A stretch of DNA of 64,000 nucleotides, from assembly GCF_963921235.1 (NCBI RefSeq), contig NC_086097.1:81408001-81472000 (forward strand), written 5' to 3'. The notes below the pieces were generated by a model, which saw nothing but the letters and a program-made list of their open reading frames with translations, did not search any database and was not told the DNA's origin. The stretch comes from Mobula hypostoma. Lineage: Eukaryota. Position numbers and translations under genes: made by a program. This document shows positions 1-64,000 of the stretch, piece by piece; position 1 is the stretch's first letter, and each line of letters opens with the position of its first letter.

Positions 1-624
1 CGTACTACTTTTTCTACTTAAGTAGAAGATTTGCATTTTTCTCTATCACATTCCCATTCACTTAATTTATAGTTCCATTAAGCCATTCTGTATTCTCCTT
101 CCAGTCCACACTGACACCTTGCTTTGAATCATCAGCATCTTGGATCCAGTTGACTTGACCTCATCCATATCAGAGGCCAATAGTGAACATCTGGACTCTG
201 AGCACCTATCCCTGCAGTACCCCTCTGCTCAGAGCCTCAAGCCCTGAACATTACTTACTTCTTTCTGCTACTTTCTATCCTTTAAGGAACGGTAGTCCTG
301 TTGCCTAAATCTCCAGTGATATGTGCCTAATCCTGATCTCCTGTGCTGTGTATCACATGGAATTTGAATATTCCTTCTCACATCCTAAAGACGACCAGTT
401 GTTAGGTTAATTTGTATCCATACATCATTGTGAGTGCACTAGTAGCGGGAGAATCAGGGAAGAGCTGAATGGCGTATGGGTTGTAAAAGTAAAGAGGTGA
501 ATAGGACTGATGATATTGGTTTGGGAGCTGGCCTACACTTGATCGGCTGAATAACCTGTGGTAAAAAAACGTTGTTAGAATTAGGCAGAGAAAGCAAACT
601 TAATCCAATTTGATTGTTACACAC

Positions 625-800
625 AAGATCATAACATATAGGAACAGAATTAGGCCAACTGGATCATTGAATCTGCTCCAACATTCCATCATGGCTCACC
701 CAATTCTCTTCTCAGCCCAATCTCCTGCCTTCTCCCCCTATTCCTTCATGCCTCTGCCTTAAATATACACAATGTCATGGCCTCCTCAGCTGCCTCCACA
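625..800 (-). mobile_element. CR1 LINE 3' end fragment (degraded, internally deleted)
   Basis: Matches the 3' UTR layout of the CR1 copies at 50550-50640 and 59010-60300 (gaattaggcc...tctgctcca..attccatcatggct). Confidence 0.6.
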
Positions 801-2149
801 TCAACTTGCTGTACCGATTGAACAAAATCCAGTTAATTCTACGAAACTGTAGTATAATTAAGTCTTATGCATGAATGATAGGTCATAATCAGTATTTTAG
901 TAGTGTGCATGGGGTATTGGATGAATTTGCTATTATTAGTTTCGGATTACTAAATTGAATTTTTGATGGCAGTGTTTTGTATTTATTACACAGGATTCAA
1001 TATTTGTTCGTCTTGCAATTTTAAGGACTCTTTGATGACTATAAACATGTGGAATCAACTAATTTGTTTTTTCCCAACGGAAGATGAGTATGCATACTGT
1101 ATATGCCCTAGATTTTGCAACTATCAATCAATCTCCTGCACCCTTCCCCAGAAGTGGCAATAGATTGATCGATGGGTGCTTAAGTCAGGGCAAGTATGCT
1201 CATCAGTTAGGTGTCAGATATGCACACTTATAGGTTTGTTTAAATATTTAAGATGAGAAAGATAAGTTCCTTGGTTTTGTGGTTAACACCGGAAGAATGA
1301 TCAACAGCATATTTACTAATGGTACAGTATAGTAAGCATCCAGTGCTGGATTAGCTTTGGTTCTAATGGCTTCCAATCCAATTACAACCAGATTCGCAGT
1401 TTTCTTACAACTTGTAGATAATACAGTACAGGAATTTTGCCAAGCTAAGGGAAGACTTCACTCGGAAAAATATCCCAATATGATCCATTGTCTTATGAAA
1501 AAGAAGATTAAATAGAAAATTACATACTATAAAATAGTCAGGTTGAATAAACATAATATTAAGGCTAATAATAACTCACTGCTTTCTGTAGTATGTTTGG
1601 CATCCAGTCAGCCATGATAGAAACTTCATTGATAAAGATGTACAGTGAGAGATTTTATTTGTCTAGTAATACATTTTCACACTGATCATAAATTGCATAA
1701 GACAGACAAAATTATTTTTTTCCCCCACACTGAACCAAGTATGACAGCAGAGGAATGGGACAAAATGTCCTTGTCACTTGCTCTTTTAGGTAACGGATAT
1801 AATGACTAATTATGTTCTGATCATATTGGTATATTGATAAATAGAGAGAAAAAGATCCCAAATAGTCTTATTGAGTTGAGTTAATGATTGATTAAAAAAA
1901 TTAATTAAATGATCTCTTTTTAAACTGCTGACATTGTATTTCTAAAATAAAAAGTGAAAATGTTGGAAACTCTCAAAGGCAAGGCTGTATCTGGGTAAAA
2001 AGAAACAAGAGTTAACATTTCACATTGAAGACCAATGTAATTAAGTTACTGGCAAATGGTATCAGAAGTAAATGCTAAAAATACAACTGAATGTATTGCT
2101 GTGGTATTTAGCTGTAGACCTTCAGAAATTATCACAGATTTCCAGAGGG

Positions 2150-2706
2150 CTACTTGACCTCAGAGGTCAGCAAGTCCCAGGACTGAGGTCCATACGAGTC
2201 TAGAGGTTATAGTGTGAATAGCAAGTGCTGGGGTTGATACACAGAGGTCAAAGCCCGAGGATGAAGTCCAGGGATCAGTGAGACCAGAAGTTGAGGCCTG
2301 AAGGTTGAAGATTGTGGGTTGGCATGTCCGGAGTTTGGAGGTCTGCAAGTCAGGTCCAGGTATTGGAAGCCTGCCTGATTTTGGATGTCTAGGGCTAAGG
2401 ACAGGTGGTCCAAGGTCCTAAGACAGTCTGACCTGGTGCTGGAAGGCCTGTCTGTGCCGTGAACATGTGGATGGGTAAGGGGCTTGATTTGCTGTTCTGT
2501 TCTGTTCTGTTGTTCTGTCATCACTGATGCTGATTGTGTTGTTCTGCTATATATGGTGGGCATGCTATGTTGGAGCTGGAAATGTGTGGCAACACTTGTG
2601 GGCTGCCTCCAGCATGTCCTTAGGCTGTCTTAGATGTTAACATAAACAACGCATCTCACTGTATGTTTTGATGTACGTGTGATAAATAAATGAATCAAAA
2701 TCTGAA
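2150..2706 (+). mobile_element. Non-autonomous retroposon with Rex/Babar-like 3' end
   Basis: Degenerate short tandem repeats (agtcc/gaggtc units) followed by gtatgttttgatgtacgtgtgataaataaa and a short-repeat tail. No coding capacity. Confidence 0.4.
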
Positions 2707-3393
2707 GCTAGTGAAAACAATAAAAAAGGTTCATATTTAAAATACTTCCGAGTTTCTAAACATTGGATTATCTTTTATATAACTATAATTTTATACATGA
2801 ACATATAAAGCTTACTTGCAATTTGTGTGGCTGTAAATAAACCTGTACTTGGTTATCCATCAATAAATTTTATATCAAGGGATGAAAACAATCCATTTAA
2901 AACTCAAGTTCTATAATGTTAATTCAACAGCAATTAGAAAAGTTTCATTGAAGCATGTCTCATCAATTTAAATACTGCTTTTATAAAGTTCTCCGGGATC
3001 ATGGCCCAATCACTGTTCACACAACATTGGAAGCCAACACACTGGATGTCTATATATTAAAAAAACATAGTCCTATTGACCTGAAATTTGTTATGAATTA
3101 TTATGCTCATAAGTGAATAGATTTTCTAAAGTTTCTGACCTTGACTTTTAGAACTATTGGAAAACAAAGGAGCAGAAATTCCAGATTTCTGTAGTCTAGC
3201 AGAATATGTAAGTGGCACACAATCAAAAAATGTTGTATATATTTTTGAAGTGTACTTTCTGCTGGATTTACAAGAAGCAACTCTCCACTTACACTCAATG
3301 ACAGGGATATTCTGACATATTCTTAAGGCAGACATGACTGAAGAAGAAATCTGGAACAGGGCACACTCTCTGCTTTCCTTCAAAAAGATAATC

Positions 3394-5550
3394 AGAACCA
3401 TAGAACCATAGAAACTACAGCACAGAAATAGGCCCTTTGGCCCTTCTTGGCTGTGCTGAACCATTTTCTGCATAGTCCCACTGACCTGCATACGGACCAT
3501 ATCCCTCCATACACCTCCCATCCATGTATCTGCCCAATTTATTCTTAAATGTTAAAAAAGAACCCGCATTTACCACCTCGTCTGGCAGCTCATTCCATAC
3601 TCCCACCACTCTCTGTGTGAAGAAGCCCCCCCTAATGTTCCCTTTAAACTTTTCCCCCTTCACCCTTAACCCATGTCCTCTGGTTTTTTTCTCCCCTTGC
3701 CTCAGTGGAAAAAGCCTGCTTGCATTCACTCTATCTATACCCATCATAATTTTATACACCTCTATCAAATCTCCCCTCATTCTTCTACGCTCCAGGGAAT
3801 AAAGTCCTAACCTATTCAACCTTTCTCTGTAACTGAGTTTCTCAAGTCCCGGCAACATCCTTGTAAACCTTCTCTGCACTCTTTCAACCTTATTTATATC
3901 CTTCCTGTAATTTGGTGACCAAAACTGAACACAATACTCCAGATTAGGCCTCACCAATGCCTTATACAACCTCATCATAACATTCCAGCTCTTATACTCA
4001 ATACTTTGATTAATAAAGGCCAATGTACCAAAAGCTCTCTTTACGACCCTATCTACCTGTGACGCCACTTTTAGGGAATTTTGTATCTGTATTCCCAGAT
4101 CCCTCTGTTCCACTGCACTCCTCAGTGCCTTACCATTAACCCTGTATGTTCTACGTTGGTTTGTCCTTCAACGTGCAATACCTCACACTTGTCAGTATTA
4201 AACTCCATCTGCCATTTTTCAGCCCATTTTTCCAGCTGGTCCAAGTCCCTCTGCAGGCTCTGAAAACCTTCCTCACTGTCTACTACGCCTCCAATCTTTG
4301 TATCATCAGCAAACTTGCTGATCCAATTTACCGCATTATCATCCAGATCATTGATATAGATGACAAATAACAATGGACCCAGCACTGATCCCTGTGGCAC
4401 ACCACTTGTCGCAGGCCTCCACTCAGAGAAGCAATTCTCTACCACCACTCTCTGGCTTCTTCCATCGAGCCGATGTCTAATCCAACTTACCACCTCTCCA
4501 TGTATACCTAGCGACTGAATTTTCCTAACTAACCTCCCATGCGGGACCTTGTCAAAGGCCTTACTGAAGTCCATGTAGACAATATCCACTGCCTTCCCTT
4601 CATCCACTTTCCTGGTAACCTCCTCGAAAAACTCCAACAGATTGGTCAAACATGACCTACCACGCACAAAGCCATGTTGACTCTCCCTAATAAGCCCCTG
4701 TCTATCCAAATGCTTGTAGATTCTGTCTCTTAGCACTCCCTCCAATAACTTACCTACTACTGACGTTAACCTCACCGGCCCATAATTTCCCGGATTACTT
4801 TTCGATCCTTTTTTAAACAACGGAACAACATGAGCCACTCTCCAATCCTCCGGCACTTCACCCGTAGACAGCGACATTTTAAATATTTCTGCCAGGGCCC
4901 CCGCAATTTCAACACTAGTCTCCTTCAAGGTCCGAGGGAACACTCTGTCAGGTCCCAGGGATTTATCCACTTTAATTTTCCTCAAGACAGCAAGCACCTC
5001 CTCCTTTTCAATCTGCACAGTTTCCATGGTCTCACTACTTGATTCCCTCAATTCCATAGATTTCATGCCAGCTTCCTTAGTAAATACAGACGCAAAAAAC
5101 CTATTTAAGATCTCCCCCATTTCCTTTGGTTCCGCACAAAGCCGACCACTCTGATCTTCAAGAGGACCAATTTTATCCCTTACAATCCTTTTGCTCTTAA
5201 TATACTTGTAAAAGCTCTTTGGATTATTTCACTTTGACTGCCAAGGCAACCTCATGTCTTCTTTTTGCCCTCCTGATTTCTTTCCAGTATTTTCTTGCAC
5301 TTCTCATACTCCTCAAGCACCTGATTTACCCCGTTTCCTATACATTTCATACAACTCCCTCTTCTTCTTTATCAGAGTTGCAATATCCCTTGAGAACCAA
5401 GGTTCCTTATTCCTATTCAATTTGCCTTTAATCCTGACAGGAACATACAAACTCTGCACTCTCAAAATGTCCCCTTTGAAGGCTTCCCACCTACCAATCA
5501 CATCTTTGCCAGAGAACAACCTGTCCCAATCCACGCTTTTTAGATCCTTT
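3394..5550 (-). mobile_element. Young 5'-truncated CR1 LINE
   Basis: ORFs 5313-5585, 4122-5120 and 3415-4113 form consecutive CR1 ORF2 pieces. The 3' tail is (TCTATGGT)n at 3394-3415. Confidence 0.97.
3415..5550 (-). pseudogene. CR1 ORF2 reverse transcriptase, frameshifted
   Basis: RT motifs DFSKAFDKV, GVPQGSVLGPLLF and FADD, plus the C-terminal LVRPNLEYCVQFWSP. Frameshifts occur near 4120-4160 and 5220-5300. Confidence 0.95.
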
Positions 5551-6329
5551 AGAACTTGATTTAACATCTCAATCAGAGTACTCATCCTTTGATAACCAAT
5601 CCTGTTTCTGAGTATACCACAGAAATATCATTCACAGTGCTCACATTTCAGAGTAGGTGTTAAACCTAAAGGCATATGATTCATCGGCAGAGACAGAACT
5701 GGCATTTTATCAGTGAGCACAGTAATCCTAAAATTTATTGAAAAATTCTGTATCTGTGCACTTCTCTCTGAAGCTATACTTGCATAATACTTGTATTATA
5801 AATAACTATATTCAGCCAGATATTTTCCAATAAATTAATTCTTACACCATAAAATCCAGGCTTATTATTCTCCATGCCCTAAGCCAGCACTGGAGACAAC
5901 TCACACCCTCCTTCTATTCTCAAATGCATTTAACTTAAGACTTGTAGACATAATGTCATGCAGCACTGAAATATGCTCCAAGGCCAAACCAAGATGCCCA
6001 TCTAAGCTAGTCCTATTTGTCCATGTTTAGTCCAAATCACCCTAAACCTTTTCAAACCGAACTACAATGTACTTAAACTACTTGGTCTGTCTCGGACTAC
6101 TCACTCTGGCAACTCATTCCACAATCAGACATCCTGCTGAGTGAGAAAGTTGTCCCCCAGTTTCCTTTTAAACCTTTCCCCTCTCAACTAAAACCTAGAC
6201 ATTTAGTTATTGGTATTAATTCCCTGGGGAAGAAGACTCTACATTCACCCCATCTCTGCCCCTCATGATTTTTATGCACCACTTTCAGGTCACCCCTCAG
6301 TCTATTAAGTTGCATGATCAGTGACCACG

Positions 6330-6880
6330 CCCCCCCCCCCCCACCATCACCACCCAGGTCATGTTCTCTTCTCACTGATGCATCAGGAAGGTGGTACAGG
6401 AGCCTCAGGACTCACATCATAAGGTTCAGGAACAGTTATTACCCTTCAACCAACAGGCTCTTGAACCAAAAGGGATAACTTCACTTGCCCCATCATTAAT
6501 ATGCTCCCACAACCTATGGGCTCACTTTCAAGGACTCCTCATCTCATATTCATGATATTTATTGCTTATTTAATTATTATACTTATTCTCTTTTTGTATT
6601 CGCACAATTTGTTGCCTTTTGCACACTGGTCAAACACCAAATTGGTGTGGTCTTACATTGATTCTATTATGGGACTAGGCAGAAAATGGTTCGGCACAGT
6701 CAAGAAGGGTCAAAAGGCCTGTTTCTGTGCTGTAGTTTCTATGGTTTCTATGGTTTATGGTTTCTATGGTATGGTTATTATTCTATTTTGGATTTATTGA
6801 GTATGGCCAAAAAATAAATCTCTGGGTTGTATATGATGACATATATGTACTTTGATAATAAATTTACTTTGAACTTTGAA
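6330..6880 (+). mobile_element. Rex1/Babar 3' fragment
   Basis: catcaggaaggtggtacaggagcctcagg...aggttcaggaacag, ending in a (CTTTGAA)n tail. Same family as 41100-41537. Confidence 0.8.
6671..6770 (+). mobile_element. CR1 3' terminus only (about 100 bp)
   Basis: Near-identical to the reverse complement of 3396-3482, with a (TTTCTATGG)n tail. Confidence 0.85.
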
Positions 6881-7799
6881 TAAAGTCCTGGGAACATTCT
6901 TGCAAATCTTTCTTGCACACTTTGTTAAGCATAACGGTGAACAAAATTGTATACAACTCACCAAATGTGGCCTCATCGACATTTTACACAACTACAGAAC
7001 AATGTCCCAACTCCTATACTTAATGCCCTGACTGATGAGGCCAGGGTACCAAATTCCTTCTGCACTACGTGTCCAACTGTGATGCCACATTCAGGGATCT
7101 AGGTACTTGTATCCTTTTATCCCTCTGTGCACAATACTCCCCAGGGGTCGACCATTCTCTATGCAATCCTACCCTGGTTTGATTCACAAAAGGCAACATG
7201 AATTGAGAATTATTTTGACAATTCTTAGCATAGTTACTTGGTTAATCAAGATATTTCTGCAAATGTTGATAACTATTTTCAGCATATATGACACCATTTA
7301 TTTTAATATCACCTTTGAATTTATTAACCATGCCTTCTACATTCTCGCCAAAATCATTTATATGAGTAACAAATAACAAAGATCTCACCACCAATCCATA
7401 TGATACACCACTAATTACAAACCAACAGTCCAGGAAAAAATCTTCCACCATTACCCTTGGCTTCTGACTTCACAACTTTTCCTGAGCTTATACACTGAAA
7501 CAAATAACAAGTAAGCATGGTACACAAATTAGGATACATAATCTGAAAATGGAATGTATCATTCAATTACTCCTGCAAAATTAACTCTAGACTCCCCCAT
7601 TCAATAACTCTAGGTATAAAATCCAATGATTTGCTTTGCCCTCCAATGACCTTATCTACAAGGAGCACCATTATTGACATGAAAAAGATGCTGCCGGTGA
7701 ATAATGTGACCAAAGTCGACGTCCTTCAGATAGTTCACAAAACTACTACTTCCTCCAAATATGATTCTGCTTCTGATGATGTGGTTTTGGTTGATCTGG

Positions 7800-8009
7800 C
7801 ACTTTGCTGTCTCCAATAGAGTTCAGTGAGGTCGTGAGCGGAGTGTGCAGCCTGGAGACGGGGTGTGATCCCATGATCTACTCCATTTCTCACCAATCTC
7901 GCCAATTAAAGCGTCGAGCAAGATTGAAATCAACGAGGACTAAAGTAGAAGGTGAACAGGTATTCAACAGCATCTGCCTGCATTTGACCGGTGTCGGTCG
8001 GTCGGTCGG

Positions 8010-8048
<39 letters not shown>

Positions 8049-8385
8049 GGAAGATGGTGCTGGAGTCTTGGGTCTTGGGCACAGGGTACTCCTTTTTTAT
8101 CGTTATTTTGTGTGATTTTGGTAGGGACGTAGAGGCTCTGTGGCCCACCATCAACAAATGGCACAGTTGTAAAATGAACTGAACTAAACTAAATGTTCCT
8201 AGGTTACTTCAATGACTCTGTGGTTTGCTGTTTTATATTCTGTGTTTCTCACTCGTTTTTTTGCCGTCTGCACAATTTGTTCTTTTTTTTTTGCACTCTC
8301 GGTGTTTCATGTTTGCTCTGAACGGGTTCCACGGAATTTGTTTTGTGGCAGTCAGGGTTGATAAAAATTGTACTTTGAATCATTG
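7800..8385 (+). mobile_element. Non-autonomous retroposon with Rex-like tail
   Basis: 3' end gataaaaattgtactttgaatcattga resembles the Rex tails elsewhere in the window. Internal (ACTGA)n-like repeats. Confidence 0.4.
7993..8047. repeat. Compound microsatellite (GTCG)n(CT)n(CA)n
   Basis: Directly visible. Confidence 0.95.
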
Positions 8386-10085
8386 ACAACTTAGTCACGT
8401 ACACAGTAAGCTCCTTTTAAAATTATTTATCATCCTTGAATTCTTCTCTCCACACCACATTTTGAGCAAATTTTATTTTAAGAATTTGCATTGGTCTTGA
8501 CTGACATTATCAAGACAACAATATCTCCATGCTCTTGGTGGTGAAAGACTCTAAAGTTTAACAGATTTGCTTTTTTGAGAAAATTATAGATCACTGTTAC
8601 ACTGTTTTATAAGAAGTGCACAATGAAATCCTGTGGTCCCATTTGCTCCGAACGTTCTCCCCGTTCCTAAGAGGCTGGACACTGAGAATTGTCTATGCCA
8701 TCCTCATGCTGATGTGGAGATTATTCTTGTCAAGCGCAATACTGATAATGAAATACAGCAACAATTGTATAATGGACTCTTGTACCAATTGGATCAGCAC
8801 TGAAAGAAAAGCATGCACTAAAGTACACTGGATCAGCATTCATAAGGCATTGTTTTTTATTATTACGTACTTTATTTATTTTCCTGCTATAGTCTGTATG
8901 CACATGCTTTAATACATGCATTTGTTCATCTGTAGAAGCACATTTCACACACTTAAGTTTACAATCAATAAATTCAGTATTTGCTTGATGCTGTGCAGTG
9001 CATAATGCTAAATTCCAGAGTGCTGGTTGAATTTTCATAAAATGTAATGCATCAGTTCCTGCTGGATAAACAAACAATCCATGTCAGGTACACTGTGCAG
9101 ATTCCGCAGTGAAACCTAATAACATTCATTCTAATCATTCCTGAATCCTCATCTTTATTTAATACCAGTTATCTTAAATTCATACCATTTTGCTATCATA
9201 AATAGTCATCACTCTTCAAATAGGTCACAATTTAACATCCTCAGTTTGAAAAAAAATAACAATTTCAAAAGTCCCTTTTTGCATCTGCAAAACCTTGACC
9301 CAATTAACATTTCAGATATCATATCTATATTTCCAATTATTACTATTTGCTGAAAACTGCACTCATTCCCACTGTGGAAAAAATGAGCAACTAGACACCA
9401 TGACCCCTTAGATTTTCTATTACTTAGCTCTTGCCACAAAGCCAAGATTTATCTTTATTTTTACCGGCATCAAAAAGTCACCATCATTAACAACCTGTAT
9501 CTGCAAACCAACCACCTTTCTTCACTATGAATCTCTTCATTACAATGCCTTTAAAACATGCCCCCCACTCTAATACAACATGGATTTATGGAATTCTCTT
9601 TGAATTATACTTCTCATCCTTTAGTGAGACTACGTACCATTAAAATTCTTCCAATTTAACCAATTCAATTTCCGTTTGCCTCTCGATTCTTAAAATTTGT
9701 TGACACATCTGCAGTTTATCATCTCTCTCCCCATCTGATGCATTCTTCAGCTGTGTGAAGTCTTAAACACCATAAAAATTACTTTTGCAATGCTGTACTT
9801 GTGCAGCACATTAATTAGTGCACTCGAAAATCCAAATAAGTCAGTTGTACTATGATTTTTTTTCTATTTTATTCTTTCTATACACTCAAAAGTGGGTTGC
9901 CAGATTGGCAGATTCCTATCTCCTGATTCGTGAGGCATCACCTGTCTCTAGACATTGCAGCACCACAATCACAAACAGCATTCCTGTTAATGCTTCTGAA
10001 GATTATGCATTCATTAAATTAGAAAGTGCTTCTTTGTGGACATCAGCAGGAAGGTTTCTTATATCAATATGTGGAAGGTCCAACG

Positions 10086-10782
10086 AGAGGAGGGGCTACA
10101 CTGGACCTGGTGCTGGGTAACGTGCCTGGCCAGGTGACTGACCTTGCAGTGGGTCAACAGTGACCACAACTCCTCAACTGGCTACACAGGTTGATAAGGT
10201 GGATAAGAAGGAATGCTTGCTTTAATTAGTCAAGGCATCAAGTTCAAAAGTCAGGAGGTTATGTTGTAACTTTATAAAGTTCTGGTTAAGCCACATCTGG
10301 AGTACTTCGTACAGTTCTAGTTGCCCCACTATAGGAAGGATGTTGAGGCTTTGAGGATGGTGCAGAGAAGTTTACCAGGATGCTGCCAAGTTTAGATGGC
10401 ATGTGCTATCATGAGAAGCTGGATAAAATTGGGTTGTTTTTTTCTGATGCACCAAAGGCTAAGAGCAGATCTTGATAGAGGTTTATAAGATTTTGAGAGA
10501 CAAAGATAGTGTGGACAGACAGCATCTGTTTTCCAGGTGTGCAATCTCCAATACCAGAGGGCATACATTGAAAGTGAGAGGGGGTAAGTTCAAGGGGGAT
10601 ATGAGCGGTACATTTTTTAATTCAGAATTGTGAAAGCCTGGAATGCGCTGTCTGCTATGGTGGTAGAGGCAAATACATTAGAGGCTTTTAAGAGACATTT
10701 GAATAGGTACATGGATACAAGGAAGATGGAGGGGTATGGATGTGGTGCAGGTAGGAGGAGTTAGTGTTTGAATGTTTTTGAT
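10086..10782 (+). mobile_element. Old CR1 LINE, outer layer of the nest; its 3' end resumes at about 17976-18046
   Basis: Degraded ORF2 (ctggttaagccacatctggagtac...cagttctagttgccccactataggaagga) with an internal deletion near 10180. Confidence 0.85.
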
Positions 10783-12337
10783 ACGCTCAGTGGTGCCGCC
10801 AACATTGTGGCCTCTCTCCCAGATGGGCACAATCGCTTTTACACTCGGTTCGATGTCGCTAACTCTGAGCCTCCGAGGAAAGCCACCCCTACAGCCTGCA
10901 ATCTGGTCATCTCTGAGGCTGAGGACAACTGGCAGGTGTGTTTATAGACATTTTTAATCTCTGCCTCTCCCAGTATAGAGTGCCCTCCTGCTTCGAATTA
11001 TCCACAATTGTCCCTGTACCAAAAAAGACCAAGGTAACACTCCTGAATGACTGGCGTCCTGTCGCACTCACCTCAATAATAAGCAAATGCTTTGAGAGTC
11101 TAGTCAAGGATTACATCTGCAGCTTGCTGCCAACCAAACTGGACCCCCTACAATTTACCAACACAACCAATCAACAGATGACGTAATAGCCACCACTCGA
11201 CATATCACCCTTGCACATCTGGAGGAGGATGCTTATGTGAGAATGCTGTTCTTGGACTACAGTTCAGCATTCAACACCATAATTCCATCCAGGCTCAACA
11301 AGCAGCTCAGAGACCTCAGCCTTGACCCTGCCTTGTGCAGCTGGATCCTGGACTTCCTGTCAGATTGTGGCAGGTTGTAAGAATGGGCTCCCTCACCTCC
11401 AATCCTTTGACTCTCAATACAGGAGCCCCTCAGGGCTGCGTACTATACAAGGGAGTAAAGGAGGTCAAGGTAATCCTTGACCTCCTTTACTCCCTTGTAC
11501 ACCCATGACTGTATCGCCACCCACAGCTTCAATGTGCTAATTAAACTTGCTGATGATACTACATTGATTGGCCTTATCTCAAACAATAACGAGGTGGCTA
11601 CAGGGAAGAAGTTATTTCTCTGACACAGTGGTGTCAAGAAAACAACAGCTCCCTTAATGTCGCAACAACAAAGGAGCTGGTTGTGGATTGCAGGAGGAAT
11701 GGAGATGGACTAACCCCTATCGACATCAATGGATCTGGGGTTGAGAGGGTAAACAATTTCAAGTTCCTCGGCATCTACATCACTGAGGACCTCACGTGGT
11801 CTGTACACACCAGCTGTGTGGTGAAAAAGGCACAACAGCGCCTCTTTCACCTCAGATGGTTGAGGGAGTTTGGTATGGACCCCCAAATCCTAAGAACTTT
11901 CTACAGGGGCACAATTGAGAGCATCCTGACTGGCTGCATCACTGCCTGGTATGGGAACTGTACCTCCCTTAATCACAGGACTCTGCAGAGAGTGGTGCAG
12001 ACAGCCCAGCGCACTTGTAGTTGTGGACTTCCCATGATTCAGAACATTTACAAGGAAAGGTGTGCAAAGAGAACCTGTAGTATCATTGGAGACTCAAGTT
12101 ATCTCAACCACAGTCTATTCCAGCTGCTACCATCGGGAAATGGTACTGCAGCATAAAAGCCGTGACCAACAGGCTCCGGACAGCTTCTTCCACCAGGCCA
12201 TCAGACTGATGAACATTGAACATATTACATTGGCTGTTCTACTTATCATAAATTATTATAACTTACTTTGATTGCACATGGCACACTTAGATGGAGACGT
12301 AACATAAAGATTTTTACTCCTTTTGTATATGAAGGAT
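10783..12337 (+). mobile_element. Rex1/Babar non-LTR retrotransposon, 5'-truncated; tail resumes at 17941-17975
   Basis: ORFs 10938-11186 ([18 protein letters not shown]) and 11683-12156 (FKFLGIYITEDLTW, KKAQQRLFHLR, FYRGTIESILTGCITAWYG). Confidence 0.92.
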
Positions 12338-13180
12338 AGAAACATAGAAAACCAACAGCACAATACAGGCCCTTTGGCCCACAAAGCTGTGCAGAACATG
12401 TCCTTACCTTAGAACGACCTAGACTTACTCATAGCCCTTTATATTTTGAAGCTCCTTGTACATATCCAGGAGTCTCTTAAAAGACCCCATCGTTTCTGCC
12501 TCCACCACCAGCAATGGCAGCCCCTTCCATGCACTCACCACTCTCTGCGTAAAAAACTTACTCCTGACATCTCCTCTGTACCTACTTCCAAGCACCTTAA
12601 AACTATGCTCTCTCGTGCTAGCTGTTTCAGCCCTGGGAAAAAGCCTCTGACTATCCACACAATTAATGCCTCCCATTACCTTGTACATCTCTATCAGGTC
12701 ACCTCTCATCCTCCGTCGCTCCAAGGAGAAAAGGCCGAGTTCACTCAACCTATTCTCATAAGGCATGCTCCCCAATCCAGGCAACATCCTTGCACCGTTT
12801 GCTCCCTTTCTATGGTTTCCACGTCCTTCCTGTAGTGCGGCGACTAGAATTGAGCACAGTACTCCAAGTGGGGTCTGACCAGGGTCCTATATAGCTGCAA
12901 CATTACCTCTTGGCTCTTAAACTCAATTGCACGGTTGATGAAGGTCAATGCACCGTATGCCTTCTTAACCACAGAGTCAACCTGCACAGCAGCTTTGAGT
13001 GTCCGAAAGACTCGGACCCCTAGATCCCTCTGATCCTCCACACTGCCAAGAGTGTTACTATTAATGCTATATTCTGACATCATATTTGACCTACCAAAAT
13101 AAACCACCTCACACTTAAGCAACACACATCAAAGTTGCTGGTGAACACAGCAGGCCAGGCAGCATCTGTAGGAAGAGGTG

Positions 13181-13218
13181 CAGTCGACGTTTCAGGCCGA
13201 GACCCTTCATCAGGACTA
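13181..13218 (-). ncRNA. Minimal type I hammerhead ribozyme in the PLE pLTR
   Basis: Minus strand reads tagtc-CTGATGA-agg gtctcgg cct-GAAA-CGTC^gactg. It has the full catalytic core, stem I agtc/gact, stem II agg/cct and a palindromic ACGT stem III. Confidence 0.85.
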
Positions 13219-13515
13219 ACTGAAGGAAGAGTGGGTAAGGGATTTGAAAGTTGGAGGGGTAGGGGAAGATCCAAAATGATAGGAGAAGACAGGAGGGGGA
13301 GGGATAGAGCCAAGAGCTGGACAGGTGATAGGCAAAAGGGGATACGAGAGGATCATGGGACAGGAGGTCCGGGAAGAAAGACAAGGTGGGGGGGGGGGAC
13401 CCAGAGGATGGGCAAGAGGTACATTCAGAGGGACAGAGGGAGAAAAAGGAGAGTGAGAGAAAGAATGTGTGCATAAAAATAAGTAACAGGTGGGGTACGA
13501 GGGGGAGGTGGGGCC

Positions 13516-16467
13516 TTAGCGGAAGTTAGAGAAGTCGATGTTCATGACATCAGGTTGGAGGCTACCCAGACGGAATATAAGGTGTTGTTCCTCCAACCTG
13601 AGTGTGGTTTCATCTTTACAGTAGAGGAGGCTGTGGATAGACATGTCAGAATGGGAATGGGATGTGGAATTAAAATGTGTGGCCACTGGGAGATCCTGCT
13701 TTCTCTGGTGGACAGAGCGTAGATGTTCAGCAAAGCGGTCTCCCAGTCTGCGTCGGGTCTCGCCAATATATAAAAGGCCACATCGGGAGCACCGGACGCA
13801 GTATATCACCCCAGTCGACTCACAGGTGAAGTGTTGCCTCACCCGGAAGGACTGTTTGGGGCCCTGAATGGTGGTAAGGGAGGAAGTGTAAGGGCATGTG
13901 TAGCACTTGTTCCGCTTACACGGATTAGTGCCAGGAGGGAGATCAGTGGGGAGGGATGAGGGGGACGAATGGACAAGGGAGTTGAGTAGGGAGCGATCCC
14001 TGCGGAATGCAGAGAGAGAGGGGGAGGGAAAGATGTGCTTAGTGGTGAGATCCCATTGGAGGTGGCGGAAGTTATGGAGAATAATATGTTGGACCCGGAG
14101 GCTGGTGGGGTGGTAGGTGAGGACCAGGGGAACCCTATTCCAAGTGGGGTGGCGGGAGGATGGAGTGAGAGCAGATGTACGTGAAATGGGGGAGATGCGT
14201 TTAAGAGCAGAGTTGATAGTGGAGGAAGGGAAGCCCCTTTCTTTAAAAAAGGAAGACATCTCCCTCGTCCTAGAATGAAAAGCCTCATCCTGAGAGCAGA
14301 TGCGGTGGAGACGGAGGAATTGCGAGAAGGGGATGGCGTTTTTGCAAGAGACAGGGTGAGAAGAGGAATAGTCCAGATAGCTGTGAGAGTCAGTAGGCTT
14401 ATAGTAGACATCAGTGGATAAGCTGTCTCCAGAGACAGAGACAGAAAGATCTAGAAAGGGGAGGAAGGTGTCGGAAATGGACCAAGTAAACTTGAGGGCA
14501 GGGTGAAAGTTGGAGGCAAAGTTAATAAAGTCAACGAGTTCTGCATGCGTGCAGGAAGCAGCGCCAATGCAGTCGTCGATGTAGCGAAGGAAAAGTGGGG
14601 GACAGATACCAGAATAGGCACGGACCATAGATTGTTCCACAAACCCAACAAAAAGGCAGGCATAGCTAGGACCCATACGGGTGCCCATAGCTACACCTTT
14701 AGTTTGGAGGAAGTGGGAGGAGCCAAAGGAGAAATTATTAAGAGTAAGGACTAATTCCGCTAGACGGAGCAGAGTAGTGGTAGAGGGGAACTGATTAGGT
14801 CTGGAATCCAAAAAGAAGCGTAGAGCTTTGAGACCTTCCTGATGGGGGATGGAAGTATATAAGGACTGGACATCCATGGTGAAAATAAAGCGGTGGGGGC
14901 CAGGGAACTTAAAATCATCGAATAGTTTAAGAGCGTGAGAAGTGTCATGAACATAGGTCAGAAGGGATTGAACAAGGGGTGATAAAACAGTGTCGAGGTA
15001 TGCAGAAACGAGTTCGGTGGGGCAGGAGCAAGCTGAGACAATAGGTCGGCCAGGACAGGCAGGTTTGTGGATCTTGGTTAGGAGGTAGAAATGGGAAGTG
15101 CGGGGTGTGGGAACTATAAGGTTGGTAGCAGTGGATGGGAGATCCACTGAGCGGATAAAGTTGGTGATGGTGTGGGAGACAATGGCCTGGTGCTCCTTAG
15201 TGGGGTCACGATCGAGGGGTAAATAAGAGGAGGTATCCGCGAGTTGTCGCTGTGCCTCGGCAAGGTAGAGGTCAGTACACCAGACTACAACAGCACCCCC
15301 CTTATCGGTGGGTTTAATAATAAGGTTAGAATTAGTGCAGAGGGAGTGGAGAGCAGAGCGTTCGAAAGGAGTGAGGTTGGAATGGGAACAAGGTGCGGTG
15401 AAGTCGAGACGGTTATGTCCCGTCGGCAATTAGCGATAAAGAGATCCAGAGCAGGCAGAAGACCAGAGCGGGGTGTCCATGAAGAAGAGGAGGGTTGAAG
15501 ATGAGAAAAGGGGTCATCGGTGGGGGTGGAAGAGTCCTTGCCGAAGAAGTAGGCTTGGAGATGGAGACGGCGGAAGAAAAGTTCCGCATCATGGCAAACA
15601 CGGAACTCGCTGAGGTGTGGGCGAAGGGGGACAAACGTGAGGCCCTTACTGAGAACAGAGCGTTCTGCCTCCGACAGTTGAAGGTCAGAGGGGATGGTAA
15701 AGACCCGGCACGGATGAGAGCTGGGATCAGAGGGGGGAGGGGGGAGGCTGGGGGTGTCAATGGAGAGGGGAGGGTTGGGGTGAGAGGAAGGTGGAGTCTC
15801 TGAGGGCCCAGGAGTTGACGGTGGGATCTGAGGAAGACGGGGCTGCAGAGTGGTGGTGGGGGAAGGGGAGACGGGAGTCACAATAGCAGCACATAAAGAC
15901 CCGGCCTGGAGTTCAAGGCTGGAGTCGCAGTTGGTGGTTGCGCAATCGCTGTGAAGCTGTCCATGGTCGTTGCTGGAGTCCGCGTTTTGAATATGCCCTG
16001 AGGTGTTGGAACCGGCGAGATCAATGGCAGGAGCCGCAATCTGAAGTTCATGCCTGCTAGTTTCAGGGCCAGCAGGCTCTGGAGTCTGTAGATGTAGGAT
16101 CTTGCGATCCTTGCCTAACATGACAAAGTCAAAAAAACGGCGATTGCAGGCGTGAATCCGATGGAGGATGAAATAACATGTAGGACCATTACAGACGGTG
16201 AAGAAAGTGTCCCGAAGGTGTGGAAGGGTCTGGGATAGGGACACCAAGTACCTCCTCATGGCGGAGAGAGTCACCTTCAGAGCTTGACAGGAGAAGCGGC
16301 AAGAGGCAGAGTCAATAAAATGTGAGTACCTGGGATCCTCAGAAGGTCCAAATTGAGAGGCTTGGAAACGAATCCTAAAGCCAACTGGAGTAAGTTGGCG
16401 ACGGAGGCACGTTCCAAGAAAGGATATATGGCTGTGATAGCGAGTCTGAGTCAAAGTGTGGTCGAAA
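13516..16467 (-). CDS. PLE polyprotein: N-terminal region, RT, Cys linker and GIY-YIG endonuclease (one frameshift near 15415)
   Basis: Motifs KPTDKGGAVVV, KIHK, GRPIVS, DVQSLYTSIP, GVAMG, RYIDD, the linker CKRNKCYTC and GVIYCVRCSRCGLLYIGET. The upstream part lies in ORF 15285-16571 (LSKGLTFVP..NCRRDI). Confidence 0.92.
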
Positions 16468-18264
16468 ACCTCACACTTATCTGGGTTGAACTCCATCTGC
16501 CACTTCTCAGCCCAGTTTTGCATCCTATCAATGTCCCGCTGAAACCTCTGACAGCCCTCCACACTATCCACAACACCCTTAACCTTCGTGTCATCAGTAA
16601 ATTTACTAACTCATCCCTCCACTTCCTCATCCAGGTCATTTATAAAAATCACAAGAGTAAGGGTCCCAGAGCAGATCCCTGAGGCACACCACTGGTCACC
16701 AACCTCCATGCAGAATATGACCCATCTACAACCATTCTTTGCCCTCTGTGGGCAAGCCAGTTCTCGATCCACAAAGCAATGTCCCCTTGGATCCCATGCC
16801 TCCTTACTTTCTCAATAAGTCTTGCATGGCGTACCTTGTCAAATGCCTTGCTGAAATCCATATACACTACATCTACGGCTCTACCTTCATCAATGTGCTT
16901 AGTCACATCCTCAAAAAATTCAATCAGGCTCGTAAGGCACGACCTGTCTTTGACAAAGCCATGCTGACTATTCCTAATCATATTATGCCTCTCCAAACGT
17001 TCATAAATCCTGCCTCTCAGGATCTTCTCCTTCAACTTACAAACCACTGAAGTAAGACTCACTGGTCTATAATTTCCTGGGCTATCTCTACTCCCTTTCT
17101 TGAATAAGGGAACAACATCCACAACCCTCCAATCCTCCGGAACCTCTCCCGTCCTCATTGATGAAACAACGATCATCGCCTGAGGCCCAGCAATCTCCTC
17201 CCTCGCTTCCCACAATAGCCTGGGGTACATCCCATCCAGTCCCGGTGACTTATCCAACTTGATGCTTTCTAAAAGCTCCAGCACATCCTCTTCCTTAATA
17301 TCTACACACTTAAGCTTTTCAGTCCACTGTAAGCCATCTCTACAATCGCCAAGATCCTTTTCTGTAGAGAATACTGAAGCAAAGTATTCATTAAGTACCT
17401 CTGCTATCTCCTTCGGTTCCATACACACTTCTTCACTGTCACACTTGATTGGTCCTATTCTCTTGTATCTTATCCTCTTGCTCTTCACATACTTGTGGAA
17501 TGCCTTGGCGTTTTCCTAAATCCTGTCTGCCAAGGCCTTCTCATGGCCCATTCTGGCTCTCCTAATTTCATTCTTAAGCTCCTTCCTGCTAGCCTTATAA
17601 TCTTATAGATCCCTATCATTACCTAGTTTTTTGAACCTTTGAAGCTTTTCTTTTCTTCTTGACTAGATTTACAACAGCCTTTGTACACCACGGTTTCTTT
17701 ACCCTACCATCCTTTCCCCGTCTCATTGGAATGCACCTATGCAGAACCCTACGCAAATATCCCCTGAACATTTGCAACATTTCTTCCATACGTTTCCCTG
17801 AGAACATCTGTTTCCAATTTATGCTTCCAGTTCCTGCCTGATTGCCTCATATTTCACCTTACTCCAATTAAATATTTCCCTAACTTGTCTGTTCCTATCC
17901 CTCTCCAGTGCTATGGTAGAGGAGACAGAGTTGTGATCACAAGGATGTACGAAATAAAGTCAATTCATTCATTCATTTTAAGCTTATTTGGCACAACATT
18001 GTGGGCCAAATGGCCGGTTCCTGCGCTGTACTGTACAGTGTTCTATCAGTAAGATTATATTAAATCTCAAGTGATCCACACACTCCTTTTCCTCAATAAC
18101 ACTTATAGCTATATTTAGGTTCCTGCTTCAAAGAGGCTAAGGTACCAATAAGCTGTCAGAATCAGTCAAAATGCATTCAAGAAGCTTCCATTTCTGCTCA
18201 TTTGAGCTTGGTGATGTTAACTGCAGTGCAATAGATCTCAATGCCAGAGAACTGGTAACATTCA

Positions 18265-19820
18265 GATCCCTGCTGCACCTGATGACCCTGTGATCTCTGT
18301 CTCAAAGGCTGATGTTAGGCTGTCTTTAAAGAAAGAGAAGGTCCCGATGGAGTACCTGGTAAGGCTCTGAAAACCTGTGCCAACCAACTAGCGGGAGTAT
18401 TCAAGGACATTTTCAACTTCCCACTGCTACGGGTGGAAGTTCCCACTCGGTTCAAAAAGGCAACAATTATACCAGTGCCTAAGAAGAATAATGTGAGCTG
18501 CTTTAATGACCATCACCTGCTAGCACTCACATCGACAGTGAATTCCTGCCTTAGCAAGCAGCTGGACCCATTGCAATATGCCTATCGCCACAATAGGTCA
18601 AGGGCACATGCAAACTCAATGGCTCTCCATATGGCTTTAGACCACCTGGACAACACAAGCACCTACGTCAAGATGCTGTTCATCGACTATAGCTCAGCAT
18701 TTAATACTATCATTCCCACAATCCTGACTGAGAAGCTGCAGAACCTGGGCCTCTGTACCTCCCTCTGCAATTGGATCCTCAACTTCCTAACCGGAATACC
18801 ACAATCTGTGCGGACTGGTGATAACATATCCTCCTCGCTGATGATCAACACTGGAGCACCCTAGGGGTGGGTGCTTAGCCCACTGCTCTACTCTCTGGCT
18901 CGGCTTAGTTCAAATACCATCTATAAATTTGCTGATACAACCATTGTTGGTAGAATCTCAGGTGGTGACGAGAGGGCGTACAGAAGTGAGATATGCCAAC
19001 TAGTGGAATGGTGCCATAGCAACAACCTGGCACTCAACGTCAGTAAGACAAAAGAACTGATTGTGGACTTCAGGAAGGGTAAGACAAAGGAACATGTACC
19101 AATCCTCATAGAGGGATCAGAAGTGGAGAGAGTGAACAATTTCAAGTTCCTGGGTGTCAAGATCTCTGAGGATTTAACCTGGTCCCAACATATTTATGTA
19201 GTTTTAAAGAAGGCAAGACAGCCACTGTACTTCATTAGGAGATTGAAGAGATTTGGCATGTCACCAAATACACTCAAAACCTTCTACAGAGGTACTATGG
19301 AGAGCATCTGACAGGCTGCATCACTGTCTGGTATTTGGGGGGTGGGGCACTACTGCACGGGACCGAAAGAAACTGCAGAGGGTTGTAAATCTTGTCGGCT
19401 CCATCTTGGGTACTAGCCTACAAAGTAACCAGGACATTTTCAGGGAGTGAAGTGTCAGAAAGGCAGTGTCCATTATTAAAGACCCCCAGCACCCAGGGTA
19501 TGCCCTTTTCTCACTGTTACCATCAGGTAGGAGGTACAGAAGCCTGAAGGCACACACTCAGCGATTCAGGAACAGCTTCTTCCCCTCTGCCATCCAATTT
19601 CTAAACAGATATTGAAACCTTGGACACGACCTCACTTTTTTTTCCAATACACGGTATTTCTGTTTTTTGCACGTTTTTTAAAATCTATTCAATATACATA
19701 TACTATAATTGATTTATTTATTTTTCTCTTCTAGATTATGTATTGCATTGAACTGCTTCTGCTAAGTTAACAAATTTCACATCACATGCCGGTGATAATA
19801 AACCTGATTCTGATTCTGAA
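18265..19820 (+). mobile_element. Rex1/Babar element, 5'-truncated
   Basis: ORFs 18433-18864 (MLFIDYSSAFNTIIP) and 18871-19311 (YKFAD, FKFLGVKISEDLTW). AATAAA and a (CTGATT)n tail at about 19797-19819. Confidence 0.93.
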
Positions 19821-20394
19821 TTCAATAAGTGTACTGAACAATATAATCAATGGACATCAGATGAACCTTTAGTCCATTCTGTTTAACTTCTTATCAAAGA
19901 AACATCTGTGAATATATCAATCTCAACAGCTACCTGAATGAAGCTTGTTGAGTTGCCATCTGTTGTGTATTTGCAACCTATCTTGGTACTTAGATAGTGC
20001 ATATATCATGATTCGACACTTTATGCTCTGAACATGTCTTTATTTCTTATTCCTGCTTCCACGCTCCCTCACATCATGTTGTTCTGCCCCAGACTGACGA
20101 TGTCATCACCAGACTTGACAAGTGTCAAGCTACATTAACTGACCTTACCATTTCAATTCACAACACCTTCTAACAACCTTTCCTCCTTATTCTGACATTT
20201 ATAATTTTAAGTTTCTATATTGCAATGAAACAAGAAAAAATAACTAACTCAAATAATAACACATGCAGTAAAACTTGACCATGAAATCCAGGACTAATAT
20301 TCATGACACTACAATAAGATTCGTGATACGAGTCCTCAAGTTACTCAAATAGATTATCAACCAAAATAATTAAAATAATCCTAGCCAGACATAC

Positions 20395-21170
20395 ACAGTA
20401 AACAGAAGGGATCTTAGAAGTACTGATATACAGAGGAATTTTGAAATGCAAGTTCATTGCTCTTTGAGAAAAGTCACTTAGTTGGATAGGGTAGTGAAAA
20501 AGACTTTTAGTTTGCCTGCCTTCATAGGTAGGAGTAGAGAGTCTTAGAGTTGCGGCAGCATATTGCAGCTGTACTTGACCTTGGTTAGGCCACACTTGAA
20601 ATCTTGTGTCCTGTTCTGGTCACCACATTATGGAAAGGATGTCATTCCTTTAGAAAGGGTGTAGAACAGCTTTACCAGGATGTTGACTGGAATGCAAGTC
20701 GTTAATTAAAAGAAAAAAACAGTACAGGTTGGAGATCGTCACAGTCAGGAGAATAGGAGCTGAGGGATGGCCTTACAGAGGTTTAAAAAATTACGAGGGG
20801 CTAAGATAAGTTAGGCAGTCATGATCTTTTACCCAGCAGGGACTCTAAAACTAGAGGAAATGTTAAAAGTGAGAGGAGATTTAGTTAAAGAAATGAGCAG
20901 CCACTATTTCCCACACAGAGAAAGATGGGTTAGTACTGCATAAGTGAACAGAGGAAGTGATAAAGGCAAGTACAATCACAGAAGTTAATAAGAAATTGGA
21001 TAGTTACTTGGATAGGAAAGGAATCAAGGGATATGGGGCAAATGTGGGTAAATGGGATTAGCAGAGATAGACATCCAGGCGCAGGTCGATGGCACTAGGC
21101 AGATTAATAATTCAGCATGGACTAGCTGGGCCTAAAGGCTGTTTCTGTGGTGTAGTGTTCTGTGATTGTA
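20395..21170 (+). mobile_element. Degraded CR1 3' region plus an additional CR1 tail
   Basis: ttggttaggccacacttgaaatcttgtgtcctgttctggtcaccacattat (LVRPHLE.CV.FWSPHY) and a CR1-type 3' UTR. Confidence 0.8.
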
Positions 21171-22051
21171 TGGCATCTTGGTCAGGATGAGTCGGGCCCA
21201 AAACATGACTGTGCGCTGCACATTTCTGTATAATTGACATTTGAGACACCAAAGGAAATTTAATCACATCACAATAGCGAAAAAATCAATTTGATTCTAA
21301 TCAAAATTGATAGAGCGCTTACTGGTAAAACATTGATATTAGAATTAGCTTCAGTTAGCTCTTGCCTCATAACTTCAATTCATTGCATTTTACCTCAAGG
21401 CCATTGTAATGATCTGCAGATCTTAGGCAAGTTCATTCTCAAACAGCAGTGGGCCAAGTTGCTGGGAAGGATTTTTAATTCTAAACTGAGCTGCTGGATT
21501 ATATGCCTTTATAGTATCAGGATGTGGGTACAAGCTCATAAATCTCAAGTTTCCCAGCCAGACTGCTGGTAATTTCTCAGCTATGCTCAGATCCATCAGT
21601 GAAGCAAAGCTTCAATTCTCCTGCAGCCACACTTGGGAATCTGTCCACTAACTCCACACCAGCTCTCTGCTCTGTGCATCCTGCAACTTGGTTCTGAGAC
21701 ACAAGGAGATTCAGATTTCTTTTGTAAATCGATTGTTGCTTCAAAGTTTTTGACTGTGTCAAAGACGTTCAAATATTTTAACTATTTTTTAAAGCTCTAA
21801 ACCTTCTTGAAGATTTTTTATTGGTTCATTGACATTGATTTTCTAATCTTTTTTGGAATCAGGGTCACTAGAATGCAAGCATGGTTCTTTGCCTGTTTCA
21901 CAAAATAGCTAGACAGGGTCTAGATTAATCAGGTGTCAAAGTTTCTTTCAGCTGAACTTTTTCTGGCCCAATTATGCAAGGGCATTACTCCAGGAAAGGA
22001 CAATGAAATCATGGATCAGGGAGCACTTACATCTTCACAACAGTCATACTA

Positions 22052-22280
22052 CAGGGCGGCACGGCAGCATAATAGCATACCGCAGCATAATGCCTGCAAC
22101 CCAGTTCAAATCATGCCGCTATTTATAAAGAGTTTGCATATTCTCCCTGTGACTGTGATGGTTTCTTCTGGGTACTCTGGTTTCCTCCACATCTCAAATA
22201 AGCAAACTGGTCACTTGCATGTAATTGGATGGCACGGGCTTGTTGGGCCAAAAGGGCCTGTTACTGTGCTGTATCTCTCG
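22052..22280 (+). mobile_element. V-domain SINE (degraded) with CR1-like tail
   Basis: gagtttgcatattctccctgtgactgtg..gggtactctggtttcctccaca is a V-domain-like core. Confidence 0.7.
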
Positions 22281-22288
22281 ATCAATAA

Positions 22289-22597
22289 GGCATCCATTAG
22301 TCTTGCGAGACCATGGATCTGCACCTGGAAAGTCTTCACTCTCCAGGGTGCAGGCCTGGGCAAGGTTGTATGGAAGACCAGCAGTTGCCCATGCTGCAAG
22401 TTTCCCCTCTCCAGGACACCAATGTTGTCCAAGGGAAGGGCATTAGGACCCATACAGCTTGGCACCAGTGTCGTCGCAGAGCAATGTGTGATTAAGTGCC
22501 TTGCTCAAGGACACAACACGTTGCCTCGGCTGGGGCTCGAACTCACGACCTTCAGATCGCCAGTCCAATGCCTTAACCACTTGGCCACGTGCCCACA
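22289..22597 (-). mobile_element. Full-length tRNA-derived SINE
   Basis: Head with A box TGGCCAAGTGG and B box GTTCGAGCC. Perfect 9-bp TSD GATCAATAA at 22280-22288 and 22598-22606. Confidence 0.9.
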
Positions 22598-22734
22598 GAT
22601 CAATAACAGAAGTACAAACTCAGCACCAGCACATGTATACCGCCAGCCATAAGTGCAGGAAGCTCACCTCTCACCACAGGTTCTGGCTTAATATTGAAGG
22701 GCAGTAAGGGCAGGATGAAAGCAGTAAACCTACT

Positions 22735-23685
22735 TGTAACACAGGAGGAACTCCAGCAGGTGAGGCAGCATCTACAGAAATGAATAAACAGTCGACGTTT
22801 CGAATCGGGATCCTTCCTCAGGACTGAAAAGGAAGGAGGAAGGTGCCAGAATAAAAAAGGTGGGAGGAGTGGAAGGAGAATAGCTAGAAAGTAATAGGTA
22901 AAGTCAGGTGGGTAGGGAAGGCCATGGGCAGGAGAAGAAGGAATTTGATAGGAGAGGAGAGTGGACCATAGGACGAATGGAAGAAGGAGGGGACTCATGG
23001 GGAAGTGATAGGAGGAGAGAAGAGGTAAAAGGTCAGACTGGGAAATAGAAGAAGAGGGAAGATGGAGGGATTTATTTTTACCAGGAGAAATCAATATTCA
23101 TGCCATCAGGTTGGAGACTATCCAGATGTAATATAAGGTGTTGCTCCTTCATCCTGAGAGTGGCCTCATTTTGGCACAAGAGGACACCATGAACTGAGGT
23201 GTCAGAGCTGGAATAGGAATTGGAATCAAAATGTTTGGCCATCGGGAACTTCTGCTCATGGCAGAAGGAGCGAAGGGTATTCAATGAAGCGGTCCCCCAA
23301 TTTTCAATGAGTCTCACCAATGTAGAAGAGACCACACTAGAAGCATCAGACACAATAGATGGCTCCAGCAGATTCACAGGTGAAGTGTTGCCTCATCTGG
23401 AAGGACTGTATGTGAGACGGTAGAAGTCGCAGAGAATGTTATGCAGGATGCAGAGGTTGATAGGGTGGTAGGCAAGGACAAGAGGAACTCTTATCTCTGT
23501 TAAAGCAGTGGGAAGTTGGAGTGAGTGTGGACATTAAGGAAATAGAAGAGATGCGGGTGAGGACGTCTCTGATGTTCTGGAACAGAAAGCATCATTCTGG
23601 GAACAGATACAGCAGAGGCAAAGGAACTGAGGAAAAGGAATAGCATTTTTAACAGGAGATAGGGCAAGAAGAGGTATAGCCAACA
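22735..23685 (-). mobile_element. Degraded Penelope-like element 3' part with pLTR
   Basis: ORF 23078-23377 (EATLRMKEQHLILHLDSLQPDGMNIDFS) is homologous to the C-terminus of 13516-15429. Confidence 0.88.
22789..22826 (-). ncRNA. Hammerhead ribozyme motif (pLTR copy)
   Basis: cagtc-CTGAGGA-aggatcccgattc-GAAA-CGTC^gactg. Core and stem I are intact, stem II is weakened. Confidence 0.65.
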
Positions 23686-25944
23686 GTCAATTTACTTGTA
23701 TCTGGGACTGCTCAATTCTGTCTCCAATATAATGATTCTTCATCTATCACCAATGCAATCAGACAGCTTCAACATCAATTTCCATTTTATTGCACTTAAC
23801 TTGCACTTTGTTCTTGGAAAATAACCTCTATTTTTTAAGTGATAGAGAGCAATTTTTTTGATTAAAAATAGCTTCCATTCTGTTGATTTTCTTTCACAAT
23901 GGCAATGAATGAAACAAACTCTTGCAATGATTCACTAATTCTGTCTTATTGCCACAGATAGACAATTCAAGAACTTATTCTGAGAACATCTTTTCAAATT
24001 ATTTGTGTAAAGCCAGGACTGGAATTCAGTTGTGAAAACTATTACATTTTTCTCACCTTGAATACTAATGGAAATCCACCACTTTAGGATCAGTGACAAG
24101 TTTAGATGTAACTAATGATATGACTGTTTTCCTTAAAATAAAGTCAAAAGCACTGTAATATAAAATGAACATTCAAAATTATGTTCTTTTCAATAACGAA
24201 AAAGCTCCATATACTGAGTTATAGTCATCACGTGGAAGTCAATTCAAACTGCAGAGACCAATTGTCCACATTATTATCTCCAAGGTACCATGATTCACGG
24301 CATCAAGTTTTTTTTTCACTTAAATGAATCAGTATTATTCCAAGCACTATATTTGAAGGAATGCGCAATGCATTCGGCTCATCTCTAATGCTTCATTATT
24401 CCCTGCTGATGTTTATCATTTATGATCATGCTGGGATAATGGCTAGATAACTGTGCAGCCGTACTGCAAGAACTATCACAAGGCAATAAATAGTATTATA
24501 AAAATCCAATAATATTTGAAAATACATGACATTCACATATCAATGAACAGAATATACTTAAGTAATTAATGAACTTGAGATATGCTATTGGTTTTCTACA
24601 GTTTTCACAATTGCAGATATCATATCCTGCTATTATTCAGCATGAAAGGAAGAGCAGGACAAGTCATTATTCTTCTTTAGAAAAGATAAAACAAGCAAGA
24701 CAATGCATCTTAATGGGTTTGATACTGTACTATAAATAACAAGAAAGTCAACAATCTACGGTAATATTTTAAAATGAAAGCAACTTCTGGACTAATCCCA
24801 TCTCCAGCTTAATCTGGGAGCTCCACTCAGGGCGCTTATCGCTTCCAGCAGTGCTCTGTTGGGATCTCATCAATAGAATCAGCTTTGCAATCCATGCAAT
24901 GGTGTAACATTGGTGCACTTACCCATTATGCATGCCAGAACACAAAATGGTAGAGCTGATACATTCAGTAACAAGTGAATTTTAATGACAATATCTCGAC
25001 TTTTCAAAGGAAGCACTCTGGTTCTGAGAATTTTCATCTTATTACTGTGAATTTCAGGCCATCAGGATTTAACTATCATTGGAGATTGGAAGATTTTTTT
25101 TCATTTACTTCATCTCTCTACTTTGTCTTTTAGTCCCTTCTTTATCATTTCAAAATTATTATTTGTTTACTTCTTGGTTCAGTCTTTTCATATTTGAATT
25201 CAGCCATAACCACAATCTCAGGCACTGTAGTTGATCAAACCACAAGGAATTCTTCACAGTTCAAAATGACAATCATGACATGAAATGGTTAGCAGCTATT
25301 ACAGCTTCTTTTAAAATGTGATTTCCCAAAACACATATACAACTGATTATGTATATCTGAATCGCTTGTTATCCAGGAAATGTGACAACCAATTTGTTTA
25401 ATCAGGCTTCCCAAGCAATCATGTACCCTATCTCAGGAATATAGGTTCAAGAATAAGTAACGATGACAAGACAGTGCTTTCTTTAACATCTGAGAGCACA
25501 GGACTACTTCAGAACTTCAGTTAGACGTCAGCACGACATGGGCATTAATCCACATGGGAACTGATGTGGTCATTGTGGAACTTGAACTCATTGCCTGAGA
25601 AGCAAGGGGACACCACACCCTTCAACACGTTATTTTAATTACTGATTTTGGCTAAATAATAGATACAATATTGTATACTTATATCTTCTGAACCTAAATT
25701 ATTAGCTCACTTTGGTGAACAGCAATGGCACTTCGCACATTATGCCAATTAGAATAAATACCATGCAGGAAGAACAATTTCAATCAAAATGGAAAAATGA
25801 TGTGATCCTAGAAAAAATGACACTCCTGGTAAAGCAAGGATTTAGCTCAATAGGTGCTGAAGCTGATTAACTCTTACATTTCTCACATATTCTTGCTGTG
25901 CCTGTTGTACATTAGCCAAATGCAGGATAGTTATTCAGGTTAGC

Positions 25945-26336
25945 TGCCACCTATCCCACTCACCCTGCTCAGAGTCCCTTTGTCCCAATCCCATCAAGGA
26001 GGAGGCTATGCAGCATCCATACCAGGACCATCATACTCAAAAAGTTATCTTCCCCAAGCAGTAAGGATGATCAACACCTCCACTCACTAACCCATCCATC
26101 CATACCCCCATTATTTCATGTCAGTCACCTTATGTACAGACACTCGTAGACATACTCCTTTTCTTGATATACAACATGTATATGCTATCTTATGTATTTA
26201 TATTAATTGTGTTTTTATATTGTTATTGTTTCCCTTATTGTGCTTGTGTTTTTGCACTGCATCCGATACCAAGTACCAATTACTTCATTCTCCTTTAAAC
26301 TTGTGTACTGGAAATGACACTAAACAATCTTGAATC
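25945..26336 (+). mobile_element. Rex1/Babar 3' fragment
   Basis: cccatcaaggaggaggctatgcagcatccataccaggacc matches the Rex C-terminal LPSGRR motif. Tail cttgaatc. Confidence 0.65.
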
Positions 26337-27219
26337 AGTCTAACGATGGTTTCCTTTTGTGAGGATTATAACAACTTCATTATTTTTGTGGAATATTGCA
26401 AAGCTCATTATAGATGTTTTTCTCTCTGCAGTGGGTTTCTAATTAGCATAGGATGGCAGTGATCCTCATAGGATTGAATGCAGGTCAAAATATCAGGAAA
26501 GCTTGTTCACAAGTATATTCCTCAGAGGCCAGAATATTTGATATGTACTGAGTTGCCTGCTATAAGAGCCAAATTATTTTTCTGCTAACTTCCAGATAAT
26601 AGAGACTATTCTAAATTATTCTCATAAACAACTAATGCTTTTGGTGTTGACCATTTATTCATTTAAATGTTAAGTAAATCTATTTAATGCTGGACATATG
26701 GGTAAATAGGTTAATTGGTCACATGGGTATAATTGGATGTTGCGGTTTGTTGGGCTGGAAGGGTCTGTTACCACACTGCATCTCTAAAATAAAATTAAAT
26801 CAAAATAAATAAATAGGTAGATAGATAGACAGAGTGAAACAGCTTAGCTGGATTGCCAAGACAGTGCAATCTTTCTCTGTGGCAGGAATGAAAGTCCATG
26901 TCTATCTCAGAAACAAGACATTTGTGCTTGACACTGAATAAGGAAAGCCTGCAGATGCTGTAAATCTAAAATAGAGAGCAGAAGCAGCCAATACAGAACA
27001 GGTGATGTCACATCTGTACAAAGACAGTTAACGTTTCATCAGAATGAGGAAAGAAGTTGGGCTAAGCAGCAGTGAGATTACTGAGAAGGAATCTACAATG
27101 GGGATCAACACTCCAGTTATACTGCATCAGAGACATTTTCCACACCTCTCCCCACCCACCCTACAGCTTCAAATTCTCTTCTCTCCTCATTTCTGACAAA
27201 GGATCTTTGACTTCAAAAT

Positions 27220-28688
27220 ATCCTGGGGGGGGGGGCAGGTGGGTGTGAGCAGCCAGAGGTCATGGTACATATTGGCACCAATGACACAAGAAGGAAAGGA
27301 GAGGAGGTCGTGAAAAAAGCATATAGGGAGTTAGGAAGGAAGCTGAGAAGCAGGACCTCAAAGGTAGTAACCTCAGGATTGCTGCCAGTTGCATGCAACA
27401 GTGAGCATAGGAATAGAATGAGGTGACTGATAAACACATGGCTCAAGAACTGGAGCGGGGCAGGGATTCAGATTTCTGGATCATTGGGACCTCTTCTGGG
27501 GCAGGTGCCTACGAGATGCCTGAGCCCACTCGGGAAAGGCTATCTTAGATTGGGTGTCGTGTAATACCCAGATCTTAATAGGGAGCTTAACATAAAGGAA
27601 CCTTAAGGAGTAGTGATCATAATATAATTGAATTCATACTGCAATTTGAGAGGGAGAAGCATAACTCACATGTATCAGTACCACAATGGAATAAAGGGAA
27701 TTACAGTGGCATGAAAGAGGAGCTTGCCCAAAGTGGATTGGAGGAGGATATTGGTGAAGATATTGGCAGGAATGATGGCAAAGAGATGGCTGAAGTTTCT
27801 GGGAATAGTTCACAAGGCACAATATAGATATGTCCCACAGAAGTTGTTCTCAAATGGTGGGGGGAGGGACAACCATGGCTGACAAAGGAAGTTAATGACT
27901 GCATAAAAGCAAAGGAAAGGGCATGTAAGGTAGCAAAAGTGAGTGGGAAGTTAAAATCCAACAAAAGGCAACTAAAAAGCTATGAGAAGGGAAAAGAAGA
28001 AATATGAAGGCCAACTAGCCAATAACATAAAGCAGGATACAAAATATTTTTCCAGTTATATAAAAAGTAAAAGGGAAGTGAGAGGTGATATTGGACCACT
28101 GGAAAATAATGCTGTTGAGATAGTAATGGGGGACAAAGAAGTGGTAGATGAGTTTAATTGATATTTTGCATTTGACTTCACTGTGGAAGCCACTAGCAGT
28201 GTGTCAGAGGTCCATGAGTGTCAGGGTGCAGGAGTGAGTGCCATAGCTATTACAAAGGAAAAAGTGCTTAGCAAACTCAAAGGTCTTAAGATGGACAAGT
28301 CACCTGGACCAGATGGACTACATCTTAGATTACTGAGAAAGGTTGCTGAAGAGATAACAGATGCATTGGTCATGATCTTTCAAGAATCACTTGATTCTGG
28401 CATGGTCCCGGAGGACTGGAACATTGCAAAAGTTTCTATTCCTCTTTAAGAAGGAAGAAAGACATAAGAAAGGAAATTATAGGCCAGTTAGCCTAACCTC
28501 GGTGGTAGGGAAAGTGTTGGAGTCTATGATTAAGGATGAGGTTTCAAGGCACTTGGAGACTAATGATAAAACAAGTCAAAGTCAGTATTGGTTCTCTCAA
28601 GGGAAATCTTGCTTGACAAATCTGGTAGAGTTCTTCGAGGAAGTAACAAGCAGGGTGGACAAAGGAGAGGCAGTGGATGTCATTTTAG
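27220..28688 (+). mobile_element. CR1 LINE fragment: ORF1 esterase region joined to ORF2
   Basis: 27243-27505 translates GEQPEVMVHIGTND...RELGRKLRSRTSKVVTSGLLPV (CR1 ORF1 SGNH domain). ORF2 remnants 28183-28688 include KSPGPDGLH and NYRPVSLTSVVGK. Confidence 0.88.
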
Positions 28689-28723
28689 AACGGGGAAATG
28701 TTAGTGATACAATCCCATTTGCT

Positions 28724-29611
28724 ACTACTACTACTACTACTATGTTGACTCAGGCCAAGGGGGCCGGCGTCGGGCATGATGACGGACTCTCCACTTCTCC
28801 CTCTCCATCATCAGTGTGTTCAGTTCATCTACATTAGCCGCGCCGCTGAATTCTAGGAGCATGTTGACACCCAGGGTTCATCCTCCCATGCTTGGGCTCC
28901 CATATGATGACTAGGCTGGCAGGTAGCTCGGGGTGACATAGACAGTGCCCCGCTAGTTGCAGTCTTCTCGCCTCAATTTTAGTGGTGAGCATCGGTAGGT
29001 CATCATAGAGTTCGACGTTTGTCATGTGCTGTTACCAACTCACATCAAGAGCCATCCGGAGCATTCCTGTACAGCAACCATCTAGAGACTTTCACATAGT
29101 CTTGGTGAGTGTCCATGTCTCACATCCGTACGTGAGAATGGACTCTATGACTGCTATGAAGATCCTCTTTTTAAGCCCTCTGGTCAGGTTCAACTTCCAG
29201 ATTTCCTTTATGTTGTTCATAGCCCTCCACGCCAGCGCCTTCCATATCTTTATGTCCTTCTCTGAATTCATCATTCTTGACCCGAGGTACTTGAAGTCAA
29301 AGACTTTCTTAATGGTATCATTCTTTACGGTCTTGAGAGCACCTTCATCGCAGTTAAATGCCATATACTCTGTCTTTTTAGCGTTTAGGTGAAGTCCAAC
29401 ATTATGGCATTCAATTTCCACTCTTGTCAGTAGCTGCTGCGCTTCCTCCATCTGGTCAGAGAGCAGGACTATATCATCTGCAAAATCGAGATCTGTGAGC
29501 GTAACTGGTCTGACCCTTTTTGTTCATCCTGGTTTTATGATAAAACCTAGCTTGTCATGATTTTTGGTAGCTTGACGTAGAGCATAATCAAGGACGATTA
29601 TAAAGATATAG
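28724..29611 (-). mobile_element. RTE-clade LINE, 5'-truncated
   Basis: DLDFADDIVLLS upstream of ORF 29092-29451 (GLHLNAKKTEYM, FKYLGS, ESILTYGCETWTLT). (TAG)n tail. TSD ATC(C/T)CATTTGCT at 28712-28723 and 29612-29623. Confidence 0.92.
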
Positions 29612-30527
29612 ATCTCATTTGCTTCTTCCACAATTTGCCTGACTTCAGCAACAGGCACCTGCAGTTAGCTTTTGTCTTTAATTCTTTCATGGACAGCAAA
29701 GTGAATAACAAAAAGAAGAAAAGATTTAAGTAATTGCAGTTGAATAACTCAAAGTTTTGAAAACCATAAATTCAAAAATAAACTCTGAGGGCAACGTGCT
29801 ATTTGTCATTGTCCTCACTACTGGGAGAGATAATCCGAAGCCCTTGACCTAAGGTTTGAAACACACTGAAATCTCATCATGATGACTGAGGAATTAAAAT
29901 AACTGAATTCAATAGATCAAAGAAAAGGCAATGCTGAAACCTTCAATAGTAGCAAAAAACTACAACTTTGATATCAATAATCCATAACTCCACTCACTCA
30001 AGATTCATGATTGCTTGTCATAACATTTATCAAAAGAAATCTTACATGGTTTGGCCTTTCTGTAGTGACAGCAGTGAAGCCAACTCTTCAATGGCCTTTT
30101 AACAATCCTTTCAAATCTGGTTTGAAATGCTGAAGGAAGGTCATTTTTGTTTGTGACATAACTGGGCTTAGGGTGACGGTGAAAGTGGTCTTCCGGATAG
30201 TTTTAGGGTAGACCATGTAATCAAAACAAATCTATTCCAATAGATGGGATATGAAATATCTTTTGGCAACAAAATGGTGGTGTTGATCTGATTCTGTCAG
30301 TTTCCGGCAAGGGTTTTGGGGATACAATTATCCAGCATTTCAAATACCACAAAATCTGAACTTTTCATGGCTAGCATGATCTGTACAATGTGAAATTGTT
30401 TTTCAACAATAACTTGTAACTTGAACTTTAACAATACACTGTAGTCGATTCAGTTTACATTCAAGCACCTGTCATTCACTGCCCCACATGGTGCTCAATC
30501 CCAAAAGGACAAGTTTGTGGGAACTTA

Positions 30528-30780
30528 TTTATTCATTTAGTGATACAGTGTGGAGTTGGCCCTTCCAGGAACTCCACACCACCGATGAACCCCAACCTAA
30601 TCACGAGACAATTTACAATGACCAATTACCCTACCCGGTATGACTCCGGACTTTGGGTGGAAACCAGAGCACCCGGGGAAAACCCACGCGATCCACAGGG
30701 AGGATGTACAGAGACTCCTCACAGAACAGAGCTGGAATTGAACTCTGAACTCCGGCATGCCCTGAGCTGTAATAGTATAC
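30528..30780 (-). mobile_element. V-domain SINE
   Basis: ggaaaccagagcacccggggaaaacccacgcg is the reverse complement of the V-domain core. Confidence 0.7.
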
Positions 30781-31547
30781 CCACTTTCAGTTGCAAGTGT
30801 ATTTGAGATTTCATATAAATTAGTTAGTTCAATTTTTTTTAAACAGTTCTGCCCCTTCATCAATATTAATTTCCTCCTATGATGCCTCCTGGTGCGACCT
30901 GGAATTCTTCTGAATGCTGACAGGTTATGGAGCAGGTAGTATAACATGAGTCATGTTCTAACTAATCTTCCACCCGTGGATTTAGAGCGGTACCAGGTAA
31001 AACGTCTGCTTACCTATGAGTATCATTTGCTGCTTCTCTTGAATCTTAAAGCTCAGTGCAATTGTAAAGGAAAGATAACGCTGATAAGCAAAAGGATTGG
31101 TTAAAGGCAGTACAGAGAAAAGATCTTAACTCAGGAAATCAAAAAGTACTTATCTACTTGCATTAAGTGATGTTATTATCCTGACTCAAAACTGGTTGTG
31201 ATTATAATTCTCTTGCCTTTATGATTCTGTATGCAAATCCTCTTATCCTCAAAATCCTCAAAACTTCCCTCTATGTTTGTCTGGTGGTTTGATGACTTTA
31301 CAGCCACTTGCAATCACATGGCCTCAAATAAAATGAAATACTTTACTACAAGACTTCTCTGATTTATTTTATTTGCATATACTGGTTATGTCAATTAAAA
31401 TATATTTCAATATTTCAAAACTGGATTGAATTGAAATAATATTGGTGAAGATTTTCTTTTGGAAACTTCTTTACATTATCAAATTTGACACCATCAACGG
31501 TTAAATGTTCATTTATTCTGATTTCGTAATTAAGATAAAGAAAATTT

Positions 31548-31775
31548 TGGGGTTCAACTCCTGCCACTGCCTGTCAGGAGTTTCTACGTCCTCCATGTGA
31601 CCTAGTGGGTTTCCTCCAAGTGCTCCCGTTTCCTCCCACAGTCCAAAGACATACTGGTTGCTCAGCTTATTGGTCATTGTAAACTGTCCTGTGATTAGAC
31701 TTGGATTAAATTGGGGGATTGCTGGGTCGAAAGGCCGGAAGAGCCTATTCTGTGCTATATCGCAATAAATAAAAA
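31548..31775 (+). mobile_element. V-domain SINE
   Basis: B-box-like ggttcaactcc, V core gggtttcctccaagtgctcccgtttcctcccacagtccaaagac and an (AAAT)n tail. Confidence 0.75.
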
Positions 31776-32089
31776 TTAATTATTTAAAGAGTGATGTTTC
31801 ACCAATGAGTTTGGCAGGATAATCATTCTGAGCTGCAGCTTAGCTGAATTCTTCAGAGCCAAAACATTTATAATTCCTGCCTATCAAGTATCTTGTTTGT
31901 AAGGTACTGAGGTGAACCAACTTAAGTTTGTTTGATTAACATTTGGATAGTTGAGAAGATTTTGTAATTTTTATGCTACCCAAATCTTTGAGTCTGTCTG
32001 TATAAACAAGAGTTTGCACAACCTTGAATCAGCTAACTCAGATAGTTTGTTCTGCTACATAGTAGACCATCATGCTGAAAATAGTGATC

Positions 32090-32585
32090 GCCTCTGGTAT
32101 GGGGGGCTACTGCACAGGACTGAAAGAAGCTGCAGAAGGTTGTAAACCTAATCAGCTCCATCTTGGGTACTAGCCTACAGAGTACCCAAGATATCTTCAG
32201 GGAGCGGTGTCTCGGAAAGGCAGCGTCCATTACTGAGGAACTCCAGCACCCAGGGCCTGCCCTTTTCCCACTGTTACCATCAGGTAGGAGGTACTGAAAC
32301 CTGAAGGCACACACTCAGCGATTCAGGAACAGCTTCTTCCCCTCTGCCATCCAATTCCTAAATGGATATTGAATCATTTGACACTACCTCACTTTTTTAA
32401 GTATACAGTATTTCTGATTTTTGCATTTTTTAATCTATTAAATATATATATTTTGTAATTGATTTACTTATGTATTTATTATCATTATGTTTTTTTTCCT
32501 CTCTAGATTATGTATTGCATTGAACTGCTGCTGCTAAGTTAACAAATTTCACATCACATGCTGGTGATTCTGATTGTGATTCTGA
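32090..32585 (+). mobile_element. Rex1/Babar 3' fragment
   Basis: High similarity to 19325-19820, including the (CTGATT)n tail. Confidence 0.9.
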
Positions 32586-34519
32586 GCTTTAACAAACAAA
32601 ATTGGCATTTTATTTTTAAATGTTTTGCCTCTTTATAGAATTAGCCACCAACATCTTTGTGGCACTTTAAAAAGGAGTTTGCAGCATGAATACACGTCAA
32701 GGTTACCACTGCAGGGAAAAAAACAGGAAACCTTATATCTGTCAACTTCCACTAGGCGTAAGCATCCCAGGAATCCACATAGAAATTTCCCCATTCACCC
32801 ACTGCTTCTTTGACAAAAGACTCATTCCTGAGCAAAATGAAAAAAGACTAATTTCTGAGTAAAAATGGGGCTTCTGTTCACTTTCAGAAAGGAGCAGTAG
32901 ACCAGGAAACACATGAGGAAAATTTCCACTAATCATGTTTTCCAATGAATTTCTGCAAGTTAGCCAGATATGAGTGAAAGCTGTGTGTATATTTCCATAG
33001 TAGCCCCCTTGGAGAATTCTATACAGTGCTGTGAATTTGTTATGAAAAAGCTACCTACATTTTTGAAATAAAGTGCTCTGAGAGCTTGGTGACATTGAGA
33101 AAGGGCACTTTCTTATATAAAGCCACGAAGAGGGCTTATGAACCATGCTGTAGATCAGAGGTTTCATCAACCCCTACTCAGTTGTAGATAATACACTTTA
33201 GCAAAAACAAGAGTCTAGTCTGTCACCTCTAACATGTGCTTTGGACAAGCAAATTAGAATTTGACAGCCTTTCCAGATGATGGATATTATCCTACATTTA
33301 AAACCGTATTCCTGACCCAGAGTCAGTGAGCTGCAAATCATTGTGACTGAAACCCCCCCCAGCTTCACAACTGTTCGATTCAGTAGAGCTGTGTTGGTTG
33401 GCAATAGCTACAGCATTTCCTGATGAGCTATTATAGATGGCAGGAGAGACCTAAAAATGAGAGAGGGCAAAGAGCGGCATTTTGATTGAGGCATAGATAA
33501 AATTCAGATTATTTTCACTTTGCATGAACTCATCTTTCAGCTGGCATCCTCAGCAAGTATCGTTGTAGCTGAAGTTAAATGCTAATTCCACTTGGAGACG
33601 GAGGTAAGTGAGAACTGGGGTGGATATTACCTGTAGCCACGAGACAGTCATTCTATTATTTATCTCTCTCTGGACTTCATAATGCTACATACCAGCTGCT
33701 ACCACAGCAGAGTGAGCCGACTGTTCCCAAGATAGTATTAATGGCGTTGTGGCTGCTTGCAAGGAAAATGATGGCAGTGTTTCAACTTCTGTGTGCCTTG
33801 AAGTGAGAAAGAACATGTCTAAATCTGAAGCAATGTGTGCACCGCGGTGTAATCACTCATTCTCCTCTGGTGCTACATATATGAACAATAAGCACATCTA
33901 ATTGTTCAAGCAGTGTTATTAAGACTCTTCTTCAATCCATATATATATATCTGCTCCCAAAAGCTGCTCAATTCCCTAACCACCACAATAGGTACCCCAT
34001 GAATAATTCTTGCTTAGAATGCGATTGTCACTGGCGAGGAGGGCATTTAATGGAGGGTTGCGGTGAACCGATAGTTTCAGCGGTGTGGTGTTTGTCCAGG
34101 AAGCTGAGAGATTTTGACTAATTGATGAACGTGCATTATAGCCCCAAATCAGGGTGGTGTGCCATTTGTTTGGGAATTTGAACGTGGTCATGTTACCAAG
34201 ATTCTGCCACTTCCAACTATTTCCCTTTCCAATCCTCCCTGCATGGTACATTTGCAGATGGCGTAAGTTCAGCACTAACCTACAGTAGTGCAGCTAAGAA
34301 AGTATTTCTATATGAACAGAAAATACACCTGGAAGTCTATGTGACAAAAATATGCTGATATGATACGTAGATTCCTCAGTAGTTAGACTTTTAGCACATC
34401 TTTTCACAGTCAGTATCAGCTTAACAGTTGGAAGCAACTATTCAAGAATTGCATGGACAGGCATTTAATTTCTTTTAACATAACGTAAGTAGATCACCAG
34501 CAGTGAAGAGGGTATGGAC

Positions 34520-34985
34520 AGTGATTCCAAGTACTGAGCAGCTCCTGATGAGAGGACTCTGATCTATGGGCTGTACCCAGGGACATACACAGAGACAGAC
34601 ATCAAATGCCCTTTGGTCTGGCCGAAACTTAGTGTTCTCCCAACGCATCCAGATGTCTGATGCTGCTGAGTGGCACATTTCAGGTTACAGGAGGACATGT
34701 TAAGAGACACACTGAGGCTCGGTGCAAACACTACATGGGCTTGGTGGGAAAGAAGCACAGGGCTCTTTCACTACTGAATGGAGCAGCTGGATTGGGCAAA
34801 GAAGCCCATTTATTATTGTTATAGTGTGCCACCTGAGAGTCACATGAGTGGCAACGGTGCTAGACATTTTAAGAAATGTAATAGAACATTACTTAATACA
34901 TTATCAATGAATGTAAGAATGAAAAGGCATTGCACAGTTTATTCTTGTAAGTTTTTTTATTTCGAATAAAGTTTATTTTGGTTTA
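34520..34985 (+). mobile_element. Tx1/L1-clade LINE 3' end (degraded)
   Basis: Translates LIYGLYPGTYTETDI..LWSGRNLVF...AHFRLQEDMLRDTLRLG, which resembles the Tx1 ORF2 C-terminus as I recall it. AATAAA near 34965. Confidence 0.65.
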
Positions 34986-35414
34986 AAAGTTTGTTGTGAA
35001 ATGGCATCTCAGACATAGCAGAACTAAAACTCCAAATGGAAACTGACAATTAAAGTCAGGATTCACAAGACTAATGTTGGAATTGGAATCAATTTATTAT
35101 TGCCCTATGAACTGAGATACAATAAAAAGTTTTTGTTTGCATGCTGATTGTGAGGATAGTCAATGGTTTCGATCACTTGGCAGGATTGGCAAAAGAATGA
35201 CAAAAGGAATTGAATCTTGCCAAGCACAAGGTGATCCATTTTCAAAGAACTAATAACGTTAGAACATATACAATGAATGGTCGAGTCCATATTCAGGAGT
35301 CCCTGAAGGTGTCAGGTACATAAAGTAGCACAGGGGGTAAGCAAGATACAAGGCTTCATTAGCTGGAAACAGAATGTAAGAGCAGGAAAGTTATGTGGCA
35401 GCTTTATAGAACAG

Positions 35415-36345
35415 TTGGTGCTAAGTCCCATCAAGTCATCGTCAACTCATGGTGACCCTATGGACAGTTGCCCTAAATGAGTTTTGATCCTCACAAAGGC
35501 AGCACATTGTAGATAACGTTGCATTCATAGCTGTCCTTATTGTATCCATCCATCTGATTAGCGGCTGAGCATGGTCTCCTTTTCCAGGGAGCTGTTTCTT
35601 CACATGATGTGCCCAAAGTACAATAGGCGAAGTCCTGTCATTTGAGCCTCCAGACACAGAGACTTGGTTTGATCTCGTTCAGGACAGATTCATTTGTTCT
35701 GTGAGAGTGTCATAAGGTGTGTAGTATTTTTCTCCAGCATCACAGTTCAAAGGCATTGATATGTTTCCTAGCCTTCTTCTTTACCATCCAACTTTCATAT
35801 CCATATAACATCATTGAGAACACCATCACCTGCACGTTGAATCTTTGTAATAGAGATGGATTCCTGTCCCTGAGCATCTTCTCTAAATCCTTCATGGCGC
35901 TCTGCTAACGGTGATTCTTTGTTGGATTTCTTGAGTGCTTGATGCTTCAGTGTTTATCATGGATCCAAGGTAAGTTGAAACTGTCAACCACTTCAATTTG
36001 CTCTCCATCGAAATTGAAATTGTTAGTACTGCCAGTAGGGTAGTAGTTATGATTCTAATCTTCTTCAAGTTAAGATGCAGATCCATTCGATGTTATGTTC
36101 CTTGACGTTGGTTAGCAGTTGCTTTAGGTCTTCTTCGTTTTCAGCCAGTGTTGTCATGTCATCAGTGTAACAAAGGCTGTTGATGATTCTGTCACCAATT
36201 CTCACCCCCCTGATCTCCATCTATACTCCTGCTTCTCTGAAGATGTGTTCGGCATACAAATTAAACAGGCAGGAGGAGAGAATACAGTCTTGTCGTACCC
36301 CTTTATGGATGCTGAACCATTCTGTTTAGAACAGTACAGAACTGT
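35415..36345 (-). mobile_element. RTE LINE (BovB-like), degraded
   Basis: Translates EWFSIHKGVRQDCILSSCLFNLYAEHIFREAG, INSLCYTDDMTTLAENEEDLKQL, YLGSMI and the C-terminal RWMDTI..FRATVHRVTMS. Confidence 0.85.
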
Positions 36346-36354
36346 ATGGAACAG

Positions 36355-36560
36355 TAACACACATAAAATGCTGGAGGAACTCAGTAGGTCAGGCAACACC
36401 TATGGAAATGAATAAACAGTCAACGTTTCAGGTTGAGACCCTTCTTCAGGACTGGAAAAGAAGGGGGAAGACACCAAAATAAAAAGATGGGGGGGAGGGA
36501 AGGGACGTGAAGCCAGGTGCTTGGGAAAGGTAAAGGGTTGGAGAGGAAGGAATACACCAA
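36355..36560 (-). mobile_element. PLE pseudo-LTR fragment with a hammerhead motif at 36417-36454
   Basis: cagtc-CTGAAGA-agggtctcaacct-GAAA-CGTT^gactg. Homologous to 13118-13330. Confidence 0.82.
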
Positions 36561-39030
36561 CATGTAGAAATGGGAATTACCAGAATGTTCTGCTTTTGGC
36601 AGATGGAGCAGTGGTGGGGTATATAGTGATAGAACAGTACTTAAAACCACAGCTGGTGTACTATGTGCAGTTTTGATCATCACATTTTAAACAGGATGCA
36701 ATTGCATTGAAGAGATTGCAGAGGAAATATTGTGAATCAATCCTGGATAGAACGACTTTGTTGCTCGTGGAAAGAAGACTGTGGGAGTGCCTGATCCAGA
36801 TGCATTAAATTATGAGAGGCCCAGATAGATTTAAAAAGCATTTCCCCACTGCAGAGCTGTCCAAAACTAAAGGATATCCATATTAAGTTAGGGGTAGGAG
36901 GTTTAAAAGGGATCTGATAGACAATATTTACCCCCCCACCACCCCTGAGGGTGGGGAGAATTTGGAACACACTACCCAAGCAGGGGATGGATATAGGCAT
37001 TGTCATACCATTCAAATATCCAGACAAACACTTGTGTCACATATTGAAGGCTACAGACAACGTGCTGATAACTTGGATTATTATAGTTGGGTGCTTGATG
37101 GTTTACCAAAGGGCCTGCTTTCAAGCTGTGAGAGTCCATGACTATATTTATGGTTACAACTAGTCAGATCACCAGGCCTCATATCTATGGCTCCCATGCT
37201 TGGAAAAATTAAGAAATCAGCTATCAATTAGTCCACAGAGACAAAAACTGCCTCTGCTGTTCAAAAATCTAAAATATGCTCAATAATTCACAAGTTGTAA
37301 ATATCCATGTTCAATACAGGAATCAAATGAAAACAGCTATTCAAACAGGACCTAAGGGCAAGGGTGCTGTGTTACAAGAAAATGAGGAACTGTTGTGTTC
37401 TGTGTTTTACCAAGATGTGGCTTACTCAGAGTACGCCAGATATGGCGATCAGACCTGAAAGCTTCTCAATACTTAGGATGGACGAACTGCTGATTTGGAA
37501 AAGGCAAAAGGTGGAAGTGTATGTTTCATGATAAACTCTGTGGTATTCTGATGTGGTGGTTTTGTTGTACTTGTGCACCTCTGACCTTGAATACCTAATG
37601 GTCAAATGCCAACCATTCTATTCACCAAGATAGTTATCCTTCATGATCTAACTGCAGTGTACATCCTATGAGTGGCCAACTATAATCAAGCATTTGTGAT
37701 CCTGCCTGATGCCATCACCAAACAAGAAACAGTCTTCAAGCATTGCTTGAAGAAATCCTTACCCAATTACCATCAGCATATAACCTGTAGCGCTAGAGGT
37801 CCCAACACACTCAGACTACTGGTATACTAAGTAAAGAATACCTGTCACTTCATACCCAGACCATATTTCAGGAAATCTGATCATTTAGCTGCCTTTTTCC
37901 TATCTGCATACAGGCAGAGGTTGAACAGCAGGATTCCAGAGATTAGGACAACAAAGCGGCAGAGGAGCAGCTACGAGATTGTTTCATTTCATGTTGTTGG
38001 ACTGAGCCATGTTCAAGGACTCATCTGTGCACCTGAATAAATACACCATGGTTATCAGGGACTTTATAAAAGCAGTCACACATGAGTGTGTCCCCACAAA
38101 ATCATTCAGAGTTTTCACCAACCAGAAGCCCTGGATGAACCACGAGATCCACAAAGTGCTGAGGGCCAGATTACAGGCATTCAAGTCTGGTGACCAAGAA
38201 AGTTCTGAGAAGACCAGCTACAATCTCCAGAAAGCCATCACACAGGTGTAGTGGCTAATCCGGACTAAATTTAAATCAATGAAGGATGCTCAACAGCTGT
38301 GGCAGGGCTGAATGGCTTCTCATCTTACAAAGTGAAATCAAGCAACACTGGTGACACCAGAGATTCGATTCCCGATGAACTCAATGCCTTCTATGCTCAC
38401 TTTGACTGTCTAAGACAAGGAGGATCCATCAAGAACTATCAGAGATCCCAATGGCCCTATGATGTCAGTCTCCGGGGCTGACATGGGAGCATCCTTCAGG
38501 TGGGTGAACTCACGGAGAACATCCAGACCAGATGGGGTAACGGGATGACTACTAAAGGCCTGTGCTGATCACAGACATCCCACACTGCAAAAACTAATTT
38601 CAGGGAGGTAGCACCCCTGCCCCCCGCAATCCCATATTCCCTCCACACCCTCCCCACTACCCCCCCGTCGACCTCCAAGGGTGTATGTAATACTTTGTTT
38701 AGTGATTTTGTCTAATCTGTAAACCAAGTTGGGTATATGCAGAAAATGTGACATTAAAATATGTACTTATATTATATTATCATGTTTATTCTATTACAAT
38801 TTAAAGTCTACAGGGAGCTTAGCCTTATCACGTAGGACATCAATAGCGTTGGGGGGGGAGGGTGGTGGGTGTTAAACGCAACCGGAATATAGGTGATAAG
38901 TCAACTATAAGTCACTTATAAGTGGCTAATACACTCAATTTCATTTCTAAAGGGATTTATCTAACCTATTTAATATTAAACACGCAGCGCATATTTTCCT
39001 CGCATGAATGTAGTGATAAGTCAATTATGA

Positions 39031-39265
39031 CAGTGGTCCCCAACCACCGGGCCGCGAAGAATACAGTGGTGGCCGGAACGCACCCAGCACATCTTTAAGA
39101 AAAAAGCGGAAATCAGAGACGACGTAATCGGCAATTGCCTCTGATCTGGGCCAACAATTACGTGCCGGGTGGCACCTAATTAATTAGCTTGTTTATTTCA
39201 GATTTTTTCTTAAAGATGTGCTCGGTGCGTTCCAGCCACTGCTGTATTATTCTTGGGGACCACTG
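39031..39265. mobile_element. hAT/Charlie-type MITE
   Basis: TIR CAGTGGTCCCCAA / TTGGGGACCACTG with long imperfect internal inverted arms. 8-bp TSD AATTATGA / AATTATAA. Confidence 0.88.
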
Positions 39266-39390
39266 AATTATAAGTAACTCACAAGTCAATAGCATCATAA
39301 CATTTTAAGTAACATTTGGATATCAAACACACAGCGCATATTTTCCTCGTATGAACATCTAAAATCATTGCAACACACCAATATCGCTGA

Positions 39391-39780
39391 ATCAGTGGGA
39401 GCCCTGGGCTTGTTTTCCTGCAGCAACACGGTCCTATCGAGGGGTGATGGGAGACATCGATACTCGAAGGGGTTTCCTTAGGTCCAGTCTATTCCGCAAT
39501 TTAGTTTTCGTTGCACTCATTGCAGAAAACTCCGCTTCGCAGTAATATGTTGGAAATGGAAGCAACGTTTTCAGTGCTTTCGTGGCTATCTCAGGATATT
39601 CAGCCTTGACTTTGATCCAGAATGCCAGCAGAGATGTTACGTCAAACATACTTTTCAGCCCACTGTCATTTGCAAGCTCGAGGAGTTGGTCTTTTTCCCG
39701 CGCTGACATGGATGATTCACCGGGGACATTCACAAATGGGTCACAGACCTATTCCTTTGCACGTCCTGGGTCACTGATGA
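39391..39780 (-). pseudogene. hAT transposase C-terminal dimerisation domain fragment (Charlie/SCAND3/ZBED5-like)
   Basis: FWIKVKAEYPEIATKALKTLLPFPTYYCEAEFSAM..TKTKLRNRLD..LRVSMSPITPR*..KQAQGSH*. Confidence 0.9.
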
Positions 39781-42700
39781 CCTCGCATGTGTTAAAATTC
39801 AACAGTGCGTGACAGGGAATGAGGAAAGGTGCAGCTGACTCATATTGTTTCATATCGCCAAATCATATTGCTTCCTTGGGGACCACTCTTAGCACGAAGA
39901 GAGTCCAATCAGGATGTTCGCTCTCCCTCTCAAAAAAATCTATTTCCAGGATATTGTATATAATTTCCAGGTGTCAGCGAGCCACTATTGATACGTGGGA
40001 GACTCCCGGAACTTCCGGGAGAGGTGGGATGTCTGTGATCAATTGGCTGGAGTGTTCATTGAGATCTTTAACCTCTCACTTCAACAATCTGAGGGACCCA
40101 CCTTCTTCAATTATACCAGTGCCTCAATGACTATTAACCAGTGGAACTTACATCCACAGTGGTGAAGACTTTGAGAGGTTGGTGATGAAACATATCAACT
40201 CCTGCCTGTGAAACAACTTGCATCCACTCCAATCTGCCTATTGGCATAGCAGATGCCATTTCATTAGCTTTTCATTCAACCCTGGAAACATCTGGACAGC
40301 AAAGATGCATACATCTTTATTAACTACAGCTTGACATTCAATACTATCATCCCCTCAAAACTAATCAATAAGCTTCAAGATTTTTGCCTCAGTACCTCCT
40401 TATGGAACTGGATCCTCGATTTCCTCACTTGCAGACCCCAGTCAGTTCAGATTGGCAACAACATAATCTTCATCAGCACAGGTGCACAAGGCTCTGCCCT
40501 TAGCCTACTACTCTACTCACTGTACACTTATGATTCTGTGGCTAAGCATAGCTTTAATGCCATATTTAAGTGTGCTGATAACACCACTGTCATAGGCTAA
40601 ATCAATGGTGAAGAATCAGCATACAGGAGAGAGACTGAAATTCTGGCTGAGTCATGCCATAACACAATCTCTTACTCAATCTCAGCAAGACCAAGGAGCT
40701 TATTATTGACCTCCGGAGGAGGAAACCAGAGGTCCATGAGCCAGTCCTCATGGGGGGAATCAAAGGTAGAGAGAGTCAGTAACTTTAAATTCCTCAGTGT
40801 TATCATTTCAGAGGACCTGTCCTGGGCCCAGCACACAAGTGTAATTGAAAAGAAAGTATGGCAGTGCCTCTACTTTCTAAGAAGTTTGCAAAGATTCAGT
40901 AATGACATCTAAAATTTGACAAACTTCTCAAGAGGTGCGGTGAAGAATATACTGACTTGCTGCCTCACTGCATGATATGGAAACACCAATGCACTTGAAT
41001 GAAAAATCCTACAAAACGCAGTGGATAAGGCCCAGTCCATCACAGGTAAAGCCCTCCCCATCACCGAACACATCTACGCGGAGCACTGTCACAGGAAAGC
41101 AACATCCATCATCAAGGACCCCACCACCCAGATCTTGCTCCCTTCTCACTGCTGTCATCAGGAAGGAGGTACAGGAGACTCAGGACATACAGCAGCAAGT
41201 TCGGGAACAGCTATTGTCCTCAACTATAAGGCTCTTGAACTATTAGGGAAAATTTCACTTGCCCCATCACTGAACGGTTCCCACAATCTACGGACTCACT
41301 TTGAATGACTCCTCATCTCACATTCTCGATATTTATTGCTTATTTATTTAGTCTTTAAATATTTTTTTCTTTCTCGTTGTATTTGTACAGTTTGTTTACT
41401 TTTGCATACTGGTCGTCTTCCCTATGGTGCAGTCTTTCATTGATTCTATTAAGGTTATTGGACTTATTGAGGATGCCTACAAGAAAATGAATCCCAGGGT
41501 TGTATATGGTGACAATTGTACTTTCATAATAAATTTACTTTGAACTTGAACTTTTGAACAATGGATTCCTAACACAGTAGTACTCAGACAATAACACTAC
41601 AATCTTTCTCTTCATAATGCCTATTTTCTATTACACTCCCACATTGTTTTAGCAAGACAACTCGCAATGATATGACTAAAGGCGAGGTTTCATTTTCATA
41701 TCTCCGGTGTCACAATTAATTCCGCAATGCAGCCCAAGGTCTTTCCAACGGAAGGACTTGCTAATTGTCCTACAGCAGAATCAAATTTCAGGCAACTTTC
41801 TAAATCATGAGAGTTTTTTTTAACCTGCTCTCTTGAAAGCACACAGCTTTGTTGCCAAGGTGAATACCTAACCTTTACTGCAAGGGCCCAGGAGAATGAA
41901 CAGGAATGGGATAACCTGGGATTTTGAAGGAATACTAACTTAAGAGAGCAGTCATCAACATAAAAAAAAGATGAAACCAAGTTGGATGTTAAAAAAATAC
42001 ATTATTTCAAATGTAGTCATTTACATTTTCCAGCTTTAACTGAAGAGCTAACTTTGATAAATTTGATTTGTACTTTTGCAGAATACAATTTACATTGAAC
42101 TGCTGAAAGGCAGAAGAACTCATTCAAGCTGAATCATTTACAGCAGTCAGAATGGGGTACTTGTCATTTCAATAATCATTGCTGAATCAGAACCCAGATC
42201 ACTCAGGTAAAAACAGTAAATTCATTAAAGGCACTACAATACCTATTCATTCAGCCACTACAAATATTACACAGTTCAGTCCAGCCTAATATCTTCTAAG
42301 TAGTCTATCTTCAATTTCTTTGCACTGCTCATTTTTGTAGAAATAACCCAGAAAGTTCAATTTCCTTTCTCAAGTCTTATGTTATTGAAAGAGCACCGAG
42401 TTACAACTGCCCCCATTCTCTTGTCCTGGTATTCTTCACATCTGAGCCTTGACAAAGAGAGCTCTAACTTCCTCCTTGATACTTTCCCAAAACTGATGGA
42501 AGTGAAGGACAAATAGCACCATGAATAACACTACAGGGTTCTGGAAATTGCTATGTCCAGTACTAAAATTATATGAGGCCAGATCTGGCACTTCCCTCCA
42601 GCCAGTCAACACCAAGGCCGATGTACCCATCTTTACTGGAAATTAAGAGGCAAATTAACATGCACATAACTCCCTGAGTTGCTTAAGGGACATAATAGGC

Positions 42701-42799
42701 TCAAGTTGATTCTTTTGCTTAAGGGACATAATAGGCATGATCTAAACTGTTTGGCTACTTGGCCCATTGAATTAGCTCTGTTTTGACAACTCCAGAACG

Positions 42800-43960
42800 C
42801 AGGGAGCAGCATCAACCTCAGAAAAGCATTTGACACTATCAGTCAGACAGACTGTGGAGCACCCTTCTCAGATTCAGTTGCCTGCAGAAATATACCTTCC
42901 ATTGCACATCAGCAACAACAAGGCATGCAAGTTGTGACCTTAACCAACAAGTCTGACTGATCCAACCTCGGTGGAGATGGATATCGAGCAAAGAATTATT
43001 ACTCATCAATCTCAAAGTGTACTTCATCACGAACAAGCTAGACTGGAGCACATCTGAACAACAAATGGAAAATTGTTCAAACATACCCCCTCCATAGAGA
43101 ATCAGGAACATCCCAAATTCAGTCAAACTGTTGAGCATAGACAATACTTTTATATACATCTGTGGAGCCCAAGATGCAAGCCATTATCAACATGTTTACT
43201 GAATAGAACTGGAGATCACCCACTAAGCAAAGGTTCTGTACTAACCTGACCCTCTGATACAATACTACACCACCTTCCAGAAATAAAGCTCCACAATGAC
43301 ATCCTGGAAAACATGAATCACATCCCTTTTCTCAGGAGTTGACTCTCAAAGGCTGGCAGCAAAGATGAAATTCACCATCACCTTTTCTGTTGACAAGCAG
43401 AAGAGAGAGATCACGATGTCAAACCTAACCAGCAGGTACCAGTGATGTAAATGTTTCAGACACCTGACTGCCTACAGTGAGCATTTCGAGTCACTGGAAA
43501 GATAACGCTGGCTCTGCAAGATCCACCCAAGTTCACTGGCAGGATAAGCAAACCAACTCCCTGTGATTCTACAGATCTGAATGAAAATTCTTAGTTTGCC
43601 CTGAATGCAATACAATTGCATTACCAACACCAAACTCCTGAAACACTTCTCTGCTCTCTGTCACAAAAAGGGATTATCAAGTGAACACAGGGGAGTATGT
43701 TCTCAAACCTTCCTGGTTCTTAGGAAGCACCGGCCAATAGCTAAAACAGCAACATCCAGGATGGAATTAGAGCCCAGAGTTTCTTCTGGTGGGAATACTC
43801 AGGTCAGAATAAATGGCAGAAGTGAGCACCTCTTACATTTACATCACCCACTCCATTAAGCACAACCTCCCCCACTTCATCTGTGGCACAACCTTCAGAT
43901 CAACCATTAGCCACCTTAGAACTATGTGGTGGTAAGGGATCCTCAACCTTGGGGGGGAAA
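42800..43960 (+). mobile_element. Highly degraded RTE LINE
   Basis: INLRKAFDTIS..LWSTLLRFSC at about 42810-42890, and a decayed C-terminal CG...SHLRT near 43880-43923. Confidence 0.55.
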
Positions 43961-44534
43961 TATCTGAGGAGGGGGAGCATGTTTTCCTGCCCATTAGCTT
44001 GTGTGGACATATCGTATGTGTGCAGAACTTCATGCATGAAAATTTGTTCAATCTTTAAATATAATTCTCCCTCTGAGCTGTCAGCATCAGGTGGGGAACT
44101 GTCTACTGGGCCTGAACCCTCCATAAGATTAAAATTCATTACAGGCATTCCCTACTACCAAGCAGGGAAATTCAAGCGGAGAGTTGTCAAAGACAAAAAG
44201 GAGAGGTCAGATAATCATGAAATTTCAGCAGAATTAATTTTCAGAGAGCTTTGGATGATATAAAAAGAGCATGTGGACTGAGGCAGTGAACCTCAGACCT
44301 ACATCAAAACCAAAGGAGAAACAGTGTCTTGAACCAGATAATATCTCCCAATACACGTACTGTAGACCAGGTGTAACCCCTGACCCCAGGACTGCAGACC
44401 AGTGAGCTGGGCACAACCTCCTGACCCTGGGACTACCAAAATTTATCATATAGCACGATGGAATCAGTTAGATGACAGGCTAATGCCCGACACATCTCTT
44501 TGTGGAATATGAACATAGTGCTGACCACCTAATG

Positions 44535-44615
44535 TAGGGGGTTCCAACCTTTTATGCACCGTGGACAACCTACCATTGACCGAGGTGTCCATGGACCCCA
44601 GGTTGGGAACCCCAA
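44535..44615. mobile_element. Small hAT/Charlie-type MITE
   Basis: Ends taggggttccaacct / aggttgggaacccc. Degenerate 8-bp TSD ACCTAATG / ATCTAATA. Confidence 0.6.
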
Positions 44616-45482
44616 ATCTAATATGACTTCAGATACGATATTATGTAGTTATTCAGCCTGTTGAGGATTTCCACCATCAAATTAGGTCACATATGACTGA
44701 TATTTCAGTTAATTTATCTGTATTGCTCATATCACTCAATATTAAAACCTACTTCTAGGTAAATTTTGAAAAAAAACTGACCGTGAGACCAACAATCTGA
44801 TCAATCTGCATTTTTATTTCAAATTTTCATCAGTCTTTGTGTGAAAAGAGACTTCCTGTTATTACACCTGAAATATTTGCTGCTAATTTTAAGATCAAAA
44901 CTATCTATTCTGCAGTTCCCTATCTGTGAAATTAGATTCTCTCTTCCTGGCCTACTAAATCTCTGAATTATTTTAAATATCTTGACTTTTTTAAAATTCC
45001 AATGAGTTCTGCACCTTGGTGAAACAATGTGTTAAACATTTGTTAAACAACTACTTGAATAAGAACACAGAGCAGCACTGTCAATGTAACAATAGCCTGA
45101 TGTGTCACGAATTTAGAGGAAGGGTGAGGTTTCAATTCCCTAATCCAACCTGCCCAATTCAGATTTCACCAAAAGTATGACAAAGGCCAGGCAGCCAAAA
45201 AACATTCAGTCAATGGCTTAGTCATCGAGATCTTGTGGGTCAAGTGTAACTAAGTCTAATCACATGCTGCTGTAGATCCGATATCTCAACCAACTGGAAG
45301 CTCAGTCCAGGATATGAGCTAAACTCACAAAGTTCACAATTTCAGATCACTGCCTATGGAGCAATGAGGTGCAGCAGTGTTGCTGTACAAGCACATCGCC
45401 TTGCCTGTCTGCAGATTTTTGCCTTTCCCATTAAGAAAATACCACTCTGGAATCCAAAGAAAAAATAACAGTTATTCTAGCT

Positions 45483-45685
45483 AAGCAACACACATCAAAG
45501 TTGCTGGTGAACGCAGCAGGCCAGGCAGCATCTCTAGGAAGAGGTACAGTCTTCGTCAGGAAGGGGTCTCGGCCTGAAACGTCGACTGTACCTCTTCCTA
45601 GAGATGTTGCCTGGCCTCCTGCATTCACCAGCAACTTTGATGTGTGTTGCTTGAATTTCCAGCATTTGCAGAATTCCTGTTGTTT
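45483..45685. mobile_element. Palindromic PLE pLTR insertion (inverted plus forward copy)
   Basis: 69-bp inverted arms at 45483-45551 and 45584-45652 with 3 mismatches. TSD GTTATTCTAG at 45471-45480 and 45686-45695. Confidence 0.9.
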
Positions 45686-46941
45686 GTTATTCTAGTTAAT
45701 GTCCTTTTGCCATCATTTTGCCTATCCAATTAATCTGTCATTTGTAATTCCTTCACATCTTCTTTTAAATTGTTGTTATCCTAAAATGCGTCAGGAGAAC
45801 AAGAATAAGCCAAGGCCCAAGCAAACTTTCTTGAGGAACACGGCACATCAGATCTATGCAGAGAAGGAGGCCATTTGATGCAAGGACAGCACTTAAGTTT
45901 CCAAAATTTACCCCACATTTAAACTGCTAAAATGTTTACTTATTATGAAGGCGTTTTGAAGATGCAATTAATTCATTGGTTGACCATTTTCAGTTCAAAA
46001 TAAAATAATCAGTTTTAATATGACACACGTAGCTCTAACTTTGTGAAGATTGACAAATATGCAGGGATATAGTAATCAGGTGATGAATTCGACACCACTG
46101 TGCAGCTAACATTGGTAACAGATTTCCAACATCACCACAGTTCTCTTCATCGACTGCAATGATATGGCTGAGAATTTAGTTCCCAAAAACTTCAGATCAA
46201 TTATTTGCTCCATTCACTCCAACAATTACAGAATCAAGAAACAAAAATCCCACTTCTATCCCGCCAACACTCCATTCTTCATCCCTCATGTCTTCTAATC
46301 CCTCCACCATTCCAGAAACCACCATGAGATGCCCATCATGAATTACCAATTTGTCCCTAGTGATTATGCAGTTTTTCAAAAACTATACATCCAGAGATTG
46401 CACTAGAATACATACTTAGCCCTTTCTTGACTGCAATTCATTTTCTTAGCAAACGTGTTTTTACAGAAGTCATTCATTAAATTCTCCACAGTATTCTGAG
46501 GGGCAATTTTAATTTCCCAACATGGCTTAACTATAAACACTACTTTCAAAACATTTTTAACATACTCGATATTAAACTTAATCCACATCCTCCTTGAATC
46601 ATTACTGCGAGGGAGACATTTTTTCAGAAGATATTTGGAAGATAGTGGCACACAATTTGTTTTTATTCACCTTCCCATTGTTTCTTCAGAAGCTTTTTAA
46701 AAAAAAAGTTACAAGTATTAAAATTGGTTCTTGTGATGAAACGTTCCAGAAGTACCTCAAGGAGTGAATATTTTACCTGCACCGTCAGGGGGTTGAGGAC
46801 TTGATGCAGAAAATAGTTCCAGTTTCACGCAAATGCTTTAGTTTTTTTATGCAGTCCTCACCTCCTGAAAAATTGAAAGCATAATATAAATATAACAATC
46901 ATGTCAGCATCAATTCAGATAATTTCTATACATGTGAAATA

Positions 46942-47008
46942 CAGTACTGTGCAAAAGTTTTAGGCACAAGTATATAGCTAGGGTGCCTAAGACTTCTGCA
47001 CTGTATTG
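46942..47008. mobile_element. Tiny Tc1/mariner-type MITE
   Basis: TA-flanked hairpin cagtactgtgcaaaagttttaggcac...gtgcctaagacttctgcactgtattg. A related half-copy lies near 47408-47442. Confidence 0.75.
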
Positions 47009-48149
47009 TATTTGTCCATGTGGAGCAGAAAGCGAGTTAGTAAATCTGGCGAGAGCAAAGGATATTTCGAACAGTGAGGGTGAGTGCTGTGGGAGGGGTG
47101 TAGGACAGGTGGCAAAGGAGGAGTGCCAGGATGGGGAGTGTGGTATGAGTGCAGATGTACCCATCCCCAAGACACCAAACTAGGTCATTTGATTCAAAAC
47201 AATTGGTTTATTGATCATTACAGGATGCCTCTCTGGTGCTTCCCACTCTCTCCCCTCTCCATTCCACTTTTCCCAAACATAATTCCCCTCTCCCTGCCTC
47301 CTTCCCACTATAAGTCCACAAAAGAGCCGCAGATTTATCATCACTCACATATGTTATGAAATTTGTTTCTTTTTTTGGGGCAGTATAGTGCAATACATAA
47401 AGTTACTACCATACTATACAAAAACCTTAGGCACCCTAGCTACCCTGTATACAACTGATGCCAAGACCTTCCATGCTGAGTAAACAGTTTTAGTATAATA
47501 GATATATATTTTTTTTCCAGAACTTTGTGCATTCTACTTGCAAATGCACTTCAAAATTCTTCTGTAAGTGTGGTCAATGTTAAAAGCCAAACAGAATGCG
47601 AGACTGAGGAACAGAGCATGCCCAAGGACATTAAAGGAGAACGAGGAGGGAAAAGAGACTTACAAACTCGAAGCAACAGAAGTAAAAGGAATCATGGGAG
47701 GAGCTAGCTGCTGTTTAGAATGAAAAGGGTTAAATTTATGGAATTGCATTGTCACACAGTTAAAAAGTCATTGACTTTGCATGATTTGCAGAAGAATGCA
47801 CAGGTCCTTGTTATTATATAGAAGACTAAGACGTAAAATGCAGCATAGAATTACTGGAAATAAAACAAAGTATCATAAAAAAGCAGGGATTTGGCCCCAC
47901 AATCTTTGAAGCTCACTTTTCCCAGCAATAAAATTGCAGCTAATTTTAGCTTGATTTCATGCCCATGTTCTCCAACTCTCCATTCCTAAAAAAGCAGTCC
48001 ATATGTGAATTTTCTGTAATGCAAATCCAGTTCATTAATGCATGCATCAAGGAATCCAAGTAGAAAAAAAAATTACATTTATATTCTTATATTGCCCCAC
48101 AAATTTCATAAGAGCAGCTCGAAATTTTGGGTAGAGATGAACATGAGCA

Positions 48150-48385
48150 AGTTTGCACATCCTGGAAATCCAAAGCAACACACAAAATGCTGAAGGAAAT
48201 CTGCAGGTCAGGCAGCATCTATAAAAATGAGAAAACAGTTGACATTTCAGGCTGAGATCCTTCCTCAGGGATGAAAAGGCAGGGGGAAGATGTCAGAATA
48301 AAAAAATGGGGGGAGGTAAGGAGGATAGCTAGAAGGTGACAGGTGAAGCCAGGTGGGTAGGAAAGATAAAGGGCTGGAGAGGAGT
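48150..48385 (-). mobile_element. PLE pseudo-LTR fragment with a decayed hammerhead motif at 48236-48273
   Basis: CTGAGGA-aggatctcagcct-GAAA-TGTC with stem I disrupted. Homologous to 36355-36560. Confidence 0.8.
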
Positions 48386-49612
48386 GAGTTGTGAATTCTG
48401 TAAAGGTGAATTTCTGTTACACAAATAGTTGTAATGTGGAGATTGTCTGTAGTCTAAAGTCAGTCCAACCTACCCTTGAATATAATCAATGACAGGCTCC
48501 AGAACTTGCAGAACAGCCTCATGTTGAAACTGTGCTGCATAGTTCTACATACACGTTTCCACTGAGAGGAAACATCCTCAGGTATCCAGCCTGAAAATTT
48601 CCTACAAAACACTGGCTATCTCAAGCTCCCGCCAAACCTCAAGGGTTTCATGAGGATCATTTCTTCTGAAACTCCAAGTCATACAAGAAAGCCCAAGGTA
48701 TTTTGCAATAAGCTGTTTAAACTACTTAAACCACACAGATCACAATGGAATATGGCCCAAGTATTTTCATACTGCTCATTTACTGTTAAATGGTGCATGA
48801 TAATGGACAAGCTTTCACAATCACTTGAAGGCCGGCTTCTGCCCACATGTACAAATATATTAACAAAATCCAACCAGGTTAGTTCAAGCCAGGTTGTTTC
48901 AAAGAATGATTTGAAATGCTGCTTCTGCAATCCATTTCCCAATGATTCCTTTATTTCTCAGCCTCTTCAACGACTGCCTCTGTGAAGGACTTTGGAGTTC
49001 TTTTTTTGTGTTCTAAAGTGATGTAATTGTAAACTGCCTTTGCAAACACAGAAGGTAATGGGCAAGGTGGCTAACATTGAACCTGAGGCTGCTCTGTGCT
49101 GCTGAAAGAGCAACAGTTTTAGGAAGATACAAGCAATATTTGTCACGGTTCAACAATCTCACATTGTTATCATTTTATTGGAAAGGAAGGTAGCTGACAG
49201 CAAACCTGGTATGAAAAAGCAACTTAAACATCATTTTTAATTTCTCTTGGTGTGTGCACTGTGATGTCAAAGTCAACGTTAAGACACCTCTTGAACCCAG
49301 AGGAAAAGCAATAGGATTCCAAATCAGAATGCCATAAAGGAGATCCTGGAGATGGTGGAGCATAGCGGGCCTGATGCAAGCTACTGCTACCAAAGATCAC
49401 TGCTGACCTGAAAGAACCTAAGCAATACACAACAGAGTGAGCATCCGCCAGCGATGCGGAGAGGCAAGATTTGGAGTGGTGGCCCATGTGAACCAAGGCT
49501 CTTTAATGGTGGACTGTGTCAAGCTTTAAGTGTTGTAACAGTATTCTTCCAAGAAAATAGAGATTCTTTCATCTCTAATATCTGTCTCCATATCAAGAAG
49601 CAAGATATTCAT

Positions 49613-50442
49613 TGTTACGTACTCCGTAACTGGGTTGCCAAACCAGCAGAAATGGATCACTCAGTTGGAGTCTGGATTACTAGAACTAAGAAAGTTTTAT
49701 TAAAGAAACAGGCAACACAGTACTCTAATCAAAAGGATAATGAATGCAACAGTTCAGCAATGATAAACATACATGTACACAGAATTAAGATAACAGGATC
49801 AATCAAGCTCTATCGTTGTCTAGGGGTAAATGACCAGTTTCAAAATGACGCAAAGTTCAGTTCAATTTAGTTCAGTTCAGTTCGCAGTAATCGCTGCCGT
49901 GGCGATGGACAGTGGGGGGAAGGAGAGAGAGAGCAAAACGAATGAATATTCAAAACGACTTCCACACAGACCGTCGCAGTCAGCTTTCGTGCAAGCCCTT
50001 TGTGATGTCATCTGAGGTCACCGACCGTGACCCCTCCGTTTCCAGATACAATCGTTTCCCTGCGCTGAACCTGGCACCCAGGCAAGGGTGGACACACACC
50101 AGGTTCCCGCCGATCGTGCCTTTCAAAACTTCCCACCGACTTGTGAGAGACGCACCGCTTCCAGGGTCTCGTTACCTCGGGTGACGTGTGTGTCCTGCCT
50201 TAGCGAACCTGTCTCTTTTTATCCCCCTGCTGGGGTATCGCCTGTCCATCACTTCAAACAGTTCAGGGTTCAAAGGGGGAGCCGATCTTGACAGCTCTCC
50301 TTCCTTCATTAACATCTCCAAATGCTGCTCCATTGTTTTCCTTATCTCTCTCTCTCCTGAAGACAGGTGGCAGACCAACTACTGATTCCACTGGTGCCAG
50401 CCCAGGCCAGCTACATCTTAATCTATGTGTATTCTTGTCACA
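49613..50442 (-). mobile_element. Solo LTR (830 bp)
   Basis: TG...CA termini (TGTTAC / GTCACA) and a 4-bp TSD TCAT at 49609-49612 and 50443-50446. CpG-rich. On the minus strand there is a TATA-like GATAAAA near 50220 and AATAAA near 49696-49701. Confidence 0.8.
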
Positions 50443-51951
50443 TCATGATAAAACAGCTTGCATTTTTTGCCTCTGTATTCATTTGGCAGACGCTGTAAAG
50501 ATTCTGTAATAAATGTGTGCAGGCACTGGCAGAATGATTATATCACTAAACCATATGACCATAAGACAAAGGAGCAGAATTACACCATTCAACCCATCGA
50601 GTCTACCCTGCCATTTCATCATGGTTGATCCACTTTCCATCTTAACATTCAGGGATATGGTTACCTGGCCCTCGTGCAAAGTAAAAGGTAACTTTCTGCT
50701 CATCAGCTCAAGCCTGCAGACCGTTTAGGCTCTGCTGCACACAGTACAGATTGGTTCATTATTTGAGGAGTTGCAAATGGAACTTCACAATGAGGCTGAC
50801 TTCTAGCTTCATCACGGAAATGGGCCATTCTGGTCCACCACACCAATGCCAACCATGATGCCTATCAATCCTAATCCCATTTAGTCATAAAGGAGAATAG
50901 GTCATTGTTAAAAACTTCTCAAGATTATTGGGTCTGGGATTCTCCTGAAGCAGTTCAACATCAATGGCTGGGATCAAGATATTTGGTATCCAATACAACA
51001 ATTTGGGCTTAATGCAACTCCAACCGGATCTACAGAATTTGCAGCTCACATCTGTCGAGCAAAATAGTCAAAGTAAGTTTATTATCAAAATGCACACTTT
51101 ACCCAACACTACCATGAGATCCATTTCGTTGCAGGGGTTTAGAGGAAAATAAAGAAATACAACAGAATTTATGAAAAAAATATAGATAAACATAAATATG
51201 CTCTATAAATTTGCAGATCAGCTGCTTCAACCATGTTTGGAACAGAGAGTCATAGCAATGAGAATTGGAGCAGTGATTCTGGGGAAACACAAACCAGTCA
51301 GCAGGCTACAGGTAAAGGCTCCTCAATGGCACAGTTTACAACAATTTGCTATTGATTACAAATTGCCTGAATGAGGGGGTGGGAGGTGAAGCAGCAGACT
51401 TGGCAACTTAGTTAAAGTGGATTGTTCCTGCTTTTCGTTCAGAGGACATACCCGGACCTCCAATTATTCAGTTCTATGCGGTAGCTGCACAGGTGAATGA
51501 TGCGGGCAAGGTCTGGAACAGTAATGATGAATTTGCGTATAAATATCAAATGGTTTCTTAGTCTTACATTTTACCCAGTGATTAGTGGCTTCAGGGACCA
51601 AAACGCATTTTGAGAGGTGGACCCTGTGGACTGTATAGCATTATGCTGTCCCCTCTGGTGACCAGGTTCTATTAGCTGCAAAATATCTATTTTTCTCAGA
51701 ATGCTGTTATAACAACAGTTAAAGCCTGATACAATTCACCATAAAATAGCCGTCTTAGATCACACCCACCCACTATCCTGAAAAATGCCTTGCCCCATCA
51801 CGAGTGAACGCTCAGTGTTGTATATAGCTTGCATTCTTGCAGTTCAGCATTGTTCTTTGATAGCAGCAGCTTGTATTAAGCCTACTACAACCCACCATCC
51901 CATGGATCTTCAGCACATCATTTTGATGTAGAGATACTAGCTCTGTAGTTA

Positions 51952-52744
51952 CAGTGCATATGGAAAGCATTCACCCTCCTTGGAAGGTCTCATCTTTTAT
52001 TTTTTAATCAACATTGAATCACAGTGGATTTAATTTGGCTTTTTAGACACCGATCAACAGCAAAAGACTCTTTCATATCAAAGTGAAAGTAGATCACTGC
52101 AAAGTGATCTAAATTAATTAAAAATATAAAATGCAAAATAATCAATTGCATAAGTATTCACCCCATTCAAGTCAATATTTAGTAGGTGCATCTTTGGTGC
52201 AATTACAGCCTTGAGTCTGTGTGGATAGGTCTCTGTCAGCATTGCACATCTGTACACTGCAATTTTTCCCATTCTTCTTTACAAAACTGCTCAGGCTCTG
52301 TCAGATTGCATGGGGATCATGAGTGAACAGTCCTTTTTAAGTCCAGTCACAAATTCTCAATTGGATTGAGGTCTGGACTCTGACTTGGTCACTCCAGGAC
52401 ATTAACTTTGTTGTTTTTAAGCAGTTCCTGTATAGTGTTGGCTTTATGCTTGGGGTCATTGTCTTGCTGGAAAACAAATCTACAAATCTTCTCCCAAGTC
52501 ACGGTTTGATGTGTCCTATTAACGGGGGGGGGGGAGAGAATACTTATGCAATCAGTTATTTTGGGTTTAATATTTGTAATTAATATAGTTCACTTTGTAG
52601 AGATCTGTTTTCACTTTGACATGAAAGTCTTTTTCTGTTGATCAGTGTCAAAAATGCCAAATTAAATCCAATGTTGTAAAACGATAAAACATGATAACTT
52701 CCAATGGGGGTGGGGGGAGAGATGAATACTTTTTATAGGCACTG
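51952..52744 (-). mobile_element. Tc1-like transposon, internally deleted
   Basis: TA-CAGTGC...GCACTG-TA ends with long (about 200 bp) imperfect TIRs. Minus-strand remnants FQQDNDPKHKA and PSQSPDLNPIEN. Confidence 0.9.
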
Positions 52745-52887
52745 TATGATCCTTTGATCAGAACCAGTGTCAGATTGTTCCAAATCTTCGGGGCACCTCT
52801 TGCAATGTTGGCAGCTGTTTGTGGACAAGGATTTGCAGGTCTTTCGGAACAAAAATAATGATGCTGGCAATCTATAAATATAGTGTA

Positions 52888-53290
52888 TATGAGGGGTGAT
52901 TGATAAGTTTGTGGCCTAAGGTAGAAGGAGTCATTCCCCTCCTACATGTGCACACTTAGTCCAGCGGTTGTGGAGCATATGGATCCCTTCTTTGGAGAAA
53001 TGTTCCACAGCAGGGGTGATTGATAAGACCGTGGCCTAAGGTAGGAGGAGGTGAGTTATTAACTTCAAACTTATTGCATTATCACTCAAAGAATTGAAAT
53101 GCACGTGCATGTAACGAGAGCATCTTGGACCTCCAGGTGATCCACAGCAGGGGTGACAGATAAGTTTGTGGCCTACGGTAGTAGGAGATGAGTTATACAG
53201 CTCTCGTTACATGCACATACAGTTCAACTCTGAGTGAAAATGCAGGAAGTTTGAAGTTTCTCCTCACTTTAGGCCACAAACTTATCAATC

Positions 53291-53292
<2 letters not shown>
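52888..53292. mobile_element. Mariner-like MITE with internal repeats of its TIR
   Basis: GGGGTGATTGATAAGTTTGTGGCCTAAGG occurs three times (about 52893, 53013, 53150) and once inverted (53269-53292). Confidence 0.7.

Positions 53293-53325
<33 letters not shown>
53293..53325. repeat. (TG)n microsatellite
   Basis: Directly visible. Confidence 0.95.
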
Positions 53326-53327
<2 letters not shown>

Positions 53328-53349
53328 TCTGCAGTATCGGGTCCCAGGT

Positions 53350-53945
53350 CTCTTCCCACAATCCAGGATACAACTGCTGCCAGGGGAAGCAGTAATTTGT
53401 TTGCACTTCGCCCAATTCACCATATTGCATGTGTGCTCAGAACAGATCTTCCTCTGCACTGGAAAAACTGAATTCTAATCTGGAGAGCACTTTACTGAAC
53501 AGCTCTGCTCATTTTACAAGATCAACACTGATCTTCCAGTTGCCCGTTATTTTAATTCTTCATTATAGTCCCATTCTTGCCTTTCTCTTTATCCTCTGAC
53601 ACTGTTCCAATAATGCCCAATACAAATTTAATGAACAGCACCTCTTCTGACACGATTCAGACTTTAGGATTCAATATTGAATTCTACAATCTCAGGGAAC
53701 CACCATCAATCCACCCCCCCCCCACCCCACCCCCAATGATTCTTTACTTTTCCTGTTCCTAGCTTTTTTATAGCAGCAATTACTAGCTGGCCAGCTTCAG
53801 TCTGGACACCATCATAAACTATTTTCCATATTCTCTCTGCAACACTAACCACAATTATATTCTCTTTTTTTCCATTCCGATGAAGTGTTCTTGACTCTAA
53901 ATGTCGACTGTTTCTCTCCCCTCGGGATCCATTTGACATAGTGAG
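53350..53945 (+). mobile_element. Old PLE 3' remnant (GIY-YIG region and decayed pLTR)
   Basis: gagcactttactgaacagctctgctc...gatcttccagttgcccgttattttaattct (DLPVARYFNS). Decayed hammerhead ccgatga...atgtcgactg at 53877-53910. Confidence 0.6.
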
Positions 53946-55935
53946 ATCACTCTGCAATGTTGTCTGTATGCTTGTTTTGTCTGACATCAAGGTCAATGCT
54001 GATTGTTGGGTCCATTTTTCTCCTTTGAGAATTTAATGTTTCCCCGCCTCCCCCCACCCCAATAAGCTCAGTTCCATATTTGGTATCAGTAATACTTGTT
54101 TATTTTTTATTGCAGACTCACTGAGTTGCTTGAATTTTCATTCCCAAGCTGCCCTGGATCATTGTTCAAACTTCCAAATTATTAGTGCAGTGTAGTATAA
54201 CCACTGTAATACTACATCCATTAAGCAACCATTCAACCATAAATGAACAGCAATGACTAAAAACTTTCTAGTGGATGATGACCTCCATGTTGCTATTGAA
54301 ACTGGAGGAAACTGATTCAAGCATGTATTTGCTTTTTTAAAAACTGATTTAATATTACAGATGAGAGTTACCATAATAAACATGAGGTCCTTCAGACCGA
54401 AGGCTGCAAGAAGCTTGAGCATGATAGCAACAACGATAGAATACTTTCCATACAAAATATCCTGTTCATTAATGAGTACAGATCAACTTGCTAACCACCA
54501 GTTTTATGCTTGGCCTTACTATAGATACTAATGTACTCTTGCAGTATCAAAAGATACTACAGCTCTTGGCAGAATAAAAATTTGAAAAAAATTGTCAATT
54601 ACCTATCTTGGCATCCTTTTTAACAACTGTTAATGGGGGGGGGGGTGGTAATAAGCTTTAAAAAAAAATCAAAAGCACAACAAAAGGGAGCTTCACCAAA
54701 AATAACACCAAATCTTTTCCCATACATGAAGATCAAAATACTGCAGAAGCTAGAAACCCTCAGGCAGCAACAGAAAATGCTGTTGACCTGAAATGTTAAG
54801 TCTTCCTCTTTCCAAGGTCCCCATTATTCTTACAGGCACTTCCACTTCCCCTGCTTAATATCCAATTATACAGTATTTTGTTTTCTTTTGAGCTAAGAAA
54901 TTGCAGTGACCAGTGACTGGCAGTCATTCAGAATCAACCAGAAAAATTGCACTTTTGACACATCTTACGAAAGTAATGATGATCAGCAATATTCTGAGGC
55001 CAGCTGGAAGAAACAAGAAAATAGGAGCCGCACTCAGCGTTTCAAGACTACCCTGCTATTTGTTGTAACCATCGCTGATCAGCCCGAGGCTTCATCTCCA
55101 ATTTAAAATTGGTAAATTGTTAGTAAATTGCGTATTAGGTCACATGTACTGAGGTAAAGTGAAAAACTATTTTACATGCCAGCCATGCAGATCAATTCAT
55201 TACAGCAGTGCATTGAAGTAGTACAATGGAAAACAGTAACAGAATGAAGAATATTCTAATAAGGTTACAGAGGAAGTGCTTTGCAGACACAAAGTGGAAG
55301 GCCATAACAAAAGAGAAAGTGAAGTCAAGATCCTATCTCATCGTAGTCTATTAAAGTCAAAGTTTATTATCATATATACAAGTACATGTACATGCATATA
55401 TGCAAAACTACAAGTAATAGAATAAGTCAACTTCTTTAATACAAGAGGTTTTGATAGGGTGGTATTTCTTCAGAGCATCCAAGAGGGGTTTTTGAAACAT
55501 TATGTGGAGAGTCCAACTAAAGGAAAGAACATACTGGACTTAGTTTTGGAAAACGAGCCAGGCCAGGTAACGGATCTCATGATGGGTGAACATTTCGGTA
55601 AGAGAGATCACAATTCATTATGTTCTAAGATGGTTATGAATGAGGATAAAATCAGGTCTTGTGGGAAGGTACTAAATTGAGAGAGGAAAATTATGACAGC
55701 ATAAGATAAGAGCTAAGAGGGGTTGATTGAGAGCAGCTGCTGATGGACAAGTTCAGATATGACATGCAGGAGATGTTTAAAGATCAGATGATCAGAGTTT
55801 GGGGTCAGCATGTCCCAGAAAAGAGCATGGACAAGAAAAGGTACCTTGGATTACCAAGGCCAGAAAGGAGATTGATGGTAGGGCAGTGGATGTCATCTTT
55901 AGTAAGGGATTTGACGGGGTCCCTCAAGGTAGTTT

Positions 55936-56208
55936 GATGATGATGATGATGACGACGATGACGTCGACTCAGACCTGAGAGGCCAGCGTCGGGCATTTTC
56001 ATGCCTTACAAGGCGCACTTCGAAAGGCTGTGTGGGGCGCCACTCCTTGCACAGACATTTCGCAGTATTATTTTACGAGGCCGAGTTGCGAGCTCGACAT
56101 CAACCCGACGGGGATGGAGAGCACACACAGGGGTGGCCTGTCACTGGATCAAACTCAGGAACCTCTGTTCTCCAGCCCGGCGCTTATCTCACTGCACCAC
56201 CAGCCAAC
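55936..56208 (-). mobile_element. tRNA-derived SINE with RTE-type 3' tail
   Basis: Head TGGTGCAGTGAG (A box) and GTTTGATCC (B box). (CAT)n tail. The 3' end is similar to the RTE at 28740-28778. Confidence 0.8.
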
Positions 56209-56487
56209 CAAAAATTAAAAATGCATGGGATCCAGGGTGAATTGCAAACTTAGATTCAGAAATAGCTTGACATTAGAAGAGAGAAGGTAGCGGGTGGAAA
56301 GTTATTCTTCCCGCCGGAGGTCCATGACCAGTGATGCTGAGCCCTCTGCTTGTGATAGGCATTAATTATTTGATGGACTATAATGGGCAGATTAGCAAGT
56401 TTACAGAGGAAACCAAGGTTGGAGGTGCTGCGGACAGGGTAATGGATTATCAAAGAATGTAGTTGCACATAGATGACTTGCAGATAT

Positions 56488-56880
56488 AGTCACAGTCATA
56501 GTCATACTTTATTAATCCAGGGAGAAATTGGTTTTGTTACAGTTGTACCATAAATAATAAATAGTAATAAAACCATAAATAGTTAAATAGTAATATGTAA
56601 ATTATGCCAGGAAATAAGTCCAGGACCAGCCTATTGGCTCAGGGTGTCTAACCTTCCAAGGGAGGAGTTGTAAAGTTTGATGGCCACAGGCAGGAATGAC
56701 TTCCTATGACGCTCAGTGTTGCATCTCGGTGGAATGAGTCTCTGGCTGAATGTACTCCTGTGCCCAACCAGTACATTATGTAGTGGATGGGAGACATTGT
56801 AAAAGATGGCATGCAACTTGGACACCATCCTCTTTTCAGACACCACCGTCAGAGAGTCCAGTTCATCCCCACATCCCCAC
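56488..56880 (-). mobile_element. Rex1 3' fragment
   Basis: ORF 56631-56882 (SHPLHNVL..RSTFSQRLIPPRCNTERHRKSFLPVAIKLYN). AATAAA and a (GACTAT)n-like tail. Confidence 0.85.
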
Positions 56881-58379
56881 ATGGGTAGAGATGTGACAGA
56901 TGGGATTTAATCTGAGATGGTAAAGGCAACATATGGCATGCTTGCCTTCAATAATAGAGGTGTTGAGAGAAAGCATAAGGATAACTTCTACCGCCACTAC
57001 CCTAAACTGGTTCTACGACCAACATACTTCACTTGCAAGTCTCTTTCACAACTCTTGTTCTCAGTATTACTTTTTATTTGTAGTTTGTCTTATCAACATT
57101 GGCTGTTTGTCAGTCTTTGTTTATGTATGTTTTTTTTTCATAAAATTCTATTTTGTTTTTTACCCCTGAAATGGAGGTCACAGAAGTAAAACAACTTACA
57201 CGCAACTGTGATCAGTGTACAGGGATAAGTTGACTTTGAGTACTTTGCACATCACTTGCAATGGGCAAAATTGACAGAACTACAGTTAAATGAGTTCAGA
57301 AAGTGTTAGATCAACAAAATGGCTGGTGTGACAATGCAAGGTAGAAAATGGAAGCAAAGCAAAAGGAAGCACACAGCAACAGATAATTTGTTTGTTTGCC
57401 TTCTTAAATATGTGACTGTAAAATTAGGGAGGCTGTGACTAGTCAGCACCTGGGGGCAGTTAAACATTCTGGAAATGTCAACTTGAGTTGGGTATTAGAG
57501 TACCCAAAGGAAAGTGGTGGGATGTTCATTAGTGGAAACTAACATCAAGCGGATAAGTTAATCCTCGAATTAACCAATTACTAATTTGATATTACTACTG
57601 TAGGACAAGTTAATGTAAAGATAGTGAGTCTGAGCTCAAAACTTTGTGCTCAGTGAAGCTCGGTCATTAATTAGAGGCTGATGGACAGGTAAAGGAAAAC
57701 ACAAAATGGGAAGAAGGATAGACATTAGGAGTACAGCCCAAAATACTGTAGATACTGCAAACCTAAAGTAAGTACATAAAATGGTGGAAACACACAGTAA
57801 GTTAAACATCTGTGGAAGAGAGAGAACAAGAGGGGACAATTTGGGTCAATAAAGTGGGAAAAGTTAAGATAACCAGTGGAGCATTCACCTCATGGCATTG
57901 GAAACACAGGTTTAGACTTGATCTGCGGTGCCACCAATGTGCACTTGTATCCATTCTCCATATCTTGAGAGCTTCCTTCCATATCCCAGAGAACGACGAG
58001 TTAGGAAGTTAATTGGCCACTGAACAGTAATTCCTAGTGTGTATCTGAATGGTGGAATCTGGGGGTGGGGGTAGTTTTTGGGAATATGGGAGGGGGGAAT
58101 AAAAGATGGATTCCCATAGTATTAATGTAAATTGGTAGTGCAGATTTGGTTAGTGGGGGGGGGGGGGTGTTTCTGTGCCATACCTCTGCATGAATCTAAA
58201 ATAAACTTCCAGATGCAGAGAAAGTTAGAGGGAAGGACAGAATCTGAGATGAGCAGAAAGGCAAGGGAAATTAAATGACAAATGGGATATGGAACAAGGT
58301 GAAAGAGGACAGTAAAAGGGAGATTTCAAGGAGATGCAAATAAGAACGATATTTGAAACTACTGGAACAATGAAACAGC

Positions 58380-58870
58380 ACTGGAAACACAAACTGCCAA
58401 TGTTCTGAAATTATTCATTCCCGAGGGCTGCAATGTGCTAAATTGGAAGATTAGCTGCCGTGCCTTGAGCATACACCAAGTTTCACTGATAAGAAAGGGA
58501 GGTCAGAATTGGAATGGGCTGGAGAATTAAAATGGCAGGCAACTGTAAGTTTGGGGAAAGTCTTAAAGAATAAACAAAATAATCCATAAAGCAGTCATCC
58601 GAACTACATTGATTTCCCCCTTGCAGGAGTGACATTGTGAGCGTGGAATTATGGTACAAAATCAGGAATACAGAAATGGTCACCCTTTCATGAGAAAGCC
58701 TGTCCTGATGACAGCATAGATGCTGTAAATTCTGCACAATTGATGGGGTGTGAGTTTCGGTAGAGATGGAAGAGGAAACCATGGCATTCTGAAAGGAAGG
58801 TCCACTGAAAGGAAGGGAAAGGGGATGTTTGTTAGGTTGTGGCATCAAGTTGGAGGAGTCAGAAATTACA
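58380..58870 (-). mobile_element. Very old PLE remnant
   Basis: cccgagggctgcaatgtgc..gaagattagctgccg and ggaatgggctggagaattaaaatggcaggcaactg align with 13550-13700. Confidence 0.5.
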
Positions 58871-59067
58871 GGTGATGATCCACTGAAACGGAGAAGAGCA
58901 AGGACAAAGCAAACACAATCCCTGTACTGAGTGGGAGAAGAAAGAGTGGACCAATATTTTGGGAAATAAAAGCAAAGGAGAAAGGAAGGAGATGAATGGA
59001 AGCATTAAAACCATCAGACAAAGGAGGAAAATTAGGCCATTCACCCCATTCAGTCTGCACCACATTC

Positions 59068-60047
59068 AAATCAAATCAATTTTAATTATCATTCAACCAT
59101 ACATATATACAGTCGAACGAGACAGCGTTCCCCTGGGGCCAAAGTGCAAAACATACAAAAAGCACATTCTAAATTAGACAGCAAACATTCCAGATAGTGT
59201 GCAACATTCAAAATAGCCAGCAAAGAAGCATATTCACTCAAAAAATATACATATAGTCCAAGACCCTGAGCGACATGTCCTGCAATCGATGGAACTGTCT
59301 CCCGGTGGTGTGCAAACGCACACAATCCAGCCTGTCATTCCACTGCTCAAACACAGGAGGGCAGCACCTACTCAGATGCAGAGCAATGCACCGCCTCCGC
59401 CATTTCCACATCTGGTCTGCAGCAGTAGGAAAGCCCACGGCTTGAGACCTAGTCCTCTTTACAACCAAGGCTATGCAGCTACCATAATGCCTGTCACCCA
59501 CCATACAAGAGTGACAAGCTTGCCAGAAACTTACATTATCACTGTCCAACCAAGCCTTGCAATGGCAAGTGAAACGTCTGCGACAATCTCCCATGGTTAT
59601 ACTGTTCACCGCCTTCACACACCAACTCCGATGCCTACAAGTAGCAGGGAGTAACACGGTTTGCGGCCACGTCAGCTCCTCTGAACACAAACGGGCTCCG
59701 CCAACATCCCGACCAGCTGCTTTCCTGACAACCCGGCTGCTCCTGTTGCCAACACCAGTCTAGCTACTCCGATGAATGAGCAACAAACAGATGGCAGACA
59801 TCCCACCTCTCCCAGAAGTTCCGGGAGTCTCCCGCAAATTGATGCTGCTACCTCCCTGAAATGAGTTTGCAGGGTGGGTTGTCTGAGATGGAGTAGCCCT
59901 GCAGCACCTAAGCTGTTGGAGTAGAATTGTCTTTTGATCATTAAAAAAAAACAAATTTCACAAAGTAAAAAGCACCTTTGGTTGGCCCCGGAGAGGATGC
60001 TACATTCAAATGCGCCACCACTTCACCAGAAGTCATTAAGCACTGGA
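59068..60047 (-). mobile_element. Non-autonomous Rex/Babar-like retroposon
   Basis: (TTTGA)n tail at about 59066-59080, no ORF, and a 4-bp duplication ATTC at 59064-59067 and 60048-60051. Confidence 0.55.
59795..59885. mobile_element. 91-bp MITE of the same family as 38572-40035
   Basis: TIR CAGACATCCCAC / GTGGGTTGTCTG. 6-bp TSD AGATGG at 59789-59794 and 59886-59891. Confidence 0.9.
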
Positions 60048-60894
60048 ATTCCATCATGGCTGATTTACCATTCATGTCAACCCCATCCTCCTGCCTTCTC
60101 CTTGTAACTTTTGACTCCTTGATGAATCAAGAACCTATCAGCTCCGCTTTAAGTATACCCAATAACTTAACACCCACAACCATCTGTGGCAATGAATTCC
60201 ACAGATTCACTATCTTTTGGCTAAAGAAATTACTCCTCATCTCCATTATAAGAGACATATGGAGATGTTCTCTGCTTTGAGGCTGTGCCCTCTGGTCCTA
60301 GACCCCCACACTAGGAAACATCATCTCCATATCCAAACTATCCAGGCCTTCAATATTTGATAGATTTCAATGGGACTCCCGCCCCCTCCACCGCCACCAT
60401 TCTAACTCAAGCGAGACTCAAGCCCAGACCCATCAAACGCTCCTTATACATTAACACTTTTATTCCCAGAATCATTATCGAACTGCTTATAACACTCTAA
60501 GTGCAGTCTGACCAATGCCTTATAAAGCCTCAGCATCACACTCTTGCCCTTACATTATACTTCTTTTGAAATGAATGTTAACAATGCACTTGCTTTCCTT
60601 AAACCACTAATTAAACCTGCTCGTTAACCTTCAGGAAATCCTACACGAGGACTCACAGGTCCCTTTACAACTCTGATTTTTGAATTTTCTACATGTTTAG
60701 AAAGTAGTTTATGCCTTTACTCCTTCTGCTAAAGTGCATTGCCATACACTTCCCTACACTTTATACCATCTGCCACCACTTCGGCTATTCTCCAAATCTG
60801 TCGAAGTTCTTCTATAGACTCACTGCTTCCTCAACACTACCTGCCCCTCTATCTATCTCCATATGGTCTTCAAACTTGGCCACAAAGCCATCAA

Positions 60895-63683
60895 CTACAT
60901 CTCAATGCAAGTGTTATATCTCAATGCATGGAGTGTAAGAAATAAGGTGGATGATCTTGTTGCACTACTACAGATTGCCAGGTCTGATGTTGTGGCCATC
61001 ACTGAATCATGGCTGAAGGATGGTTGTAGTTGAGAGCAGAATGCCCAAGGAGGAATAGGAAGGCCGGCAGAGCAGTTGGAATGGCTCTGCTTGTAAAGAA
61101 TGGCATCAAATCAGTAGAAAGATGTGACATTGAATCCTGGGTTGAGTTAAGAAACTACAAGGGTAAAAGGATATTGATGGCAGTTATATACAGGCCTCCC
61201 AACAGTAGCTGGAATGTGGACCACGGGATACAACAGGAAGTAGAAAAAGCATGTCAAATGTGCAATGTTATGATAGTCATGAGAGATTTTAACATGCAGG
61301 TCGATTGGGAAAATCACTTTGGAAATGGATCTCAAGAGAGTGAGTTTGTTGAATGCCTACAAGATGACTTTTTAGAGCAGTTAGTCATTGAGCCTTCTAG
61401 GGAATCTGTTATACTGGACTGGGTGTTATGTAATGAACCAGAGGTGATTAGGGAGTTTAAGGTAAAAAAAACCCTTAGGAGGCAGTGATCAAAATATGAT
61501 TGAGTTCAACTTGAAATTTGATAGGGAAAAGTAAAGTCTGATGTAGCAGTATTTCAGTTGAGTGAGGGAAATTACAGTGGTATGAGAAGTTGACCAAAAT
61601 AAATTGGAAGGAGATGCTGGCAGGGATGACAGCAAAGCAGCAATGACACGAGTTTCTAGGAAAAAATGAGGAAGGTGCAAGATAGATGTATTCCAAAAAC
61701 AAAGAAATACATAAATAGCAAATAGTACAACTGTGGCTAGAAGGGAAGTCAAAGCAAATGTAAAGCAAAAGACAGGGTATACAGCAAAGCAAAAATTGGG
61801 AAGCTTTTAAAACCTGACAGAGAGCAACTAAAAGAATCACTAGGAGGGAAAAGATGAAATATGAAATCAAGCTAACAAACAATATCAAAGTGGATAGTAA
61901 AAGCTTTTTTCAAGTATGTAAAAAATAAAAGAGAGATGAGAGAGGATATAGGACTGCTAGAAAACAAGGCCAGAGAAATAATAACGGTGATATGGAGATG
62001 GCAGATGAACTGAGTATTTTGTATCAGTCTTCACCGTGGAAGACACTAGCAATGTGCCAGATGTTGAAGAGTATGAAGGAGAAGGTGCTCAATAACTGAA
62101 AGACCCAAGGGTACATATGTCATCCGGACCAGATGAACTGCACCCAAGGGTTCTGAAAGAGGTAGCAGAAGAGATTGTGGAGGCATTAGCAATGATCTTT
62201 CAAAAATCGTTGGACTCTGGCATGGTGCCCGAGGACTGGAAAGTTGCAAATGTCATACCACTCATTAAGAAAAGAAGAAGGAAGCAGAAAAGAAATTATA
62301 GATCAGTTAGCCTGACCTCAGTGGTTGGGAAGATGTTGGAGTCAACTGTTAAGGATGTACTTATAGGGTACTTGGTGACACAAGACAAAATAGGACAAAG
62401 TCAGCATGGTTTCTTAAGGGAAAATCTTGCCTGATGAACCTGTTGGAATTCTTTGAGGAGGTTACAAGTAGCATAGATAAAGGGGATGTAGTGGATGTTG
62501 TATATTTAGACTTTCAGAAGACCTTTGACAAGGTGCCACACATGCGGCTGCTCACTAAATTAAGAGCCCATGGTATTATAGGAAAGTTACTGGCAAGGTT
62601 AGTGCATTGGATGATTGGTAAGACACAGTGAATGGGAATAAAATAATCCTTTTCTAGTTGGCTGCCAGTAGCTAGTGGTGTTCTGCAGGGGTCAGTGTTG
62701 TGACCACTTCTTTTTATGCTGTGTATCAATGATTTAGATGATGGAATAGATGGCTTTGTTGTCCTGTTTGCAGACAATACAAAGATTGGTGGAGGGGCAG
62801 ATAATGTAGAGGAAACAAGTAGGCTGCAGAAGGACTTGGACAGATAAGGAGAATGGGCAAGAGGGTGGTAAATGAAATAAAATGTTGGAAAATGCATGGT
62901 CATGAACTTTGGTAAAAAAAATATAAATGTGCAGACTATTTTGTAAATGGAGAAAATCCAAAAACCTGAGATGCAAGTAGACTTGGTTGTCCTTGTGCAG
63001 AGCACCTTAAAGCTTAACTTGTAGGTAGAATTGGTGGTGCGGAAGGCAATTCATTTTAAAGGGTCTAGAATACAAGAGAAAGGATGTGATGCTGAGGCTT
63101 TTTAAGGCACTGGTGAGCCCTCAACTTGAGTATTGTGAACATTTTTGGGTTCCTCATCTAAGAAAAGATGTGCTGGTATTTAAGAGGATTCAAAGGAGAT
63201 TCACAAGGATGATTCTGGGAATGAAAGGGTTATCATACAAGGAATGTTTCATAGCTCTGGGTCTGTACTCACTGGAATTTAGAAGAATGGGGGGGGGGGG
63301 AATCTTATTGAAACCTTTCAAATATAGAAAGGCCTAGAATGAGTAAGATGTGGAAAGGATGTTTCTCATGGTGGGGGAGTCTAGGACAAGAGGGCACAGC
63401 CTCAGGATAGAGGAGCGTCCATTTAAAACGGAGATGCAGGGAAATTTCTTTAGCCAGAGGGTGATGAAATTTGTGGAATGTATTACCACAGGCAGCTGTG
63501 GAGGCCAGGTCATTGAGTGTATTTAAGGCAGGTTCTTGATTGGACAGGGCATCAAAGTTTACAGGGAGAAGGCTAGGGAGTGGAGCTGAGGAAGGGGGAG
63601 AAAAAGGATCAGCCATGATTGAATGGCAGAGCAGAGTCAATGGGCCAAATGGCCTAATTCTACTCCTAACGTCTAATGGTCCC
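60895..63683 (+). mobile_element. CR1 LINE with nearly full-length but degraded ORF2 (APE and RT)
   Basis: VLYLNAWSVRNKVDDL, VAITESWL, AVIYRPPNS, DFNM..DW, YLDFQKTFDKVPH, FADNTK, LEYCEHFW. Many stops and frameshifts. CR1 3' UTR ends near 63680. Confidence 0.92.
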
Positions 63684-64000
63684 ATTCTGTCATCAAATCC
63701 ATTGACATATAACATGAAAAGAAGTGGTCTCAACACCACCAGTCACCAGAAGCCAACCAGAAAAAACCTCCTTCATACCCACCCTTTGGCTGGCTATCAG
63801 AGAGCAATCTTCTATCTGTGCTAGTATCTTTCCTGTAATACCATGGGCTCTTATCTTTTTAAGCAGCCTCAAGTGCAGCACCTTGTCAAAGGCCTTCCAC
63901 TGACTCTCTTTGGTTTCTCCTGTTTATTCCTCAAAGAATTCCAACAGATTTGTCAGGTAAGATCTCCTCTTAAGGAAACCATGCTTACTCTGGCCTATTT

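Follow-up and report, generated by a model that had tools for sequence, protein, structure and literature searches.

On the minus strand of the window, by which we mean the whole 64,000-nucleotide stretch of Mobula hypostoma DNA analysed here, positions 13181–13218 hold a minimal type I hammerhead motif in which all elements are present. We consider it highly probable that the motif belongs to a Neptune-like Penelope element, broken and solo, whose 3′ end it marks, and that the copy itself is a relic, likely silent as a catalyst. The kind of motif, its location and the dimer proposal that goes with it are already published. According to Cervera and De la Peña (2014, PMC4209133), Penelope-like elements (PLEs) carry minimal type I hammerheads (min-HHRs) with a palindromic stem III that are proposed to act as dimers, as an earlier note on this DNA had stated, and the present motif fits the consensus given there.

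Read along the minus strand, the motif opens with the 5′ arm of stem I (13218–13214), followed by the CUGAUGA core (13213–13207), one unpaired A (13206), a stem II of 4 bp with its loop (GGGU / CUCG loop / GCCU, 13205–13194) and GAAA (13193–13190). The palindrome ACGU (positions 15.2–16.2, 13190–13187), which provides a helix III without a loop, C17 (13186) and the 3′ arm of stem I, GACUG (13185–13181), complete it. Helix I surrounds the type I core CUGANGA ... GAAA ... NUH, helix II is preceded by one unpaired base, and the palindromic 15.2–16.2 is in place without a helix III loop. The predicted cut falls between 13186 and 13185, at GUC^GACUG. The earlier note, which had proposed the hammerhead, its ACGT stem III and this predicted cut from the letters alone, is borne out on all three; its stem I of agtc:gact does pair, but measures 5 bp rather than 4, including one terminal U-G. 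The folding z-score of the 13181–13218 copy is unremarkable (0.29), and since monomer z-scores are uninformative, the evidence for the motif is its sequence pattern and not its folding energy.

A descriptor (CUGANGA, stem II of at least 3 bp, GAAA, NUH and stem I), written after the motif had been seen, finds three intact motifs in the window, all on the minus strand, with cores at 13186–13213, 22794–22821 and 36422–36449. An Rfam covariance-model search of the same 64 kb recovered no hammerhead at E ≤ 5; its four matches at that threshold are led by a tRNA-like one. The strict form of the descriptor had no match in each of 200 block-wise dinucleotide shuffles of the window, against three motifs in the window itself, and a chance match was rejected; a loose form averaged 0.055 matches in the shuffles, with a maximum of 1.

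Copies other than the one at 13181–13218 belong to a different subfamily or are decayed or rearranged. The motif at 22789–22826 (minus), with an intact core, lies behind decayed PLE coding remnants (23084–23650), and that at 36417–36454 (minus), also with an intact core, is a short 3′ fragment whose GUU triplet could reflect CpG decay; both are of a second subfamily. To this subfamily also belongs the decayed motif at 48236–48273 (minus; core 48241–48268), in which both stems are broken. The base paired with G10.1 is U in the 13186, 36422 and 48241 copies and C in the 22794 copy. The copies at 22789, 36417 and 48236 had been listed as variants, with 48236 correctly given as decayed, but not as members of another subfamily. 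The copy noted at 53877 is heavily decayed (53872–53912, limits approximate), as had been said, but it is a plus-strand copy, preceded by PLE coding remnants of the same strand (53434–53577). The remark that core variation among the best copies is confined to N7 and H holds for the three intact ones, which were picked for an intact core. A further decayed PLE endonuclease remnant, in which no hammerhead was detected, lies at 58404–58549 (minus).

The host of the motif is a single-copy, 5′-truncated Penelope element of 3.35 kb (13118–16467, minus) with no 5′ pLTR. A 637-aa frame (13516–15429, minus) encodes the RT (YIDD), a Cys linker (CX4CXXC) and the GIY-YIG part of the ORF, and the N-terminal part continues in another frame (15430–16467, minus), its start missing; the frameshift near 15414–15430 has a counterpart in an indel row at 15414 in contig alignments. 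Past the stop codon comes a pyrimidine-rich (79%) region (13219–13515, minus), then the hammerhead, about 300 nt beyond the stop, and a terminal segment (13118–13180, minus) that brings the element to its end without the optional tail, 68 nt from the cut. The motif thus occupies the terminal region of a PLE. A tandem arrangement with two pLTRs is not seen: 13118–16467 has one terminal region only and hence no native partner ribozyme. The description of the site as a 3′ pseudo-LTR was right about the terminal region, though loosely worded for an element with a single such region and no 5′ repeat.

The insertion itself is delimited on the minus strand by a 12-bp target-site duplication, at 13106–13117 on the 3′ side and at 16468–16479 on the 5′ side, the latter within an interrupted LINE RT frame that resumes beyond 13118–16467. 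This host LINE, which has an RT domain and which we take to be CR1/L2-like, comprises 12425–13117 and 16468–17515 (minus); the PLE that splits it has the same orientation, and the window holds a related copy at 3415–5228. The joint 13105–16468, with 12 shared letters, occurs in 13 contigs of run X1 and 5 of run X9, and is accounted for by uninterrupted relatives of the LINE.

The proteins agree with this picture. Pfam matches on the 637-aa frame were RVT_1 (E 6e-6) and GIY-YIG (E 0.0025), both below the curated cut-offs, and a DKG-motif RT with a C-terminal GIY-YIG, the mark of an EN+ PLE, was found when motifs were aligned with homologues. The CX4CXXC of this protein (P0001) conforms to the CX2-5CxxC RT-EN linker of the Neptune clade. 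According to the available part of PMC8557442, a Cys linker between RT and EN is a feature of Neptune shared with Nematis, and a 2026 preprint, in the portion accessible, gives only Neptune or Poseidon for vertebrate PLEs. From its sequence we call the element Neptune-like, with the linker pointing to Neptune or Nematis. The best named protein matches were from Mobula hypostoma itself (91–92% identity over about 60% of the query), then from Hypanus, Rhincodon and Chiloscyllium, and full-length identity of the ORF to invertebrate-type PLE proteins is about 50%.

A second insertion of the first subfamily lies near 45.5 kb. What had been listed as a rearranged variant at 45552–45588 is indeed rearranged, but it forms the middle of a mini-insertion (45482–45685) with two arms inverted head to head, and holds the whole motif on neither strand. 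The mini-insertion is flanked by a 10-bp duplication (45471–45480 and 45686–45695). Its left arm (45482–45551, minus) is tail-less and begins at the predicted cut site; its right arm (plus) has a 33-nt tail (45653–45685). The first base of the arm at 45551 is the one that follows the predicted cut, and the arm is fused to ten 5′ core bases, with stem II and GAAACGUC skipped and one junction base ambiguous. In this single case, the junction sequence could be a record of cleavage or of an RT that skipped over a hairpin. Two 3′ end positions lie 33 nt apart in the window, tail-less at 13118 and 45482 and tailed at 45685. The mini-insertion (45471–45695) is self-contained, and both RT start sites are visible in one insertion.

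At the level of the family, 285,737 contigs of run X1 matched the window. Their summed contig depth, which is not the same as copy number and which comes from a run that may be the source sample, drops about 70-fold, from 5.5 million in the motif bin to 70–80 thousand in the 5′ bins. This fall is the profile of 5′ truncation, and most copies are short 3′ ends. Many contigs match nothing beyond 13181–13217: matches of X1 end at the motif edges (775 at 13181 and 549 at 13217), where X9 has 167 and 101 loose ends, and the loose letters downstream of these breaks resemble the second subfamily (22794, 36422, 48241). A tandem pLTR-ORF-pLTR joint was not among the 15 joints listed (of which there are 869 further). 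Between the subfamilies the 38-nt motif is 79–87% identical, against 55–68% for flanking blocks (three pairs), whereas within the second subfamily the motif, at 74–79%, is no better kept than the adjacent flanks, at 71–82% (three pairs). This agrees with selection while lineages are active and with neutral decay once copies have inserted. The scattered copies of the window would then be independent insertions of two subfamilies, decaying neutrally, and selection on the motif would have acted in the active lineages and not on these insertions.

Among the four window copies, covariation is weak. Across stems I and II, 89% of the cells are paired, and one of nine pairs shows a two-sided change (G-C to A-U), in stem II; 251 of 500 shuffles reach the same covariation, which is not significant. 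Stem I shows no two-sided change among the four copies. For the covariation that the earlier note had named as a check, the outcome is one compensatory stem II pair, short of significance, and none seen in stem I. A scan of metagenomes, run with a fixed core, inner stem I and G10.1 but with the remainder of stem II free, returned 38 loci with 28 distinct middles. In the bulged-A register, 18 of the 28 distinct look-alikes form a stem II of at least 4 bp, with many pair types (shuffle expectation: mean 1.1, maximum 7, 2000 shuffles). Only 4 of the 38 loci have a PLE protein match within 600 bases, and the motifs are those of other organisms. As a sequence comparison, this pairing supports the register of stem II in the motif class at large, not in this ray family, and has no bearing on stem I. 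A pattern specific to the ray family had no match in the metagenome contigs, and the looser motif pattern had none in viral contigs, against the 38 in metagenomes.

Ten of the metagenome loci (L001, L013, L017, L024, L025, L029, L032–L034 and L037) form one family with a min-hammerhead, in which nine of ten have a 6-bp stem II and one, L032, lies near a PLE protein match; this family is likely host-animal DNA in the metagenomes. Two other matches, L011 (601–634) and L030 (457–496, without a stem II), lie in GC-rich (64–69%) contigs, unlike the other loci, and may be chance or microbial.

The helix III of 13181–13218 has no loop; a canonical monomer hammerhead was rejected. The structure, taken with the available text of PMC4209133, implies that such a helix III forms only between two motifs; a monomer, judging from published relatives, would be unable to close the three-way junction. 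The same text reports no cleavage for a single min-HHR and low cleavage for dimers and trimers, and dimer-enhanced cleavage is described for axolotl retrozymes (PMC7229834) and the dimer model is reviewed in PMC6155905. On our analysis, the motif likely serves a slow, dimer- or protein-dependent processing of the tandem transcripts of active elements. In an active pLTR-ORF-pLTR tandem, a single RNA would hold two motifs at a spacing of about 3.3 kb; these would exchange stem I arms and pair through their ACGU palindromes, probably helped by the element's own protein. A slow cut at GUC^GACUG would trim RNA of unit length, and reverse transcription would start about 70 or 100 nt downstream of the cut and would usually stop early, so that most genomic insertions would carry one motif and no partner. 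The accessible sections of PMC4209133 likewise describe only the 3′ motif in 5′-truncated PLEs.

Protein supplied in trans might still act on relics such as this one, if PLE protein from active copies were to bind downstream of the motif and fold or dimerise it, the 13181–13218 copy included. The available text on Anolis carolinensis (Frangieh et al. 2024, PMC11167929) gives this idea its footing, with a PLE motif that cuts only with the element's protein; the 13181–13218 copy keeps its core, stems and downstream segment, and the predicted cut coincides exactly with the start of the left arm at 45551. We nevertheless regard this account as very unlikely: the 13118–16467 copy lacks both a 5′ end of its own and the tail segment, the portion of the Anolis study at hand records no RNA-seq ends at the cut, and the 45551 case is a single one with a 1-nt ambiguity at its junction. 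Position 13185 is not among the 12 loose ends listed (with 3886 further), and no pile-up was reported, though contigs show ends poorly. Another, hardly credible account has the motif retained chiefly as a folded signal (for protein binding, as a splice acceptor or as a pLTR translation start region) and not for cutting. Core mutants had no effect on insertion in vitro, for which the motif was dispensable (PMC11167929, accessible part), some PLE clades thrive without hammerheads (PMC8557442, likewise), and the 13186, 22794 and 36422 copies have minus-strand pyrimidine tracts ending in AG, a possible splice acceptor, located at stem I or shortly before it (13219–13230, 22823–22840 and 36451–36470), as at the intron end of D. 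virilis Penelope. The invariant letters are nevertheless those of the catalytic core, also across unrelated animals in the available data of PMC4209133, and the C3G/G8C rescue in Anolis shows real catalysis there. No GT-AG joint at stem I occurs among the joints listed; the joint 13213–13556, present in a single X9 contig, does not follow GT-AG, coincides with a 7-nt repeat and is read as a deletion.

The earlier note had further proposed that a minus-strand transcript through the locus would carry monomers able to pair in cis. In such a scheme, a long transcript across 36422, 22794 and 13186 would let the motifs pair as mixed double hammerheads and cut the RNA. All three intact copies do lie on the minus strand, the GACUG arms and the ACGU palindrome are common to the copies, which makes mixed dimers possible in sequence, and a separation of 9.6–23 kb adds only 1.1–2.1 kcal/mol compared with the native 3.35-kb spacing; on this model, distance alone does not rule out pairing in cis. 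Three of three copies on one strand, however, has a chance of 0.25, with other copies on the plus strand, and the mixed double-hammerhead folds are predicted at −10.5 to −12.5 kcal/mol, against −15.6 to −17.5 for two monomers. Across all double-hammerhead folds the figures are −9.5 to −13.5 against −14.6 to −18.4 kcal/mol for two separate monomers, a predicted deficit of 3–7 kcal/mol in a model that omits core contacts, and the best two-strand fold of the 13181–13218 copy is an extended non-hammerhead duplex (−26.7 kcal/mol). The nearest intact partner, the 22794 motif, is 9.6 kb off, of the other subfamily, and prefers another predicted fold, and designed dimers cleaved weakly in vitro according to the accessible part of PMC4209133. 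As a weak test, Pfam recognised no host exon in the open frames of the window: only retroelement domains appeared in 126 minus-strand and 113 plus-strand frames and 24 long ones (frames of at least 61 aa, being 126 of the 148 longest on minus and 113 of the 148 longest on plus, with those inside retroelement ORFs or already scanned left out; short exons would be missed). We find cis pairing here highly improbable, and the claim unsupported, with one listed copy on the plus strand, one without a whole motif and the dimer fold predicted to be disfavoured. Its wider form, in which dispersed relics on one long pre-mRNA would pair into mixed double hammerheads, either unaided or with PLE protein, and cleave host transcripts, stands an equally slim chance; it arises because motifs are dense in the genome and the stem I arms and ACGU are common across subfamilies. 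Were it true, a dead retroelement family would amount to a genome-wide, orientation-dependent cleavage system, and insertions whose first base lies at the cut, the arm at 45551 among them, would be records of germ-line cleavage.

The motif resembles three known systems. With the metazoan PLE min-HHR, as far as the available text of PMC4209133 describes it, it shares the type I layout, CUGANGA followed by one unpaired base and stem II, GAAA-C-G-U-H, a palindromic 15.2–16.2 with a helix III without a loop, the position in a terminal repeat, a solo 3′ motif in 5′-truncated copies and the presence of several families per genome. It differs in a short stem II (4 bp) that opens with G-U, an opening seen also in the cichlid and Xenopus rows of that source. 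The species in the portions of its Fig. S3 and Table S1 that were examined include no cartilaginous fish. Poseidon PAc of A. carolinensis resembles it in the pLTR hammerhead and the optional tail of 30–40 bp, and its reverse transcription, on the evidence of the accessible text (PMC11167929), starts at two sites bounding the tail, which may be compared with the two 3′ ends 33 nt apart in the window; unlike PAc, the 13118–16467 element has the Neptune/Nematis Cys linker. Non-LTR retrozymes (PMC7229834; bioRxiv 10.64898/2026.07.22.740005; both available in part) likewise have a type I hammerhead and a link to PLE pLTRs, with dimer-dependent cleavage in axolotl and a report from one chondrichthyan. 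Retrozymes, however, are short tandem repeats with mostly canonical motifs, whereas the window copies are dispersed single insertions; a retrozyme tandem array was rejected, as these copies are 9.6–13.6 kb apart with unrelated spacers. Searches combining Penelope-like with Mobula, shark or chondrichthyan, in which few subscription journals were covered, found no publication on this ray PLE family. With this finding, a motif class known since 2014 gains a cartilaginous-fish example; beyond that, the finding matters little, and a single broken copy does not settle the in vivo role of PLE hammerheads. A genome with very many young copies does suit statistical tests, such as intron strand depletion and 5′ junction positions.

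Three further features of the sequences were observed. Some 200 nt downstream of the 22794 motif, at 22532–22594 (minus), lies a tRNA-like sequence (Rfam 30.2 bits, E 0.027) that is likely the head of a SINE. RefSeq names two PLE-derived proteins, P0004 and P0015, after host genes (divergent protein kinase domain 1C isoform; chitinase domain-containing protein 1 isoform), which suggests that PLE sequence has been drawn into ray gene models. On the plus strand, the retroelement fragments at 11590–12156 and 18319–19311, the second of which stands behind an RT match, have a Pfam match to ALKBH8_N (PF09004) at their C-terminal end, and are likely another LINE family rather than host exons.
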